DNA from: Candidatus Heimdallarchaeota archaeon
GTDB taxonomy: Archaea; Asgardarchaeota; Heimdallarchaeia; Hodarchaeales; Hodarchaeaceae
Length of the DNA stretch: 64,000 nucleotides
Reading direction: 5' to 3'
NCBI GenBank assembly: GCA_011364965.1
Contig: RDOB01000006.1
Span: 32,001 to 96,000 of the forward strand
Notes under the pieces: generated by a model
What the model saw: only the letters and a program-made list of their open reading frames with translations
Database searches by the model: none
What the model was told of the DNA's origin: nothing
Made by a program: the position numbers and the translations under genes
Shown here: piece by piece, positions 1 to 64,000 of the stretch
Layout of the letters: every line of letters begins with the position of its first letter
How positions within the stretch are numbered: the stretch's first letter is position 1

Positions 1-2
1 CT

Positions 3-3000
3 TAGGGCATTCAAATAATTTTCTGCTTCTAAATCGTCTTGTGTTAAACCATAAAGCAAATTTAGTGATGGAGATGGGTTGGAAGACATTTCTGATATTT
101 GAAAAGCGAATTCTATTGCTTGATCATAGATCTCTTTTTGATTTTTGTAATGTGTACTTATTTTTAAGAGTAACGCGGATATAAAATCGACACTTTGATC
201 ATCTAGATCTTTCGATAAATTACGAATAATAGATAATCCCTGCAATACCTCAGTTCGCTGTAGATCGTACTGCTCCATTAATGAAGAAACTAAATTTACT
301 AATTTTAATCCATTTTCCAATTTTAGGGATTTGAGATTCGTAATATTCTCAATTAAAACTGTAAATAACAAATTAAACTCTTTTATGAGGCTTAATTCTT
401 GTGTTAATCGAATTGTGAAAAATACAAAGACTTCTTCTGCTTCTGGTATTTCAGATAGTGAAACAAAGAATAGTGATACTTGATCTTGGAATAGTTCTCG
501 CTGTTTCAACTTTATTGAGTCAATTAAAAGGGTAACATAAAAATCTAAAGATTGTTTCAGTGCGCTAATATCATCAATAAGTAAGTTAATATACATTCTA
601 AGAATAAATTTGCTTTTCGCTGGATTTTTTCTTACAAAAATGGGAACCAAGTCTCGTAATAAGGCAAGAGTTTCGCTAAACTTATTATTATCAATACCTA
701 GTGTGGCCATATCTAGTACTTGTGATAATGCTCCCTCAATATTTCCGCGACCAATTAATGCGTCGATTTTCTTTCGTTCTACATCTAAAATCTTTTCAGT
801 AAGGTTCAGGTGCTGATAAATCCGTCCTAGGAATTCTAAAAAATTCTTTGCTTCATCATATGATTTTGCTTCATTTTTACTGAAAAGAGATTCAATTACT
901 TCTTCTGCGAAAGTAATAATAGGTTGAGACATTTGAGAGACGTTTTCATTATATACGAGTGTTACAGGAGCCCATGATCTTTCTAAATAAATCATGGTAT
1001 ACGCAAGATTCTCAACACTCCATAGCTTTCGGGCTTCTGATAGAGCAATAAGGGAGGATTCTCTATACATCTCCAATCCTGTATAGATGCTCAGAGCTCT
1101 GTCTATTAAAGTAAAATAGGTATCATAGTCCTTTTCCGTAAATCTATTTTTCGCAACAGTAAGACATGTGTCTGCTATGGCCAAAGAATTTGTAGAAGCT
1201 GAACTTTCAGCTTTAGCGAGTTTCTCCATGCCTTCATCAATACGTCCAACCTTCAATAATGCTGTACCATAATCTTGATAGAATTGGATCATATCCCCTT
1301 CGGATCCTGTTTTTGAAATCAATTCTTTTGCCTCTGAGAACTGTATAGATGCTTTTTTATCGTCTTTTCCAATTAAACTCACTGCTCTTGTAATTTTGAG
1401 CTTTGCAGCATCCTTGGGTTGTCCTAAATCTACTAGACATTTGCTTAGGAAGTTTGTAAAACTATCTGCTATTTTTTGATCATCAAGATTTTCATAAACT
1501 GCATTCTTACTTGTTACGTAATCCAATAAAATTCCGATTTTTTCCAATAAGTTTTCTTGCATGAAAATCTCGAAAGCTTGTTTTAAATAACTTATACCCT
1601 TTTTGATATACCCTGCTTCAATTAAACGATTAGAAAGATCAAAAGCTGCGTCTCCTTGAGCTTCTTTCACTCCTAGATAATCATAGAGTTTCAAAATATT
1701 ATTAAAAAGGTCATTAATTAGATCTTCTTTAATATTTTTAGCCAGAGCTTCACTTATTTGATCTTCTAATCTTTTTATTACCTGAAGAACCTGTTCTTGA
1801 GGCGCTTCCCCCTCTATGAGCAATTTTGTTTGTTTTCCCCTGAAAAGAACTGCTTCTTCAAATTTACCATGGGAATGCAAAGCACTAGCAAATTCCTCAA
1901 TTCGTGCCATCCCACGTGTGGTATTCTTTGTTTGAACTAAAAAATCAAAATCCTTCTGATGAAAAGCAATAGCCTGATTATAATTCCCTTCTTCAAGGGC
2001 TTTCAATGCATATGTCGCATATAATGAATCATATCGATCGCTATCTTGTAATTGTAAATATATATTTCCTAATAGAGTCAGAAATTCCATTCTTATGGTT
2101 TCAGGAACCATTATTTCAAGTTTTGTGAATTGTGCGAGTAGAGCTTCTCCGTAAGCTTTTTTAATTTCTATATCAGCGCTTTGAATTAGATTTGCTCCTT
2201 CTTGAAGGCAGTTTAACTGTTCTTCATAATTGCCCCAAGTTGCATAATGCGCAGCAATTTTTAAGTTCAGCCAAGCAGCAGCTTGATATTCATCAACTTG
2301 GGAATATCTGTCTACCAAAAAGGTCTTAAGTTGTTCTAACGCCTTCCTCTCCCTTTTCTCTGCTAATTTTTCAATTTTTTGTTCTAAATATTCCCCTATT
2401 TGACTTATCGCGCTCATTCGCCTATTATTTATTAAAATTTCAAGTGATTTTTGAGTAAAGGGAAAATCATCTGCTATCACTTTTGTTTCTCGGAGATTAA
2501 TCCCAAATTTCCAAATAAATAAGGCAACTTCTTCAATTTCAGCTCCCCGATCTAATTTTCGTTCGATTTCTTCAATTTTATTGAAGAATTTCATCATCAA
2601 TAAAGAATCAATATTATCTACAGAAATCTTACTAGGTGAGGATAATACTTTCGCTGATTCTTTTTTACCTTCATTAAAAAGGTACTCAATAATCGCCCGT
2701 GGAACTGCTTCATCTCCGACGAGCTGTGAGTTTGAAATCGCTTCATCTATAGATTTGAATCCCATTTCTAGTTGTTGATGATTTAAATGAATTTTAGATA
2801 TTTCAAATAGGATTGTAGAAACTTCACCCAATGATTTAGCATTTAGGTGAGCTTCTCGAGCTTTAGCTATTAAAAGATCGGCTAATTTCCGTTTTTCTTG
2901 ATCTTGGTAATGATCTCGGAGGAATTGGATTCCAATTTCGGCATAAGCGACTTTTTCTATATTAACGGCCTTTAAAATCTGAGTTTCATCTTCAAATATC

Positions 3001-3629
3001 GTTCTTGCCTCGTCAAATAAGGCGAATCCTTTCTCTAGTTTATGATTTCTAATGTTCAATTCCGCTTCTGCTAAAAGGGAATTAAATAACTCTTCCCGAT
3101 TTTGCATCATATCAAAAATTACACGTGATTTCTGAAAAGACTCTTCTGCTTCCTCTTCACTTCCAGGTATCTTTGAAAGATTAATACCTACTTCTACAAA
3201 GACTTTTCCAGCTTGTAGAAATTCTATATTTCTTTGTGAAATCCCAGAGACAATTTCTCTGCATTCTCCCAAAAAGTATCTTGTTAAAGCTCCATGTTTA
3301 GTTAGATAATTATTATTCTCCTTTAAAACTGTAATATATTCTTCTACAAGAGGGATTGCGGCTGCTGCATATCGAAATAATTCTCTATTTGTTTTATTTT
3401 TTCCTTTTCTTGCTGAATTAATGATTTTTCTATATAAAATGATAACAGGTTCAGCTTTTTTCTCCTGTTGTCTCATTTCTATAGCTTTTTCAAGATAGGT
3501 TAATCCCTCCGAATAATCATTGTTTTCGATATAATAATCTCCTATATCAGCAGCAAGAGTAGCTGCTTCATCCCATTTTCTCTTTTTCTCTAATTTAGCT
3601 AATTTTTTGGTATTTCCTTCTATATCCAT
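3..3629 (-). CDS. Large TPR/alpha-SNAP-like alpha-solenoid protein, >1209 aa, 3' end runs off the window
   Basis: Not in the ORF track because there is no stop in the window. Manual translation from ATG at 3629 (MDIEGNTKKLAKLEKKRKWDEAATLAADIGDYYIENNDYSEGLTYLEKAIEM...) stays open to base 3 (...AENYLNAL). Repeated helical-hairpin patterns such as YGTALLKVGRIDEGMEKLAKA and LIEAGYIKKGISYLKQAFEIF. Confidence 0.85.
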   Translation of the reverse strand, partial: MDIEGNTKKLAKLEKKRKWDEAATLAADIGDYYIENNDYSEGLTYLEKAIEMRQQEKKAEPVIILYRKIINSARKGKNKTNRELFRYAAAAIPLVEEYITVLKENNNYLTKHGALTRYFLGECREIVSGISQRNIEFLQAGKVFVEVGINLSKIPGSEEEAEESFQKSRVIFDMMQNREELFNSLLAEAELNIRNHKLEKGFALFDEARTIFEDETQILKAVNIEKVAYAEIGIQFLRDHYQDQEKRKLADLLIAKAREAHLNAKSLGEVSTILFEISKIHLNHQQLEMGFKSIDEAISNSQLVGDEAVPRAIIEYLFNEGKKESAKVLSSPSKISVDNIDSLLMMKFFNKIEEIERKLDRGAEIEEVALFIWKFGINLRETKVIADDFPFTQKSLEILINNRRMSAISQIGEYLEQKIEKLAEKRERKALEQLKTFLVDRYSQVDEYQAAAWLNLKIAAHYATWGNYEEQLNCLQEGANLIQSADIEIKKAYGEALLAQFTKLEIMVPETIRMEFLTLLGNIYLQLQDSDRYDSLYATYALKALEEGNYNQAIAFHQKDFDFLVQTKNTTRGMARIEEFASALHSHGKFEEAVLFRGKQTKLLIEGEAPQEQVLQVIKRLEDQISEALAKNIKEDLINDLFNNILKLYDYLGVKEAQGDAAFDLSNRLIEAGYIKKGISYLKQAFEIFMQENLLEKIGILLDYVTSKNAVYENLDDQKIADSFTNFLSKCLVDLGQPKDAAKLKITRAVSLIGKDDKKASIQFSEAKELISKTGSEGDMIQFYQDYGTALLKVGRIDEGMEKLAKAESSASTNSLAIADTCLTVAKNRFTEKDYDTYFTLIDRALSIYTGLEMYRESSLIALSEARKLWSVENLAYTMIYLERSWAPVTLVYNENVSQMSQPIITFAEEVIESLFSKNEAKSYDEAKNFLEFLGRIYQHLNLTEKILDVERKKIDALIGRGNIEGALSQVLDMATLGIDNNKFSETLALLRDLVPIFVRKNPAKSKFILRMYINLLIDDISALKQSLDFYVTLLIDSIKLKQRELFQDQVSLFFVSLSEIPEAEEVFVFFTIRLTQELSLIKEFNLLFTVLIENITNLKSLKLENGLKLVNLVSSLMEQYDLQRTEVLQGLSIIRNLSKDLDDQSVDFISALLLKISTHYKNQKEIYDQAIEFAFQISEMSSNPSPSLNLLYGLTQDDLEAENYLNAL

Positions 3630-3659
3630 TTACAGTCGGTCCTTTCAAGATTTATGCCC

Positions 3660-4511
3660 TTATAAATGAGTATTTAACCAATTCAATAAGTCTTTAAGCG
3701 CTAATGTCCGAGAATCCTCCAACTCATTATAAACCTCATGAAAACAATCCTTATAAATTTTCAAAGTTTTATCAGATGTTGTAAGATATTCTGATAGCTC
3801 TTTTACTCCAGGAACAGCTTTATCGTGTTCTCCACTCTGCATTAAAATTGGGATTTGGATTTTTGCTATATCTGCTATAATGATCTTTGTTACTTTGAGA
3901 ATTTCGGATCCTAACTTCAATGTTGATTTTGTAAAAATATAAGGATCATTTTTATAGGCATTCACGACCTCTTGATCTCTTGATATATGATCTGCAACCC
4001 CCACTTCAATCTTCCCTTTTGGGTTTATTTTAGCCATTAATTTAGCAATGAATTTGATAATTGGATTAACTGTACCTCCCATAGTGGTTCCTGAACCCGA
4101 TAAAACTAGACCTTGGAACGATTCAGGTTCATTAGCAATGTACATAATAGCAATGTAGGATCCCATCGAATGGCCAAGCAAAAATAATGGTTTTTCCCCC
4201 TCAGCTTTTGTTATAATCTCAGTAAATCGCTCCTGATCAATTACATAATCATTAAAGGAGTTTGGAACATAAGCACGCTCTCCCTCAGATCTCCCATGAC
4301 CTCGAAGATCTGCGATGTATATGGCATAACCTTCTGGAACTAAAGTGTTAACAACATTCGTGTATCGATTTGAATGTTCTGCAAAGCCGTGAATTATCTG
4401 AATTACAGCTTTAGGTTCTTTTTCTGGTCTCCAAACCTGATAAAAAATGGTTGTTCCATCGTGCGTTTTGAATTCTTTTTCAAAATGTTCCAAGGTTTTA
4501 TCCACTCTCAA
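3660..4511 (-). CDS. Alpha/beta hydrolase, lysophospholipase/monoacylglycerol lipase family
   Basis: IHGFAEH, DLRGHGRS, nucleophile GHSMG and C-terminal HEVYNE motifs. Confidence 0.92.
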   Translation of the reverse strand: MRVDKTLEHFEKEFKTHDGTTIFYQVWRPEKEPKAVIQIIHGFAEHSNRYTNVVNTLVPEGYAIYIADLRGHGRSEGERAYVPNSFNDYVIDQERFTEIITKAEGEKPLFLLGHSMGSYIAIMYIANEPESFQGLVLSGSGTTMGGTVNPIIKFIAKLMAKINPKGKIEVGVADHISRDQEVVNAYKNDPYIFTKSTLKLGSEILKVTKIIIADIAKIQIPILMQSGEHDKAVPGVKELSEYLTTSDKTLKIYKDCFHEVYNELEDSRTLALKDLLNWLNTHL

Positions 4512-4656
4512 ATGTTTTTAAATAAATATTAATTCAGTTTTTCTCACGAGTCAAAAATCAATGGATTATTAATCTTGTCAGCTATATTTGTTTATTATCG
4601 AAATAAGTTTCCCATTATTAAAACATACACATTCAAGCTAGCTACTATCATTTTTA

Positions 4657-6141
4657 ATGGCGATTGGTGATGAAACTATGAAGATTGCGGTTTTTGCTAG
4701 TGAAATGGATCCATTTATAAAAACAGGTGGTTTAGCTGACGTCATTGGATCTCTGCCTCTAGAATTAGCGAACTTTATTGATTATATTGCCGTTTTCATC
4801 CCATTATATCGTGATATTAAGGCAAATTACCAATACTTAAAGGAAATTCCTTTTGAATTTTCCATAAAAATCGGTTCTTTAAATCATAAAGGGAATCTGT
4901 TTTACATTCCTTTAAATAATAAAATAGAGGTCTTCTTTATTGATAATTACCATTTTTTTGGGATTAGAACTGATTTATATGTCAAAGATGGCAAAGATTA
5001 TCGTGATAACCTTCAAAGGTTTGTATTTTTTTGTAAAGGATCTTTAGAAGCCCTCATGTATTTATCTCAACAAAGTCATCAACCTTTCGATATCCTCCAT
5101 ACTCATGATTGGCAAACAGCCCTGATCAATATATATTCCAGGGAGATGGATTATTTTGTGCAAACTAATCCCCTACGAGTTTATACAATCCATAATCTAA
5201 ATTATCAGGGTAAATTTCCTCAATCTCAATTTAATTTTTTGGGAATTAACCGTAGCTATTTTACTCCAGGTAAATTAGAATTTTGGGGAAAAATCAATTT
5301 GATGAAAGCAGGTATTCTTTATTCTGACATTTTAACTACTGTTAGTCCCACCTATGCAAAAGAGATACAAACAGAAAAGTTCGGTGCAGGTTTAAACACC
5401 TTCATAAAGAAAAGAGAAGCAAATTTGCATGGAATACTTAACGGTGTAGATTATTCTCAATGGAATCCCAAAACAGACCCGTTTATTGCGCAAAATTACT
5501 CAGCTTCAGATTTAAATGGAAAATCTATTTGTAAATCAGCTCTTCAAAGCTCTTTTTCACTTTCACCAGGTAGCAAACCACTTTTAGCGGTAATATCTCG
5601 TCTAGATTGGCAAAAAGGTATGGAACTGATTCTCGAAGTTTTACCCTATTTTCTAAAAAATGAACTGGCTCAATTCATTCTTGTTGGTTCTGGCGATCCT
5701 AAATTGGAGAAGGAGTTTTCAAAATTTGCTCTTCAGAATAGAGGTAATGTTGGAGTTAAGATTGCTTTCAACAATACTTTAGCTCATCAAGTAGAAGCTG
5801 GAGCAGATATATTTCTTATGCCATCACGCTATGAGCCCTGTGGTTTAAATGACAAATATAGCTTAAAGTATGGGACAGTTCCGATTGTTCATAAAACAGG
5901 AGGATTAGCTGATAGTGTAATAGATTATATCAAGGATCCTCAGAAAGGAACGGGATTTTGTTTTCAAGAATATAATTCTAAATCCTTCCAAGAAGCTATT
6001 AAGAGTGCTCTGAAAGTTTTTCAATCCTTACCCGAGTGGCGTCAATTAATGAAAAGAGGAATGGATTTAGATTTCTCTTGGCGAAAAGCATCTAAACAAT
6101 ATTTAGAGATCTATAAACAGCAGATGATTAATAATGGTTGA
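4657..6141 (+). CDS. glgA: Glycogen/starch synthase, GT5 family (probable start MKIAVF at 4678)
   Basis: KTGGLADV, HTHDWQ, YTIHNL, ILNGVDY, PSRYEPCGL and TGGLAD motifs. Confidence 0.95.
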   Translation: MAIGDETMKIAVFASEMDPFIKTGGLADVIGSLPLELANFIDYIAVFIPLYRDIKANYQYLKEIPFEFSIKIGSLNHKGNLFYIPLNNKIEVFFIDNYHFFGIRTDLYVKDGKDYRDNLQRFVFFCKGSLEALMYLSQQSHQPFDILHTHDWQTALINIYSREMDYFVQTNPLRVYTIHNLNYQGKFPQSQFNFLGINRSYFTPGKLEFWGKINLMKAGILYSDILTTVSPTYAKEIQTEKFGAGLNTFIKKREANLHGILNGVDYSQWNPKTDPFIAQNYSASDLNGKSICKSALQSSFSLSPGSKPLLAVISRLDWQKGMELILEVLPYFLKNELAQFILVGSGDPKLEKEFSKFALQNRGNVGVKIAFNNTLAHQVEAGADIFLMPSRYEPCGLNDKYSLKYGTVPIVHKTGGLADSVIDYIKDPQKGTGFCFQEYNSKSFQEAIKSALKVFQSLPEWRQLMKRGMDLDFSWRKASKQYLEIYKQQMINNG

Positions 6142-7441
6142 ACTCTTTCTTTTAAAAGGAACTAAAGATCATTTACCCGATGAACAGATACTACGTGAAT
6201 ATATAATTGATATCGCGAAGAAAGTCTTCCATTTATTTGGATTTCAACCAGCTACTACTCCAATCCTTGAACCTTTTGATATTCTAGCATCAAAATATTC
6301 AGGAGGAGAAGAGATACTTAAGGAAACATATAAATTAACTGATCAAGGAAACAGAGAGCTTGGATTAAGGTATGATTTATCGGTACCCTTATCTAGACTT
6401 ATTGGAATGAATCCTCAATTGAAGAGACCTTTTAAAAGGTATGAAATCGGTCACTGCTTCCGTGATGGCCCCATTAAGAAGGGAAGATATCGTGAATTTG
6501 TGCAAATGGATGCTGATATAGTAGGTGTTTCCTCAATGCTGGCGGACGCTGAATGTTTGGCATTAGCTCACAGAATATTTGCAGAACTAGGTTTAGAGGT
6601 CTTTTTGGAAGTTAATAACAGAAAATTATTAACTGGTATCCTTATTCAGGCAGGGGTGCCAGAAGAATTAATTAAAACAACAATACTCTCAATTGATAAG
6701 ATGAAAAAAATCGGGATACCTGGAGTACGAGAAGAATTAAAGCTAAAAGGAATCTCATTTGAATTAGCTGAGAAAATTTTTAGTTATTTTGAGTATGATG
6801 GACCTTATTTAGAAATTTTGGATCAACTTGAACCTCGAATACAGAATGAAATTGGCAAAAAAGGTGTCCAAGAGCTAAGAGAGCTCTTTCAGTACATACA
6901 AATATTCAAAATTGAAAAAGACGTTAAATTGTTATATTCTTTAGCTAGAGGGCTAGAAATCTACACTGGAACAGTATTTGAAGCATTTCTTAAGGAATCG
7001 GCAGTTATTGATTCTTCTCTCTGTGGTGGAGGGCGTTATGACAAAATAATTGGCAATTTCCTAGAATCGGATGTTGAATTTCCTGCAGTTGGAATATCAT
7101 TTGGTCTCGATACTATTTACGATACATTGTCTAATCAAAAGATAATTTCACCCATAATTACAGATGTGTATTTGATTCCTATTCGAACATTAGAGAAAAC
7201 CGTAGAAATTGCATGTGTGTTACGGAAAAATAACATTAATTCTGAAATTGATCTTTTAAATAGAAGTTTATCGAAAAATCTTGAATATGCTGATAAAAAT
7301 AATATCCCTTATGTTCTGATCATTGGAAAAAAGGATCTGAAGAAGGAAGTTGTAACTTTAAGAAAAATGAAGGATGGAGAGGAAGAAAAGGTACCCCTCG
7401 CTTTAATTATTGAAAGAATTTCGCAATTAACCAAGAAATAA
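6134..7441 (+). CDS. hisS: Histidyl-tRNA synthetase
   Basis: LRYDLSVP, GRYREFVQMDADI, ARGLEIYTG, GGGRYD and a C-terminal anticodon-binding domain. Overlaps glgA by 8 bp. Confidence 0.96.
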   Translation: MVELFLLKGTKDHLPDEQILREYIIDIAKKVFHLFGFQPATTPILEPFDILASKYSGGEEILKETYKLTDQGNRELGLRYDLSVPLSRLIGMNPQLKRPFKRYEIGHCFRDGPIKKGRYREFVQMDADIVGVSSMLADAECLALAHRIFAELGLEVFLEVNNRKLLTGILIQAGVPEELIKTTILSIDKMKKIGIPGVREELKLKGISFELAEKIFSYFEYDGPYLEILDQLEPRIQNEIGKKGVQELRELFQYIQIFKIEKDVKLLYSLARGLEIYTGTVFEAFLKESAVIDSSLCGGGRYDKIIGNFLESDVEFPAVGISFGLDTIYDTLSNQKIISPIITDVYLIPIRTLEKTVEIACVLRKNNINSEIDLLNRSLSKNLEYADKNNIPYVLIIGKKDLKKEVVTLRKMKDGEEEKVPLALIIERISQLTKK

Positions 7442-7622
7442 GGGAATATGAGTCCAACCAACTCCGATCATTTACAAAAAGCCCTATTTTTTAATTGATA
7501 AGAGGAAAATGCTTTTTATAATATGGCGAAGTGATACCTGTAATCGGTCTTTGCATATTGTCTCGCAATAAACTGTCACATTTGAATAAAATGAGTTAGT
7601 TTCAGTCTTAAAAACAATTAAG

Positions 7623-8993
7623 ATGAGTAAAATGTCCAAAAAATTCGATTCATATTCATACAATCAATGGGGTCATTACCTCGAAGGCTTGTCAGAATCC
7701 ATTGACCCAGAAGAATATATAGTTGCGACATATTACATTTCTGTTGCCAGTGGAATCGACCCTTGGTATATCGGACGAGTAATGGTAAAGGAACAAACAA
7801 TAGGTTCCTATATTCCATACCATTCTGACCCTAAAACCATTTTACGAAAGTATGGTGGAAAGGTTATTGGTTTATACGAAGTACCTCCCCGAGAAATATC
7901 TATCCCTGCTCAATTAAAAGAACGTGATTATATTATCAAAATAGCCTATCCTAAAATTGGATTAACTCAATTTCCATTACTTTTAACAACAATAATGGGA
8001 AACATAAGCCTTGGAGGGAAAGTCAAGCTTTTAGATGTTGCTTTTCCGCCCACTTTTTTGCAGAAATGGCAAGGCCCTAAATTTGGGATTCCAGGATTAC
8101 GAAAGGAATTGAATATTCCTGATAGACCTTTACTAACCGTTGTAAATCATACATTTTCACTCGAGGACGGAACAAATTATTTTTACGAAGCAGCTATGGG
8201 AGGAGCTGATTTCGTAAAGGATGACGAAGGAATTGCAGGAGATATAGAATATCTACCATTAGAAGCACGAGTGACGAGTTATATGGAGAAAATGGATCTA
8301 GCAAAGGAAGAAACAGGCGAGAAAACCATATATTTGGTAAATGTGACCGCTGAACCTAAAACTTTGATAGAGAACGCAGAAAAAGCTATTGATAACGGCG
8401 CAAATGGTTTAATGGTAAATTATTTGACAGTTGGGTTACCCGCAGTCAAAATGTTGACTGAAGATCCTAGTATCAAGCTACCAGTCTTGGGTCACATGGA
8501 TCATGCAGGAGTCTTTTATGAATCAGAAATCTCAGGAATATCCTCGTTCTTAATGATGGGCAAATTTGCCAGATTAGCAGGTTTGGATATATTGGTGTAT
8601 CCTGGGGTATATGGAAAGGCTCCATTCTTACGAGATAAGTATATTGGCTGCGCTATGGCTTTACGTTATCCTTTTGGGAGTCTTAAACCTGTTTTACCAA
8701 TGCCAGCAGGAGGAGTTACTCCTGGAATAGTACTAAAATTGATTAAAGATTTAGATCGCGATATCATGATTGGCGCAGGATCAAGTGTCCATTCTCACCC
8801 TCAAGGAACTCGAGCAGGAGTAAAAGCTTTTCGTCAAATCATCGAAGTGGGTATGGATCAGAAATTAATGGTTGAAGCACTAGAAGATTTAGAGGATTTC
8901 ATTGATGATCATGACGAAGATTATCCTGAATTGGCCTCTGCGATCAATTCATGGGGCGAAACAGGCATTTCCTATTTTCCCGAACTCAATTAA
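7623..8993 (+). CDS. RuBisCO-like protein (form IV-type), divergent active site
   Basis: GPKFGIPG, GGADFVKDDE, YLVNVT, PAGG and HPQG motifs. Lacks the K175/K177, R295, H327 and S379 equivalents. Confidence 0.9.
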   Translation: MSKMSKKFDSYSYNQWGHYLEGLSESIDPEEYIVATYYISVASGIDPWYIGRVMVKEQTIGSYIPYHSDPKTILRKYGGKVIGLYEVPPREISIPAQLKERDYIIKIAYPKIGLTQFPLLLTTIMGNISLGGKVKLLDVAFPPTFLQKWQGPKFGIPGLRKELNIPDRPLLTVVNHTFSLEDGTNYFYEAAMGGADFVKDDEGIAGDIEYLPLEARVTSYMEKMDLAKEETGEKTIYLVNVTAEPKTLIENAEKAIDNGANGLMVNYLTVGLPAVKMLTEDPSIKLPVLGHMDHAGVFYESEISGISSFLMMGKFARLAGLDILVYPGVYGKAPFLRDKYIGCAMALRYPFGSLKPVLPMPAGGVTPGIVLKLIKDLDRDIMIGAGSSVHSHPQGTRAGVKAFRQIIEVGMDQKLMVEALEDLEDFIDDHDEDYPELASAINSWGETGISYFPELN

Positions 8994-9002
8994 AAATAAG
9001 AT

Positions 9003-9689
9003 TTAATCTCCCTTCCATTTAAAGATTGAACGATTCATTCTATGCTTTATGGTATAGAGATGCGTTTTAAAAGGAGATTTTTTTCCCCCTATTGTCGTTT
9101 CATGGTTTTTAAGCGCTTTACGGAAATCTTCAGAGGTTGATCCCTCAAATGATAACCAAGCTCTTCCTAATTCTAATGAAAAATGAGCATCTGACCCAGC
9201 AGTCTGAATGAGGTTAAATTTGTCTGCAAATTGCTCTGCGCGCTTATTTGCAAAAGGTATAATACATCGGGAGTTCAATACTTCTATAGCATCGATCGCT
9301 TCAACATGGTTGGAATGTAATTGAAAGGATTTTCCTCGAATTTTGTCAAAAGGATGAGGAATAAGTACTAATCCGTCATGAGTTCTAATATAATCAATTA
9401 AATCCATAAATCTGTTTGTTGGTGGCATTTCATCAAGCCATACCCCTATTACTTCTCCTAGATCAGTAAGGATTTCTATGCCTGGAATAAGAAGAAGATT
9501 ATCTTCAGATGAGAGAAGCGATTTCATGGCATCCACACCCCTAAGTGTGTCATGATCACAAATCATAAAACCCTGAATTCCCCTCTCCTTACTGATTTTG
9601 ATGATATGTCTTGGGTCTAAATTTGAACACTTAGAATATTTCGTGTGTACATGAAAATCGATCCTACTCAATAAAATTCCACACTTCAA
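9003..9689 (-). CDS. PHP-domain metal-dependent phosphoesterase
   Basis: DFHVHT, CDHD, PGIE, PHP and GSDAH motifs. Confidence 0.92.
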   Translation of the reverse strand: MKCGILLSRIDFHVHTKYSKCSNLDPRHIIKISKERGIQGFMICDHDTLRGVDAMKSLLSSEDNLLLIPGIEILTDLGEVIGVWLDEMPPTNRFMDLIDYIRTHDGLVLIPHPFDKIRGKSFQLHSNHVEAIDAIEVLNSRCIIPFANKRAEQFADKFNLIQTAGSDAHFSLELGRAWLSFEGSTSEDFRKALKNHETTIGGKKSPFKTHLYTIKHRMNRSIFKWKGD

Positions 9690-10651
9690 ACTATAAAAAA
9701 ACTACTGAAGAATATAACAGCTGTTGATAGCCATAAAGACCAACGACTATATTTTCTGCCTTTGATAGCGTTTTCTTTTGAGGGGTCTTTGAGAATAGTA
9801 AACGTTGTTAAAAGAATTAGTAGAACTAGGACTGAATAACCACCTAAGAAGAATAAATTGCTTTTATAAACCAAAAATAGCATTAAAAATCCATTGAGAA
9901 TACTTATGAAATAAATAATAGCAGAAATCCTTGCAGCCCATTGAGGACCATAAATATTCGCCACAGTCTTGATTTTATTTGCCAAATCTCCCTCAATATC
10001 CATTAAATCTTTTAAGACTTCTCTTCCTAGTGCTAAGAAGAAAATGAAGGAACATAGAACAATAATATTTAAAAATACCCATGAATCAGTAATACCAACA
10101 AGTAATGCACCCATCAGAAATGGCATAAAATATCCTAAACTGACCCATATATTTCCAAGTATTCCGAATTGTTTTATACCAAAATTATAACCAGCCCCAA
10201 GAGCTATAAAGAATAATACTGCAAAGATAAGAGGAAAGGGAATATCATAAAAAAAGACCATTATTAATGTCATAATGAAAGCTAGAACATAATTTCCCAA
10301 GACAATTAATTTCGCTGAGGATTTTGATAAAGTTCCTCTGACAAGAGGTCTGTCCATTCTATTGTTAATCACATCACTCTCATAATCAAAAATATCGTTA
10401 ATGACATGATTACCTCCTATAAGCAAAAAGGGGATGACTAATCCTAAAAAAATCCCCTCAGGTGGCAGTAATTCATTTAGGAACGTAAATTCAATAATAT
10501 TTTGAGGGGTTTTATTTAAAACTATTGCATTTAGCCGATGGCACAAGTAACCAGCAATTAGGACAACTAAACTAGCTAGAAGACATAAGCTAAGACGATA
10601 GAGGTCTGAAATATCTTTTAGGTTCATTGAATGGTTCCCACTTTTATCCAA
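9686..10651 (-). CDS. UbiA-family prenyltransferase, DGGGP synthase-like
   Basis: NDIFDYESDVINNRMDRPL and REVLKDLMDIEGD Asp-rich motifs; multiple TM helices. Confidence 0.85.
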   Translation of the reverse strand: MDKSGNHSMNLKDISDLYRLSLCLLASLVVLIAGYLCHRLNAIVLNKTPQNIIEFTFLNELLPPEGIFLGLVIPFLLIGGNHVINDIFDYESDVINNRMDRPLVRGTLSKSSAKLIVLGNYVLAFIMTLIMVFFYDIPFPLIFAVLFFIALGAGYNFGIKQFGILGNIWVSLGYFMPFLMGALLVGITDSWVFLNIIVLCSFIFFLALGREVLKDLMDIEGDLANKIKTVANIYGPQWAARISAIIYFISILNGFLMLFLVYKSNLFFLGGYSVLVLLILLTTFTILKDPSKENAIKGRKYSRWSLWLSTAVIFFSSFFIV

Positions 10652-10861
10652 TAGACATTTCTACGAAATCTTCAAAGCAATAAAATACCTTTTTTATTGT
10701 CATTAATATATGTGATTATACGAGTACAGCTGGATTTAACTAAGAAAGATCTTTATCTTTTTTCTCTTACCGAATAGGTGTTGATAACAGAATAAAGAGA
10801 AAATCCGATGATTTAGCTTCAAGTAAAATAATAGTATTTGGTTATAATATTCGTTAAACTG

Positions 10862-10874
10862 AATAAAAAAGAGG
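10862..10874 (-). terminator. Candidate oligo-T terminator after the giant surface-protein operon
   Basis: The minus strand reads CCTCTTTTTTATT about 20-30 nt after the stop at 10895. Confidence 0.4.
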
Positions 10875-10894
10875 TTGATAGGAGAAGTGACCCC

Positions 10895-13663
10895 CTAACT
10901 TGGAGGTTTCTTCCGTCCTATAATCTTCTTCTTATCACCAGTTCCACCAGAACCTCTTCCACTGAATCGATCCTTAAATTTATCGACAACAGTGTCTAAA
11001 GCTCCAGTTTTCTTTCCAGCATAGAGAATTGCTGCTCCCCCACCAACAGCTCCGCCAATAACAAGCGCGGGTCCTACAAAGCCCCAAGGATTAAAAGCTT
11101 TAGTAGTGGTTGTCGAACTCCCAGTTATAGCAGTTTGTCGCGTAATAAGCAGCTCCTCAGGTCCAATTGTCACATTAAGTTCATAATCTGTTGTCAAACC
11201 TTGGTTCATATATACACGGAAAAAAATATTTGTTGTATTATAGACTGTATAATAAGACGAGTTCATGGGGAATGGGCCAACTTCTTCCGTGTTTCCTAAG
11301 GTGAGATCGCTCGTGTCGAAGATTGTGCCAGTCCCTGCTAATAGCTGAAGATCTAGGTTTTGTCCTTGAGGGAATGAAAGTCTTATTAATATCGCTGATC
11401 CTGCTGGTACATTTACAACATAAAAATCATCATCTTTGACTCGCATACGTAAGCCTGATTCCATACGTGAGATCGCTTGGCCTGGGATAGGATTGATATT
11501 GAATTGAGAAGCCTCTCCAAGAAAATCATTGTCTTCCCATGGATCATCAGTTTCAATAATATCAATGGTGAGATTGTAAGCGTTTGCTTCACCGAAAATA
11601 ATCAGATTGATGTAATATCTTCCAGTGATATCAGCAGTAAATGTTATAGACTCGTTAAATGAGGTAATATTTCGCTCCGCTAGCGATTCATCAGGATAAA
11701 ATAGCGAAAGATCAATATCATTTAACTCTCCATCGGTTTCTTGGGCAAAGTATGATAAATTAACCGAAATAACATCCGTTTCTATCAAATACACATAGTA
11801 CCAATCATCACTACCATCTCGCAATATAAGGTCATCGTGATGTCCTTCTCCAATTGGTTTTGCTTCAACGGGGAAGTTGTTGGATTCATAATCGTCATCA
11901 AATGCATCTATAGCAACTGTTAAATTATAATCCACCCCAACACCATTATAAGACGCGCCTACGATTACAAAAAGGTAAACATCTGCTTTTCTTACAAGGT
12001 GAGTTACCTCTTCAAAATCACCAGTGATTCCCAATGATAAATCCAAAGTTGTCCCTTCTTGTGTATAAAGGCCGAGATTTAAGTCTGCTAATGCGTCATC
12101 AAAATCGATACGAATCGTAATGTTATCTCCTGATAATAGAGGGATAGCAAACCAATCTTGATCACCTTTTAAGCTATATAATCCTGCGAAAGGATCAGCT
12201 AAAGTAGGTGCATAAGTTCTGGACGTGGGTGAGAGAAGATATGCAGTATTAGGGCCATTATTATCTTCAGCCCAGTCATCTGCATCTAGTAATCTTATCG
12301 AAAGATTATAATAGCGTGGTTCAGGGTTGTCACTAGTAATATTCAAGTAATAAACACTTGTAGATTGCGCTCGATGCGGGCCAACTCGTCCTGCGCTTTT
12401 ATCAGGGCCTATGGGAATGGGTTTATCTTCTGCAATAAAGGATTGGATGGAATAATTCTCATAGACTTTCAATGTTAGATCTCCTATAAAGGAGAACCAA
12501 TAAATTTCCACAAGTAACCGTTGTTGAGCTGTTATTGAGAGGTTATAACTATCACTGTCATCTCGAGAGATTACTCTTGTTTGAGTTCCTAATGCGAGTA
12601 TTCTGTCATCAATGGTTGAATTTTCTCCATTATTTACCTCTATTTGATCTTCCATATCGATATATAGATTGTAGGTTTTTGTATGTTGCCCGCCATGATT
12701 AGTTCCATCAATATAGAGATAGAACCATCCACTATTGCCCATTGTAAATTTACATACTTCTGTTGTTGGTGAACCATCTCCACCGTCAATAAAGTCATAT
12801 TCTTTAGCTGAAAGATCATGATTGTAGAGAATAATATCAGGCCCTGCTTGACTCGGAACCCCGTTGGCACCAAATGCCGAAATAGTGATATTCATCCATG
12901 TATCTGCATAAAGAAAGATAGAATAGATATCAATGTTTCCGTACTCAGTGTAGGTATCACCTGATAGACGCATATTTTCATAAGTACCTGGAACAATTTC
13001 ATCATCGTAAATATTTATGTAAGATTGTTTATCATTGCTCTGTAAGCGTTCATATTTGTCCTCGTAAATAATAGACATATTATATGTCGTTGAATAAGGA
13101 ACTGTGGAATAGATCCCACTAAAAATCGGATTAACAACAGAGACATTGATAATAATATCTATAGATTCAGTAGTAAGGATTGGACCAACTAGTTCTTCTG
13201 ACCCTCCTGCTCGACTTTCTTCAATAAGAGTACCATCTGGATAGAGAAGTTGTAAATTGATAGCAGCAGTGAATTTGGAGTCTTCTGGTTGAAGAGGGAC
13301 AATTAATTGACGACTTGTTTCATTCCACGCGTTCGATTCATTCAACTCTATATAAACCTGAAAATAAAACCCTGGTGCAACTCTAAAGCTATAGTAATCG
13401 GGGTGGAGTGTACTAACGTTGAGTGGAGTAGCTGGGTTGTTGGTTAATGATTCGTTGATTGTAAATATCCAAGGTGTATTGAAATTATCGTTACTTGTCA
13501 CCGCACCTTCCCATACACTATCCCAATATGTTAGGGGAGATGCGGAACTTGTTTGAGGTGTTATCAACGTGGAGTTGAAGAGAAGCTGTATGAAGAAGAA
13601 AAAAACTATAAGTTGTGCTAATGACTTTCTAGTATGTAATTTATTAGATTTCATGGTCATCAC
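10895..13663 (-). CDS. Single-pass cell-surface protein with six PPC-like beta-sandwich repeats (probable start MKSNK at 13654)
   Basis: Signal peptide. Six units with (D/E)DxxExN(D/N)...DxDx(Y/F)...D(L/I)xLxLY...E patterns. Thr-rich linker, Gly-rich TM (WGFVGPALVIGGAVGGGAAILYAG) and an ~40-aa basic tail. GAGGTG SD-like site upstream. Confidence 0.85.
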   Translation of the reverse strand: MMTMKSNKLHTRKSLAQLIVFFFFIQLLFNSTLITPQTSSASPLTYWDSVWEGAVTSNDNFNTPWIFTINESLTNNPATPLNVSTLHPDYYSFRVAPGFYFQVYIELNESNAWNETSRQLIVPLQPEDSKFTAAINLQLLYPDGTLIEESRAGGSEELVGPILTTESIDIIINVSVVNPIFSGIYSTVPYSTTYNMSIIYEDKYERLQSNDKQSYINIYDDEIVPGTYENMRLSGDTYTEYGNIDIYSIFLYADTWMNITISAFGANGVPSQAGPDIILYNHDLSAKEYDFIDGGDGSPTTEVCKFTMGNSGWFYLYIDGTNHGGQHTKTYNLYIDMEDQIEVNNGENSTIDDRILALGTQTRVISRDDSDSYNLSITAQQRLLVEIYWFSFIGDLTLKVYENYSIQSFIAEDKPIPIGPDKSAGRVGPHRAQSTSVYYLNITSDNPEPRYYNLSIRLLDADDWAEDNNGPNTAYLLSPTSRTYAPTLADPFAGLYSLKGDQDWFAIPLLSGDNITIRIDFDDALADLNLGLYTQEGTTLDLSLGITGDFEEVTHLVRKADVYLFVIVGASYNGVGVDYNLTVAIDAFDDDYESNNFPVEAKPIGEGHHDDLILRDGSDDWYYVYLIETDVISVNLSYFAQETDGELNDIDLSLFYPDESLAERNITSFNESITFTADITGRYYINLIIFGEANAYNLTIDIIETDDPWEDNDFLGEASQFNINPIPGQAISRMESGLRMRVKDDDFYVVNVPAGSAILIRLSFPQGQNLDLQLLAGTGTIFDTSDLTLGNTEEVGPFPMNSSYYTVYNTTNIFFRVYMNQGLTTDYELNVTIGPEELLITRQTAITGSSTTTTKAFNPWGFVGPALVIGGAVGGGAAILYAGKKTGALDTVVDKFKDRFSGRGSGGTGDKKKIIGRKKPPS

Positions 13664-13672
13664 CTCTTCTTC

Positions 13673-16600
13673 CTATCCTGTCCCTCCATCTGGTCCAGTA
13701 TCTTGTAAGAAAGATCTCTCTATAGTTCCATGTAGAATATATATCATTCCATCGATTGTACCTACTGCAATGTCATCGACACCATCATTATTAAAATCAG
13801 CAATGACTGCAGAGAGAACAAGATGCTTTGGAATGAATGCAGCCCAGACCACTTGGGTAGGTTCTCTCTCTGTTCCACTTAAAGCAATAACATTGTCAAT
13901 ATTGAAGGAGATGATGTCCAATTGTCCATCATCATTGAGATCCGCAGTTAAATATCTTGGTAGATAGAAAATGGAACGATCTTCAAATGTCCATAAAACA
14001 CTCAGATCTCCATCTAAGCAGTACGTTCCATTCGCAAAGGATCGTATTGCTATCTCATGTAGTTGATCGGAGGGATCAAAGTTACCTGTTGCCATATGTG
14101 ACAGACGGAATGGAATATTCAAGTGGATTTTCTTATCTTCAAATATGGAACCAAAACTTGAATAATCGAGGCTGTCATAGATGATCACAGTTCCATTACG
14201 TACAATTACTGCTAGTTGAGGGTGTAGATTTGTAGTAAAGATACCCACTCTAAAATCATGCACTTTTATAAGGATACCATTGACTGGGTTACCATTATTA
14301 CCATTTAATATCCAGATTGAGTGCTCATAGATTTCAACCGCGAAGTCGAGAATTCCATTAGCGTCGTTCAAGAAATCAGCAACCTCAAATCTGGTGAATG
14401 GGCCAAAAGGTTGGATAAATTGCCATATTACTTTCCCATGTCCTAAAACTGGATCCCTAGTAGTATTATACAACATAATTCTACCAAAGATGCTACTGAA
14501 ACGATAACCCATACTTACAGCAAGCTCTTTCTCTGAGTCATGATTATAATCAACAAACTGCATTTGGTTAGCAATAATCAAACCCATGAAGTGCTGCCAA
14601 GAAGGTCTTCCAGTTTGACCGTTGATCATAACAAGCATACCTGAACGTAATGCAGCTGCAACATCTGAGTACCCATCATTATCTACATCGTCAATAGCGA
14701 CTTTCTGAATTGGTGAGCTGGTACGATATTTCCAGATGACTTCACCAGTCAAACCATCTAATGTTATTAAATAGCGACTTTTATCCGCAAAAATAACGTC
14801 TTCAATGTCATCATTATTGAAATCACCAGTGTCAATAGCATAAACAGGACCCCGAGTTTGATATGAAATACTTCCTTCAGGTATGGAGAGGTCAAGGGCG
14901 ATCGTTGGTTCATGATGGACAAAAGTCCAAGTACTTAAGGTGCAGGAGGTATTTAGAATGGCCACTTCCCCATAAGGACCGAAATTACCTGCTGCTACAG
15001 ATATTCCTGTTCCATGAAGCTGCATATATCCCAAGGGGGTCCCATAAGTGCCATCTAATGCAAAAATCGCTCCAGTATGGGGATTGTCAAGGGTATATTC
15101 TGTCAAAAGCAGAAGATCATCATCTTCAGAATCATGATCCAAATCACCCATTTTGATTTCTGTTGCATAGGTATCCCATAGGTTGTACTCCCAGAGGTAA
15201 ATTTCGGGATTAATTCCTGATAAAGCCACTAGTTTTGTCTCAACTTTCTCAGGATTCTTCCAGTAACTGAAGCTATCCATAACAAACCGACTATTCCATG
15301 TTGTATCTCCAGTTCCTGTTACATGAACACGATAGATTCTACCATAAGGATCATTCAATTCAACATATTGAACGGGACGATTCGGTATAAACGAAGTAGT
15401 ATCTATTAGATTTCCATCAATATCGTACGCTTCCCAGACGAAAAATCCAGAATAGGAACCAGTTGAGAAATATGCTGATACTGTGGTAGCAAAGTCGTCT
15501 ATAGTTATATAATTGTCTAATTCACGGGTGAAAATTGTTATATCCCCTGAATGAGGTGTATATATGGATGAACTTCCTGAATCCCAAGCAGTCCATCCTA
15601 AGTAGGTGCCAATATTAATTGGATCAGTGTTCGAGAAATTAATGCCTTGGTCAATATATGATTCTCCAACACGAGTGAGGGATACTTGATCTTCAAAAGT
15701 TAAAGTAACGTTATAATGCAGTTGTATTAATAGATCGTCATAGCTGTCTCCATTAAAGTCATATTTAATCGTTTCCTTAGCATTTCCAGTACTACCATCA
15801 AAAGAGGTATTGAATAACGCTTCAGTCATATTAGATGTACCATCATAAACATACATAACTCCAGATTCGAATATGATTATATCTTCTATGGAATCTTCAG
15901 TTATATCTAGCATTGTTGCTGTAAGACCATAGATTGAGCTATTTCGCAGGAATGTGTAGATTACTGTTCCATTATAATCGATTATAGCAACCGTTCCATT
16001 TCCAGAATCAGGATCAACCCCAGAAACAATTACTCTATCTTCCGTAGTCGAAATATGTGTAACATGTGTTGTAGGATCTGGATCCATGTGATCTGGGAAT
16101 GTATAGAACCATTCGGGTCTAGCATCATTGTTTCCATCATAGTTTCCATCTACTCCACTAACAAAGAAAATGCTATCCCCAATCCCTGTGAGAACATCTG
16201 GGATAGTATCATTATCAATGTCTTCGAACATCATTTCTGCATATTGCGTAGCATCTATTGCGAAGAAGAATACGTCATCGGGCCACCGTTCTATACCTGT
16301 TGTTCCTTCTAAAGCAATCATATAGAGGTTATCTGCTGTGATGTCATGTATAAGTGCAATAACTTCCTTTACACCGTCACCAGTAAGGTCTATAGTACGT
16401 AAATTAAGGACTATCGAGTTTTTAGAAGAAATACTTGTACTAGATAGGTTATACTCCCATATTAGTGATCCAGTTGCACCATTAACCGCACGAATCAGCG
16501 GAAAACCATTGTAACCTATACCGTCAGGATCCATCATGGCAAATACAATGTCATCCACACCATCAAGTGTAATATCCGTTGTGTCTGCAAGATGATCAGG

Positions 16601-19600
16601 TTGAATCGGTGCACTAGAAAACTCTCCTTGCTCATAATTCGTCCAGACTGGATCCCAATCGAAATAGAGGTAATCGGTTGCTGAAGGTTCCGTGAAAATT
16701 CCTTCAAACGCATAAACGTTTCCCTCAATACATGATACAACAAGTTCGTCCATTCCATTTCCATTGACATCATGGAGCTCAATATCAGTTGTTTCAGTAG
16801 CCAAGCCATCGCTATGCCAAGGTTGATAATAGAAAAGAACCTCTTCTTCGCCACCTGTGCGAGCTACTTCAACAAGGAATGCTTGATTTCCAGAAGCGAT
16901 AGCAATTTCACGTCTTCCATCTTTATCAGTGTCTCCTGTGTCAATGGCTCTGGCTTCTTTGAAATCAAATAGGCTGAAATTGGAACTGGGGTTCATACCA
17001 AAGAAGATATTATTATAAAATCCCCGATCAGGAGTCTGTCGGTCGCGATGGAAATCTTCTCCCCTGAAACCAACAGCTGCTGCTAAACCATACGAACCAG
17101 TGTTCTGATCATTTTCTGGATTATCAGTTCCTGTTGCATCCTCGCCATATGCAACGATTGATCCGCCATAGCTAGAGAGTTGTGTATCTTCTGTAACGAT
17201 GGGGGTATTATAGTTGATAGTAGGGGTGCTAACAGTCGTGGTATAGTAAATAGCGCTACCACCGCCACCTAGAGTTAAATTGACTAAAGTTCCGACTGGA
17301 ATAGTGTCTCCTTCGGTAGTGATATAGCTTACTTCTCCACCTCCAGTAGTAATACTTCCTCCAATATTTTCAACTAATCCAGAGTGGGCTGTTATGTCAC
17401 CCGAATTGAGTGTCATTGTGCTATCAGGAGGACTAACTGATTCAGCATACCCGACGCCTACAGTCAGTGTTGATGTAGTAGTCTGGGTAAGACTAATTTT
17501 AGCTAATGAGAAAAGATGATATTGTGCCATAAAGGAATAAACGAAACCACCTTCCCAGTGTGCCGAAATAGCTGGTCCAACAGAAATCAAAGACTTAACT
17601 AGGATAAAGGGATAGTCTTTCAATACTAATAGACTGAATCCATACAGTGGGAAAGAGATGTACTCTGCAAAAGGTGGAGTAGTTGTAACTGGTTCAGGAT
17701 CACGCCATGTGGCTCCATCGTCTTTACTATAAGTAATTTGAAGGGCACCAGAAGGAGCATAGCCATCCGCTTCGAAAATAATCATCAAAGTATGGTCAGG
17801 TGTTACCGTTTGGGTAATTGAGGGGTATAATTCGTCGATTGCATCCACAGTTGCACGGGAATAGGGAAAAGCTCCATCCCACATTGGTGTGGAGTTTGAT
17901 TTGGCAATCCAAAGATCATAATCAACTTTAGCTTCTTTAAAGCTCATACCAGTAAAAACTAGTACGACATCTCCACTAACTGATCTGATCGCGTCATGCG
18001 AGATTGCTTTATACCCGAGTTTGTTCCAAGTTTGATTATTCTCAAATGCACTATTACCAATATTTGGAATTCTAGCCTCTGGTCTAAGATTTGGAGCAGA
18101 AAAATCACCTTTCCAGTAAATTCCTCCATTTGAGGAGTTCATATAGGAAATAGCCACCCGCTGAGCAGTGTTGTTATTGTACTCCCAAACACTTGGATTA
18201 TAAACATAATTTCCATGGAAATCTTGAACTGCTAGATTACCACTTCCCGTACCAATACCCACCGCGTTTTCCCATGTGAGGCTACTTGGATTTAATTGCA
18301 GGAGCCAGATTCCTTCATATGTAAAAACATTAAAAGTCATCTTTGCACTAAATGCAATCCAAACACGACCGTCCTTTGCTTGGAAAAGGGAGGGATGAAT
18401 CTCATAATTGGAATAGGTCCACGACCAGGTTCCTGCGCCCGCAGTCACAATCTCCACTCCAAGAGTGACAATAGGTCCCCGCTGAGTCCATGTGTCACCA
18501 TAATCTGCGCTCGTAGCCCAATAAAGTCGATTTCCACCCTTGAATACCTGTATCCAATTACCATAATATAGAGTTGTGCTTACATTGCGTTGTAGTTCAA
18601 TCATATCAGTATTCCGTAATGCAAGCTGAACTTTTGTCTCTAAGTCAAACATTGCTTTAAGCTTGATAGTGGGGAAGTTGACATAGCTAGTTAAAATAGA
18701 TCGTTCTACATAATTGTTATTCCGCTCTGTTTCAGTTCCATTGTTTTCATAAATAACGATTCCTTTGAAAGTTCCGACAATTATCTCCTTATACTTGTCC
18801 ATGTCTTGATTATCGACAGTAAGGTCGTATACTGGGTTTTCGTCCATTAAATGATTAGGAGCCCACCATGTGTAAGCATATGTACCAATTTGATTTTCTA
18901 GGATGGCTACAAATCCGTTATATGTTCCCCACCAAGTCTTATTTAGTCCACCTATGATAATCTCGTTAAGAGTATCATTATCTGTATCAGAAACTACAAT
19001 AGATTCAATTGATAAAGCTCTAACTGCGGGGGAAACAAGAGGATTGCCAGGAGTGAAGTAACGACCTCTAGCGGGGAAAGGATTCTTTAAAAAATTCTCA
19101 TAATAATTATTTGAGCCGCTAGATTCAAATACAAAAAGAAAGCTACCCGCGGCAACAACAAATTCACCGAAACCGTTGTAATCCATATCCCCTGCATATG
19201 CAGCCGCTGTAAATTTATCGATTCCAAGATCTGCAAAAAGTGGAGCCCAAGCGGATTGTCGGAGGTCAGCTTGCCAAATAAGTGTGTATTCATCATCGAT
19301 AGACACAAATCCATCATTATTTTGCTCCCAGATAAATATAGAGAGACCTGCAGTTGCAACCATCTCTAAGAAGCCATCATTATCCATATCTAATCCAACG
19401 ACAATCTCTTCTACATCATCCCAAATAGTACGGTAGAATGTACCTGACACACCTTCTAGTTCTTCGTAAGCATATGGAGAGGTCAAGGAAAGTTCTTTAT
19501 GGGTTAGATCTTGTGATCGATAAGCACGCTTGTAAGTATTATTTGTTAGATGTTCAAAAACGTACAGGTTCTGGTCGTACGAACCGACAATTACTTCTTG

Positions 19601-22600
19601 TCTGCCATCTTGATCCATATCACCTGTTTCAATTGCAAGAGTCCAGCGAGCTAGTTCTGCTTGTGAATTCCAGACTTCAAAGACATGATACCCATAGTTA
19701 GCTAGCAGGTTACCATAACTGTCTGCACCAGATTTAAGATTGATTTCTAAGCGGGAAATGAGGGGATTTGTTCCTATTATAAAGGCATTGTGATTTTCAT
19801 ATTCTGCTAGCAATTTAACCATCATACCTGTGTGATTATTGTATGTGGTTAAATGAGTGAGTACCCCTGTAGCTGGATCAATGGCGAATGTAGGAGTTGT
19901 GAGGTTATTAAACCAGAGACCACCCCAACTATTTGTATAAAGCCATTTATTTTCTACCCATTCAGGAGCCCAACGAGAGCCTTTATTCTCAAAGTAGGTT
20001 GCTCCTTCTCGATTAGCGTATCCTACGGTGAGATCTAAGTCACCATCACCATCAAAGTCATATAATTCTGGAGAATTGTATAATTTGTCTGTCGCTTTTA
20101 GGTTCATATCACGGAAGTATTCGGTATCTAGCCTAAACATGGTATTATGGATATTTTCGATGAAATACAACCGCCCATTTGTAAGGACAAGATCAGAATC
20201 CCCATCCGCGTCAACATCACCCCAAGCAACCTCAGGAACGACCAAAGACTTTTCAAGAGCTCGCCAAAGGAGACCAGTAATCTCATGTTCAGCCAATTCG
20301 AATCTACCTACATATGCTCCGATAGGACTTGCAGCCAAATCGAATGTATAAACATCCAACCCAGCCATAGATTGTTGTTTGTTTGGATCAATGGGATCAT
20401 ATAGCTGATCTTTGTCCCCCCATCCAAGAAACATCAGCTCTGGGAAATGGTTTGGATCTTGATTGAAATCAACGAAAGTAGGGCTAATAGACATTCCATT
20501 GTAAAAAGGGTTCGTATTTACGGGATAGAAGAAATAATTTCCGAGAACTGACCAAGTTTCTACTAAGGAGGGAAATACCACTAGTTTTCCATTATCAGTT
20601 CCCACAACAATATCGTTCGCAGGGACATTAATATCAACTATTTCAGCATAAGGCCAATAATCTTCTATCACAGCGAAAATATTTTCCCAGAACGATTTCA
20701 TTAACGAAACATGATCCATACTGAAATAATTACCTAGGATCCCAGGTAACCAGCTCTGATCAATTTCAAGCTGGCGTAATTCTTCATTCACATTAAAAAT
20801 ATCGCTGCTAGATTGATTATATAACCAAGTAGGGATTTTACCGGGGCTTTTCACCTCAGTTATCGCCCAAATGTTGGTACCTTGTGTGTAAGAATCATTT
20901 TTGTACGAGTTCCAGAGTAAATCATAGGCCTTTGTTGCTGTATTATAGCGGAACATGATGATTTTCCCGTCTACAGTCCCAAGTACAATCTTTTTACCTT
21001 CACTTTGACCTGTAGTATAAGCTTTGTAGTAATCTAGATCAAGTGAACCAATAGTGATAGATGAAGCAGTGTCCATGGGACGGTACATAACTGGAGCATA
21101 ACCTCCTTTAATTTTATAATACCCACCGTCCGTTACATTAATCCGCATATATCGGAAATACGCCCAATGTTTGGAAGAGAGCACAGGGTCAATATCTAAG
21201 AGAACATCATCATCACCTGATTTCCATTGAATTTTGATATTTTCATTGGGTACACGAACCCATTGTTGAGTATCAGGAGAAATCTCAAATGAAATTTTGT
21301 TTAAATTGGGATCATATGCATCATGGAAACGAAGAGTAACATCATAACCAAGAGTGGTTCCAGGTACAGCCCATAAACCATCTCCCATGACTTCTTGGTC
21401 ATTACCCCAATCAACTATTGCACTAGCTATGGAATCACGGGCATTAAAGGTTGTATAGTTTTCTGCAGGGGGGTGACTTATTGGAGGATCAGAAATGTAA
21501 ACACCATCTTCACCCCAGGGATCAAGTTTGCGATGAATAGCCATAGAGGTGTTTTTAGGCCATTGAGGTTCCCAGACATAACGAGCATAAGGTTCAGTTA
21601 TGAAGATCTTAGTAGTATCATTCTCCCAATACACATGCAGATCGGACATATTCTCAATAGGGAGGAAATTCCCCGAGGGTTTCATAGATCCATTAATAAA
21701 AACGGTCATTTCTTGGTAAAAAGTATCGTTGTAGGGCATATACGTACCCGAAGGAATTCTAGTAAGGTTATTGTTTGACCAAGTCATCCAATCAATATAA
21801 TGGTTAAGGTAATGTCCTAGACCTTCAAAACCACCTAACTCCCAGGAGTCGAAAGGTTCCCAAAGCTGGTGAGTGAGATAACAACCACCTGCAACATTTG
21901 GATCCCAATTGATTACATAAACCCCCTGACCTTGAGCAATGTAAACCACTTCATCATGAGGATCATTATCTAAGGAATCCACTTCCATTTGGGTAACGGG
22001 TTTCCAGGATATATTTCCTGAATCCCAATGATAACGATAGGAGTTGTCTTGTGTTAACGGCCAAGGTTTACCATTAATTGACAAAACTGTGCCATTATTT
22101 TCGTAAATATAAACTCTCCCTAGACTCGTACCGGCGATGATTTCTGGGAGGGCATTATAATTGGTATCACCAACATCAATGGAGTAAATTTTTTCTCCAA
22201 CATTGATTGTAGCCTTCTCTGCATATTCAATCCAATGTTGCTTTGAAAATGGATATCCAGAGTGATTGATGTATTCATAAACATGGATTTTTCCATCCCA
22301 TGAACCAGCAATGATGTCAGGAAGATAATCTTTGTCTACATCAGCAATTTTCACACCCCAGACCTGTTGAATCTTGGGACTTGTCCAAACATGCACGAAT
22401 TGATTTTCCATGTTATCAAAGGGATCATAGATATGTTCCTGTTCAAATACGTAGACATGACCGTCAGCAGAGCCAGCTACTATCTCCAAAAATTGATTAT
22501 TATCTGTATCACCAAAATCAATAGAGATAACATCCCCCTGAATGATTTGATCCCCTGAATCCCACACTTTATCGTAATTCCTAGTGTGACCATTCCAACG

Positions 22601-29671: not shown

Positions 29672-30102
29672 TTTATATCTTCCTTTTTAAAGGGTTTGTC
29701 ATCGTTTTAGTCTTCACTTTAGATCATAAAGAATAAGAGGATATACTATCTAGCCTCGTTTATAAAGATCAGTGAAATGTATAGAGATTATCTTATGTTT
29801 TTTTAAAGCTAATGGGAACATTATTCAGCAATTTCCAATTTCATTATCAATTAATGATTTAGAAATAATAAATCACTATTTGAAGGATATTGTAAACCCT
29901 TCGTTCTTTTTTAATAGCTAAATGAACATTTCACATTCATCAACCTTTTATTTCACTGAATTAGTGAACTAGTCCCAAACACTCAGCTCAATTGTTTAAA
30001 TACCTAACCGAATTATTGTCGGATTATTCTGTTCAACTGCTTTTGATCTAGCTTAAACGAAAATATTTCTAAATGTGCGAATTAGCTTTTAAATGAGTTT
30101 TA

Positions 30103-31056
30103 ATGTCACGAGTTTTAGCTATCACAGGTGTTGGGGGATATTTAGGTCAGAATTTGGCGTCATATATCCAATCAAGGACTGAGCTGTCTTTTGATTTAAT
30201 TATTGGATTTGACATTAAGAAATTAACCTCCTCTAGCAATGTTCCAATTAATTATTACCAATGTGATGTTAGGGAACCGTTTTCTCATATTCTTGAGGAA
30301 CACGGAGTTACAGATTTAGTGCATATGGCATGGGTGGTTAATCCTGTTCACAATGTGAGAAAGGCATTTGACATTGATATTAATGGCACGAAAAATACCC
30401 TTTATGAAGCATTAAAGGCTGGTGTTACTTATTTTTTACATACAAGTTCAACCCTGGGATATGGAGCTCATCCTGATAATCCCTATCCATTAACTGAAGA
30501 CCACCCCCTCAGAGGAAACTCAAAATTCCATTATTCGTATCATAAAAAGCTAGCAGAAGAAGTAATTGATGAATTTGAAAAAACAAATATTGGAAAAATG
30601 AAGATTGGAAGAGCACGTCCATCGGGTATCTTATCTTCTGAATTAAATAATTATATTACAGAAACCTTGAGCGGAGGATGGCGAACTCTATTTCTCCTTC
30701 CATATCCTGTGAGTAATACTCCAATTCAATTTTTACATATAAATGATGCCTTGAAAGGATTCGAAACAATGTTAAAATATCGGTTAGAAGGTCCTTATAA
30801 TATAACTCCAAATGAAGACATCCAAGTTGGTGATATTCCAAAAATTCTAGGTGGTCGAGGCATTAAAATATCATTATTTCTTCTGAAGATGCTCTTATTT
30901 TTCCAATGGAAGTTTCGTATATCTCATGCTCCCCCTGCTTATCTAGATTTTGTGGCCTATCCATTTGTAGCGTCTAATAAAAAAATCAAGAAATTTGGAT
31001 TTGACCCCAAATATTCAACAGTTGACGCATTTTTGACATTAAAACAGAAAAATTAA
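30103..31056 (+). CDS. NAD-dependent epimerase/dehydratase (extended SDR)
   Basis: ITGVGGYLG, HTSS and YSYHK (YxxxK) motifs. Confidence 0.9.
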   Translation: MSRVLAITGVGGYLGQNLASYIQSRTELSFDLIIGFDIKKLTSSSNVPINYYQCDVREPFSHILEEHGVTDLVHMAWVVNPVHNVRKAFDIDINGTKNTLYEALKAGVTYFLHTSSTLGYGAHPDNPYPLTEDHPLRGNSKFHYSYHKKLAEEVIDEFEKTNIGKMKIGRARPSGILSSELNNYITETLSGGWRTLFLLPYPVSNTPIQFLHINDALKGFETMLKYRLEGPYNITPNEDIQVGDIPKILGGRGIKISLFLLKMLLFFQWKFRISHAPPAYLDFVAYPFVASNKKIKKFGFDPKYSTVDAFLTLKQKN

Positions 31057-31820
31057 TGTGATTTAAGAAATGCGATAGTTTGTTTAAATAATTCATCTTT
31101 AAACTCTAAATTATTCATGATTGGATGAGTGGCTCCTTCAATATACCACTTCTTTTTATCAGATGAGTTAATTTTCTCATATATCTGTTCAGCGCTTCTT
31201 TGGCCGACCATCTCATCATTTGTACCTTGGATCAAAAATGTTGGACATGTAATTTTTGAAACAGCTATTTTTAAGCGTTTTAATCCTTCTACTACAGCTA
31301 AACCAACATCTGGTGGTATCCAATTATAACCAATCCAACCTTGTTCAATAAGATATTTTGGCGCAGGTGACTCAATTTTATTAGGGATTAATTTATTTAA
31401 TAAAGGAGTTTTAATCAACAGAGGTAAGAATTTTAGTAGTCGATTTTTTATATTCAAAGGAGCAGCCCAAGTTACAACAGCTCGAATTTCAGGGTATTCT
31501 GTAGCTAATAATAAAGTCAACAGTCCTCCCATACTGTGTCCAACCACATACAAAGTTTCATAGGAATTCGAGAGCTTTTCCAAACCTTTTTGTGCATCAT
31601 TCCACCAATCGGTGAATTTTATACCAAGTAAATCCTCAGGTTTCGTTCCAAAACCAGTTAATGCTGGGATATATACCGTCATATTAGTATCAGCATGCAA
31701 TTTTTGAGCAAATTCTTTAAGATCCCATGTGGTTCCGCCACCTGCACCATGTAAAAGTAAGCAACCTTGATCTGGCCCCTCAATAAATAATGGCTCTGCC
31801 CCAGTTAAATATTGCACCAA
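31053..31820 (-). CDS. Carboxylesterase/monoacylglycerol lipase-like alpha/beta hydrolase
   Basis: GAEP N-terminus, LLHG, GHSMGG, QGTND and catalytic His (ATH). Confidence 0.9.
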   Translation of the reverse strand: MVQYLTGAEPLFIEGPDQGCLLLHGAGGGTTWDLKEFAQKLHADTNMTVYIPALTGFGTKPEDLLGIKFTDWWNDAQKGLEKLSNSYETLYVVGHSMGGLLTLLLATEYPEIRAVVTWAAPLNIKNRLLKFLPLLIKTPLLNKLIPNKIESPAPKYLIEQGWIGYNWIPPDVGLAVVEGLKRLKIAVSKITCPTFLIQGTNDEMVGQRSAEQIYEKINSSDKKKWYIEGATHPIMNNLEFKDELFKQTIAFLKSH

Positions 31821-31865
31821 TTCAATCGAAATCCTTTGATTATTTCAATGACAAATCAAAATAAC

Positions 31866-32765
31866 TCATTGTTTCTTAATAAGTTCATCTAATATCCAAG
31901 TACCTACATCTTCAGATCTATGAATTGCAGGATAAAAAGGTAATTTCTCATCGAGTTTTGAGGAGGTTGTAAGATCAATGACTTTCACAACCTTCTTTAG
32001 GGTACTCACCCCTGGATATGCCATATGGTCACACTCAAATTCCTGCTGTTTAAAATTAGGAATTTTAGCGACTTCAGAGGAACTAAAAAGTGCGCTTTCC
32101 CTTGGTACTATCCTGTCATAAGTTGCTACTGCATTAATCCATCGAATATTAGGATTTAAAACAAGAGGTGTGTTAAGTCGTTGGATCAATTGACTCTTAT
32201 GCGTTAATTGGACAAATCCTAATCCTAAATCTGGGGGAATGTTCAGAGGTTCTTCTCGTTTATCCGCGAGTAACATATTTCTAATTGATTTGACTGTAGT
32301 CTCAATTTGAGATATATCTCCTGCCTCAACCCCATGATTAGGAACCGCGAGTAAAGCTATCCCATGGATCATTCTTTCAACTTTATTTAAGGGATAAGGA
32401 TGTTTAAAATGAGGACTTGTAAATACTCGTGCTATAATACCTCCCATGCTATGGGCTATAATAGTGATTCGTTGGTTTCGGGTTGTAAAAATATGATGAA
32501 CTGCTGTAAGTAATTCTTCGTGAGCTAATGTACTGATTTCACCCGAAACATCACTACTTAAATGCAGAGCCCAGCAATCATAACCTCGGTCTATGAAAAA
32601 AAATCCAAGAGACGCATCATCAGAAAACCATACACTAGCACTTGAACCAAAACCGTGAACGAATAAGATTGGGTGGCCAGTTCCTTGGGGTGTCCGATGG
32701 TACAACTTCGCTAGTCCTTGTTTCGTTTCAATCTCAAATATAATTTGTCTAATACTCATCTTCAA
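31866..32765 (-). CDS. Lipase-like alpha/beta hydrolase
   Basis: FVHGFG, AHSMGG, PNHG, YDRIV and DHM motifs. Confidence 0.85.
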   Translation of the reverse strand: MKMSIRQIIFEIETKQGLAKLYHRTPQGTGHPILFVHGFGSSASVWFSDDASLGFFFIDRGYDCWALHLSSDVSGEISTLAHEELLTAVHHIFTTRNQRITIIAHSMGGIIARVFTSPHFKHPYPLNKVERMIHGIALLAVPNHGVEAGDISQIETTVKSIRNMLLADKREEPLNIPPDLGLGFVQLTHKSQLIQRLNTPLVLNPNIRWINAVATYDRIVPRESALFSSSEVAKIPNFKQQEFECDHMAYPGVSTLKKVVKVIDLTTSSKLDEKLPFYPAIHRSEDVGTWILDELIKKQ

Positions 32766-32864
32766 TCCCTCTGAAGAATTAGTTTATTGGTATAAATGAA
32801 TGAAATGTATGTAAAAATCCTTTCATTGAAGGAAAGTCCCTCAAGACTCAAATTGTGTTTTATC

Positions 32865-33101
32865 CTAACTTGGTGAAATTGAGCTATTAGAGTTTTTTAA
32901 ACTGAAATTAGGTGGGATGTTAGGTAATTTAAATGGCAGAATCATAAATTTCATTGTTTTTTCAGATAAATGAATCTCTGCGTTGCATTGGGTGCATTTA
33001 AAATAATTAGTTAGATTACCAAATCTGCTTCTTCTCATTTGTCCATCTTCACAATCTGGGCAACTGAAAAATATTATATTATTTAATTCCGAAGCACACA
33101 T
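32865..33101 (-). CDS. Small zinc-ribbon protein
   Basis: CPDC...CTQC pair in a 78-aa ORF that fills the intergenic space. Confidence 0.6.
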   Translation of the reverse strand: MCASELNNIIFFSCPDCEDGQMRRSRFGNLTNYFKCTQCNAEIHLSEKTMKFMILPFKLPNIPPNFSLKNSNSSISPS

Positions 33102-33185
33102 AATGACTATTATTAGTAGATATTCCTTTATAAAGTTTCAGGTTTAACTTATGATAAATAATATGAAAGTAATGTGATATAAGAG

Positions 33186-33434
33186 ATGGTTCAACTAAAA
33201 CACGATAGATGTTCATATTGCGGAGGTGGTTATAAGTACTATATTCTAGCAAGCGAGTATGAAAACGAAGGACGATTCGTTTTAAAGTGTCCTTATTGCA
33301 TGAAAAGCCACTATAAAATAATAGAAGATGGAATATTACTTTCAGAACACCTAGCAAACAAATCTCTTAAAAATCTTCCCCCCAAGCAAATTGAAGCGAA
33401 AGCTTGGATGGAACTGAAGCTAAAGGACAAATGA
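33186..33434 (+). CDS. Small zinc-ribbon protein
   Basis: CSYC...CPYC pair in an 82-aa ORF. Confidence 0.7.
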   Translation: MVQLKHDRCSYCGGGYKYYILASEYENEGRFVLKCPYCMKSHYKIIEDGILLSEHLANKSLKNLPPKQIEAKAWMELKLKDK

Positions 33435-34079
33435 AACTCGATTCAAGGTTTCTTTTATTACTCTTAATGGTTCGGGTAATCTATATTGGAGTAAGGGAAG
33501 AATTAATTGTGTTGCTGTGACTAATGTGATTTTATGTCCTATTGAAATGCAAATACCTCTTTTCCGCCCTTTTTTTAGAAGATAATTGCCAATCATGTCA
33601 TTTCCATCATAGATAGGAAATACTTTAACCTCAGAAGACGATAATATTTCATTTGGGCTGCTATTTACTTGTCCCCATAAATTTTTTCTGGTAATTCCTA
33701 TAGTTGGCATGCTTACTTCTACTCCAACCTCTGACGCAAGACCAAAACGCCGTGGATGTTGAATTCCCGCCCCTTCAATCAATAATACGTCGAACTCCTC
33801 TTCAAAATGTTCAATTACTTTCAAGAGAATAGATTTATTTCTTAAGCTGAGATATGTAGGAAGATATTTGTAGGATGCTCGTTCGATAGGTGAAATCCAT
33901 GTTCTTATCGTCTTAAAAGTATTAAGAGACAAGAGAAGTCCTCCTGCAATCAAATCATGATCCAATGCTTTAATAGCAACGGTTAGAAGGAATTTAAACT
34001 CATCTGATTGATCGTTTGCAATAACTGATGTAGATCGTTTAATTTGTTTCTTATCTATTTTTTTTAAATCAAGATACAA
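33420..34079 (-). CDS. nfi: Endonuclease V homologue, catalytic residues substituted
   Basis: YLPTYLSLR, DVLLIEGAGIQHPRRFGLAS, PTIG, ISIGH and RLPEPLR motifs of the EndoV family. Confidence 0.85.
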   Translation of the reverse strand: MYLDLKKIDKKQIKRSTSVIANDQSDEFKFLLTVAIKALDHDLIAGGLLLSLNTFKTIRTWISPIERASYKYLPTYLSLRNKSILLKVIEHFEEEFDVLLIEGAGIQHPRRFGLASEVGVEVSMPTIGITRKNLWGQVNSSPNEILSSSEVKVFPIYDGNDMIGNYLLKKGRKRGICISIGHKITLVTATQLILPLLQYRLPEPLRVIKETLNRVSFVL

Positions 34080-34181
34080 TGGATTTCTTCCATAATTTTA
34101 GTGAAAACCTAGTTTAAAAATTACTCATAAGTATACGAAATCTTTAATGCGACTCCTATTATCTGGTGGAGCTTTAACTAT

Positions 34182-34220
34182 AAAAGAAAAAATAAAACAG
34201 GGACACATTATTGCCCTGTT
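34182..34220 (-). terminator. Hairpin plus U-tract terminator after the ferredoxin gene
   Basis: The minus strand reads AACAGGG-11 nt-CCCTGTT followed by TTATTTTTTCTTTT. Confidence 0.6.
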
Positions 34221-34251
34221 AGAAAGATGTTCTAAAGATTTTTTATGAAAT

Positions 34252-34482
34252 CTACCATGAGCAATGGTCTAAGATGGCATCATTTGGGCAAACACCATCG
34301 CACGCTGCACATTCTATGCAGGCACCGATATTATCAGCTTTTACCTTACCATCTACTATTTCATAACAGTTCTCGGGGCAGACATCAACACATTCGCCAG
34401 CCCCTGTACATAAATCTAAATCAATATCAACCCATAGGTCTGAATCTTCAAATCTTGTTTTCGCCACTACTAGCGTCTCCAA
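34252..34482 (-). CDS. Dicluster ferredoxin, probably 3Fe-4S/4Fe-4S
   Basis: CTGAGECVDVCP (second Cys replaced by Ala) and CIECAACDGVCP. Confidence 0.9.
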   Translation of the reverse strand: METLVVAKTRFEDSDLWVDIDLDLCTGAGECVDVCPENCYEIVDGKVKADNIGACIECAACDGVCPNDAILDHCSW

Positions 34483-34719
34483 TTCAGTCGGTTCAACCAG
34501 ATTATGGGAGAACGGGACTGAATCTCTACTTATCTATGGAATCATATAAGTTTTTTTCCCTAACCGTTCGTTTAAACCTCACTATAGAAAATCTCTCAGT
34601 TTTTCTCACCAAAACCAAATTTTGATGAATTGGGTTACGGGTCCGTCTGAAACAGTTTTTGATATTCCGTAATTGGGAGAGATATATTCATAAACCCTTT
34701 CTCTCATTAATGGAGTAAA

Positions 34720-35121
34720 GTGATTATTATGGTTGAAATACTTCGGAAATGTGTAAACGAATCGTTTGATGAAGCAGTAGAACATGTTAAAACAGTTATT
34801 GAGAATGAAGGATTTACTGTTCTTCTTGTTAAGTCCATTGATGAGATTATCCAAAAAAAACTTGGAGAAACGATTCAAAGATACACAACTATCTTGGCTT
34901 GTGCTGCGGATTTAGCGAAAATGGCACTAGAAGTCTCTGTAAATGTCGGTACGTTATTCCCGTGTTCATTTGTAATCTATGAGGATGGGAGTGAAGTCAT
35001 TGTTGCTCATGTTTCTATTATGAAAATAGCTGCTGAGCTGGGATTAGCTTCTCCTGAGAGTATGATCCCAGTTATTTTAGAGACAGGAAAACGCATACAA
35101 GCTGTTTGGCAGAAAATCTAG
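34720..35121 (+). CDS. DUF302 family protein
   Basis: GFTVL...ILAC...LFPCSFVIYE pattern and typical size. Confidence 0.8.
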   Translation: MIIMVEILRKCVNESFDEAVEHVKTVIENEGFTVLLVKSIDEIIQKKLGETIQRYTTILACAADLAKMALEVSVNVGTLFPCSFVIYEDGSEVIVAHVSIMKIAAELGLASPESMIPVILETGKRIQAVWQKI

Positions 35122-35732
35122 CAAGTGTTCAACTTATTATCAAGTAAATTATTAGAACAAATTTCAGTTTCAATAAACCAGTTATCTTGTCTAATTGTCT
35201 TAAATGCCATGTTAGTTAGTACAATCGTTGATAAGAGGGCTGGTACGCTTTTTAAACTTTTAATAAATATAATACAATCGTCAATCATAGATTGTAATGA
35301 ATCACCTTTCACTCCTATCCCCAGACAGGAATTTCTGTCCCCATCTTGGTTTAGCATTTTCAAAGCAGGTTCAAAGGTTATTACAATTCGATTCTCTACT
35401 ATTAAAGGGAATAAGGGATAAATTCGGCACCTCAGAGGTCGATTTTTATGAATAGTGCAATGAAATTGAGTTGATTCATTAAAAAAAATACATCTTTTAT
35501 TATTTCGTGAAACTTCAAATCTTCCATCCTTTATCTCATTTAATTGATGAAGGATATATCTGGGGAGAGGTGTGATCTCATTAGGAAGAAAGTAGGTATA
35601 GCTACAGCAATTAGTACATCCATCAATACACCGGAATTGTCCATAAAAGGATTCTAAGCTGAAATCTAACAAATAAGGTGAGTTTAAAGCGATTTTTAAT
35701 TCCTTAATCACATTTCTTTTGTTCTCAATCAC
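35118..35732 (-). CDS. YkgJ-family Cys-cluster (Fe-S/Zn) protein
   Basis: CIDGCTNCC, RCIFF and CTIHKNRPLRCRIYP motifs. Confidence 0.85.
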   Translation of the reverse strand: MIENKRNVIKELKIALNSPYLLDFSLESFYGQFRCIDGCTNCCSYTYFLPNEITPLPRYILHQLNEIKDGRFEVSRNNKRCIFFNESTQFHCTIHKNRPLRCRIYPLFPLIVENRIVITFEPALKMLNQDGDRNSCLGIGVKGDSLQSMIDDCIIFIKSLKSVPALLSTIVLTNMAFKTIRQDNWFIETEICSNNLLDNKLNTC

Positions 35733-35829
35733 TTTCTTTTTCTATCCTTCAATATTCATGATTTCTTCAAAGATATTGATTAATACAACTTTTAAGGATG
35801 TTTTGAGATGCTTGAAATGTGATCGATAG

Positions 35830-36405
35830 ATGGCTTTAGATATTACTATTCGTAATTACATTCCTGAAGATTGGTCCTCAGTGAAATTAATAATATTAGA
35901 ATCTGAGTATTACTCTCCAAAAGATGTGAAGAGCGAAAAGAAAAGAGTGGAGTTTTATTCGGCTGTACCTGAAAAAGGTAGAGTCTTTGTGGCTGTAATG
36001 AAAAAAGATCTAGGTTCAGAAGAAAAATTTCCTGAAAATCTAGAAACAAAGGCGGAACTAGCAGCGAAGGAAGTTGTCCTTGGATTTGTTACCGTTGATT
36101 TCTTTGGTCGTGGTATTTTCATTCTCTCATTAGCAGTTGCCGCAGAATATCGTAGAAGAGGTATTGGAAAAGCTTTAGTGGAGTATTTAAAGAAATTTGG
36201 GGTGGATGATGCTCAATTCAACATCTTACGAGGGTTTGCGGATGAACGTTTCATGAATGCTCATGCGTTCCTTCTAAAACAGGGATTTAAGACCTGTGGT
36301 TTTATACAACATGACTTAGATTGGAACCATTCTGCAATCCACTACGTTCTTCCACTTCGGAAATTAGATGAGATAGATTCAGAAACTCCAGTTATATCAG
36401 CTTGA
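35830..36405 (+). CDS. GNAT N-acetyltransferase
   Basis: LAVAAEYRRRGIGKAL acetyl-CoA motif and AFLLKQGF. Confidence 0.9.
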   Translation: MALDITIRNYIPEDWSSVKLIILESEYYSPKDVKSEKKRVEFYSAVPEKGRVFVAVMKKDLGSEEKFPENLETKAELAAKEVVLGFVTVDFFGRGIFILSLAVAAEYRRRGIGKALVEYLKKFGVDDAQFNILRGFADERFMNAHAFLLKQGFKTCGFIQHDLDWNHSAIHYVLPLRKLDEIDSETPVISA

Positions 36406-36969
36406 AATTCCTTCATTGTACTTGTTGTAAAAAGTGAATTCGGATAATTCCTTCCTTTTTGGTCGTACAATTTCAGCTTTTTTCTGTCCTTCACTAAAAT
36501 CTTCGGGGATTGTATCTGCTTTTTTCCCTACAATGACTAGTGTAATTAAATTGAAGTCGTCTGAAAGGTTTAAAACTTGTTTTGCTTTCTCAGGATCGTA
36601 TCCTGCAATGGGATGAGCAACTAATCCCAGCTCTGTCAATCTTAGAATTAAATGCGCGGTAGCCATTCCTGTATCAAACAAATAATATTCTCTCTCCTTA
36701 ATTTGACAATCAAGATCAGCTTTTGAGAATACTGCGACGATTAAGCTAGCTCTTTTTGCCCAAACTTGATTTCCTCTTGTTAAAGTAGAAATTAAATCCT
36801 TTAAAACGGTTGGATCAAATACAAATATAAATCTCGCAGGCTGATTGTTCATACAAGAAGCTGCTAATATTGCATGAGTTGAGATATCCTCTAATAATTT
36901 TTCTGTTATTTTTGTTGGCTTTAAAGAACGATAAGCTCGTCTAGCATGGATAGTTTCAGTTAAAGTCAT
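36397..36969 (-). CDS. Nitroreductase family protein
   Basis: IHARRAYR, ASCMNNQP, DTGMA and RPKRK motifs. Confidence 0.92.
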   Translation of the reverse strand: MTLTETIHARRAYRSLKPTKITEKLLEDISTHAILAASCMNNQPARFIFVFDPTVLKDLISTLTRGNQVWAKRASLIVAVFSKADLDCQIKEREYYLFDTGMATAHLILRLTELGLVAHPIAGYDPEKAKQVLNLSDDFNLITLVIVGKKADTIPEDFSEGQKKAEIVRPKRKELSEFTFYNKYNEGISS

Positions 36970-37102
36970 ATTTCAAATCCACCTCTGGATTTTTATTTCA
37001 TAATCAATAAACATTAGGGTTCTTATTTATTAATTAGGTGTTAAGTTTTCTATAATTAAAAATTCAATAAAGTTAAATGAAAAGAGGAGAAATTTTCTCC
37101 TT

Positions 37103-37348
37103 TCAATTACCCTTTGTTACCTTTTTTTGAAGTTTTGGGGTTTTCAAATCCTCTAAAAGATGTTGAAAGGCGAGAATAGGATGTTTATGCTGCATCTTGA
37201 GTCCAGCGTATCGCATAACAGCCTTTATTTGGTGTTACATATCTGGGTTATAACAATGAATTGAACATTTAGCACATGTAGTTTTAGTTTGGCCGTACGG
37301 ACATTTCTCCAACTGATGATTAGCAAATTTTAATAAATTCGGACAATC
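37103..37348 (-). pseudogene. 5'-truncated YgbA-family (nitrous oxide-stimulated promoter) remnant with an internal TAA
   Basis: Manual translation: DCPNLLKFANHQLEKCPYGQTKTTCAKCSIHCYNPDM*HQIKAVMRYAGLKMQHKHPILAFQHLLEDLK... This matches the YgbA pattern CPxG...C..C..HCY...MRxAG..M...HP. Stop at 37235-37237. Confidence 0.8.
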
Positions 37349-37350
37349 GA

Positions 37351-37767
37351 ATTGAGGGAAATATCATGATAACAGGATGTACAGATTCAGGTGGTTTTCC
37401 AATTCAATATTCATATTACTCAGAGAAAAATGGAAGTATTGATGGATTTTTTATGCAGGTATCAAAAACAGGTCAGCTGATATTCTCAAGTTATTTTGGA
37501 GGCCTTTCAAATGATTCTATCAGTGATCTAGCGTTTATTCTAAACAAACCTAATTCATTCTTATTAACAGGTCATAGTAGCTCTCGAAGTATCTCTTTAG
37601 TGAATCCAATACAGAATACATATGATGGAGGGGAATTTGATCTCTTTATATGCGAATTTACATGGATAACACCAGAATCCACTGAAGAAGTAAATTCATT
37701 TGGAATAATTCTAGCATTTTCAGGCCTCTTTATTTTTGTTCGAAATAGAAGTAAATTAAATAAATAG
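37351..37767 (+). pseudogene. C-terminal remnant of an SBBP-repeat beta-propeller surface protein with TM anchor
   Basis: EGNIMITGCTDSGGFP...IDGFF...GQLIFSSYFGG..ND and LLTGHSSS...GGEFDLFI blades. C-terminal NSFGIILAFSGLFIFVRNRSK anchor. No signal peptide and only about 2 blades. Confidence 0.7.
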
Positions 37768-37818
37768 ACTTATGAATAATGAATATTCGATTCTCAAGAA
37801 GATGAGATATATTCATTT

Positions 37819-38136
37819 TTGAAGTACGAAGGAATTTATATGGAAGAAAAGGAATCAATATTATATGTTATCTTATTGAGCGTTTCATTGCTTATAATGC
37901 CAAGCCCTCTAGGAAGGAATAGCCCATTATATGCGATTTCATTATTTTTGATTTTAGGGGCAATAACACTTTTATCAGCGGCAATGATTTTGATTGCTGC
38001 TAAAAATATTCCATTTTTCACTCCCTATATTCCGATTGGTCTCGGAGATAATGTAATTAAATTATTAGCTTGGATTGGAGTCATCGTAGTTGGCGTTTTG
38101 CAAATAATTATCAATTTCCTTGCATTAGCGAGTTAA
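37819..38136 (+). CDS. Small hypothetical membrane protein (about 3 TM)
   Basis: Three hydrophobic segments. Probable start MEEKE at 37840. Confidence 0.6.
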   Translation: MKYEGIYMEEKESILYVILLSVSLLIMPSPLGRNSPLYAISLFLILGAITLLSAAMILIAAKNIPFFTPYIPIGLGDNVIKLLAWIGVIVVGVLQIIINFLALAS

Positions 38137-38207
38137 ATTCACATTCCTTAAATCTGAATTCTATTTAATGCCCTTAGATTAAACTGAAATGACAAGTACA
38201 GTAATAT

Positions 38208-39563
38208 TTAAATCAGAAAAATAAGAAATGCTACATACAGAGCCATTCCAAATAGATGAAAGAGAGTTATAAATCCTCCATATCTAAAATATTCTAAAAA
38301 ACCAATTCTCATTCCTTGACGTTTAGTCATTTCGAGAATGAAGATTCCTTTCACACTGCTTATCAAAACAACTGAATCAGTAATATTCACTGCAGCTAAT
38401 ATAGCCCACCAAACAACTAAAGGGTTAGTTATTTGAGTACTGATAAGATCTATGAGAGGGCGGAGAAGAAAAATCAAAGGAATATTTTCAATGATTGCTG
38501 TAAGGAGTCCCAAAGTCCAGCTGAATCCAATAATTCCTAGAAAGGGAGATAGTGCTGTAAGATTTAAAACTGGTTCATTCAGAATCAGAGGTATATTAGT
38601 AATTTGAATTAATCCTGACATAATAAATATTCCACTTAAAAAAAACAACATAGGCCAATCAATAGATCTAATGAAAGATTCAACGTGATCTGAGAAAAAA
38701 ATAAGGACAAGCATTCCTCCTCCAAGGCAGATTATATCGATACTCAACCCCAAAGAGGTACCAAATGCTAGAAACCCTGTCACAACAGCGAAAATAATTA
38801 TTGCCCGATAAAATTCTTTACGAGAATCAACAAAACTCCAAGGATCTATAGTTTGTAATAATCGCTGTATTTGTAATCCAAATTTCTTCTCACGAGTTTT
38901 CATTTTTTCAATGTCTGATTGAAAGTATTTCCGTGTAATTAATATGGTTAAGAAGACCATTAGAGAAACAAAAGGTAAACTGATTAGAAGAAAGTCTAAA
39001 TAACTCCAATTCTGCTCTAAAGAAACATATGCAGCTGTATAAGAGGCGATTGGGGTAAGCATTCCACTTAAGTTAGCAACTACTAATTCTAAAAATAGAA
39101 TTGGTTTAACATTGATCTCAGCCACATCTGCGATTAATATGGTAATTTGGGCAACAATGATCAATGCTAGCACATTGGAGATTACCATGCTAAGAAGGAA
39201 GACTACAAGTGCAAGAAGTGACATTAATAGGTCAAAAGATCCACCTATCGATCTCAAAAAATAGAGTATGAAGACTTCTAGAATTCCAGATTTTTTAACC
39301 ATTTCTAATATCAATGTTATCCCAATAATGGTAATTAGTAAGTGCATATCGATCCATTGATACAAGACAGAAAAGTTGTCAACTAAATTAGTAGTTACAG
39401 CTAGTAAGATCGAAACTAGCACTCCTGCTAATGTAATAGATACCTTATCTGTTTTTTCAGACGCAATAACGAGCAAAACAGCTAAAAATACTCCAGTTAG
39501 TATGAGACCTATTCCTATATGCGGAATTTCTTGCACAAATTTAGAAATTGATATAAAATCCAT
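38208..39563 (-). CDS. ArsB/NhaD (ion transporter superfamily) permease
   Basis: About 12 TMs; VANLSGMLTP, IDWPMLFF and IENIP motifs. Confidence 0.85.
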   Translation of the reverse strand: MDFISISKFVQEIPHIGIGLILTGVFLAVLLVIASEKTDKVSITLAGVLVSILLAVTTNLVDNFSVLYQWIDMHLLITIIGITLILEMVKKSGILEVFILYFLRSIGGSFDLLMSLLALVVFLLSMVISNVLALIIVAQITILIADVAEINVKPILFLELVVANLSGMLTPIASYTAAYVSLEQNWSYLDFLLISLPFVSLMVFLTILITRKYFQSDIEKMKTREKKFGLQIQRLLQTIDPWSFVDSRKEFYRAIIIFAVVTGFLAFGTSLGLSIDIICLGGGMLVLIFFSDHVESFIRSIDWPMLFFLSGIFIMSGLIQITNIPLILNEPVLNLTALSPFLGIIGFSWTLGLLTAIIENIPLIFLLRPLIDLISTQITNPLVVWWAILAAVNITDSVVLISSVKGIFILEMTKRQGMRIGFLEYFRYGGFITLFHLFGMALYVAFLIFLI

Positions 39564-39653
39564 TTCGAAGCCATTTCCGACCTAAATTGACTGAAGCATA
39601 AGTATTTTTAAGGATATGTTCAAGATAAACAACCGAAGTTTACATGAAAATGA

Positions 39654-40703
39654 GTGTTTCCGTTGTACCGAGGTAATGGCATGAAAATAATCGATGAAGG
39701 TGAAGGGGAATTGGTTGGGTGGCGTAACCCTGATGAGAATCGAGAATGGATTTTAAAGAATAAATCACGATCTTTAACTGATAAAAGGATGGGTCTCAAA
39801 ACAGCGGTATCTAGATATGTTCAAAATGGCAGCGTGTTAGCAATGGGGGGATTTGGACATATTCGTGTCTCTTTTGCTGCAATTTATGAAATGATAAGGC
39901 AAAAAGTGCGAGATCTAACTCTTATAGGGAAAACCACAGTGCATGATGGAGATGTACTCATTGGGGGAGGATGTGTCAAAAAAGTTGAAGTTGCATATGC
40001 TTTTGGTCATGAATTGAGAGGTTTATCCCCCTGTGGAAGACGTGCAGTTGAATCAGGGCAAATTTCCGTAGTTGCAGAAATTAGTAATTCTGGACATCAA
40101 GATCGGTTTCTAGGAGGGATGCTAGGAGTACCTTTCATTCCTACACGCGCGATGCTTGGTACGGATACGTTTAAGAAATCCTCTGCGAAAATAATTGCGG
40201 ATCCTTGGACAGGAAAACCAATTTGTTTGGTTCCCTCTTGTAATCCAGATATTGTATTCATTCATGTTAATAGATGTGATATTTATGGTAATTGTCAAAT
40301 CGATGGAATATTAGTTGAAGATTTTGAATTAGCAAGAGCAGCACGTCGTTTAATTATCACAACAGAAAGAATTATTGATAATGAAATAATCCGTCAGCGC
40401 CCTTGGGAAACTACAATTCCTGGATTTATTGTTGATGGGGTTGTAGAACTACGGTATGGTGCTCACCCTGTTCATGTTCCAAACGAATATTATTTTGATG
40501 AGGAAATAATTGGTGACTGGTTAATTGCTTCAAAAACAGAAGAAGGAACAGAAGCTTGGTTGGAAAAATATGTATTTCAACCAACAGATTTTAATGAATA
40601 CTTAGAATTAGTGGGTGGAGAAGAAAAAATGAGATATTTGGCTGATATCGAGCATTATCGCGCAGAATTGAAAGCTCCCTGGCTAGATGAAAAGAGGAAG
40701 TGA
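39654..40703 (+). CDS. Family I CoA-transferase alpha subunit (glutaconate CoA-transferase A-like; probable start 39681)
   Basis: LAMGGFG, GVPFIP, IHVNRCDIYGN and YGAHP motifs. Confidence 0.88.
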   Translation: MFPLYRGNGMKIIDEGEGELVGWRNPDENREWILKNKSRSLTDKRMGLKTAVSRYVQNGSVLAMGGFGHIRVSFAAIYEMIRQKVRDLTLIGKTTVHDGDVLIGGGCVKKVEVAYAFGHELRGLSPCGRRAVESGQISVVAEISNSGHQDRFLGGMLGVPFIPTRAMLGTDTFKKSSAKIIADPWTGKPICLVPSCNPDIVFIHVNRCDIYGNCQIDGILVEDFELARAARRLIITTERIIDNEIIRQRPWETTIPGFIVDGVVELRYGAHPVHVPNEYYFDEEIIGDWLIASKTEEGTEAWLEKYVFQPTDFNEYLELVGGEEKMRYLADIEHYRAELKAPWLDEKRK

Positions 40704-41485
40704 AATCCATTACAAATCAGAAATATTATACTGCAACACATTTAATGGCTGTTGCTGCAGCAAGGATATTACAGGATAATAAATCAGTTTTTGTTGGTAC
40801 AGGACTACCTATGATTTCAGCTATGTTTGCTCAACGTAGACACGCTCCGAATTTATTGATTATATTCGAAGCTGGAGCTGTTGGACCTCAGATGAAAGTT
40901 TTACCGATTTCCGTTGGAGATTCGAGAACATTCCATCGTGCAATTGCTGCTTCCTCAATGCACGACAATATGGCTTTTTCGCAAGCTGGTTGGCTGGATT
41001 ATGGTTTTCTTGGAGCAGCTCAGATTGATCGATTTGGAAACATCAATACAACCTTTATTGGAGGCACATGGGAACGACCGAAAGTGCGATTACCAGGTTC
41101 TGGAGGAGCAAATGACGTGGGAAGTTTTTGTCATAATACCATTATTATAATGCGACAAGATCAGAGAAAATTTATGGAAAAAGTGAATTTCTTAACAACT
41201 CCAGGCTATTTAAATGGACCTGGAGCCCGCGAAGCTGCAGGTTTGCCCGCTAATTCAGGTCCGTTGAATGTGATTACTCAATTAGGGATTTATGGATTTG
41301 ATTCGAAAACCAAACAAATGAAACTAGAGCAAATACATCCTGGTGTTACTGTTGCCCAGATACAGGAAAATTCAAGTTTCGAGATCTTGATCCCAGAAGA
41401 TATTATAACAACCGAACCACCTACTCTTGATGATGTGCATTTATTGAGAGAACTCGATCCTACAGGCATGGCGATAGGGAAATAA
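40700..41485 (+). CDS. Family I CoA-transferase beta subunit (GctB-like)
   Basis: FVGTGLP, catalytic IFEAG, GAAQIDRFGNIN and LPGSGGAND motifs. 4-bp overlap with the alpha subunit. Confidence 0.9.
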   Translation: MKSITNQKYYTATHLMAVAAARILQDNKSVFVGTGLPMISAMFAQRRHAPNLLIIFEAGAVGPQMKVLPISVGDSRTFHRAIAASSMHDNMAFSQAGWLDYGFLGAAQIDRFGNINTTFIGGTWERPKVRLPGSGGANDVGSFCHNTIIIMRQDQRKFMEKVNFLTTPGYLNGPGAREAAGLPANSGPLNVITQLGIYGFDSKTKQMKLEQIHPGVTVAQIQENSSFEILIPEDIITTEPPTLDDVHLLRELDPTGMAIGK

Positions 41486-41667
41486 GAATCTTCAAAGGTA
41501 TTCTATAGTTAGTAGTTTATTTCTTTTCTGAACTTATTTGAATAAACCTTCTTTATCCCTCTCAATGAATTTATGTAGTAATAGAGTCAGAGTGTTTAAC
41601 TTTCAATGGATTTTACATTAAAATACCGAAATAAAGAAGAAATAGCTATAAATAGGTAATTCATTTC

Positions 41668-43155
41668 GTGTATAATATTACTGGAGGTATTTTTTTGGTT
41701 ACTAAAACAAAGATTGTATGCACAATTGGACCAGCTTCTGAAGATATAATTACTCTCAAGAAGCTCATTCGTGCAGGAATGGATGTATGTCGGTTAAATT
41801 TTAGTCATGGAAATCACCCTGATCACCTTGAACGATATGAACGAATTCGCTCAGTATCTGATGATGTTGCAATACTTGTGGATCTTTGCGGTCCAAAAAT
41901 TCGTACAGGTGAAGTTAAAGAAGGAACTATTCTGAAATCAGGGCAAAATTATCGGATATCAGCTGAAATTGGACTGGAAGGAGATTCAAATGTATGTTCA
42001 ACTAATTACCCTCCTCTTGTGAATGATTGTGAGGTAGGAAATCATTTAGCGATAGATGATGGTCTTTTACAATTACGAGTGACCAAAAAAGATAATCAAA
42101 CGCAAGAATTGATCTGTAAAGTTTTGCATGGAGGACCTTTGAAATCAAGAAAAGGAATAAATGCTCCAGATGTCCCTCTCTCCCTCTATTTTCCTCTGGA
42201 AAAAGATCTAGAAGATATTAAGTTTGTTATAAAGAAAATGGACATTGATTTTCTTGCTGCTTCATTTGTCAGAAGAAAAGAAGATATTTTAACCGTAAAG
42301 AAAATTTTGGAAGAATCCGATTCTTCTATACAGATTATAGCTAAAATTGAGAACCGAGATGGGATCAAAAATTTTAACGAGATTTTAAAAGTTGCTGATG
42401 GAATAATGGTTGCTCGGGGAGATCTAGGTATAGAAATTCCAAGTGAAAAGGTTCCAATTGTTCAAAAAGAGCTCATTAAAGCCTGTAATATCGCGGGAAA
42501 ACCAGTTATCGTTGCCACTCAAATGCTTGATTCAATGACAAATAATCCACGCCCAACACGCGCTGAAGTATCTGATGTTTCCAATGCAATTATTGATGGA
42601 GCTGATGCAGTTATGCTCTCAGGAGAGACTGCAGTGGGAACATATCCTATAGAAACTGTTAACTATATGGAGAGAATTCTGAAAGAAATCAATCTCAATC
42701 AGCATTTAATACAAAGAGTAACTGCTGATTCATTAAGTGAAACTGAATCCTCAATTTCCGAAACTTTAGGAAGAGCAACTAACCTTATTAGCCAAACAAG
42801 AAAATTAAAGATAAAAGCTATTGTCACTAGTACTCGTACAGGATCAACTTCCAGATTAATTGCTAAATGGCGTCCAGAAAAACCAATTATTGCAGGTACT
42901 CCATATAAATCCGTACAGAGGCAATTGCAACTGAGTTGGGGAGTATATCCAATACAAGTTGATGTCGTACCTTCATTTGATGAATTAGTATATAATATTG
43001 TGAAGAAATCATCAGATGAAGGTCTTTTAGCATCTAAAGACGAAATTATAGTTGTTGGAGGTAGTTTATTGGGTTTCCCAGCAAAAACAAACATGATTCA
43101 AATCATGCAAGTTTATGATGTCCTCCTGTACGGCCAGAAGCTCCAGAGAGTATGA
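41668..43155 (+). CDS. pyk: Pyruvate kinase (probable TTG start at 41695)
   Basis: TKIVCTIGPAS, RLNFSHG, IIAKIEN, MVARGDLG, ATQMLDSM and MLSGETA motifs. Confidence 0.97.
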   Translation: MYNITGGIFLVTKTKIVCTIGPASEDIITLKKLIRAGMDVCRLNFSHGNHPDHLERYERIRSVSDDVAILVDLCGPKIRTGEVKEGTILKSGQNYRISAEIGLEGDSNVCSTNYPPLVNDCEVGNHLAIDDGLLQLRVTKKDNQTQELICKVLHGGPLKSRKGINAPDVPLSLYFPLEKDLEDIKFVIKKMDIDFLAASFVRRKEDILTVKKILEESDSSIQIIAKIENRDGIKNFNEILKVADGIMVARGDLGIEIPSEKVPIVQKELIKACNIAGKPVIVATQMLDSMTNNPRPTRAEVSDVSNAIIDGADAVMLSGETAVGTYPIETVNYMERILKEINLNQHLIQRVTADSLSETESSISETLGRATNLISQTRKLKIKAIVTSTRTGSTSRLIAKWRPEKPIIAGTPYKSVQRQLQLSWGVYPIQVDVVPSFDELVYNIVKKSSDEGLLASKDEIIVVGGSLLGFPAKTNMIQIMQVYDVLLYGQKLQRV

Positions 43156-43182
43156 TTACTTGAAATTTGAGGTCTAATTATC

Positions 43183-45432
43183 GTGATAATCGTTACTGTT
43201 GCTGACGGATTTCAAGAGGATTACGGACAATCGATTGGGAGGATCGCTGAAAAGCACTTTCAGGAACTCGGGTTAGATATCGGAGAAATAGTGGAATTAA
43301 TAAGTGGTACACAGCGAATTGGAGTCTTTCTACGTGGATTGGAGGAGGTTGAGAACAGTAAAATACTTCAAAGATCCATATATAGGTCAGATGAAGTTTT
43401 CAAGAGAAGATCAGATGAAAAACCGATTATTCTCTATCTCAATGGCTTTCTAAGAGCCAGTTTAAAAATTGGTATAGGACAAAAGGTGAGGTTGGATAAA
43501 ACAAGCCCTCCAGAAGCCGATACAGTCTTAATTGCTCCACTCAATTCCGAAGATAAAGAGAAAGTGTATATAGAATATTTATTGAATCGTCCAGTTATTC
43601 GTGGACAAATCATCGAACTTCAAAATATTGGATACGATCTAAAAGCTGCAATATTAAAAACAAATCCTCCAGGGATAGTGAGGATCTCTGCTACTTCAGA
43701 TGTCAGGATTACAAATGACCCTCCACCCGAATTAGTAAAAAATAACGAAAATTATGTTTCATATGACGATATTGGGGGATTTAGAGAAATTATCCAAAGA
43801 GTACGAACTCTCGTTGAATTTCCTCTACGCTATCCAGAGGTTTTTGAATTGTTGAATATTGATCCGCCAAGAGGAATTTTAATAACTGGACCATCAGGAA
43901 TTGGCAAAACGTACTTAGCAAAAGCTATTTCGTGTGAGTCTGGTGTGACACGTTTTTTTGTTATGGCACCAGAAATTATCAAAGGTTGGTGGACTGCAGA
44001 ACAAGAGATGGATAAATACTTTCAGCATGTCTTAAAATTTGAACCTTCGATCTTAGTAATTGATCAAATTGAGACTCTAGCTCCTACTCCGACTCCCAAT
44101 CTCTCTGATCTTGAAATTAGAATGACGGAAAGATTTATTAGAAATTTAGATGCTTTAAAAGGCAGAAAAGTTGTGGTTATAAGCACTACTAGCAATCCTA
44201 ATGACATCCATCCAGCTTTGCGAGCTTATGGCCGATTCGAGATTGAGATTCCTCTGAAGATCCCAGATTTTAAGGATAGAAGTGAGATTTTAGCGATTCA
44301 AACGAGGGGCCTTCCTTTATCAGCTTCTATTGAGATTCCAACACTTGCTCAAGCGACAAGTGGATTTACTCCTGCAGATTTGGAACTTCTCGTGAAAGAA
44401 GCTGGAATGCATGCTCTGGAAAGAACGAATCTTTTAGATCTTGATACTAAAGTATCATCTACTGCTCAATTAATCAAATCAGAGGTTATAATGGTTGAGC
44501 TAGTCATGGAAGATTTTACTAAAGCATTAGCGACAGTTAAACCTTCAGCTGGTAGAGAAATAATAAATGAAATTCCAAAAGTGAAATGGAGTGACATTGG
44601 AGGATTAAATGATGTAAAACAATCATTGAAAGAAATGATTGAGTGGCCAATAAATCACACACATGTGTTTGAAGAGATGGGAATTCGAATTCCACGAGGT
44701 GTGCTCTTATATGGGCCACCAGGAACTGGAAAAACTCTTATAGCAAAAGCTATGGCAAATGAAATTTCTGCAAATTTTATTGTTGTTAAGGGTCCAGAAT
44801 TATTGTCCAAATGGTTTAGTGAAAGTGCTCGAATGGTACGCGAGCTTTTTAGTCGTGCGCGTGCGTTAGCGCCATGTATCGTGTTTTTTGATGAAATTGA
44901 CGCGATTGCGACTAAGCGTGGAGGAGGATTTTCAAGTTCCACCTCCCGAGAACGAGATAGAGTAATTAATCAACTATTAGCTTCTTTAGATGGAATAGAT
45001 AAGATGAAGGGAGTTTTTGTTGTATGTGCTACAAATAGGCCTAATATGCTAGATCCAGCTTTAATCAGACCTGGAAGATTAGATCGGTTGATATACGTAC
45101 CTGTACCTAATTTTGAAGGGAGAATCCAAATATTAGAAGTTCATACTCGTAATATGCCCCACGATCTGGCAAAAAAAGTCTCTTTGCATGACCTAGCGTC
45201 GAAAACGGATGGTTTTACTGGAGCAGATTTAGAAAATCTGTGTCGAGAGGCTGCTTACTCGTGTTTGAGACGAAATTCTTCACTAATTTCATCAGATGAC
45301 TTCGAAAATTCGTTGAAGATTTGCTCACCTTCCGTGAGTAAAGATCTTGCTAGATTTTATCAAATTCAAGAAGGAATTATGAAAAAGAAAAAATTGATTG
45401 AATATACTAAATACTATCAGGAGTATGCATGA
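43183..45432 (+). CDS. Cdc48/p97-family double AAA ATPase, paralogue A (degenerate D1)
   Basis: Cdc48 N-domain. D1: GPSGIGKT / VIDQIE. D2: GPPGTGKT / FFDEID / RPGRLD. C-terminus ...QEYA. Confidence 0.92.
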   Translation: MIIVTVADGFQEDYGQSIGRIAEKHFQELGLDIGEIVELISGTQRIGVFLRGLEEVENSKILQRSIYRSDEVFKRRSDEKPIILYLNGFLRASLKIGIGQKVRLDKTSPPEADTVLIAPLNSEDKEKVYIEYLLNRPVIRGQIIELQNIGYDLKAAILKTNPPGIVRISATSDVRITNDPPPELVKNNENYVSYDDIGGFREIIQRVRTLVEFPLRYPEVFELLNIDPPRGILITGPSGIGKTYLAKAISCESGVTRFFVMAPEIIKGWWTAEQEMDKYFQHVLKFEPSILVIDQIETLAPTPTPNLSDLEIRMTERFIRNLDALKGRKVVVISTTSNPNDIHPALRAYGRFEIEIPLKIPDFKDRSEILAIQTRGLPLSASIEIPTLAQATSGFTPADLELLVKEAGMHALERTNLLDLDTKVSSTAQLIKSEVIMVELVMEDFTKALATVKPSAGREIINEIPKVKWSDIGGLNDVKQSLKEMIEWPINHTHVFEEMGIRIPRGVLLYGPPGTGKTLIAKAMANEISANFIVVKGPELLSKWFSESARMVRELFSRARALAPCIVFFDEIDAIATKRGGGFSSSTSRERDRVINQLLASLDGIDKMKGVFVVCATNRPNMLDPALIRPGRLDRLIYVPVPNFEGRIQILEVHTRNMPHDLAKKVSLHDLASKTDGFTGADLENLCREAAYSCLRRNSSLISSDDFENSLKICSPSVSKDLARFYQIQEGIMKKKKLIEYTKYYQEYA

Positions 45433-45435
45433 CGA

Positions 45436-47808
45436 ATGGTGTTTTGTGAATTAATTGAACCCTTAGGCGCAGATTTTGGAGAACGAATAATACGACTTCC
45501 ACAAAATATCATCTCTAAACTTGACATAGAGGAAGGAGATATACTAGAAGTAATCTCGAGTGATGGAAAGCGCTTAGGTGTGTTTGCGTATCTAGATCAT
45601 CATTCTGCTGTACTTGATGAGATAAGGGGTATTGAAAAAAGATCCATTCCAGATTCACCGATAATTCCCCAAATTGCATCTCCTGATGATGGTTTACCAA
45701 AGCCAGAGGGAAAGCCATTTGTAGGAATTGAGGGTATTGAACGGGAAGGATTAGCTAAATGTCGTCTTGATGGTGAGGTTCGGTTGTCTCTAGGAGTGAA
45801 AATTGGTGATATAATTGAAGTAGATACCGTTCTGAAACCCGCTTATGCTAAAAAAATTTATTATTGCATTTTGGGTGTAAATCCATCTAGTTTGTCAGAT
45901 GAGGAAAAAGGGCTTATTTCCGATCAATTACGATATCAGATCTCTAAACCTCTCTCTGCGGGCATAATCATAAATATTAATTTCGCTTTTAAGCAGGAGC
46001 AGGTGTTAATCCAATCGTGTGATCCTGATACAATTGTTATTCCTTCCATAAAGACATCTTTCGAATTATTAAATACATTTGTTCCACAGAATAAAGAAGA
46101 GGCTCTCAAAGTCACTTATGAAGATGTGGGTGGTTATAAGGAGGCAATTCACCGATTAAGACACTTAGTTGAGATTCCTATCCTTAAACCCGAGGTTTTT
46201 AAAAAAATAAATCTTGTTCCACCAAGAGGAATTTTAATTGAAGGTTCTACAGGAGTTGGCAAGACTCTTATTCTTAGAGCTCTTGCGAATGAGACTGGTT
46301 GTCGTGTTATTGAAGTTCCTAGCAATTTATTTGCAGGAGTGGGACCTACTGAAAAGAATATTCGCGATCTGTTTGAGAAAGTAAGATCTGAAGCGAGGAA
46401 AAAACCTGTTTTGTTAATCTTAGACAATATGGAGTCATTGACTCCCGCTCCTAATGTTAATCTTCCATTATATATAAAGAGGTTTACCACGCAATTCGCG
46501 TTAGGATTTGATTCTTTACGGGGTACTAATACCATCATCATCGGCGCTTGTCACTCGACAGAAGATATTGACCCTATTTTAAGGAGGCCTGGCCGTTTTG
46601 ACGTTGAGATCGAGATTCCTATTCCATCTGAACTTGAACGACTCGAAATACTCAATATTCATCTTCGTCGAGTCCCTAAATCTAATGAGATTACTAGGGA
46701 GATATTACGTACTTTTGCTCATCGAATGGTTGGTTATGTAGGTGCAGATATCTCTCAATTTGTTAAAGAAGCGTGTATGCGCGCAGTTGGTAGAAATGTT
46801 TCTTTATTCAGTAATTTACCCTCTCAAATTCCAAGATCCATTTTACGTACAATTCAGGTAACCGTTGATGATTTAGAAGAGGCTTATAAGATTACAGAAC
46901 CCTCAGCTTATAGATCGATTCATTCTAAATTAGAAGTCCCAAATGTGACTTTCGATGATATTGGGGGATTAAAAGAAGTCAAACAGTTATTAAAAGAACA
47001 AATAAAATGGCGTTTTGAGGATCCTGATACATTAAAACAGATGGGGGTAAAACCATCAAGTGGACTCCTCCTGTATGGCCCTCCAGGAACCGGGAAAACA
47101 CTACTTGCAAAAGCGTTAGCGACAGAAATGCATGCAAGATTTATTTCAATAAAAGGCCCTGAGTTACTTAGTGTTTGGTTTGGGGAATCAGCAAGGATAA
47201 TTAGACAATTGTTTAAAAGGGCCCAAAAATTAGCTCCATGCATATTATTTTTCGATGAGATTGATGCAATGGTTCCCCGTAGGGGTAGTGATGCCGACAG
47301 TGATGGAGGACAGGAAATAGATGCAACTGTTAATCAATTATTGACTTTATTAGACGGAATGGACAGCTCAAATGATGAAATCTTTATAATTGGAGCAACT
47401 AACCGACCAAATGCTCTAGATACTGCTTTATTACGTCCAGGAAGACTTGATCGCTTGGTTTTAACTCCTCCTCCAGATTTAGAAGGTCGTAAAGAAATAA
47501 TTCGAGTACATACGAAAAAAGTACCTCTTGTTGGAGATCGTGAAGAGATGATCATAGATCTGGCTAAATTGACCGAGGATTTTTCAGGAGCTGACATTGA
47601 GAACTTAGTACGTGAAGCGGTTCTAGCTAGTTTAAGGGAGAACTTTAATCAAAGAGAGGTTTCCTATTCACATTTTCAAACCGCTCTTGCTTTAGTAAGT
47701 CCAAGTATAGATCAAGGAATTATTAAACATTATGAACAATTTGTGAGTGAAGTCTTGGGGAGCCCGAGGAATGTAATATCCTCCCAAAAACCATTTACTT
47801 ATGGTTAG
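45436..47808 (+). CDS. Cdc48/p97-family double AAA ATPase, paralogue B (degenerate D1)
   Basis: Cdc48 N-domain. D1: GSTGVGKT / ILDNME. D2: GPPGTGKT / FFDEID / RPGRLD. C-terminus ...FTYG. Confidence 0.92.
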   Translation: MVFCELIEPLGADFGERIIRLPQNIISKLDIEEGDILEVISSDGKRLGVFAYLDHHSAVLDEIRGIEKRSIPDSPIIPQIASPDDGLPKPEGKPFVGIEGIEREGLAKCRLDGEVRLSLGVKIGDIIEVDTVLKPAYAKKIYYCILGVNPSSLSDEEKGLISDQLRYQISKPLSAGIIININFAFKQEQVLIQSCDPDTIVIPSIKTSFELLNTFVPQNKEEALKVTYEDVGGYKEAIHRLRHLVEIPILKPEVFKKINLVPPRGILIEGSTGVGKTLILRALANETGCRVIEVPSNLFAGVGPTEKNIRDLFEKVRSEARKKPVLLILDNMESLTPAPNVNLPLYIKRFTTQFALGFDSLRGTNTIIIGACHSTEDIDPILRRPGRFDVEIEIPIPSELERLEILNIHLRRVPKSNEITREILRTFAHRMVGYVGADISQFVKEACMRAVGRNVSLFSNLPSQIPRSILRTIQVTVDDLEEAYKITEPSAYRSIHSKLEVPNVTFDDIGGLKEVKQLLKEQIKWRFEDPDTLKQMGVKPSSGLLLYGPPGTGKTLLAKALATEMHARFISIKGPELLSVWFGESARIIRQLFKRAQKLAPCILFFDEIDAMVPRRGSDADSDGGQEIDATVNQLLTLLDGMDSSNDEIFIIGATNRPNALDTALLRPGRLDRLVLTPPPDLEGRKEIIRVHTKKVPLVGDREEMIIDLAKLTEDFSGADIENLVREAVLASLRENFNQREVSYSHFQTALALVSPSIDQGIIKHYEQFVSEVLGSPRNVISSQKPFTYG

Positions 47809-47896
47809 ATATTTCCATCTAAGATAAGAATAAAGGAGGTTTATCTCCTAATATCCTAATTTTATGAAAACCTATCACGAATTGGCGATTAATCTA

Positions 47897-50800
47897 TCAT
47901 TTTTCGTATGGTATACCATCATTTGCTGGAGGACGCATTCGTTTAGCTACAGTAGAGACTGCTATAATAGTTAGTAAGTATGGAAATACTTTAAATAACT
48001 TTTCAAAGCGCCAGATATATCCAAAAATCTGTATTGCCCATTTAATCCCTAAAGCTTCAATTTGAAAACGAAAAGCAATTGCAAAACCAAAAAGGAGACT
48101 TGCTAGACTAGCTCCGATAGGACTCCAGCCGCCAAATATTAATGCTGCTAAAGCTACAAAACCTCGTCCAGTAGTCATATCACGACCAAAGAGGGGAGCC
48201 CAACCCAAGGTTAATTGTGCACCTCCAAGAGCTGCAAGCATCCCAGATAAAATTACACAGACATATCTTGTTTGAAATACATTTATTCCAAGTGTATCTG
48301 CTGCTTTCGGATGTTCACCTACTGATCTTACACGCAATCCAAATGAAGTGTGTTCAATTACCCAGTAAGATATAAACATCAAGAAAATAAAAATATAAAC
48401 AAGGGGAGAAAGTCCAGCTGTTCCTCCTGACAAATTGAACAAGATTTCACCTACGATCGGAATATCTCTTAGGAAAGGAAATTTGATATTGGTTAATCCC
48501 TTCACAATTGGAGATGTACCTTTACTTTCTGGACCATATACTAATAACAATCCAAGTAAAGTTATTGCTGAAGCTAAAATATTAATAGCCACTCCGACCA
48601 CTACTTGATCCGCACGAAATTTAATTGAAGCCACAGCGTGCAATAATCCCATCAATGCACCTGCTATAAGTGCACCGAGGACTCCTTGCCACGGATCGCC
48701 TGTAGCGAAGGAAAACCAAACAGCAACAAATGCACCTGAAAGCATCATACCTTCCAAACCAATATTAACAACTCCTGATTTTTCAGAATACATTCCACCA
48801 AGAGCAGCAAATCCGATTGGAGCAGCTATTGATAAGGTTTGCGTGAAAAGTAAGAAAGGATTCATATCAAAAATCCAGGATAAGGAAACAAACGAAAATA
48901 CAAGAGCACTGACAACAAAGAAGAGCGGTAAAGACTGAATTAGAAATCGAACATCCTCTTTTGGAATTTTAATGCGTTTTAAGTAATAATAGGTAAAAGG
49001 TACAGATACTATTCCTATAAATCCAATCAAGGAGCCAAGATCATTAAGAGTAAAGAAAAATAATGGAATAGAAAAAGGCAACCTTATTGCTTCAGTAATA
49101 ACTACTGTAAATGTGAGTATGACATAAAAAGCAACCATAATCCCAAATATTTTACTAACCGTTTTTTCATCAAAAGGATGAGCTTCTTCAGTGATAATTG
49201 CTGTTTCTTTGGAGGGGGTTCGAACACGGAATTCTTGGAATAATATATAAGCAATTATCGCAACAAAAACAATCAAAAGTATAAGATCTTGTCCAAATAC
49301 ATTAATTAGGCTGAAAAACATTAGAATAAAGAAAATTGAGCTGAAGACCAATAATAACCTCTGCAAACCTTTGGAAAATCCCTGCTTTCGCATAAATAAA
49401 GCAGTGAGAACAAAACAAGCGGTGAATGCAATATTAATAATAGCTACATATATGTGGGTTGCTTGAGTGTATAGATCAATGCTCAAGTTCGATAAAGCAG
49501 TAGAAATAACTCCAATTAATGGTATTCCTACCAATAATCCTGCTAAACCTTGGTTACCAAATTTTACTGTTCCAGTGATATCCAAATAAAGTATGAAAGC
49601 TACTATAAACATGAAAATTGCTGTTAGTATATATTTTCTAATAATTATATAATGATATATTGCATTTAATACTGGTATAATGTTTGCTTTCAAAGAAAGA
49701 AACAGATGATATAGTGCAATCCAAATGAAAACTAATAAAATGATATGGATAAATTTATTCCATCTTGTGGGTTTCGATGCAATTCTATACTTATATGAAT
49801 CGACAGCTCTGTTATACCAGCCAGTTTTTCCAATATATGACATAATCATTTTTGAAAACAGTGGTACTGCAACGATTAAAACGATAAATCCCTTAAGTGT
49901 GTTCGCAACATCTTTAGGAATCCCATTTTGCTGTAATTTCGTACCACTGGCTTGAAGCCATCCAAACAATATTGCCCCTAAGATAACTCCGATAGGATGG
50001 TTCTCACCAATTAGAGCAATAGCTATTCCGTCAAAGCCCATTCCACTAGTAGAACCATATAAGAAAAATCCATATAAGGGCCCCATCACAACCAAAGCTC
50101 CTGCTAGCCCGCCTACTCCTCCTGAAATTAACATCACATATATTAGATTACGATTTACATTAATACCCCCATATTTTGCAGCAGAAGGACTGTATCCTAC
50201 AGCTCTGGTTTCATATCCGAGTTTAGTCCTCCATAACACAATGTAGATAATAATACAAACTACGATATTTAATAAAAATCCCCAATGTAAAGGAGAAACC
50301 TCTCTTCCAAAAATTGTTGGGATTCTAGTATTTGCAGGAATTGGGGGAGTTTGAGGTGAAGCATTCCCAGCAAGATTCTGATCGGTAAAAGGCCCACCTG
50401 CACCTATCAAGAATACCATCAGACTATTGGCAACATAGTTCATCATAATTGTGGTAATGACTTCATGGACACCCCTAGCCTTCAGCACAGCTGGAACTAA
50501 AGCCCATAATGATCCTCCTAACATTCCCGCCAAAATCATTGCTGGTACAAGTACTAATGGGGGTATATTGAGGCCAGCGAGTCTTATTGAAGAACCTAAC
50601 AAAGCTGTAGTAAACCCTCCTATTACTACCTGTCCCTCCGTTCCGATGTTAAACATCCCTGCCCGAAAAGCAATTGCTACTGATAAACCAGTTAATATGA
50701 GAGGTGTGGCATAAAAGAACACATTAGCAAGTGCTGTGATATCAATATTTCCAGTTTGATCGAAGAAAATGTCGATAAGCATACTTTTCAGGACTAGAAT

Positions 50801-50938
50801 TGGATCGAAATTCGTAATGATGAGTATAATGATAATGATAAAAAAGGAAATTAAAATTGAGAAGAGAGGGATTGATAACTTCCTTAAAGCCATTTCAAGT
50901 TTTGATTGGGTAATTGTTGATTCTACTTCAGTTGCCAT
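47897..50938 (-). CDS. Fused double ABC permease (nucleoside/CUT2 type) with an extra central TM block
   Basis: N-half AFRAGMFNIGTEGQ...GFDGIAIAL. C-half SEKSGVVNIGLEG...GEHPKAADTLG...GRGFVALAALIFG. About 330 aa of additional hydrophobic sequence between the halves. Confidence 0.9.
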   Translation of the reverse strand: MATEVESTITQSKLEMALRKLSIPLFSILISFFIIIIILIITNFDPILVLKSMLIDIFFDQTGNIDITALANVFFYATPLILTGLSVAIAFRAGMFNIGTEGQVVIGGFTTALLGSSIRLAGLNIPPLVLVPAMILAGMLGGSLWALVPAVLKARGVHEVITTIMMNYVANSLMVFLIGAGGPFTDQNLAGNASPQTPPIPANTRIPTIFGREVSPLHWGFLLNIVVCIIIYIVLWRTKLGYETRAVGYSPSAAKYGGINVNRNLIYVMLISGGVGGLAGALVVMGPLYGFFLYGSTSGMGFDGIAIALIGENHPIGVILGAILFGWLQASGTKLQQNGIPKDVANTLKGFIVLIVAVPLFSKMIMSYIGKTGWYNRAVDSYKYRIASKPTRWNKFIHIILLVFIWIALYHLFLSLKANIIPVLNAIYHYIIIRKYILTAIFMFIVAFILYLDITGTVKFGNQGLAGLLVGIPLIGVISTALSNLSIDLYTQATHIYVAIINIAFTACFVLTALFMRKQGFSKGLQRLLLVFSSIFFILMFFSLINVFGQDLILLIVFVAIIAYILFQEFRVRTPSKETAIITEEAHPFDEKTVSKIFGIMVAFYVILTFTVVITEAIRLPFSIPLFFFTLNDLGSLIGFIGIVSVPFTYYYLKRIKIPKEDVRFLIQSLPLFFVVSALVFSFVSLSWIFDMNPFLLFTQTLSIAAPIGFAALGGMYSEKSGVVNIGLEGMMLSGAFVAVWFSFATGDPWQGVLGALIAGALMGLLHAVASIKFRADQVVVGVAINILASAITLLGLLLVYGPESKGTSPIVKGLTNIKFPFLRDIPIVGEILFNLSGGTAGLSPLVYIFIFLMFISYWVIEHTSFGLRVRSVGEHPKAADTLGINVFQTRYVCVILSGMLAALGGAQLTLGWAPLFGRDMTTGRGFVALAALIFGGWSPIGASLASLLFGFAIAFRFQIEALGIKWAIQIFGYIWRFEKLFKVFPYLLTIIAVSTVAKRMRPPANDGIPYEK

Positions 50939-52532
50939 TATGAGAACCTCCAGTTATAGTTTTACCGTTCTCTGTATGACCTGCCATTAATAATCCAAGT
51001 CGACGTTCGTTTGTTTGTGTAGGATCTTCAAATGCTACAAATTCTCCCTCAAAAATTACTGCAATTCTATCAGAAAGTGACAGAATTTCATCTAAGTCGC
51101 TAGATATTAATAAAATTGCTTTTCCACTTTCTCGTAACTCTACAAGACGACGATGGACGTATTGAATTACACCGACATCCAATCCTCGGGTTACTTGCGC
51201 AGCTAGAACTACAAAAGGTTCCTTTGAAAGTTCTCTAGCTACTACTACTTTTTGTTGATTTCCCCCCGAAAGGGATTGCATTGTTGTCATAACTGAGGGG
51301 GTTCTAATATCATAATTCACAATGTTATTTTTCGCATTTGAATTAATTGATGATCTATCATAAAATTTTGATAATATTCCTTTTAAAAACCAGCGTTTAT
51401 GGTGATGTAAGCCAAGAATCAAATTTTCTGCTACTGTGAACTTTCCTATTGTACCAGTTTTTTGTCTATCCTCAGGAATATATGCTAATCCTGCGTCATA
51501 AATCTCCCTTGTTGAAAAACCGCTAACATTTTTCCCATTAAGTATTATTTCACCTGATTTAACATCTCTTAATCCTGTTATCGCTTGTGCAAGTTCACTC
51601 TGGCCATTTCCTACAACTCCGGCTACTCCTAAAATTTCTCCTCCGCTCACACTCAAATTCACCCCTTTTACTGCTAGCTGCCCCCTATCATTTTCAACGA
51701 CTAAGTTTCGTATTTCCAATAACGGTTCAGATTTTGAAATGGGCTTTTTTTGGATTTTTATCAGCTTTCTTCCAATCATCATTTCCGCTAATTCTTCTGG
51801 TGATGTATCGACACGGTTTACTGTACCAACTACCCTACCTTTTCTTAAAACAGTAATTCGGTCTGCTAATGCCATGGGTTCCTTTAATTTATGAGTAATA
51901 ATAATAATTGTTTTCCCTTGTTCTTCTTTCAACGCTCTTAAAGATTTGAATAAAGCAGTAACCTCTTGGGGAGTAAGTACGGCAGTTGGTTCGTCTAAAA
52001 TAAGAATATCTGCTTTTCTGTAAAGAATCTTTAATATTTCTACACGTTGTTGAATACCTACTGGAAGATTTTCTATAATTGCATCAGGATCAATGTCTAA
52101 ACCATTTTCTTTGGAGATTTTTCGAATTTGCTTTCGTGCGAGTGGAAGATTTAGCTTCATTCCTTGAAAAGTAGGTTCAGCTCCAAGAATGATATTCTCA
52201 GTTACGGACATAATAGGTACAAGCATAAAATGTTGATGAACCATACCAATGCCATTATTCATGGCATCAATGGGTTCTTTTATTGCTACTTCTTTGCCAT
52301 GGATGAAAATTTTGCTTTCCTCGCTATCTGGACCATAAAGGCCATATAGAACATTCATCAATGTCGTCTTTCCAGCACCATTTTCTCCTAATAGGGCATG
52401 AATCTCCCCTTCTCGAATATTCAAGTTGATATTGTCATTAGCTAAAACCCCCGGAAATTTCTTTACGATATTATGCATACTGACCGCAAAGTCTTCCGAA
52501 TGTTTAGGGATAGCACTTTCACTCGCAATCAT
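50928..52532 (-). CDS. ABC transporter ATP-binding protein with tandem NBDs (nucleoside/sugar import)
   Basis: GENGAGKT, LDEPTAVL, LSGGNQQK and TRGLD motifs. Confidence 0.95.
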   Translation of the reverse strand: MIASESAIPKHSEDFAVSMHNIVKKFPGVLANDNINLNIREGEIHALLGENGAGKTTLMNVLYGLYGPDSEESKIFIHGKEVAIKEPIDAMNNGIGMVHQHFMLVPIMSVTENIILGAEPTFQGMKLNLPLARKQIRKISKENGLDIDPDAIIENLPVGIQQRVEILKILYRKADILILDEPTAVLTPQEVTALFKSLRALKEEQGKTIIIITHKLKEPMALADRITVLRKGRVVGTVNRVDTSPEELAEMMIGRKLIKIQKKPISKSEPLLEIRNLVVENDRGQLAVKGVNLSVSGGEILGVAGVVGNGQSELAQAITGLRDVKSGEIILNGKNVSGFSTREIYDAGLAYIPEDRQKTGTIGKFTVAENLILGLHHHKRWFLKGILSKFYDRSSINSNAKNNIVNYDIRTPSVMTTMQSLSGGNQQKVVVARELSKEPFVVLAAQVTRGLDVGVIQYVHRRLVELRESGKAILLISSDLDEILSLSDRIAVIFEGEFVAFEDPTQTNERRLGLLMAGHTENGKTITGGSHNGN

Positions 52533-52610
52533 CTAAAAATCTCCAAAAATGAGCATAAAATAACTAATATTTAAATAAATTGAATAGAAAAAAAAAGAGG
52601 GAGGGGAAGA

Positions 52611-53744
52611 TTATCTCCGCCTTCGGATTTGGATTGTTGCAAGACCCAAGAGGATCAAAATAGAGAGCCATTCAAAACCTGGGACTGGGATACTCTCTTC
52701 AAATTCACTAGAATCATCATCGATAATGAGATGACCAGCTTCTATCTTGTCAATAATATCTTGAATATGCTCCCAGCGAGTTTTGTTTTCTCCATTGAAA
52801 TCATAGTATCCATTCTTGATTGCAGTTGTATAAGTCATAGGACTGATTCCTACACCACCTTCAGCAATACCTAACTCACTGTGACCAGATGTCCATGTAC
52901 CTTCCATTTTTGTTTGAATTGAAGTAAAAACAGCTGTTTCTACTAATTTTAACATTGAGCAGAGAACCTTTCCTGGGTATAGGTAATCTTGGTCAGAGTC
53001 AACACCAATTGCATAGGCTCCTTCTGTTTCATTTGCTGCTTGCATTACACCTATACCAGTACCACCAGCAGCTGCGAAAACAATATCGTTACCTGCACTG
53101 TAGAGTGTTTGGGCCGTGGATTTTCCTCCTGCGATATCGCCCCAAGGATTGGTTGGATCTGGGGAATATACAGAAGTGACAGTAATTTCTTCGTTTATAT
53201 ATTTAACGCCTTGTTCATAGCCATATTTAAATTTGTTAATCAAATAGATATCTAAACCACCGAGAAATCCGACTTTGTCGGTTTCCGTTACCATAGCGGC
53301 CATAGCTCCGACTAAAAAGCTCCCTTCATGTTCCTTGAAGGTTATAGAATTGATATTTGTTTTATTTATTACATCGTCAATCAGAACCCAATCTTGATTG
53401 GGGTAGGTGTTAGCGGATACATTTAATGCACTCGTTTGCAAGAATCCAACGCATATTATCAATTCATATTTGTCTTGTGAACCAAGATCATCCTGATAAG
53501 TAGCAAATTCAGGAATTGTCGCTGGTTCTACATAATCGACATTGATTGATTCACCATACTCGTCAATAGCCTGTTCCATACCTCTATAGGCAGCATCGTT
53601 GAAAGATTTGTCACCAAGACCTCCAGTTGCAAAAATGATTGCAAACTCCATAGGGTCTACGTTTACATTTGCTTGCGCTAGTTGAGATATTGGAAGAGCA
53701 CTAGTGATGAAAATGATGGTAATTAAAAATCTAATTTTCTTCAA
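52611..53744 (-). CDS. BMP-family (purine nucleoside) substrate-binding protein with PGF-type C-terminal anchor
   Basis: GGLGDKSFN, FKEHEGSFLVG, AAGGTG and IGVDSDQ motifs. C-terminus VPGFEWLSILILLGLATIQIRRRR. Confidence 0.93.
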   Translation of the reverse strand: MKKIRFLITIIFITSALPISQLAQANVNVDPMEFAIIFATGGLGDKSFNDAAYRGMEQAIDEYGESINVDYVEPATIPEFATYQDDLGSQDKYELIICVGFLQTSALNVSANTYPNQDWVLIDDVINKTNINSITFKEHEGSFLVGAMAAMVTETDKVGFLGGLDIYLINKFKYGYEQGVKYINEEITVTSVYSPDPTNPWGDIAGGKSTAQTLYSAGNDIVFAAAGGTGIGVMQAANETEGAYAIGVDSDQDYLYPGKVLCSMLKLVETAVFTSIQTKMEGTWTSGHSELGIAEGGVGISPMTYTTAIKNGYYDFNGENKTRWEHIQDIIDKIEAGHLIIDDDSSEFEESIPVPGFEWLSILILLGLATIQIRRRR

Positions 53745-53777
53745 TATTCTATCTCCAATAATGAATAGTGTTTGTAC

Positions 53778-53849
53778 TTTTTGTCAAAATCCTTATCAAG
53801 AATTATGACAAAAAATAATGATTTTTTTCGCTTCATCTGACGAAAAAAA
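53778..53849 (-). promoter_or_regulatory. Two tandem inverted repeats in the bmp/udp divergent intergenic region
   Basis: 53778-53814: near-perfect 37-nt palindrome/hairpin. 53822-53849: TTTTTTTCG-N10-CGAAAAAAA. Confidence 0.55.
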
Positions 53850-53914
53850 ACATGGGTCAATTCACAAACACCTAGGTTTTATTACTTTTCATTGAGTTTT
53901 AAATTTTATCAGTA

Positions 53915-54916
53915 ATGTCTAAGAATTCACTTTTGGTGGGAAGGTCTTTTACTAACATTAATAACACGTTACTTTTTTGTAATCCCAAAGGATTTGTAGC
54001 TAAAACCAAAAATTCTATTTCAATTATTAATTCTGAAGTGAGAGTAATGACTAAAAAGTTAATTGGAGACATCGAAGGAGCAGAGATAGTTTCAGATAAG
54101 GAAGGAAGGCAATATCATATCGGATTAGCCAAAGGAGAGCTTGCTGAAAATATAGTTTTAGTGGGGGATCCTGAGAGACCAAATTTGGTAAAAAAAGTAT
54201 TTTCAGAGATATATATTGAAACACAAGTACGAGAATTCCACACAATAACTGGACAGATAGGAAAGACCGATGTTTCAATTATGAGTACTGGGATTGGACC
54301 CAGTAACATTGAAATTTGTATGGTCGAAATAATACAGGTCTGTGAATCACCTACGGTAATTAGGGCTGGGAGCTGTGGTGCTTTACATCACAAAGTAAAT
54401 GTGGGTGACCTAGTCATTTCTACTGGATCAGTTCGATTCGAAGATACCAGTACGTATTTTATTCCAGAAGGTTATCCTGCAGTTGCCGATTGGGAGGTAA
54501 TACTGGCTTTAAATGAGGCCGCGATGAGAAATAATCATAAATATCATATTGGTCTCTCTGCATCAGGATCAGGTTTTTATGGAGCTCAGGGAAGAGTCAT
54601 TCCCGGTTTACCTATAAGAAATCCCAATACCATCGATTATTTAACGCAGTTAAATGTATTAAACTTCGAAATGGAAGCCTCTACTCTATTTAACTTAGCT
54701 CAAATCTTTGGACTCAGAGCAGGTATGGTTTGTGCTGTTTTTACAAATCGATTAAGAGATGAATTTATTTCAAATGAGCTTAAAGCCAATGCTGAAATAA
54801 ATTGTGTGACAACTGCTCTCGATGCATTAAGAATTCTTGAACAAATGGATTCAATTAAAGCAAGACAAAAATCAAAATTTTGGTCACCTAGTTTTAAGTT
54901 ATCAAATCAAGTTTGA
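53915..54916 (+). CDS. udp: Uridine/nucleoside phosphorylase (probable start MTKKL at 54047)
   Basis: QYHIG, VGDPER, STGIGPS, IRAGSCG, FYGAQGR and NFEME motifs. Confidence 0.9.
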   Translation: MSKNSLLVGRSFTNINNTLLFCNPKGFVAKTKNSISIINSEVRVMTKKLIGDIEGAEIVSDKEGRQYHIGLAKGELAENIVLVGDPERPNLVKKVFSEIYIETQVREFHTITGQIGKTDVSIMSTGIGPSNIEICMVEIIQVCESPTVIRAGSCGALHHKVNVGDLVISTGSVRFEDTSTYFIPEGYPAVADWEVILALNEAAMRNNHKYHIGLSASGSGFYGAQGRVIPGLPIRNPNTIDYLTQLNVLNFEMEASTLFNLAQIFGLRAGMVCAVFTNRLRDEFISNELKANAEINCVTTALDALRILEQMDSIKARQKSKFWSPSFKLSNQV

Positions 54917-54933
54917 TCTTGAAGGTATAGAAG

Positions 54934-55902
54934 ATGACGAATCGTCGTATTTTTTGTTTAGGACATATTTCGATTGATGTTTTTATCCATAGAAAGGATT
55001 TAAACGATCTTAAAATCGGAGGATGTATATCATCACCAAATTTATCGATACAGAGCGGAGGAACGGAAGCTAATGTCTCCTTTTGGTTAGGTAAACTTGG
55101 TGTTAACGTTTCAATGATCGGAGTGATAGCAGATGACCCTCTAGGGCACTTTTTACAAAAAGATCTTGAACGTGCAAATGTAAAATGTTATTTAAAGAAG
55201 TCAATCGTCAATCCTTCATCTAGTATATTAATTGTTGTTGAAGAGACCGGGGAAAGATCTTTTATAATTAATGGTAAATGTTTAAATGAATTAGAGTTAG
55301 TTGATGTACCAATCAAAGAAATACAAGGAGGCAACTTATTTTACACATCTGCTTATAACATAGAGAATCTACCAATAAGAAACACAGTGAAAGAAATTAT
55401 TAAGATTTCCAAGGAAAATGAAGAACAGGCTTTTGAAGTAGCATTTAATTTGGCAGCATATACCACTGTTGAAAGAAATAACAATTTGCTTAAACAAGAT
55501 GTTCTTCCATATGTGGACATTCTTATAGGAAATTATAAAGAATATAAATCCTTATTAAATACCTATAAGAGTCAACCTCTTCCTCAAGATCTCCTAGAAA
55601 AAGCTTTAAATAAATTTCCAAACATCAAAATATTACTTCTCACTGATAGCGAGGATGGATGTTATTTTCGTACTCTTGAGGATCGGGGACACATTCCTGC
55701 TAATCAGGTGACCGTTATTGATACTACAGGAGCTGGTGATGGATTTTGTGCAGGATTTATATCAAAATATGTCATGAATTCATCTATAAAACAAGCAGTG
55801 AATGAGGGTAATAAATTGGGTACATATATTTGCCAAGGTTTTGGAGCTCATTACAACTCTGAGGATTATATACGGAAAAAAGCAAAATCAGGACTTGAAT
55901 AA
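54934..55902 (+). CDS. PfkB-family carbohydrate/nucleoside kinase
   Basis: GGTEAN, GERSF and DTTGAGDGF motifs. Confidence 0.92.
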   Translation: MTNRRIFCLGHISIDVFIHRKDLNDLKIGGCISSPNLSIQSGGTEANVSFWLGKLGVNVSMIGVIADDPLGHFLQKDLERANVKCYLKKSIVNPSSSILIVVEETGERSFIINGKCLNELELVDVPIKEIQGGNLFYTSAYNIENLPIRNTVKEIIKISKENEEQAFEVAFNLAAYTTVERNNNLLKQDVLPYVDILIGNYKEYKSLLNTYKSQPLPQDLLEKALNKFPNIKILLLTDSEDGCYFRTLEDRGHIPANQVTVIDTTGAGDGFCAGFISKYVMNSSIKQAVNEGNKLGTYICQGFGAHYNSEDYIRKKAKSGLE

Positions 55903-56053
55903 TGATAAATTTCGTATGTTAATAGGTTTTTATCCCTTTAAAATAATCGTTCAAGTCTTGTTCTGAATCAGTAAGAAAAAAAGTCAAGATACAAATTGCA
56001 GTTTTAGCAATTGCGCTTTGAAGAGGGATGTGCAATCGGGGGAAATTTAAATT

Positions 56054-56348
56054 GTGAAATGGCATCCCAAAAGCGTATTACCGAAATTTTTTCTTTTTCT
56101 ATTTTTGTTGGATTTATTGTTTTCCCCTGTCAATGCAATTAGCATTAGTTCTAGCGATAAATAGTAAGAATTTGAATGGTGTTGAATCTGTCACCTATGA
56201 AGGCATTCCAGTATTAGTGGAAGCCACAATATCTATTGGAATTCATGTGATCAAAGTTATTGTCTGAAACTTTGATTTGGATACACCTGATGATCAAGAG
56301 GTAAGTGAATACACATCTGGTATTAATATTGTATCTCCCCCAAGCTAA
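56054..56348 (+). pseudogene. Degraded gene for a secreted protein
   Basis: After a GGGGG SD-like run, GTG opens a signal peptide (MKWHPKSVLPKFFLFLFLLDLLFSPVNA-ISISSSDK*). A shifted frame then gives protein-like sequence (NGVESVTYEGIPVLVEATISIGIHVIKVIV*NFDLDTPDD...) with a further stop. Confidence 0.45.
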
Positions 56349-56356
56349 AAAACATT

Positions 56357-56698
56357 CTACACTTTAGGAGAATATCGATTACTGTCCTCAAAAAAATCTA
56401 GTGCTTTGAATTGAGTATGAAATTCCGCTTTATGTTCAACTCCTCGTGGGATATGATAAGTATCACCTTTTACGTATTTATTCGTCTTTTCTCCAATAGT
56501 AAGGGACATTTCACCTTCTAGGACAACTCCGAATTGTTCTCCATGTGTATGAGGAGGAATGGATGTAATTGGATTGATATCAAGAAATACTATTTGAAAG
56601 TTCGATCCTTGGGCAATCCATGCGTTAATTCCTTTAAAAGGAATATCAGCTTCAGGTAGAAGTTTTTTTATAAATTCTGGGAGTAATTCTTTACTCAT
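56357..56698 (-). CDS. Cupin domain protein
   Basis: PPHTHGEQFGVVLEG and YHIPRGVEH motifs. Confidence 0.9.
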   Translation of the reverse strand: MSKELLPEFIKKLLPEADIPFKGINAWIAQGSNFQIVFLDINPITSIPPHTHGEQFGVVLEGEMSLTIGEKTNKYVKGDTYHIPRGVEHKAEFHTQFKALDFFEDSNRYSPKV

Positions 56699-56736
56699 AC
56701 TTAAAACATCCTAAAAAAAAAGAAGAGTGAGGATTA

Positions 56737-57405
56737 CTACCTAAGAGTAGCAACCCATTTATATACTGGATCACAGAGCTCTTTGATTCTTTCCTTCTCT
56801 GAAGTCATAGGTCCTGGTTTCCAGGAAGGATCAGGTTCGAACCAGAAATCGATTAGATTTCCCACACGATCCTCGACAGGAACTATTTTGACGACAACTG
56901 GCATGTTTGTTTCAGTATGCCAAGGTTCAGAGATGTGTAGAATATTTGCAATAGCTGTCTTACTTTCTCCAATTAATACATAAGCCAAAACAAATGGTAA
57001 TTTTTTCAAAGCACTCTTCGCTGAGAATCCACATATAGTCCAAGCATGAAGAATGCCTTTTTTAGGCATTTCTACCCAATTAGTGATTTCTAAATCACAA
57101 TCTAAGTTCCAACAATTAACTCTAGGAGGGAAAGTGATATCTCCACATTTTGGACATTTAGTACCTAGTAATTTTCCATCTAATAATCCTTTGGAGTAAG
57201 GAGAAAGCGCTCCTAATCGAAAAGTGTATAGCATATCATAGTAGATCTGTTGTTCTACCCAAATTTTTCCTCCAGCTTCTCCACTACGAACATTTTGCCA
57301 TACCCATCCCTGTTCTGGAACCAAGGGTTGAATCTCTTTCCATGCGTTCCATCGGAACTCTTTATTGAATGGGGTTGGATGTAAGTCCTTTTTCATATTA
57401 TTCAC
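56737..57405 (-). CDS. DUF35 Zn-ribbon/OB-fold protein (thiolase partner)
   Basis: LLGTKCPKCG...FPPRVNC and PFVLAYV motifs. Lies directly downstream of the thiolase-fold gene. Confidence 0.9.
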   Translation of the reverse strand: MNNMKKDLHPTPFNKEFRWNAWKEIQPLVPEQGWVWQNVRSGEAGGKIWVEQQIYYDMLYTFRLGALSPYSKGLLDGKLLGTKCPKCGDITFPPRVNCWNLDCDLEITNWVEMPKKGILHAWTICGFSAKSALKKLPFVLAYVLIGESKTAIANILHISEPWHTETNMPVVVKIVPVEDRVGNLIDFWFEPDPSWKPGPMTSEKERIKELCDPVYKWVATLR

Positions 57406-57406
57406 C

Positions 57407-58675
57407 TTAAATCCTCCTCAGAACGAAATTGGATATACTAGTTCCAGTACCTGCATGGCTGTTTATCAAACCAACTTCTGCATCTTTCACCTCGTTTTCT
57501 GTTGACCGATGTTCGCGTGGGATTAAGCCTGTTAGTTGATAATAGCACTCAATAGTTGACATTAGTCCTGTAGCTCCAACTGGATGACCATAACCAATTA
57601 ATCCTCCACCAGGATTAGTTGGAATTTCTCCTTCCATCATTGGTAGTTTATCATTGATGAAATCCTTGACAGGGATAGATTCACACCACCCTAACGCGTT
57701 ATAAATCTGAGCTTCTGAAGATGAAAAAGCGTCATGTACCTCAGCTACATCGAGATGTTTGTAGGAATCTTTCCATGGGATATCAGCCATTTTGTACGCA
57801 ATTTCTGCCGCGTGACGACATGCTCCGAATTCTCCTAGGCCTGGATAGCCTTTTCCATAACGCTGAGTCCATCCTGGGAAATTATATCTATCACCTGCCC
57901 TGATGGTACATGAAGATAGACCTGCTCCTGCAATTTCAACACTATGATCAGGAGAATATTGTTTTGCAAACTTCTCATTAGTAACTAAGACTACTGCAGC
58001 ACCTTCAGACATAAAACAACAATCAAATTTCTTTAGTGGATAAGCTATCAACCTTGAATTCATTATGTCATCAACGGTAAGTTTTTTGCCAACTTTTCGA
58101 AAATGTTGGGTTTTTTCACCTGTGGCCATCGCATTATTCTTATTTTTCACAGCAATCTCTGCAAATTCTTCTTCTGTGACATTATGCTTTTCCATGAAAA
58201 CTCTAGCTAATCCTGCATAATAATTTGTGTAATTGGCTCCGAGCATTGCTTCATACCTTGTATCGGAAGCAATTGCAATAAATTCGGATCCCTTGGATTG
58301 GGATACACTTCCCATCAATTCATAACCAATAACAGGTACTACATCCGCTAAACCTGCACGAACGAGGGCGTAGGCCGCATATAGCGCACTGCCCCCTGTA
58401 TTACCTCCGTTGTCGATTCTAAAATGTGGAACGCCCACTAATCCAAGATGATCATGAAGAATCCAATAAGCTGTTAATTGGTGGCTAAAATGAACCGAGA
58501 AATGTGAGTAAACGACCATACCATGGTCTCGAACATCTCTAAGGTGAAATTCAGGCACATCATGATAGAGTTGTTTTATACAGTTTGCGGTCATTTCTTC
58601 AATTTGAAGATTTAGGGGGTAATCAAACGGTGTTGTGGTTCCACCCGCGATAAACACTCTTTGTTGTTCTGGCAT
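57407..58675 (-). CDS. SCP2-type thiolase-fold protein lacking the N-terminal catalytic Cys
   Basis: IAVKN, DCCFMSEGAA, EVHDAF and NPGGGLIGYGHPVGATG motifs. DNGGNTGG replaces the usual ExACASG. Confidence 0.88.
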   Translation of the reverse strand: MPEQQRVFIAGGTTTPFDYPLNLQIEEMTANCIKQLYHDVPEFHLRDVRDHGMVVYSHFSVHFSHQLTAYWILHDHLGLVGVPHFRIDNGGNTGGSALYAAYALVRAGLADVVPVIGYELMGSVSQSKGSEFIAIASDTRYEAMLGANYTNYYAGLARVFMEKHNVTEEEFAEIAVKNKNNAMATGEKTQHFRKVGKKLTVDDIMNSRLIAYPLKKFDCCFMSEGAAVVLVTNEKFAKQYSPDHSVEIAGAGLSSCTIRAGDRYNFPGWTQRYGKGYPGLGEFGACRHAAEIAYKMADIPWKDSYKHLDVAEVHDAFSSSEAQIYNALGWCESIPVKDFINDKLPMMEGEIPTNPGGGLIGYGHPVGATGLMSTIECYYQLTGLIPREHRSTENEVKDAEVGLINSHAGTGTSISNFVLRRI

Positions 58676-58961
58676 GAAATTTATCCTCTTCTGTGCTTTT
58701 ACTACCCTTTTATTTTAATTAAAACTTAAAAAGCAAGTAAATAATATAAGATTAAGCTGAATATCCCAAAGCTTAACAAGTGTATTTTGAGTATAAACTA
58801 CTTTAAAATGCATTGAAACTACTAATTGTTCCAAGAAAAACCACGAAATTTCGTTATATGATGAAATGCTTTTTTCTTGTTATATTCATTTAATATTCTA
58901 ATATCAGAAAAAATTCATATAAAAGGATATTAGCTCCTTCATTACTCTCTTTCTTCCATCT

Positions 58962-60521
58962 ATGATACTATTTGGTGGTTTAATGAAATATATTCTCTCT
59001 ATCGACGCAGGTTCAACTGGAATAAGAGCGATGCTTTTCAATATGAAGGGAGAAATTGTTGTACGACAATATGAACTTACTTCTCCTTTATTACCGAACC
59101 CTGGTTGGATTGAGCATGATCCTGAAGCATTATGGGTAACTTTAAAGAAAGTAGTTTTTAAAATTCTAGGGAACCCAGAATATTCTATTTCCCAAATAGC
59201 TGCGATCGGTATAGCGAATCAAAGGGGCAGTTTTACAATATGGGAGAAACAAACAGGGAAACCTCTCTTGAATTTACTGAATTGGGCTGATATTAGAGCC
59301 AGTAAAACATGTGAGAAGATGAATAAGACAATAAGGTGGAGAATACTAAAAAAATTCGCTTTAATTGGCAGTAAAATAACCAAAAATCCAATGCTAATTG
59401 CAGCAGCCATACTAGAATTCACAACGGATCATACAACTGTTCGATTAAAATGGGCTCTCGAAAATATTCCATATCTGCAGGAACGATGTGAAAAAGGAGA
59501 AGTATTATTCGGTACTATTGATACTTGGCTTATTCACAAGTTAACTAGTGGAAGAGTGCATGCTACAGATTATACCAATGCAGCAACTGGAATGTTGGAT
59601 CCATTCAAATTAAAATGGAACAACATATTGTTAAAAATATTCAATATTCCCAAAAATATTTTACCTGAACTAAAGGACACGAATGGTGATTTTGGGGAAG
59701 TAGATCCTACCATTTTTGGAGGATCAATCCCAATTCGTGCTGTTATAGGAGATCAACAGGCTGCTCTCTTTGGACAAACCTGTTTTAAACCCGGGGAAGT
59801 AAAAATTTCTATGGGTTCAGGCGCTTTTGTGGATATGAATGTGGGTGAGAAAGGAAAAGTATCCAAAAGAGGATTATTTCCTCTCGTTGCTTGGGTGATT
59901 GATGGAAAGCCTACTTATATGCTGGAGGGATATGTAGCTACAGCTGGTACCCTCATTGATTGGTTAGGAAGTGGGATAGGATTAAGCGACAGTTCAATTG
60001 CGTTAAATGAATATGCAGCTCAATGTGAGGATACAGAGGGCGTGATTTTTATTCCTACTCCTTCGGGAATACGTTTTCCATATTTTTCTGCCTCTATTCG
60101 TGCAACAATACTTGGATTATCGCTCAATACTCATAAAGCTCATGTTGCGAGGGCTGTATTCGAAGGGATAGCCTCTAGGATTGTGGATATAATAGAAGGA
60201 TTGGAGAAAGATACAAAGATCAGAATTTATTCGATTAAAACTGATGGAGGGGTTTCTCAGTCAAATATCCTCCTACAAATTCTGGCGGATCTATCTGGAA
60301 AGAAAATTCAACGCGCTAAGGAGCTCGATATGACAGCTGCTGGAGCTGCTTACATTGCTGGTTTGAGTATCAAATTTTGGAAGGATCAGTCGGAATTATA
60401 CTCAATTTACACTCAGTCGAATCCTGAGGAATTTACTCCAAAATTTTTTGAGAATGAGCGACTTAAAAAAAGAAAAAATTGGAAGAAGGCATTAAAGGCT
60501 ATTTTATCAGTTAACAGCTAA
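58962..60521 (+). CDS. FGGY-family glycerol kinase, GK5-like (probable start MKYIL at 58983)
   Basis: IDAGSTG, NQR, FGTIDTWL, GDQQAALFG and DGGVSQS motifs. Confidence 0.9.
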   Translation: MILFGGLMKYILSIDAGSTGIRAMLFNMKGEIVVRQYELTSPLLPNPGWIEHDPEALWVTLKKVVFKILGNPEYSISQIAAIGIANQRGSFTIWEKQTGKPLLNLLNWADIRASKTCEKMNKTIRWRILKKFALIGSKITKNPMLIAAAILEFTTDHTTVRLKWALENIPYLQERCEKGEVLFGTIDTWLIHKLTSGRVHATDYTNAATGMLDPFKLKWNNILLKIFNIPKNILPELKDTNGDFGEVDPTIFGGSIPIRAVIGDQQAALFGQTCFKPGEVKISMGSGAFVDMNVGEKGKVSKRGLFPLVAWVIDGKPTYMLEGYVATAGTLIDWLGSGIGLSDSSIALNEYAAQCEDTEGVIFIPTPSGIRFPYFSASIRATILGLSLNTHKAHVARAVFEGIASRIVDIIEGLEKDTKIRIYSIKTDGGVSQSNILLQILADLSGKKIQRAKELDMTAAGAAYIAGLSIKFWKDQSELYSIYTQSNPEEFTPKFFENERLKKRKNWKKALKAILSVNS

Positions 60522-60607
60522 TCAATTTATCAAATCAACTTAGCAGCTTAATCAGCTATTTAACAAACACAATGGCAAAACGAACACCTGTAGATATTTA
60601 GGTTGAA

Positions 60608-61537
60608 TTGCTTATGGTGAGTTGTTCTGATTCCACGATAAAATTCAATACTTCTGCTCTGGAAAGGATTGTAAATGAACCTCAAAAGGTTTTAAATGAA
60701 GAACAAGCCTTTTGGACTAATGAAAAAGCTCAAATATATACTAAAAACTGGGCCAAACATGTGAATTACGAGATTCAATATGATGAATGGAGAGAAAGTC
60801 TGCTTAAATGGCTAGAGGTGCCTCTTGAACAGCGAAAAAGCCATATGCTTATGAAAATGACTCAGAAGATAATCACAAATAAACAGAAGTTCGTAGAGAA
60901 AGCACTTCCATTTCTTTGTTCTTATTCTCCAATAAATATTGATTATAGTATAACAATTCATTTTACTGCATTTATACCTGTAAATGCATTCGCGATGGGT
61001 GAGATTGTTATAAATGTCACAGCTTCTTCTTGGAAAGAAAACGCAGCTAACATTTTGAATACGTTGGTACATGAGCTATATCATATTTGTTACTCTGATT
61101 GCCGACAATATCATCCGCAAGAGAAATATTCCGAAAACCTGATTTATAGTTTTCTTGATAATATTCATAATGAGGGTATTTGTACATATATTGGCTATAA
61201 TGCTCTGAAGATGTTTCCCGCTCCAGATATGGAGGATTATCAGTTATTGGAAGATATTGATGAGGTTAATAAGGCATTTCGTGTTGTAAATGGAATTTTT
61301 TCTGAAATAAGTATTCAATCAGAAGAAGAAGTCAGGAAAAAAGCATGGAAAGAAGGAGTACTAGGTAGAGCTTTTTATATATCAGGTGCTTTCATGTGCA
61401 AAGTAATCGAAAAAAAGTGTGGTAGAAAGGGTTTGATGGATACAATAATAAAAGGTCCCCTCGCTTTTGCAGAATTGTATAATTCTATAGCTATTACCAA
61501 ACTCCAACTAAAAATTGAAGCTATAAATAGAGTATGA
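60608..61537 (+). CDS. Putative Zn-dependent (gluzincin-like) protease
   Basis: HELYH followed by a downstream NEG third ligand; FYISG near the C-terminus. Confidence 0.75.
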   Translation: MLMVSCSDSTIKFNTSALERIVNEPQKVLNEEQAFWTNEKAQIYTKNWAKHVNYEIQYDEWRESLLKWLEVPLEQRKSHMLMKMTQKIITNKQKFVEKALPFLCSYSPINIDYSITIHFTAFIPVNAFAMGEIVINVTASSWKENAANILNTLVHELYHICYSDCRQYHPQEKYSENLIYSFLDNIHNEGICTYIGYNALKMFPAPDMEDYQLLEDIDEVNKAFRVVNGIFSEISIQSEEEVRKKAWKEGVLGRAFYISGAFMCKVIEKKCGRKGLMDTIIKGPLAFAELYNSIAITKLQLKIEAINRV

Positions 61538-61661
61538 ATCTAGATACCTGCTACAAAAAATACAATATTTTTCTTTATCCTAATCCTATCTTAAAGGTAA
61601 AATTTTTGAAGAAGAACTATGCATTAAAGCCATAATTTTTATCACTTTCTTAGAATTTGAG

Positions 61662-63380
61662 ATGAGAAATATGGTTCAAATGACTGGAGGAGAAGTATTA
61701 GTTGGCTGTTTGAAAAAAGAACAGGTGAAATTTGTTCATGGAATACCAGGCGATCAATTATATCCTATCTTAGATGCAATCTATAACGATGAGTCGATTA
61801 GTTTTGTTAGCTATCGGCATGAGCAAGCAGCTGCAAATGCTGCTGATTCATGGGCTCGTGTCACAGGACAACCAGGAGTTTGTTTAGGAACAGTTGGGCC
61901 TGGAGCAGCTAACCTTATCGCAGGGGTATATCCAGCTTATGCTGATAGTATTCCAATGATAATTATTTGTGCTCAAAATCAAACATGGAATATCTACCCT
62001 GCACATGGTATGACACAGGATTTAGATCAAATTAATCTCTTTAAACCAATTACTAAGTGGCAGGCTGTCATTTCACACTGGAAGCGTATTCCCGAGCTTG
62101 TCCATTGGGCATTTCGTGTTGCAATTTCAGGTCGTCCCGGCCCAGTACTCCTAGACTGTCCTTCGGATGTTTTATTTGCTAAAAATGATATAAGTGAGCT
62201 CACGCACAAAATACTTGAACCACAGCATTATCGTGGCCTGAATAATCCTGTTGCCTCACTAAATGTGATTGAAAAGGCAGTTAGTATTCTATTGCAGGCT
62301 GAATATCCATTAATTCATGTTGGAGGTGGGGGTCTTGCATCAAATGCCTCTCTTGAGATTGCAGAGCTTGCTGAATATCTCCAGATCCCCGTTACAAGTA
62401 GTGTGTTTGCTCGGGGGATTTTACCTGATGATCATCCCTTAGTATTACTTCCTGTAAGTTATGGTGCAATTGCAGCACAATCCTGTGCAGATGTTGTATT
62501 ACTTGTTGGGGGACGAATGGGGGACATGGAGAATTGGGGAAGAGCGCCATTCTGGAATGAAGAAGGTAAAATTATTCAGCTTGATATAGATCCCCAGAAT
62601 TTAGGATTGAATACTAAAATCGAATTAGGTATTATTGGTGATGCGAAATTTACGATTAAAAACATGCTAGACGTGTTAAAACAAAGGGTAAAACCCGTTG
62701 AAGCACGGCCTATCTTGGAGGAATATAAAGATGCTGAAAAATCTTGGTTGACTGAATATGAAGCTTTAGGGAAATCTGATCAAAAACCTATCCATCCTCT
62801 TAGAGCAGTAAAGGAAATACGTAATTTTTTTCCCAGAAACGCTATTACAATTGTTGATGGTGGAAATACAGGTATTTGGTGTCATTATTTAAATCGTGTT
62901 TATGAACCTCGGACATTTCTATGGCCCGGTGACTCAGGACATTTAGGTGTTGGATTGGGTTATGCAATTGGCGCAAAATTAGCCAAGCCTAATAACAAAG
63001 TTTTTGCGATAATGGGAGATGGGTCTTTCATGTTCAATATTCAAGAGCTAGAAACCGCTAGACGTCTTGGATTAAATATTATCATATGTATTTTGAATGA
63101 TAGAGCATATGGTATGATCAAAGCTGGTCAAAAAGAAGTTTATGAAAAACGGTACATTGGAGTTGACTTTTTCGATGTGCATTATGATGAAATAGCGCAA
63201 GCTATGGATTGTTTTGGGATCCGAGTTGAAAACCCTTCTGAAATTCAACCAGCTTTGGTTTCTGCAGAAGAATCTAATTATCCAGCAGTAATAGATATAA
63301 TAATTGACCGAGACATAAATCTGGAACCACCTGACTTTACTACTTTGGCTGGTATCTGGTTGGAAGGTTGCTTGGATTGA
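61662..63380 (+). CDS. ThDP-dependent enzyme, acetolactate synthase/2-hydroxyacyl-CoA lyase-like
   Basis: HGIPG, RHEQAA, GPGAAN, GRPGPV and GDGSF...ND motifs. Confidence 0.92.
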   Translation: MRNMVQMTGGEVLVGCLKKEQVKFVHGIPGDQLYPILDAIYNDESISFVSYRHEQAAANAADSWARVTGQPGVCLGTVGPGAANLIAGVYPAYADSIPMIIICAQNQTWNIYPAHGMTQDLDQINLFKPITKWQAVISHWKRIPELVHWAFRVAISGRPGPVLLDCPSDVLFAKNDISELTHKILEPQHYRGLNNPVASLNVIEKAVSILLQAEYPLIHVGGGGLASNASLEIAELAEYLQIPVTSSVFARGILPDDHPLVLLPVSYGAIAAQSCADVVLLVGGRMGDMENWGRAPFWNEEGKIIQLDIDPQNLGLNTKIELGIIGDAKFTIKNMLDVLKQRVKPVEARPILEEYKDAEKSWLTEYEALGKSDQKPIHPLRAVKEIRNFFPRNAITIVDGGNTGIWCHYLNRVYEPRTFLWPGDSGHLGVGLGYAIGAKLAKPNNKVFAIMGDGSFMFNIQELETARRLGLNIIICILNDRAYGMIKAGQKEVYEKRYIGVDFFDVHYDEIAQAMDCFGIRVENPSEIQPALVSAEESNYPAVIDIIIDRDINLEPPDFTTLAGIWLEGCLD

Positions 63381-63398
63381 GTCCAAACAAATTGTGAA

Positions 63399-64000
63399 TC
63401 AATTATCATTAAAAGTAAATACAGCTTTCACCATATTGTACTTATCTTTATTCATAGAATATCTAATCGCTTTTTTATATTCATTTGGAAAACGAAAACG
63501 GTGTGTGATCATCCAAGATAAGTCTAAATTATTATTACTAAGCATATGCAACGCTGTATCAAAAGCATGTTCAGATTTGGAATTGAATGTTTCCATACAA
63601 GATCCAAATGATCCCATTATATTTAATTCTCTAGCCCAAACTAATGACCAATCTATAGGAATTTTATGGGGATTACCAATTAACACAAACTTGCCTCCCG
63701 CTTTTGTCAGTCGCAAAGCATCCTCAATAGTGTTTGGTAAACCAACACATTCAAAAACAAGGTCAGCTCCCCCACCGACTAGCAAAGGTTTTTTCTCTAG
63801 AATTGGATGGTATTCTCGTAACCTTAATCTTTTTGAAAGAACGGAAAAGTAATCTTTTTCCACTTTAGTATATTCTGTAGCTCCACATTTTTCAACGGCC
63901 ATTTTTCCCCTTACTTCATTGGTATCAAGAGCAATAATCTTCGCTTTACTCCCTAATGCTCGTAAAGCTAATAAAACCATTAATCCAATAACTCCAGTTC
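63399..64000 (-). CDS. Zn-dependent (MDR) alcohol dehydrogenase, C-terminal part; 5' end lies outside the window
   Basis: The frame continues upstream of 63980 as (G)TGVIGL (GxGxxG). GADLVFECVG and ITHRF motifs. Confidence 0.88.
   Translation of the reverse strand, partial: TGVIGLMVLLALRALGSKAKIIALDTNEVRGKMAVEKCGATEYTKVEKDYFSVLSKRLRLREYHPILEKKPLLVGGGADLVFECVGLPNTIEDALRLTKAGGKFVLIGNPHKIPIDWSLVWARELNIMGSFGSCMETFNSKSEHAFDTALHMLSNNNLDLSWMITHRFRFPNEYKKAIRYSMNKDKYNMVKAVFTFNDN

Follow-up and report, generated by a model that had tools for sequence, protein, structure and literature searches.

Cultured Asgard archaea display complex surface proteins and filaments at the interfaces with their partners, and Asgard surface structures have been proposed to mediate cell–cell contacts relevant to eukaryogenesis (PMC9834061; 10.1101/2025.02.26.640444). 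Additionally, integrin-repeat ESPs have been reported in Asgard archaea (Liu et al. 2021, as cited by PMC9258230). Here we analyse three genes, A, B and C, in a 64,000-nucleotide stretch of a Candidatus Heimdallarchaeota genome (the window), and compare their products with the described systems that they most resemble.

Like the metazoan integrin alpha/beta heterodimer, A and B would be type I membrane proteins from paired genes, with short cytoplasmic tails; one partner carries Ca-binding FG-GAP propeller repeats, and in the other a long stalk bears an alpha/beta domain at its N-terminal end. However, B contains several propellers and is 3–4 times larger than integrin alpha, and, distinct from integrin beta, the alpha/beta domain of A gives no VWA/betaI match. 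The acidic residue after strand 1 of this domain is not conserved, being Asp in most relatives and Gly in the source genus, with no S-x-S. Unlike integrins, the proteins have no EGF/PSI stalk, A and C have no NPxY or GFFKR tails and the B tail is absent here, while A adds helical and beta-barrel-like domains. An identity of A with integrin beta was rejected because A has no VWA domain (no Pfam or NCBIfam match) and no MIDAS motif (D-x-S-x-S); VWA chains are also missing from the top 50 VIA matches of the domain, an absence that by VIA's own rule is not decisive alone.

TSP3 repeats occur in extracellular adhesion or cohesion proteins. The tandem D-x-D-x-D-G-x-x-D Ca loops of A, with a 23-aa period, are like those of thrombospondin/COMP, Myxococcus CglD and MtsC/MtsD, but only the repeats match CglD and MtsD (NCBIfam CglD, 143.7 bits, below the 400-bit cut-off; MtsD, 25.5 bits, below 800), and the head, anchor and partner gene of A are unrelated to them. 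Giant Ca-dependent bacterial adhesins of the RTX type (LapA, MpIBP), like archaeal surface glycoproteins with a C-terminal anchor, also have huge, acidic Ca-binding stalks with distal binding domains, one-end anchoring and many sequons, but differ in repeat types, secretion and anchoring, and have no conserved two-gene pairing or fusion. In its model, residues 944–1214 of A form a meander of antiparallel amphipathic strands of 14–19 residues, resembling bacterial outer-membrane barrels (CymA, autotransporter translocators, TonB-dependent receptors, BamA/TamA); unlike these, to which it has only 3–14% identity, it would lie at the distal tip of a stalk outside the cell, and its host is a single-membrane cell in which no BAM machinery is known. 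The predicted order of the head, with arrayed helices preceding an amphipathic beta-sheet, recalls the large lipid transfer proteins (lipovitellin, MTP, apoB), from which A differs by a TM-score of about 0.1 and by having no N-terminal LLTP barrel. A full-text literature search, which included the Lokiarchaeum ossiferum locus tags, found no published description of the A–B pair; an earlier sequence-only reading of the window knew of no described system with the three-part layout.

Gene layout and surface features

The three giant genes are co-oriented on the minus strand in the order A–B–C (Table 1), with 0 nt between the A stop and the B ATG and 9 nt between the B stop and the C GTG. The public gene call places the start of C at Met4 (919 aa), in which case the B–C gap would be 18 nt. 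GGAGG-like (SD-like) sites lie 5' of both B and C, and A, B and C form one tight, operon-like unit, just as the sequence-only reading described. A T6 run 25 nt past the C stop likely marks the end of the transcription unit, oligo-T being an established archaeal termination signal. The spacer upstream of A contains several TATA-like A/T boxes, none assignable as promoter.

Table 1. Positions in the window of genes A, B and C and of the features read or predicted in their products.
Feature	Position	Strand	Basis or remark
Gene A	23012-29671	-	ORF, 2219 aa; translation, Pfam TSP3_bac
A residues 21-46, N-terminal hydrophobic segment (signal peptide or signal anchor)	29534-29611	-	Kyte-Doolittle 19-aa window up to 1.97
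A residues 64-244, predicted alpha/beta domain	28940-29482	-	AF2 pLDDT about 80; VIA fold matches
A residues about 314-940, about 25 predicted helices	26852-28732	-	AF2 secondary structure, pLDDT 40-85
A residues 944-1214, predicted amphipathic long-strand beta-meander, outer-membrane-barrel-like	26030-26842	-	Domain model pLDDT 74.9
A residues 1239-2064, TSP3-type Ca-binding repeat stalk	23480-25957	-	Pfam PF18884; 22 loops, 23-aa period at start
A residues 2180-2198, C-terminal TM anchor	23078-23134	-	KD 2.36
Gene B	13673-23011	-	ORF, 3112 aa; Pfam; multi-propeller FG-GAP protein, no C-terminal anchor here
B residues 11-34, signal-peptide-like segment	22910-22981	-	Equivalent is second membrane span in fused A-B
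B residues 100-350, N-terminal FG-GAP propeller (BBS7/Itfg2-like)	21962-22714	-	Pfam
B residues 930-1260, FG-GAP repeats with D-x-D-x-D-G loops	19232-20224	-	FG-GAP 43.8 bits on piece
B residues 1480-1800, BNR/sialidase-like region	17612-18574	-	Two Asp-boxes
B residues 2020-3095, FG-GAP/PQQ-like propeller repeats, unassigned insert at about 2400-2700	13727-16954	-	Pfam
Gene C	10895-13663	-	ORF, 922 aa (919 from Met4); PPC-like repeats and TM
T6 run	10865-10870	-	Sequence read

Several features point to a surface location of the three products. The signal peptides that had been assigned to each correspond to N-terminal hydrophobic segments in A, B and C (C residues 16–34), which we read from the sequence as putative signal peptides. 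A C-terminal hydrophobic segment followed by a basic tail is present in A and in C and absent from B, in agreement with the earlier view of two anchored outer proteins and an unanchored middle one. The composition is acidic, and NxS/T sequons are more frequent than expected in all three, as had been noted (17 versus 11.5 in A, 39 versus 28 in B and 22 versus 9.6 in C). Ca-binding motifs had been ascribed to all three proteins and could be shown for two: D-x-[DN]-x-D-x3-[DN] loops number 22 in A and 11 in B, against 1.4 and 0.5 in shuffled sequences. A scan of C for the stricter motif D-x-D-x-D-G found none. No NCBIfam model of an archaeosortase signal (PGF-CTERM and relatives) matched any of the three proteins at E <= 0.01, and the sequence preceding the TM segment differs between lineages and is not conserved.

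Domain architecture of A, B and C

Gene A is predicted to encode a type I membrane protein consisting of a head, a Ca-binding stalk and a C-terminal anchor, and its orthologues share 74–76% identity inside the genus. The head, modelled with moderate confidence (pLDDT 67 and 75), appears to be new, combining an alpha/beta domain, about 600 aa of helices and a conserved amphipathic beta-meander; phmmer against the PDB gave no match to it at E <= 1, and the ESM Atlas gave no usable match. For the alpha/beta domain, PDB profile and Pfam searches gave only noise, whereas VIA matched its model to SAVED-CHAT 8tl0 (Z 10.5 over 161 aa), legumain (Z 8.9) and metacaspase (Z 8.5), with LacI/PBP folds tying at Z 9–10. 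The fold may thus be CHAT/caspase-like or another Rossmann-like (periplasmic-binding-protein-like) one. Among 14 sequences the only invariant residues of this N-domain are Y74, W141, G161, P241 and G246, with no invariant His or Cys and no conserved catalytic residues; therefore, if the fold is of clan CD, the domain should not be an active protease.

Within the head, conservation is lowest in the helical region (19–44%) and highest in the beta-domain (44–56% phylum-wide). Leu, Phe, Gly and Ile are abundant in the beta-domain, and its strands alternate a hydrophobic and a polar face. Each of its 50 best VIA matches is an outer-membrane beta-barrel, with Z 8.4–11.7 over 155–233 aligned residues, values moderately above the tool's background Z of 7–8. 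In a Foldseek search of the whole head, lipovitellin and MTP ranked first (E 7.8e-4 to 4e-3, TM-score about 0.1), a lipid-transfer-protein match that was weak or not recovered in searches with the beta-domain alone. Among 1.84 billion proteins, 52 representative clusters contain the beta-domain, every time alongside TSP3 repeats. A search based on a narrow alignment placed it at 46 genome loci, labelled Asgard or "uncultured archaeon" except for one 1.6-kb contig that is likely misbinned. The beta-domain thus appears to be restricted to the A protein family.

The stalk exceeds the TSP3_bac (PF18884) cut-off of 25 bits at 47.6 bits. Past the TM segment, A ends in the short tail WKKKEGGL with three Lys, and a C-terminal TM-type segment is present in 33 of 36 A relatives.

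B, whose orthologues share 57–63% identity, had been described as an FG-GAP/BNR propeller protein. Its FG-GAP part is well above threshold (FG-GAP_3, PF13517, 109.8 bits versus 26.9; FG-GAP, PF01839, 34.1 versus 22.1), but the BNR part consists of two Asp-boxes S-x-D-x-G-x-x-W at residues 1501 and 1762 and a BNR_2 (PF13088) match of 19.7 bits, below the cut-off of 31.4. Conservation in B is highest in the N-terminal propeller, with a mean identity of 51–68% in 16 phylum-wide sequences, and the D-x-D-x-D-G motifs of the 930–1260 region lie at 932, 985, 1131 and 1208. According to the sequence-only reading, the propeller protein is secreted and kept at the surface by its two anchored neighbours. 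However, 85 of 102 full-length-like B relatives, and likewise the orthologues from seven genomes, end in a TM helix of their own plus a basic tail, while the B of the window ends 40–60 aa early and is otherwise intact and conserved. B is therefore normally self-anchored, its tail having been lost in the source genome, and reliance on anchored partners to keep the propeller at the surface would be a local state rather than the design of the system. That the anchorless B stays intact and conserved fits retention by its partners.

C consists of six PPC-like repeats (residues 40–840), a TM segment (862–880) and a basic tail rich in Gly, Lys and Arg. As a whole it passes the PPC family threshold (PF04151, 33.6 bits versus 25.9). 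The six PPC repeats claimed for it were recovered as PPC-like by an iterated HMM, but scored singly only repeat 5 is above the Pfam cut-off and repeat 6 is weak; an HMM trained on these two picks up repeat 4 (1e-7), and the remaining three are recovered only when the search is iterated.

Linkage and fusion of A and B across Asgard archaea

In a sample of 301 genomes, the A head occurs in 89 genomes of 12 families and B in 80 genomes of 11 families, 11 families being common to both, and A adjoins B on about 50 contigs. The order A–B–C is retained in the source genus and in family f2, and A–B in other Heimdallarchaeia families and in genomes labelled Thor, Loki and Odin. Specifically, the two genes have consecutive locus tags in cultured Lokiarchaeum ossiferum (NEF87_004127/004126), in an Odinarchaeota genome (ACFFD4_09050/09045) and in a Hodarchaeales genome (ACTSW1_01770/01765), and two genomes carry a paralogous pair in the order B'-A' beside the A–B–C cluster. 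Synteny thus holds phylum-wide for A and B but not for C, whose relatives form 14 clusters, all from Hodarchaeales or Kariarchaeaceae, with C directly downstream of B on about 12 contigs. In other lineages B is followed by an unrelated gene or none. C as a universal third subunit was accordingly rejected, the gene after B in one such genome encoding a NosD/beta-helix protein unrelated to C; C is a lineage-specific add-on of Hodarchaeales and Kariarchaeaceae, outside the conserved core.

In two Thorarchaeota genomes A and B are fused into single ORFs of 4881 and 4897 aa, and the fused Thorarchaeota proteins (4350–4900 aa) keep a TM–linker–TM hairpin. Seven more fused clusters have four different linker sequences, all with a TM segment, a charged linker of 50–80 aa and a second hydrophobic span, a topology that would leave both ectodomains outside. 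The phylum-wide linkage and the Thorarchaeota fusions argue that A and B work together at the cell surface; adjacency and fusion show the two to be functionally coupled. The clades common to the trees of A (quick tree) and B (FastTree) are only those expected from species relationships. About half of the same-genus genomes, and many families, gave no match, so the assembly may be dispensable or may have been missed in incomplete bins. By these searches, the A–B pair appears Asgard-specific and widespread in Asgard archaea.

A candidate contact assembly and its alternatives

We propose, as the probable reading, a conserved cell-surface assembly that is specific to Asgard archaea, has A and B as its two subunits and mediates contact with partners or surfaces; in Hodarchaeales and Kariarchaeaceae, C would have joined it as a third subunit. 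All three proteins would be exported and, ancestrally, each held in the single cell membrane by its C-terminal helix. A would present a distal head on a TSP3-type Ca-binding stalk of about 820 aa, the head combining an alpha/beta domain that resembles a pseudo-enzyme with arrayed helices and an amphipathic sheet of beta-barrel-like form, and B would form a platform of several Ca-binding FG-GAP propellers and a sialidase-like propeller. The two would associate, possibly in a Ca-dependent manner, most likely via their best conserved parts, namely the beta-domain and proximal stalk of A and the N-terminal propeller of B. The assembly may thereby bring the cell or its protrusions into contact with partner cells or surfaces, its function being contact or adhesion and possibly touching membranes or lipids. 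In the source genome, B would be retained at the surface only through its partners.

It is unlikely that A, B and C are instead separate co-regulated and co-inherited surface-coat proteins (glycocalyx or S-layer-associated) that form no specific complex, the fusions being accidental read-through. All three are built of repeat modules common in independent surface proteins, an own anchor is normal for each, and the A stop abuts the B start, hence stop loss is an easy event that would be tolerated because the topology allows it. However, such a coat does not readily account for A–B adjacency over phylum-scale divergence, for the paralogous B'-A' pair, for fusions that persist in several lineages with different linkers, or for an anchorless B that is kept intact. 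We consider it very improbable that the cluster is an extracellular apparatus for nutrient capture or degradation, built from a sialidase-like propeller, PPC modules and a clan-CD-like domain. PPC modules, as in C, occur on secreted proteases. The Asp-boxes and weak BNR_2 match of B, the CHAT, legumain and metacaspase matches of the A N-domain and the peptide-based life of cultured Hodarchaeales (10.1101/2025.02.26.640444) would suit this reading, but BNR_2 stays under its cut-off, no catalytic domain passes Pfam or NCBIfam thresholds in A, B or C, the A N-domain has no conserved His or Cys, and PPC is a binding or accessory rather than a catalytic module.

The best conserved part of the head also invites an alternative that we regard as rather improbable, in which a helix-shielded beta-sheet binds lipids or inserts into another membrane, be it the outer membrane of a bacterial partner or a neighbouring protrusion, so that A–B would act as a membrane tether, a lipid-exchange device or a fusion machine instead of working as a plain adhesin. 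The strict alternation of hydrophobic and polar residues, the richness in Leu, Phe, Gly and Ile, the uniformly transmembrane-barrel VIA matches and the first ranks of lipovitellin and MTP in Foldseek are consistent with it. On the other hand, the Z values are only moderately above background, the modelled sheet may be open rather than closed into a barrel, and the fold could be soluble, with its hydrophobic face simply covered by the intervening helices. We know of no beta-barrel membrane protein in a single-membrane archaeon. Because the domain-level searches did not reproduce the matches with TM-scores of about 0.1, lipid transfer is kept merely as a component of this alternative.

Taken together, the A–B pair, present in L. 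ossiferum and in Hodarchaeales, is a concrete candidate for the surface structures of Asgard archaea. The analysis corrects the first reading of the locus, in that the propeller protein is normally self-anchored and the third gene lineage-specific, and it brings out a conserved beta-barrel-like domain that is unexpected in a single-membrane organism. A bolder version, to which we give little credence, is that A–B is an Asgard invention in which a platform of integrin-alpha-like propellers is coupled to a head on a stalk, the head having a membrane- or lipid-engaging beta-barrel-like module, and that it forms the complex surface proteins or tipped filaments of cultured Asgard cells and links archaeal membranes to those of partner cells. 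If true, the lineage from which eukaryotes arose would have possessed a machine dedicated to syntrophy or cell contact.

Three exported proteins in one gene unit

Three minus-strand ORFs, A, B and C, fill 10895-29671 of the window, and they are packed tightly and co-oriented as the sequence-only reading had described. Specifically, the B ATG abuts the A stop, 9 nt separate the B stop from the C GTG (18 nt from C Met4), both B and C have a GGAGG-like site ahead of their start, and a T6 run lies 25 nt 3' of the C stop. All three N-termini carry basic residues followed by a hydrophobic segment, a putative signal peptide as read from the sequence for each protein. A hydrophobic segment and basic tail end A and C and are absent from B of the window, which agrees with that reading. 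A, B and C are three exported proteins encoded in one tight gene unit.

Coordinates of the genes discussed, in the window for A, B, C and the edge ORF, and in loci fetched from compared Asgard genomes (L), or in the genomes and their contigs (G, C plus number), for the others
Feature	Coordinates	Strand	Product	Pfam match (bits; cut-off)
Gene A	23012-29671	minus	ORF, 2219 aa	TSP3_bac (47.6; 25)
Gene B	13673-23011	minus	ORF, 3112 aa	FG-GAP_3 (109.8; 26.9), FG-GAP (34.1; 22.1), BBS7 beta-propeller (40.4; 27), Itfg2 (35.3; 27)
Gene C	10895-13663	minus	ORF, 922 aa from GTG; 919 aa from Met4 in public gene call	PPC (33.6; 25.9)
Window-edge ORF	3-3629	minus	open-ended, at least 1209 aa	none at E <= 1e-5
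A-B fusion	L024:1079-15724		4881 aa	
A-B fusion	L025:3628-18321		4897 aa	
A homologue with long tail	L027:11830-18369 (G106:C4)			
Gene after B in G034	L021:16267-18765 (G034:C8)		832-aa NosD/right-handed beta-helix protein	
B'-A' pair	L015:1845-18004 (G010:C1 about 1644800-1661000)			
B'-A' pair	G011:C4 139153-154268			

The repeats of A, B and C belong to the TSP3_bac, FG-GAP and PPC families, respectively, and each of these assignments stands above its Pfam cut-off. In B, FG-GAP clusters (residues 100-350, 930-1260, 2020-2240 and 2730-3095) are separated by inserts without domain assignment. As to the BNR part of the reading, B has a BNR-like stretch at residues ~1480-1800 and two Asp-boxes, with BNR_2 below its cut-off. 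The six PPC repeats of C can be delimited as units sharing D-x-(Y/W)-E-x-N-(D/N) ... D-(W/Y/F)-(Y/F) ... Y-N-L, but only one of the six passes Pfam alone and three are recruited only after HMM iteration. Ca motifs, ascribed to all three proteins, were shown for A (22 vs 1.4 in shuffles) and B (11 vs 0.5), both rich in predicted Ca-binding loops; C has no D-x-D-x-D-G motif. Sequons, reported as many, occur 1.4 to 2.3 times as often as composition predicts.

Between A and a divergent epimerase gene lies an A/T-rich spacer of 431 nt, UbiA and PHP genes lie 243 nt downstream of the cluster, and the other neighbours are housekeeping genes. G+C is 38-42 % at 14000-26000, within the cluster, vs 33-36 % in the flanks, which may reflect only the Asp/Gly-rich repeats. 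The source genome is 2.97 Mb and 87 % complete, with the window on its contig 15; its nearest relatives in the databases carry the labels Hodarchaeales, Heimdallarchaeota or Promethearchaeota.

Linkage and fusion of A and B across Asgard archaea

Within the genus, the A-B-C order is kept on every sufficiently long contig (G010, G011, G017, G018, G008, G016 and G004; G019 and G003 in part). A is 74-76 % identical there, B 57-63 % and C 41-49 %. The same order is seen on one contig of a second family of the same order (G023:C119), and A followed by B, with no C found, occurs in other families of the class (G024, G026, G028, G030, G034, G038). In a 301-genome phylum sample, the A head domain is present in 89 genomes from 12 families and B in 80 from 11, all 11 common to both, and the two genes adjoin on the same strand, mostly in A-to-B order, on ~50 contigs. 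Synteny across Asgard archaea holds for A and B; C is narrower. Adjacent NCBI locus tags place the pair in Hodarchaeales (ACTSW1_01770/01765), Odinarchaeota (ACFFD4_09050/09045) and cultured Lokiarchaeum ossiferum (NEF87_004127/004126; XEO79399/XEO79398 in a second assembly). In G010 and G011, the A-B-C cluster is followed directly downstream by another pair, diverged from the first (35-36 % identity) and in the order B'-A'; B' and A' both have C-terminal anchors, and a gene for a 610-aa exported protein comes next.

Gene fusion is a classical sign of two proteins acting together, and in one genus (g50) of the Thorarchaeota family f11 A and B share one open frame. Two fused frames were read, in the order A ectodomain, TM helix, Lys/Ser-rich linker of ~65 aa, second hydrophobic segment (the counterpart of the B signal segment), B ectodomain and C-terminal TM. 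Seven more database clusters of 4348-4887 aa combine TSP3 and FG-GAP with the same TM-linker-TM hairpin, their linkers representing four unrelated sequences. Such a hairpin leaves both ectodomains outside the cell. Taken together, linkage and fusion show that A and B are coupled across Asgard archaea. In G106:C4, the stretch of the A homologue on the cytoplasmic side of its TM is long, rich in Lys/Ser/Thr and similar to the fusion linker.

Ancestral anchors and the third gene

The sequence-only reading had two anchored partners hold a secreted propeller protein. However, a C-terminal TM and basic tail end the B orthologues and paralogues in G010, G018, G023, G028, G030, G034 and G038, and likewise 85 of 102 full-length-like relatives. 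B of the window aligns with its orthologues up to ...GPDGGTG and then ends, whereas they run 40-60 aa further, often overlapping the C start; the other reading frames hold no remnant of the tail. A clear C-terminal helix is also missing from B of G017. Because the anchor is present in relatives and absent here, it is ancestral and was lost in the window. A, B and C were each ancestrally anchored by their own C-terminal helix. The operon and domain reading is correct, and a secreted propeller held by anchored partners is not the design of the family. Since the anchorless gene is otherwise intact, retention of B by its partners is compatible with the loss.

C is a lineage-specific third component, found in only 14 database clusters (894-971 aa), always directly after B; every named cluster is Hodarchaeales or Kariarchaeaceae. 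In G034, the beta-helix protein after B, with a signal segment and C-terminal anchor, is unrelated to C and is a different third partner in its position. The N-terminal propeller is by a wide margin the best conserved part of B, with 51-68 % across the phylum vs 10-45 % in the rest of the protein. In precomputed Pfam annotation, some B-like propeller proteins (P0204 and P0212; Hodarchaeales among them) have a lamin-tail (PF00932), PA14 or C-type lectin (PF00059) domain in addition, apparently a reuse of the propeller scaffold with other binding modules.

The head of A and the proposed working of the module

Residues 50-1230 of A drew no recognition in Pfam, NCBIfam, PDB sequence/profile and ESM Atlas searches. 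Modelled with AF2 (pLDDT 66.8), residues 45-1240 fall into three parts. Residues 64-244 form an alpha/beta domain (pLDDT about 80) whose best structural match is SAVED-CHAT, in its CHAT domain (Z 10.5, 161 aa, rmsd 4.2). Legumain and metacaspase are also among the matches, and LacI and periplasmic-binding-protein folds are level with these at Z 9-10. Among 14 diverse sequences only Y74, W141, G161, P241 and G246 are invariant in this region, and no conserved His or Cys was found. Residues about 314-940, ~25 helices, rank lowest in the head for both conservation and model confidence.

Residues 944-1214 form a ten-strand, long-strand meander (pLDDT 74.9 folded alone), the best conserved head part (44-56 % mean identity across the phylum). 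It is confined to the family: among 1.84 billion proteins, 52 representative clusters contain it, each time together with TSP3 repeats. In 185,579 species genomes, 46 loci were found, Asgard-labelled or 'uncultured archaeon' with one exception, a 1645-bp contig (L031, JAGLOY010000192.1). Its version of the domain is 89 % identical to that of the window, and the contig, assigned to the bacterium 'Candidatus Aegiribacteria', is most likely a misbinned Asgard contig. Foldseek placed FepA and autotransporter translocators at the top for this domain, and the top 50 of an exhaustive VIA structural-match search were all outer-membrane beta-barrels (Z 11.7 for CymA, 10.0 for Bdellovibrio OmpA and BrkA); whole-head Foldseek also drew lipovitellin and MTP (TM about 0.1). 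Outer-membrane barrels and large lipid transfer proteins are structural leads for the head, not memberships. Each modelled strand pairs an Ile/Leu/Phe face with a polar one; such an amphipathic sheet suggests that the domain contacts lipid or membrane, and a soluble fold with its hydrophobic face buried is a possible alternative.

In outline, the pair resembles an integrin, as both combine a type I protein bearing FG-GAP propellers with a second type I protein bearing a stalked alpha/beta head; identity with integrins was rejected, as the betaI/MIDAS and tail-motif tests, both defining, failed. Myxococcus CglD and MtsC/MtsD have only repeats in common with A. Public records name A 'hypothetical protein' and B 'FG-GAP/VCBS/PQQ-like repeat protein', and no description of the pair was found in the literature searched. 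A-B is a conserved, undescribed two-gene module that encodes giant surface proteins and is limited to Asgard archaea. In the order of the window it has three genes, and it joins known repeat types to a new head.

As to function, we infer that A and B would form a hetero-complex on the outside of the single membrane, where they would probably associate through the best conserved modules of each. The TSP3 region of A may act as a Ca-stiffened stalk that keeps the head off the membrane, and the propellers of B and the head of A may bind external ligands. L. ossiferum has no S-layer and Hodarchaeales strain SC1 has a tetrameric one; cultured Asgard archaea show unidentified 'complex surface proteins' and round-tipped filaments at partner interfaces (PMC9834061; 10.1101/2025.02.26.640444). 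Purely as a hypothesis, we propose the A-B pair as a candidate for these surface proteins and tipped filaments.

What the first reader, a model, noticed from the sequence alone, without database searches (positions are those of the whole stretch)
43183..47808. Tandem divergent Cdc48 paralogues, both with inactive-looking D1 and intact D2: candidate Pex1/Pex6-like heterohexamer
Seen: two full N-D1-D2 genes 3 nt apart. The D1 Walker B Glu is lost in both (VIDQIE, GAT-CAA at 44062; ILDNME, GAC-AAT at 46423). The D1 sensor-1 Asn is lost (STTSNP; GACHST). The D1 pore loops are altered (KGWWT; FAGVG), and paralogue A has ALRAYGR in place of ALRRPGR. D2 is canonical in both (GPPGTGKT, FFDEID, ATNRP, RPGRLD, W-F pore loop). 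Both N-domains carry an insertion. Established: canonical Cdc48/VAT is a homohexamer with two active rings, eukaryotic Pex1/Pex6 is a heterohexamer with inactive D1 rings, and AFG2A/AFG2B is also heteromeric. Inference: an obligate A/B heterohexameric unfoldase, either a parallel to or a relative of the eukaryotic heteromeric type II AAA machines.
Basis: partly seen in the sequence, partly recalled or inferred. Interest (0 to 1): 0.72.

Follow-up and report, generated by a model that had tools for sequence, protein, structure and literature searches.

The report
Paired half-dead Cdc48 motors, Asgard archaeon
Two back-to-back genes in a Hodarchaeales (Asgard) archaeon encode diverged copies of the protein-unfolding motor Cdc48, each with a switched-off first ATPase ring and a working second ring; they are always inherited as a pair and probably build one mixed ring, a home-grown archaeal parallel to human Pex1/Pex6 rather than its ancestor.

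Summary
Gene A (43183-45432, 749 aa) and gene B (45436-47808, 790 aa) are full N-D1-D2 Cdc48/VAT-type proteins, 37% identical. D1 has lost the Walker B Glu and sensor-1 Asn; D2 is canonical.

- **Host and range:** the host is a Hodarchaeales archaeon. Among 400 Asgard species genomes the pair occurs in 7, all in one genus-level group.
- **Linkage:** wherever the DNA can be read the order is pyruvate kinase-A-B. B's ATG usually abuts A's stop codon.
- **Co-inheritance:** distance matrices of 16 A/B pairs correlate at r = 0.98.
- **Conserved, complementary D1 degeneration:** A keeps an aromatic WW pore loop but lacks one Arg finger. B keeps both Arg fingers but has no aromatic pore loop. Both keep Walker A.
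- **Origin:** trees put A and B as sisters (100/97). Their nearest relative is a third D1-dead, single-copy paralogue ("X") from another Heimdallarchaeia family. The whole clade nests inside archaeal Cdc48.

So this is a lineage-specific duplication, parallel to Pex1/Pex6 and not related to it. Hetero-oligomerisation is inferred, not shown. No eukaryotic sequences could be put in the tree.

The scan reached the same reading earlier on another genome (e1-5695578). I class it as a new variant of a known kind.

The parts
41668..43155 (+). Pyruvate kinase gene, the conserved upstream neighbour. It is probably the first gene of a PK-A-B transcription unit. The true start may lie a few codons downstream of the listed GTG.
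   Evidence: Pfam PK and PK_C domains. PK lies directly upstream of A in G015 and in L069-L073, at 65-75% identity. Only 27 nt separate the PK stop from the A start, and they contain GAGG 9 nt before the GTG. A TATA-like ATAAATA and a GGAGG lie upstream of PK.
43183..45432 (+). Gene A: a Cdc48/VAT-type N-D1-D2 AAA+ protein of 749 aa. D1 should bind nucleotide but not hydrolyse it; D2 is canonical.
   Evidence: (TIGR01243 661 bits against a cut-off of 802.65).
43339..43428 (+). A's N-domain insertion, about residues 53-82: roughly 20 extra residues in a loop of the double-psi barrel.
   Evidence: Alignment counts (40 residues against 20 in canonical proteins). Model pLDDT is 61-72 here.
43888..43911 (+). 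A D1 Walker A, GPSGIGKT, intact.
   Evidence: The pattern GxxGxGK[TS] holds in 31 of 31 A-type sequences.
43981..43995 (+). A D1 pore loop 1, KGWWT. The aromatic pair is retained.
   Evidence: K[GD]WW or RGYW in 31 of 31 A-type sequences, against KFYGES or KYYGES in canonical proteins.
44056..44073 (+). A D1 Walker B, VIDQIE. The catalytic Glu is replaced by Gln.
   Evidence: D-Q in 29 of 31 A-type sequences, D-H in one (P0017) and D-E in one (P0019).
44182..44235 (+). A D1 sensor-1 (STTSNP, Asn lost) and Arg-finger region (ALRAYGR). The residue equivalent to the second R of the canonical RR is lost; the R of the GRF motif is kept.
44713..45084 (+). A D2 catalytic core: Walker A GPPGTGKT, pore loop KWFSES, Walker B FFDEID, sensor-1 ATNRP, Arg fingers RPGRLD.
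   Evidence: Aligns to VAT D2 at 325 bits.
45421..45438 (+). The A/B junction: the last codons of A (..GAG TAT GCA), TGA, CGA, then the ATG of B. A GGAG lies inside A's last codons.
   Evidence: In 8 other locus records the junction is TAA or TGA followed directly by ATG. G015 has a TAATG overlap. G016 and G001 have a 17-nt spacer containing a G-rich element.
45436..47808 (+). Gene B: a Cdc48/VAT-type N-D1-D2 AAA+ protein of 790 aa. D1 should bind nucleotide but not hydrolyse it; D2 is canonical.
   Evidence: (TIGR01243 571 bits).
45598..45750 (+). B's N-domain insertion, about residues 55-105. It is a variable acidic/Ser/Lys-rich stretch followed by the conserved motif [DE]xLPxPxGxx[FY]xG (DGLPKPEGKPFVG in this genome), and is predicted to be disordered.
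   Evidence: 66 residues against 20 in canonical proteins; the motif is seen in the listed B-type sequences, diverged in the basal P0138. pLDDT is below 50 for residues 63-99.
46243..46266 (+). B D1 Walker A, GSTGVGKT, intact.
   Evidence: 20 of 20 B-type sequences.
46330..46344 (+). B D1 pore loop, FAGVG. There is no aromatic residue at the canonical positions, and a 2-residue deletion lies just upstream.
46417..46602 (+). B D1 Walker B (ILDNME, Glu lost), sensor-1 (GACHST, Asn replaced by His) and intact Arg fingers (LRRPGRFD).
   Evidence: Walker B reads DN, DD, EN or NN across the 20 B-type sequences. RR is kept in 19 of 20 (KR in P0138).
47077..47451 (+). B D2 catalytic core: GPPGTGKT, VWFGES, FFDEID, ATNRP, RPGRLD.
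45424..45429 (+). A's C-terminal -Y-A tail. The penultimate residue is aromatic, as in an HbYX motif.
   Evidence: The penultimate residue is Y or F in 31 of 31 A-type sequences. The -3 residue is mostly Glu, which lies outside the pattern [LVIMGAPFYW][FY]x of PMC3493965.
47800..47805 (+). B's C-terminal -Y-G tail. The penultimate residue is aromatic.
   Evidence: Y or F in 20 of 20 B-type sequences; the -3 residue is mostly Thr or Ser.
47834..47870 (+). Short GGAG/CTCC hairpin followed by a T-rich stretch downstream of B. It may be the transcript end.
   Evidence: Read directly from the sequence. Not tested.

Best explanation
A and B are the two subunits of one double-ring AAA+ protein unfoldase.

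**Origin.** It arose inside Heimdallarchaeia by duplication of a Cdc48/VAT paralogue whose D1 ring had already lost ATP hydrolysis.

**Expression.** The genes are transcribed together, probably with the upstream pyruvate kinase gene. They are translated by termination-reinitiation coupling, which favours equal amounts of the two proteins.

**Assembly.** The proteins assemble into a mixed ring, most simply an alternating A3B3 hexamer.

**Work.** The D1 tier binds ATP through intact Walker A motifs but cannot hydrolyse it. It therefore serves as a structural, nucleotide-glued ring. B supplies complete Arg fingers to A's nucleotide pocket. A supplies the only aromatic (WW) pore loops of that tier. 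The canonical D2 tier of both subunits hydrolyses ATP and pulls the substrate through the pore with W-F pore loops.

**Substrate choice and fate.** The two different N-domains each carry an insertion in the same loop. B's holds a conserved LPxPxGxxFxG motif in a disordered stretch. These presumably select substrates or adaptors. The conserved penultimate Tyr/Phe tails suggest hand-over to the 20S proteasome.

**Shown here:** gene anatomy, motif states and their conservation, synteny, co-inheritance, sister relationship, and fold.

**Inferred:** co-assembly, stoichiometry, D1 nucleotide binding without hydrolysis, proteasome docking, and the kind of substrate.
For: **Linkage**
- A-type N-D1 orthologues occur in only 7 of 400 Asgard species genomes. 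A B-type gene lies directly downstream in each.
- Five further loci (three metagenome contigs and two named-genome records that duplicate G019 and G021) show the same PK-A-B order.
- A further 8 A/B protein pairs are tied by identical longest-contig lengths. These include the most divergent tier, about 50% identity for A and 43% for B.

**Coupling**
- B's ATG abuts A's stop codon in 8 locus records, with 3 nt between them here and a 1-nt overlap in G015. A GGAG lies inside A's last codons.

**Co-diversification**
- Pairwise distances of A and of B correlate at r = 0.98 over 16 pairs. None of 5000 Mantel permutations reached this value, and the slope is 0.96.

**Complementary and conserved D1 states**
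- A: Walker A intact and WW pore loop in 31 of 31; Walker B Glu lost in 30 of 31; second Arg finger lost in 31 of 31.
- B: Walker A intact in 20 of 20; no aromatic pore loop; Walker B Glu lost in 20 of 20; RR fingers kept in 19 of 20.
- D1 remains under constraint within each type: 61% (A) and 67% (B) mean identity, against 38-39% to canonical D1.
- D2 is canonical in every sequence.

**Origin**
- Careful ML tree (LG+C20+F+G4, D1+D2, 47 rows): A 100/100, B 100/100, A+B 100/97, A+B+X 100/99.
- The D2-only tree gives the same topology.
- X also lacks the Walker B Glu (DN or DD). D1 inactivation therefore most parsimoniously predates the duplication.

**Fold and context**
- Both models match full-length p97.
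- The genome encodes 20S proteasome subunits.
Against: - No direct evidence of physical interaction. Operon partners can also be separate homohexamers.
- D2, the main driver of function, is canonical in both and compatible with homomers.
- X shows that a D1-dead Cdc48 of this clade exists as a single gene, so D1 inactivity does not in itself require a partner.
- p97 D1 also lacks aromatic pore loops (SKLAGES in CDC48A). A B-only ring is therefore not obviously defective.
- The pair is dispensable: 15 of 22 species of the same genus-level group lack it, several of them at 95-99% completeness.
- The tails deviate from the published HbYX pattern at the -3 position.
- The r = 0.98 correlation is what any two co-inherited genes would give.
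Confidence: 0.6

Rival explanations
1. A and B form two separate homohexamers. They would be sister unfoldases with different N-domains, and so different clients, that are merely co-expressed from one operon.
For: - Archaeal genomes commonly hold several independent Cdc48 paralogues. This genome has three canonical ones besides A and B.
- The singleton X shows that a D1-dead member of this clade can exist alone.
- D2 of both proteins has every motif needed for a self-sufficient ring.
- The N-domains are only 23% identical, as expected if each recognises different substrates.
Against: - Independent paralogues elsewhere in this genome are scattered, not abutting.
- Strict adjacency with a stop/start junction is kept over about 50% sequence divergence.
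- No locus was found with only one of the two.
- The losses are complementary, not parallel: an Arg finger in A only, the aromatic D1 pore loop in B only. That is more easily explained if the two share one ring.
Confidence: 0.27
2. The pair is a relative or forerunner of a eukaryotic heteromeric type II AAA machine (Pex1/Pex6 or AFG2A/AFG2B). On this view the heteromeric state was inherited by eukaryotes from a Hodarchaeales-like ancestor.
For: - The host belongs to Hodarchaeales, according to the source names.
- The design, with D1 inactive and D2 active, matches Pex1/Pex6.
- D2 of A and B shares several residues with eukaryotic Cdc48 that VAT and X lack: the W-F pore loop, APC before Walker B, and RPGRLD.LIY.
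Against: - A and B are sisters to each other, not to different outgroups. They nest with the Heimdallarchaeia-only X inside archaeal Cdc48.
- The pair is confined to 7 of 400 Asgard species genomes.
- By sequence score the order is VAT, then p97, AFG2A, Afg2, NVL and AFG2B. Pex1 and Pex6 are absent from the best 60.
- Both proteins keep the D1 Walker A and have a single N-domain of about 190-225 residues. From my own knowledge, not tested here, Pex1 and Pex6 have doubled N-domains and Pex1 has a degenerate D1 Walker A.
- X lacks the p97-like D2 residues, so these arose after the split from X. That suggests convergence.
- Kienle et al. 2016 found that all archaeal sequences lie apart from the eukaryotic family members.
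Confidence: 0.03
3. A functional variant that is compatible with either assembly state: the motor does not feed the proteasome. Instead it works as a segregase, for instance taking apart the Heimdallarchaeal SNARE-like bundles for which no disassembly ATPase is known.
For: - A 2026 preprint reports that Heimdallarchaeal SNARE complexes resist mouse NSF. It proposes an archaeal Cdc48-like ATPase as the missing factor, untested.
- The A and B tails do not fit the strict HbYX pattern.
Against: - No SNARE-like or membrane-traffic gene lies near the pair. The neighbours are metabolic or transport genes.
- The pair is missing from most Heimdallarchaeia.
- The penultimate aromatic residue is kept in 51 of 51 sequences, which points to proteasome docking.
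- NSF has the opposite polarity, with D1 active and D2 inactive (my own knowledge).
Confidence: 0.05

Closest known systems
Archaeal Cdc48/VAT (Thermoplasma VAT, PDB 5g4g; NCBIfam TIGR01243)
   Same: - The N-D1-D2 architecture is the same.
- VAT is the best solved relative by sequence: 563 bits for A and 583 bits for B.
- A and B nest among archaeal Cdc48 in the tree.
- D2 motifs and the penultimate aromatic tail are shared.
   Different: - VAT is a homohexamer with two active rings and YY pore loops in D1.
- A and B come as a coupled gene pair, D1 has lost Walker B Glu and sensor-1, and the N-domain carries an insertion.
- A and B fall below the TIGR01243 cut-off at 661 and 571 bits, against 1034 and 1076 for this genome's canonical paralogues.
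Eukaryotic Pex1/Pex6 heterohexamer
   Same: - It works in the way proposed here.
- Two paralogous type II AAA+ subunits.
- A D1 tier that does not hydrolyse ATP and a D2 tier that drives threading (PMC5762779 and PMC4490564, abstracts).
   Different: - No specific sequence kinship was found.
- The duplication is independent.
- Both A and B keep the D1 Walker A.
- A and B have single rather than doubled N-domains.
- There is no peroxisome or membrane-anchor context.
- A and B carry a proteasome-type tail.
AFG2A/AFG2B (SPATA5/SPATA5L1) of the human 55LCC complex
   Same: Heteromeric ring of two Cdc48-family paralogues. AFG2A is the next best eukaryotic match after p97/Cdc48: 477 bits for A and 432 bits for B.
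   Different: It scores lower than VAT and p97, so there is no specific relationship. It is a eukaryotic ribosome-maturation and replisome factor with extra non-ATPase subunits, and none of that context is present here.
Paralogue X: a single-copy D1-dead Cdc48 of another Heimdallarchaeia family (L067 4156-6525; L068 4020-6326)
   Same: - Sister to A+B (100/99).
- Walker B Glu lost (DN or DD).
- No aromatic D1 pore loop.
- An insertion in the same N-domain loop.
- D2 canonical, with a penultimate Phe tail.
   Different: - A single gene with no adjacent partner.
- It keeps the ancestral KWVGES and RPGRFD in D2.
- It has a further large insertion in the second N subdomain.
- It was found in 5 of 12 genomes of family f5 and never together with A and B.
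Archaeal proteasomal AAA network: PAN, Cdc48 and AMA with HbYX tails (Forouzan et al. 2012, PMC3493965)
   Same: A penultimate Tyr/Phe at the very C-terminus. The genome also has 20S subunits, PAN and further Cdc48 paralogues.
   Different: The -3 residue is Glu in A and Thr or Ser in B. The published pattern asks for a hydrophobic or small residue there. Docking is therefore plausible but unproven.

Membership tests
Cdc48/VAT/p97 family (type II AAA+) | An N-domain (double-psi barrel plus beta-barrel) followed by two AAA modules, each with a lid. | tested here: met
   Pfam finds two PF00004 and two PF17862 domains, with weak CDC48_N or CDC48_2 matches. The AF2 models align to full-length p97/CDC48A over about 760-800 columns at TM 0.73-0.80 and E about 1e-69.
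Cdc48/VAT/p97 family (type II AAA+) | Score above the curated cut-off of NCBIfam TIGR01243 (802.65 bits). | tested here: not met
   A scores 661.2 bits and B 570.8 bits. X scores 736 and 653. The control paralogues of the same genome score 1034 and 1076. A and B are divergent members, not typical ones.
Cdc48/VAT/p97 family (type II AAA+) | Phylogenetic placement within the family. | tested here: met
   The A+B+X clade nests among archaeal Cdc48 sequences in the D2, D1 and D1+D2 trees. No eukaryotic members were included.
Cdc48/VAT/p97 family (type II AAA+) | Both rings catalytically competent: Walker B DE, sensor-1 Asn and Arg fingers in D1 and in D2. | tested here: not met
   D1 of A reads DQ, with sensor-1 S/T/I/Q and one Arg finger lost. 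D1 of B reads DN or DD, with sensor-1 H or K. D2 is complete in both.
Cdc48/VAT/p97 family (type II AAA+) | Homohexameric assembly. | not testable with these tools
   Only single-chain prediction was available. The genetic evidence points to a mixed ring.
Pex1/Pex6 | Two distinct paralogous subunits with an inactive D1 tier and an active D2 tier. | tested here: met
   Met at the level of gene pair and motifs only. Assembly was not tested.
Pex1/Pex6 | Specific sequence or phylogenetic kinship to Pex1 or Pex6. | tested here: not met
   Pex1 and Pex6 are absent from the best 60 PDB matches of A, of B and of their D2 domains. A and B are sisters of each other. A tree with eukaryotic sequences could not be built.
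Pex1/Pex6 | Doubled N-terminal domains (N1+N2) and a degenerate D1 Walker A in Pex1. This feature list rests on my own knowledge. | tested here: not met
   There is one N-domain, about 190 aa in A and about 225 aa in B. The D1 Walker A is intact in 51 of 51 sequences.
AFG2A/AFG2B (55LCC) | Specific sequence kinship. | tested here: not met
   AFG2A scores 477 and 432 bits, and AFG2B 373 and 349 bits. All are below VAT and p97.
NSF | D1 active and D2 inactive and structural (my own knowledge). | tested here: not met
   The polarity is the opposite here: D1 degenerate and D2 canonical.
HbYX-tailed proteasomal ATPases | C-terminus matching [LVIMGAPFYW][FY]x, as defined in PMC3493965. | tested here: inconclusive
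   The penultimate residue is Y or F in 31 of 31 A-type and 20 of 20 B-type sequences. The -3 residue is mostly E in A and T or S in B. In this genome the tails are EYA and TYG.

The most novel reading that the evidence does not exclude
The D1-dead clade (X, A, B) of Heimdallarchaeia is not just a parallel. Either it is the surviving archaeal kin of the lineage that gave eukaryotes a D1-inactive heteromeric motor such as Pex1/Pex6. Or A/B is the missing disassembly ATPase for the SNARE-like complexes of Heimdallarchaeia. Either way, a homomer-to-heteromer step usually thought of as eukaryotic would already be present in the archaeal order placed closest to eukaryotes.
Probability: 0.05. Interest if true: 0.9.

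Novelty: new variant of a known kind. Interest (0 to 1): 0.55.

Why it matters
Going from rings of one subunit to rings of several paralogous subunits is a hallmark of eukaryotic molecular machines. Examples are Rpt1-6 replacing PAN, Pex1/Pex6, AFG2A/B and the four SNARE classes. Archaeal Cdc48/VAT has been treated as homomeric, with two live rings.

This pair suggests that the same step took place independently inside Hodarchaeales. A D1-dead homomer, the state still seen in paralogue X, appears to have duplicated. The two copies then lost complementary features.

If co-assembly is confirmed, this would be a small, tractable prokaryotic model for three questions: how obligate hetero-oligomers arise, how an ATP-binding but non-hydrolysing ring supports a working ring, and which clients need such a motor. 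It would also add a member to the set of AAA+ ATPases that may serve the archaeal proteasome.

It does not bear on the origin of peroxisomes.

Tried and rejected
1. **An apparent counter-example that turned out to be an artefact.** In G015, A seemed to be followed only by the first 202 codons of B, with no D1/D2 remnant. I first read this as evidence against an obligate heteromer. Translating the fragment exposed a run of exactly 100 N directly after codon 202 (L066 6701-6800), with a second 100-N run nearby. The 'single contig' is a gapped scaffold and the rest of B lies in the gap. The reading was withdrawn.
2. **Stop-codon read-through making an A-B fusion.** A and B are in the same frame in most loci. 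They are not in frame in G015 (1-nt overlap) or in G016 and G001 (17-nt spacer). The idea was rejected.
3. **A phylogeny with eukaryotic Pex1, Pex6, AFG2, NVL, NSF and p97.** No tool returned those sequences in usable form. Only PDB score ranks and one printed alignment were available.
The neighbours of the divergent A-type proteins P0017-P0027 could not be read. I used equal longest-contig lengths as a proxy and checked it with the distance correlation.
5. **ESM Atlas look-ups** on the N-D1 parts returned only generic Cdc48/AAA clusters from all domains of life.
6. **Multimer modelling** (A3B3 against A6 or B6) was not possible, because only single chains can be folded.
8. **Literature searches** found no description of this pair. 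The library is incomplete.

Full report
**1. What is there**

The window holds two same-strand ORFs. A runs from 43183 to 45432 (GTG start, 749 aa) and B from 45436 to 47808 (ATG start, 790 aa). They are 37% identical over their full length. Each has two Pfam AAA domains, two AAA lids and weak Cdc48 N-domain matches.

NCBIfam's CDC48 model TIGR01243 is the best hit for both, but below its cut-off of 802.65 bits. A scores 661 and B 571. Two ordinary Cdc48 paralogues of the same genome score 1034 and 1076.

AlphaFold2 models built on a 75-sequence alignment are confident: pLDDT 86.7 for A and 84.3 for B. They superpose on full-length p97 and Arabidopsis CDC48A at TM 0.73-0.80.

**2. Organism and genomic setting**

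Source names of the closest database proteins put the window in Hodarchaeales (Heimdallarchaeia, Asgard).

The assembly is 2.97 Mb and 87% complete. It also encodes three canonical Cdc48 paralogues, PAN and Vps4-like ATPases, and 20S proteasome subunits.

The neighbours of the pair are metabolic or transport genes:
- CoA-transferase subunits and pyruvate kinase upstream;
- an ABC permease on the other strand downstream.

Only 27 nt, containing a GAGG, separate the PK stop from A's start. A TATA-like element and a GGAGG precede PK. A short hairpin with a T-rich tract follows B. PK-A-B is therefore probably one transcript. This is inferred.

**3. Conservation and linkage**

I searched 400 Asgard species genomes with A's N-D1 part. 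It gave orthologue-grade hits (E at most 1e-151, 56-65% identity) in 7 genomes, all in one genus-level group. Every other genome stopped at about 1e-70, the level of generic Cdc48.

B's N-D1 part found orthologues in 6 of those 7 genomes, always directly downstream of A.

The seventh genome, G015, at first looked like a truncated B. It is in fact a scaffold gap. A run of exactly 100 N begins right after B's codon 202. The readable B fragment is 85% identical to a full-length B from a close relative.

Five more loci all read PK-A-B: three metagenome contigs and two named-genome records that duplicate G019 and G021.

In the protein collection there are 25 A-type and about 22 B-type clusters. Equal longest-contig lengths tie 11 of them into pairs, three of which coincide with loci read directly, leaving 8 further pairs. 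These include a divergent tier at about 50% identity for A and 43% for B.

Over 16 pairs the A and B distance matrices correlate at r = 0.98 (0 of 5000 permutations reached this; slope 0.96). That confirms the pairing and shows that the two genes have been inherited together at similar rates. It does not by itself show physical interaction.

I found no readable locus with one gene but not the other.

The pair is also dispensable. Fifteen of 22 species in the same group lack it, several of them at 95-99% completeness.

**4. The junction**

B's ATG directly follows A's stop codon (TAA or TGA, then ATG) in eight locus records. The other cases are:
- this genome: a spacer of one codon;
- G015: a TAATG overlap;
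- G016 and G001: a 17-nt spacer with a G-rich element.

A GGAG lies within A's last codons. This is the usual signature of translational coupling, which favours equimolar synthesis. Because the frame is not conserved, a read-through fusion is not the explanation.

**5. Motif states across the family**

| Feature | A-type (31 sequences) | B-type (20 sequences) | Canonical Cdc48 |
|---|---|---|---|
| D1 Walker A | intact in all | intact in all | intact |
| D1 pore loop | K[GD]WW or RGYW in all | LFAG[VI]GP or similar, no aromatic at the canonical positions, with a 2-residue deletion | KFYGES or KYYGES |
| D1 Walker B | D-Q in 29, D-H in one, D-E in one basal sequence | DN, DD, EN or NN | D-E |
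| D1 sensor-1 | Asn lost | Asn replaced by H, K or Q in most; retained in two basal sequences | Asn |
| D1 Arg fingers | second R of the RR pair lost in all; R of GRF kept | RRPGRFD kept in 19 of 20 | RRPGRFD |
| D2 | canonical in every sequence | canonical in every sequence | canonical |

The degeneration is therefore old, conserved and complementary. A contributes the only aromatic D1 pore loops. B contributes the only complete D1 Arg fingers.

D1 is not decaying. Within each type it is 61-67% identical, while it is only 38-39% identical to canonical D1. Canonical D1 domains are 71% identical among themselves.

An intact Walker A combined with a lost catalytic Glu is the classic ATP-bound, non-hydrolysing state. 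I infer a structural, nucleotide-glued D1 tier.

**6. N-domains and tails**

Both proteins have an insertion in the same loop of the first N subdomain. The loop has 20 residues in canonical proteins, 33 in X, 40 in A and 57-76 in B.

B's insertion is predicted to be disordered (pLDDT below 50). It ends in a conserved [DE]xLPxPxGxx[FY]xG motif, which looks like a docking motif. Its partner is unknown.

All 51 sequences end in aromatic-X. Forouzan et al. define the proteasome-docking HbYX tail as [LVIMGAPFYW][FY]x. A's usual Glu and B's Thr or Ser at the -3 position fall outside that set. Proteasome docking is therefore plausible but open.

**7. Origin**

Three trees give the same picture.
- **D2-only ML tree:** A (95) and B (100) are sister clades (98), with X next (84).
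- **D1-only tree:** same topology, with long stems.
- **Careful tree of D1+D2** (533 columns, LG+C20+F+G4 PMSF, ultrafast bootstrap/SH-aLRT): A 100/100, B 100/100, X 100/99, A+B 100/97, A+B+X 100/99, nested among archaeal Cdc48.

X is a single gene without a partner next to it. It occurs in 5 of 12 genomes of a different Heimdallarchaeia family and never alongside A and B.

X also lacks the D1 Walker B Glu and an aromatic D1 pore loop. The most parsimonious history has three steps:
1. D1 was inactivated in a homomeric ancestor.
2. That gene duplicated in the Hodarchaeales line.
3. The two copies then lost complementary features.

Long-branch effects on D1 are a caveat. The D2-only tree agrees.

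**8. Relation to eukaryotic machines**

By sequence against the PDB, VAT is best for both proteins and for their D2 domains alone. It is followed by p97/Cdc48, AFG2A, yeast Afg2, NVL, AFG2B and Rix7. Pex1 and Pex6 do not reach the best 60.

Kienle et al. 2016 found all archaeal sequences apart from the eukaryotic family members.

D2 of A and B does share some residues with eukaryotic Cdc48 that VAT and X lack: the W-F pore loop, APC before Walker B, and RPGRLD.LIY. Because X has the ancestral states, these arose after the split from X. I read them as convergence.

I could not obtain eukaryotic sequences for a joint tree. 'Parallel, not relative' therefore rests on the A/B sister relationship, the narrow distribution and the score ranks.

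**9. Verdict**

The heteromer reading is the best-supported explanation (about 0.6) but remains inference. The main rival is two co-expressed homohexamers (about 0.27). Kinship to Pex1/Pex6 or AFG2A/B is unlikely (about 0.03).

No paper in the searchable library describes the pair. An earlier follow-up of this scan on another genome (e1-5695578) reached the same reading.

- the singleton sister X;
- the inference that D1 died before the duplication;
- the complementary Arg-finger and pore-loop pattern;
- the conserved PK linkage;
- the exposure of an assembly-gap artefact that mimicked loss of B.

Noticed in passing
L067 4156-6525 (+); L068 4020-6326 (-); L152-L156: A third D1-dead Cdc48 paralogue, 'X' (766-796 aa). 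Its Walker B reads DN or DD and it has no aromatic D1 pore loop. It also has a large extra insertion in the second N subdomain. It is single-copy and confined to 5 of 12 genomes of another Heimdallarchaeia family. It is sister to A+B.
   Followed up: partly
window 44809-44826 and 45067-45084 (A); 47173-47190 and 47434-47451 (B): D2 of A and B has a W-F pore loop, APC before Walker B, and RPGRLD.LIY, as in plant CDC48A. VAT, X and other archaeal Cdc48 have KWVGES and RPGRFD or RAGRFD. This is probably convergence, but a tree with eukaryotes would be worth building.
   Followed up: partly
window 41668-43155: Pyruvate kinase is the conserved upstream neighbour of the pair in every locus read, and is probably co-transcribed with it. 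No functional link to an unfoldase is apparent.
   Followed up: partly
L066 6701-6800 and 13640-13739 (G015:C1): Runs of exactly 100 N in a genome listed as a single 3.16-Mb contig. It is a gapped scaffold, and genes next to such runs look truncated.
   Followed up: yes
G008:C9:113311-114192, G003:C36:55332-56219, G018:C112:13085-14173: Cdc48-like matches that lie in open frames of 1209-1241 aa in related Hodarchaeales genomes. They may be Cdc48 proteins with large extra domains or fusions.
   Followed up: no
protein P0019 (A-type, 751 aa) and proteins P0134, P0136 (B-type): Basal members keep ancestral D1 residues. P0019 has Walker B D-E, and P0134 and P0136 keep the sensor-1 Asn. D1 decay therefore went on stepwise after the duplication, or was reversed in these lines.
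   Followed up: no
protein P0135 (B-type, on a 229-kb contig): One source labels it 'Candidatus Thorarchaeota archaeon', yet every D1/D2 motif and the C-terminal tail tabulated match the B of G001. This is likely a binning or taxonomic label problem, not a Thorarchaeial copy.
   Followed up: no
G000:C13:125520-127130 (L005), paralogue C3: One of the three canonical Cdc48 paralogues of this genome ends in ..ITRK, without a penultimate aromatic residue, and sits on a long branch in the D2 tree. It is probably a Cdc48 that does not serve the proteasome.
   Followed up: no
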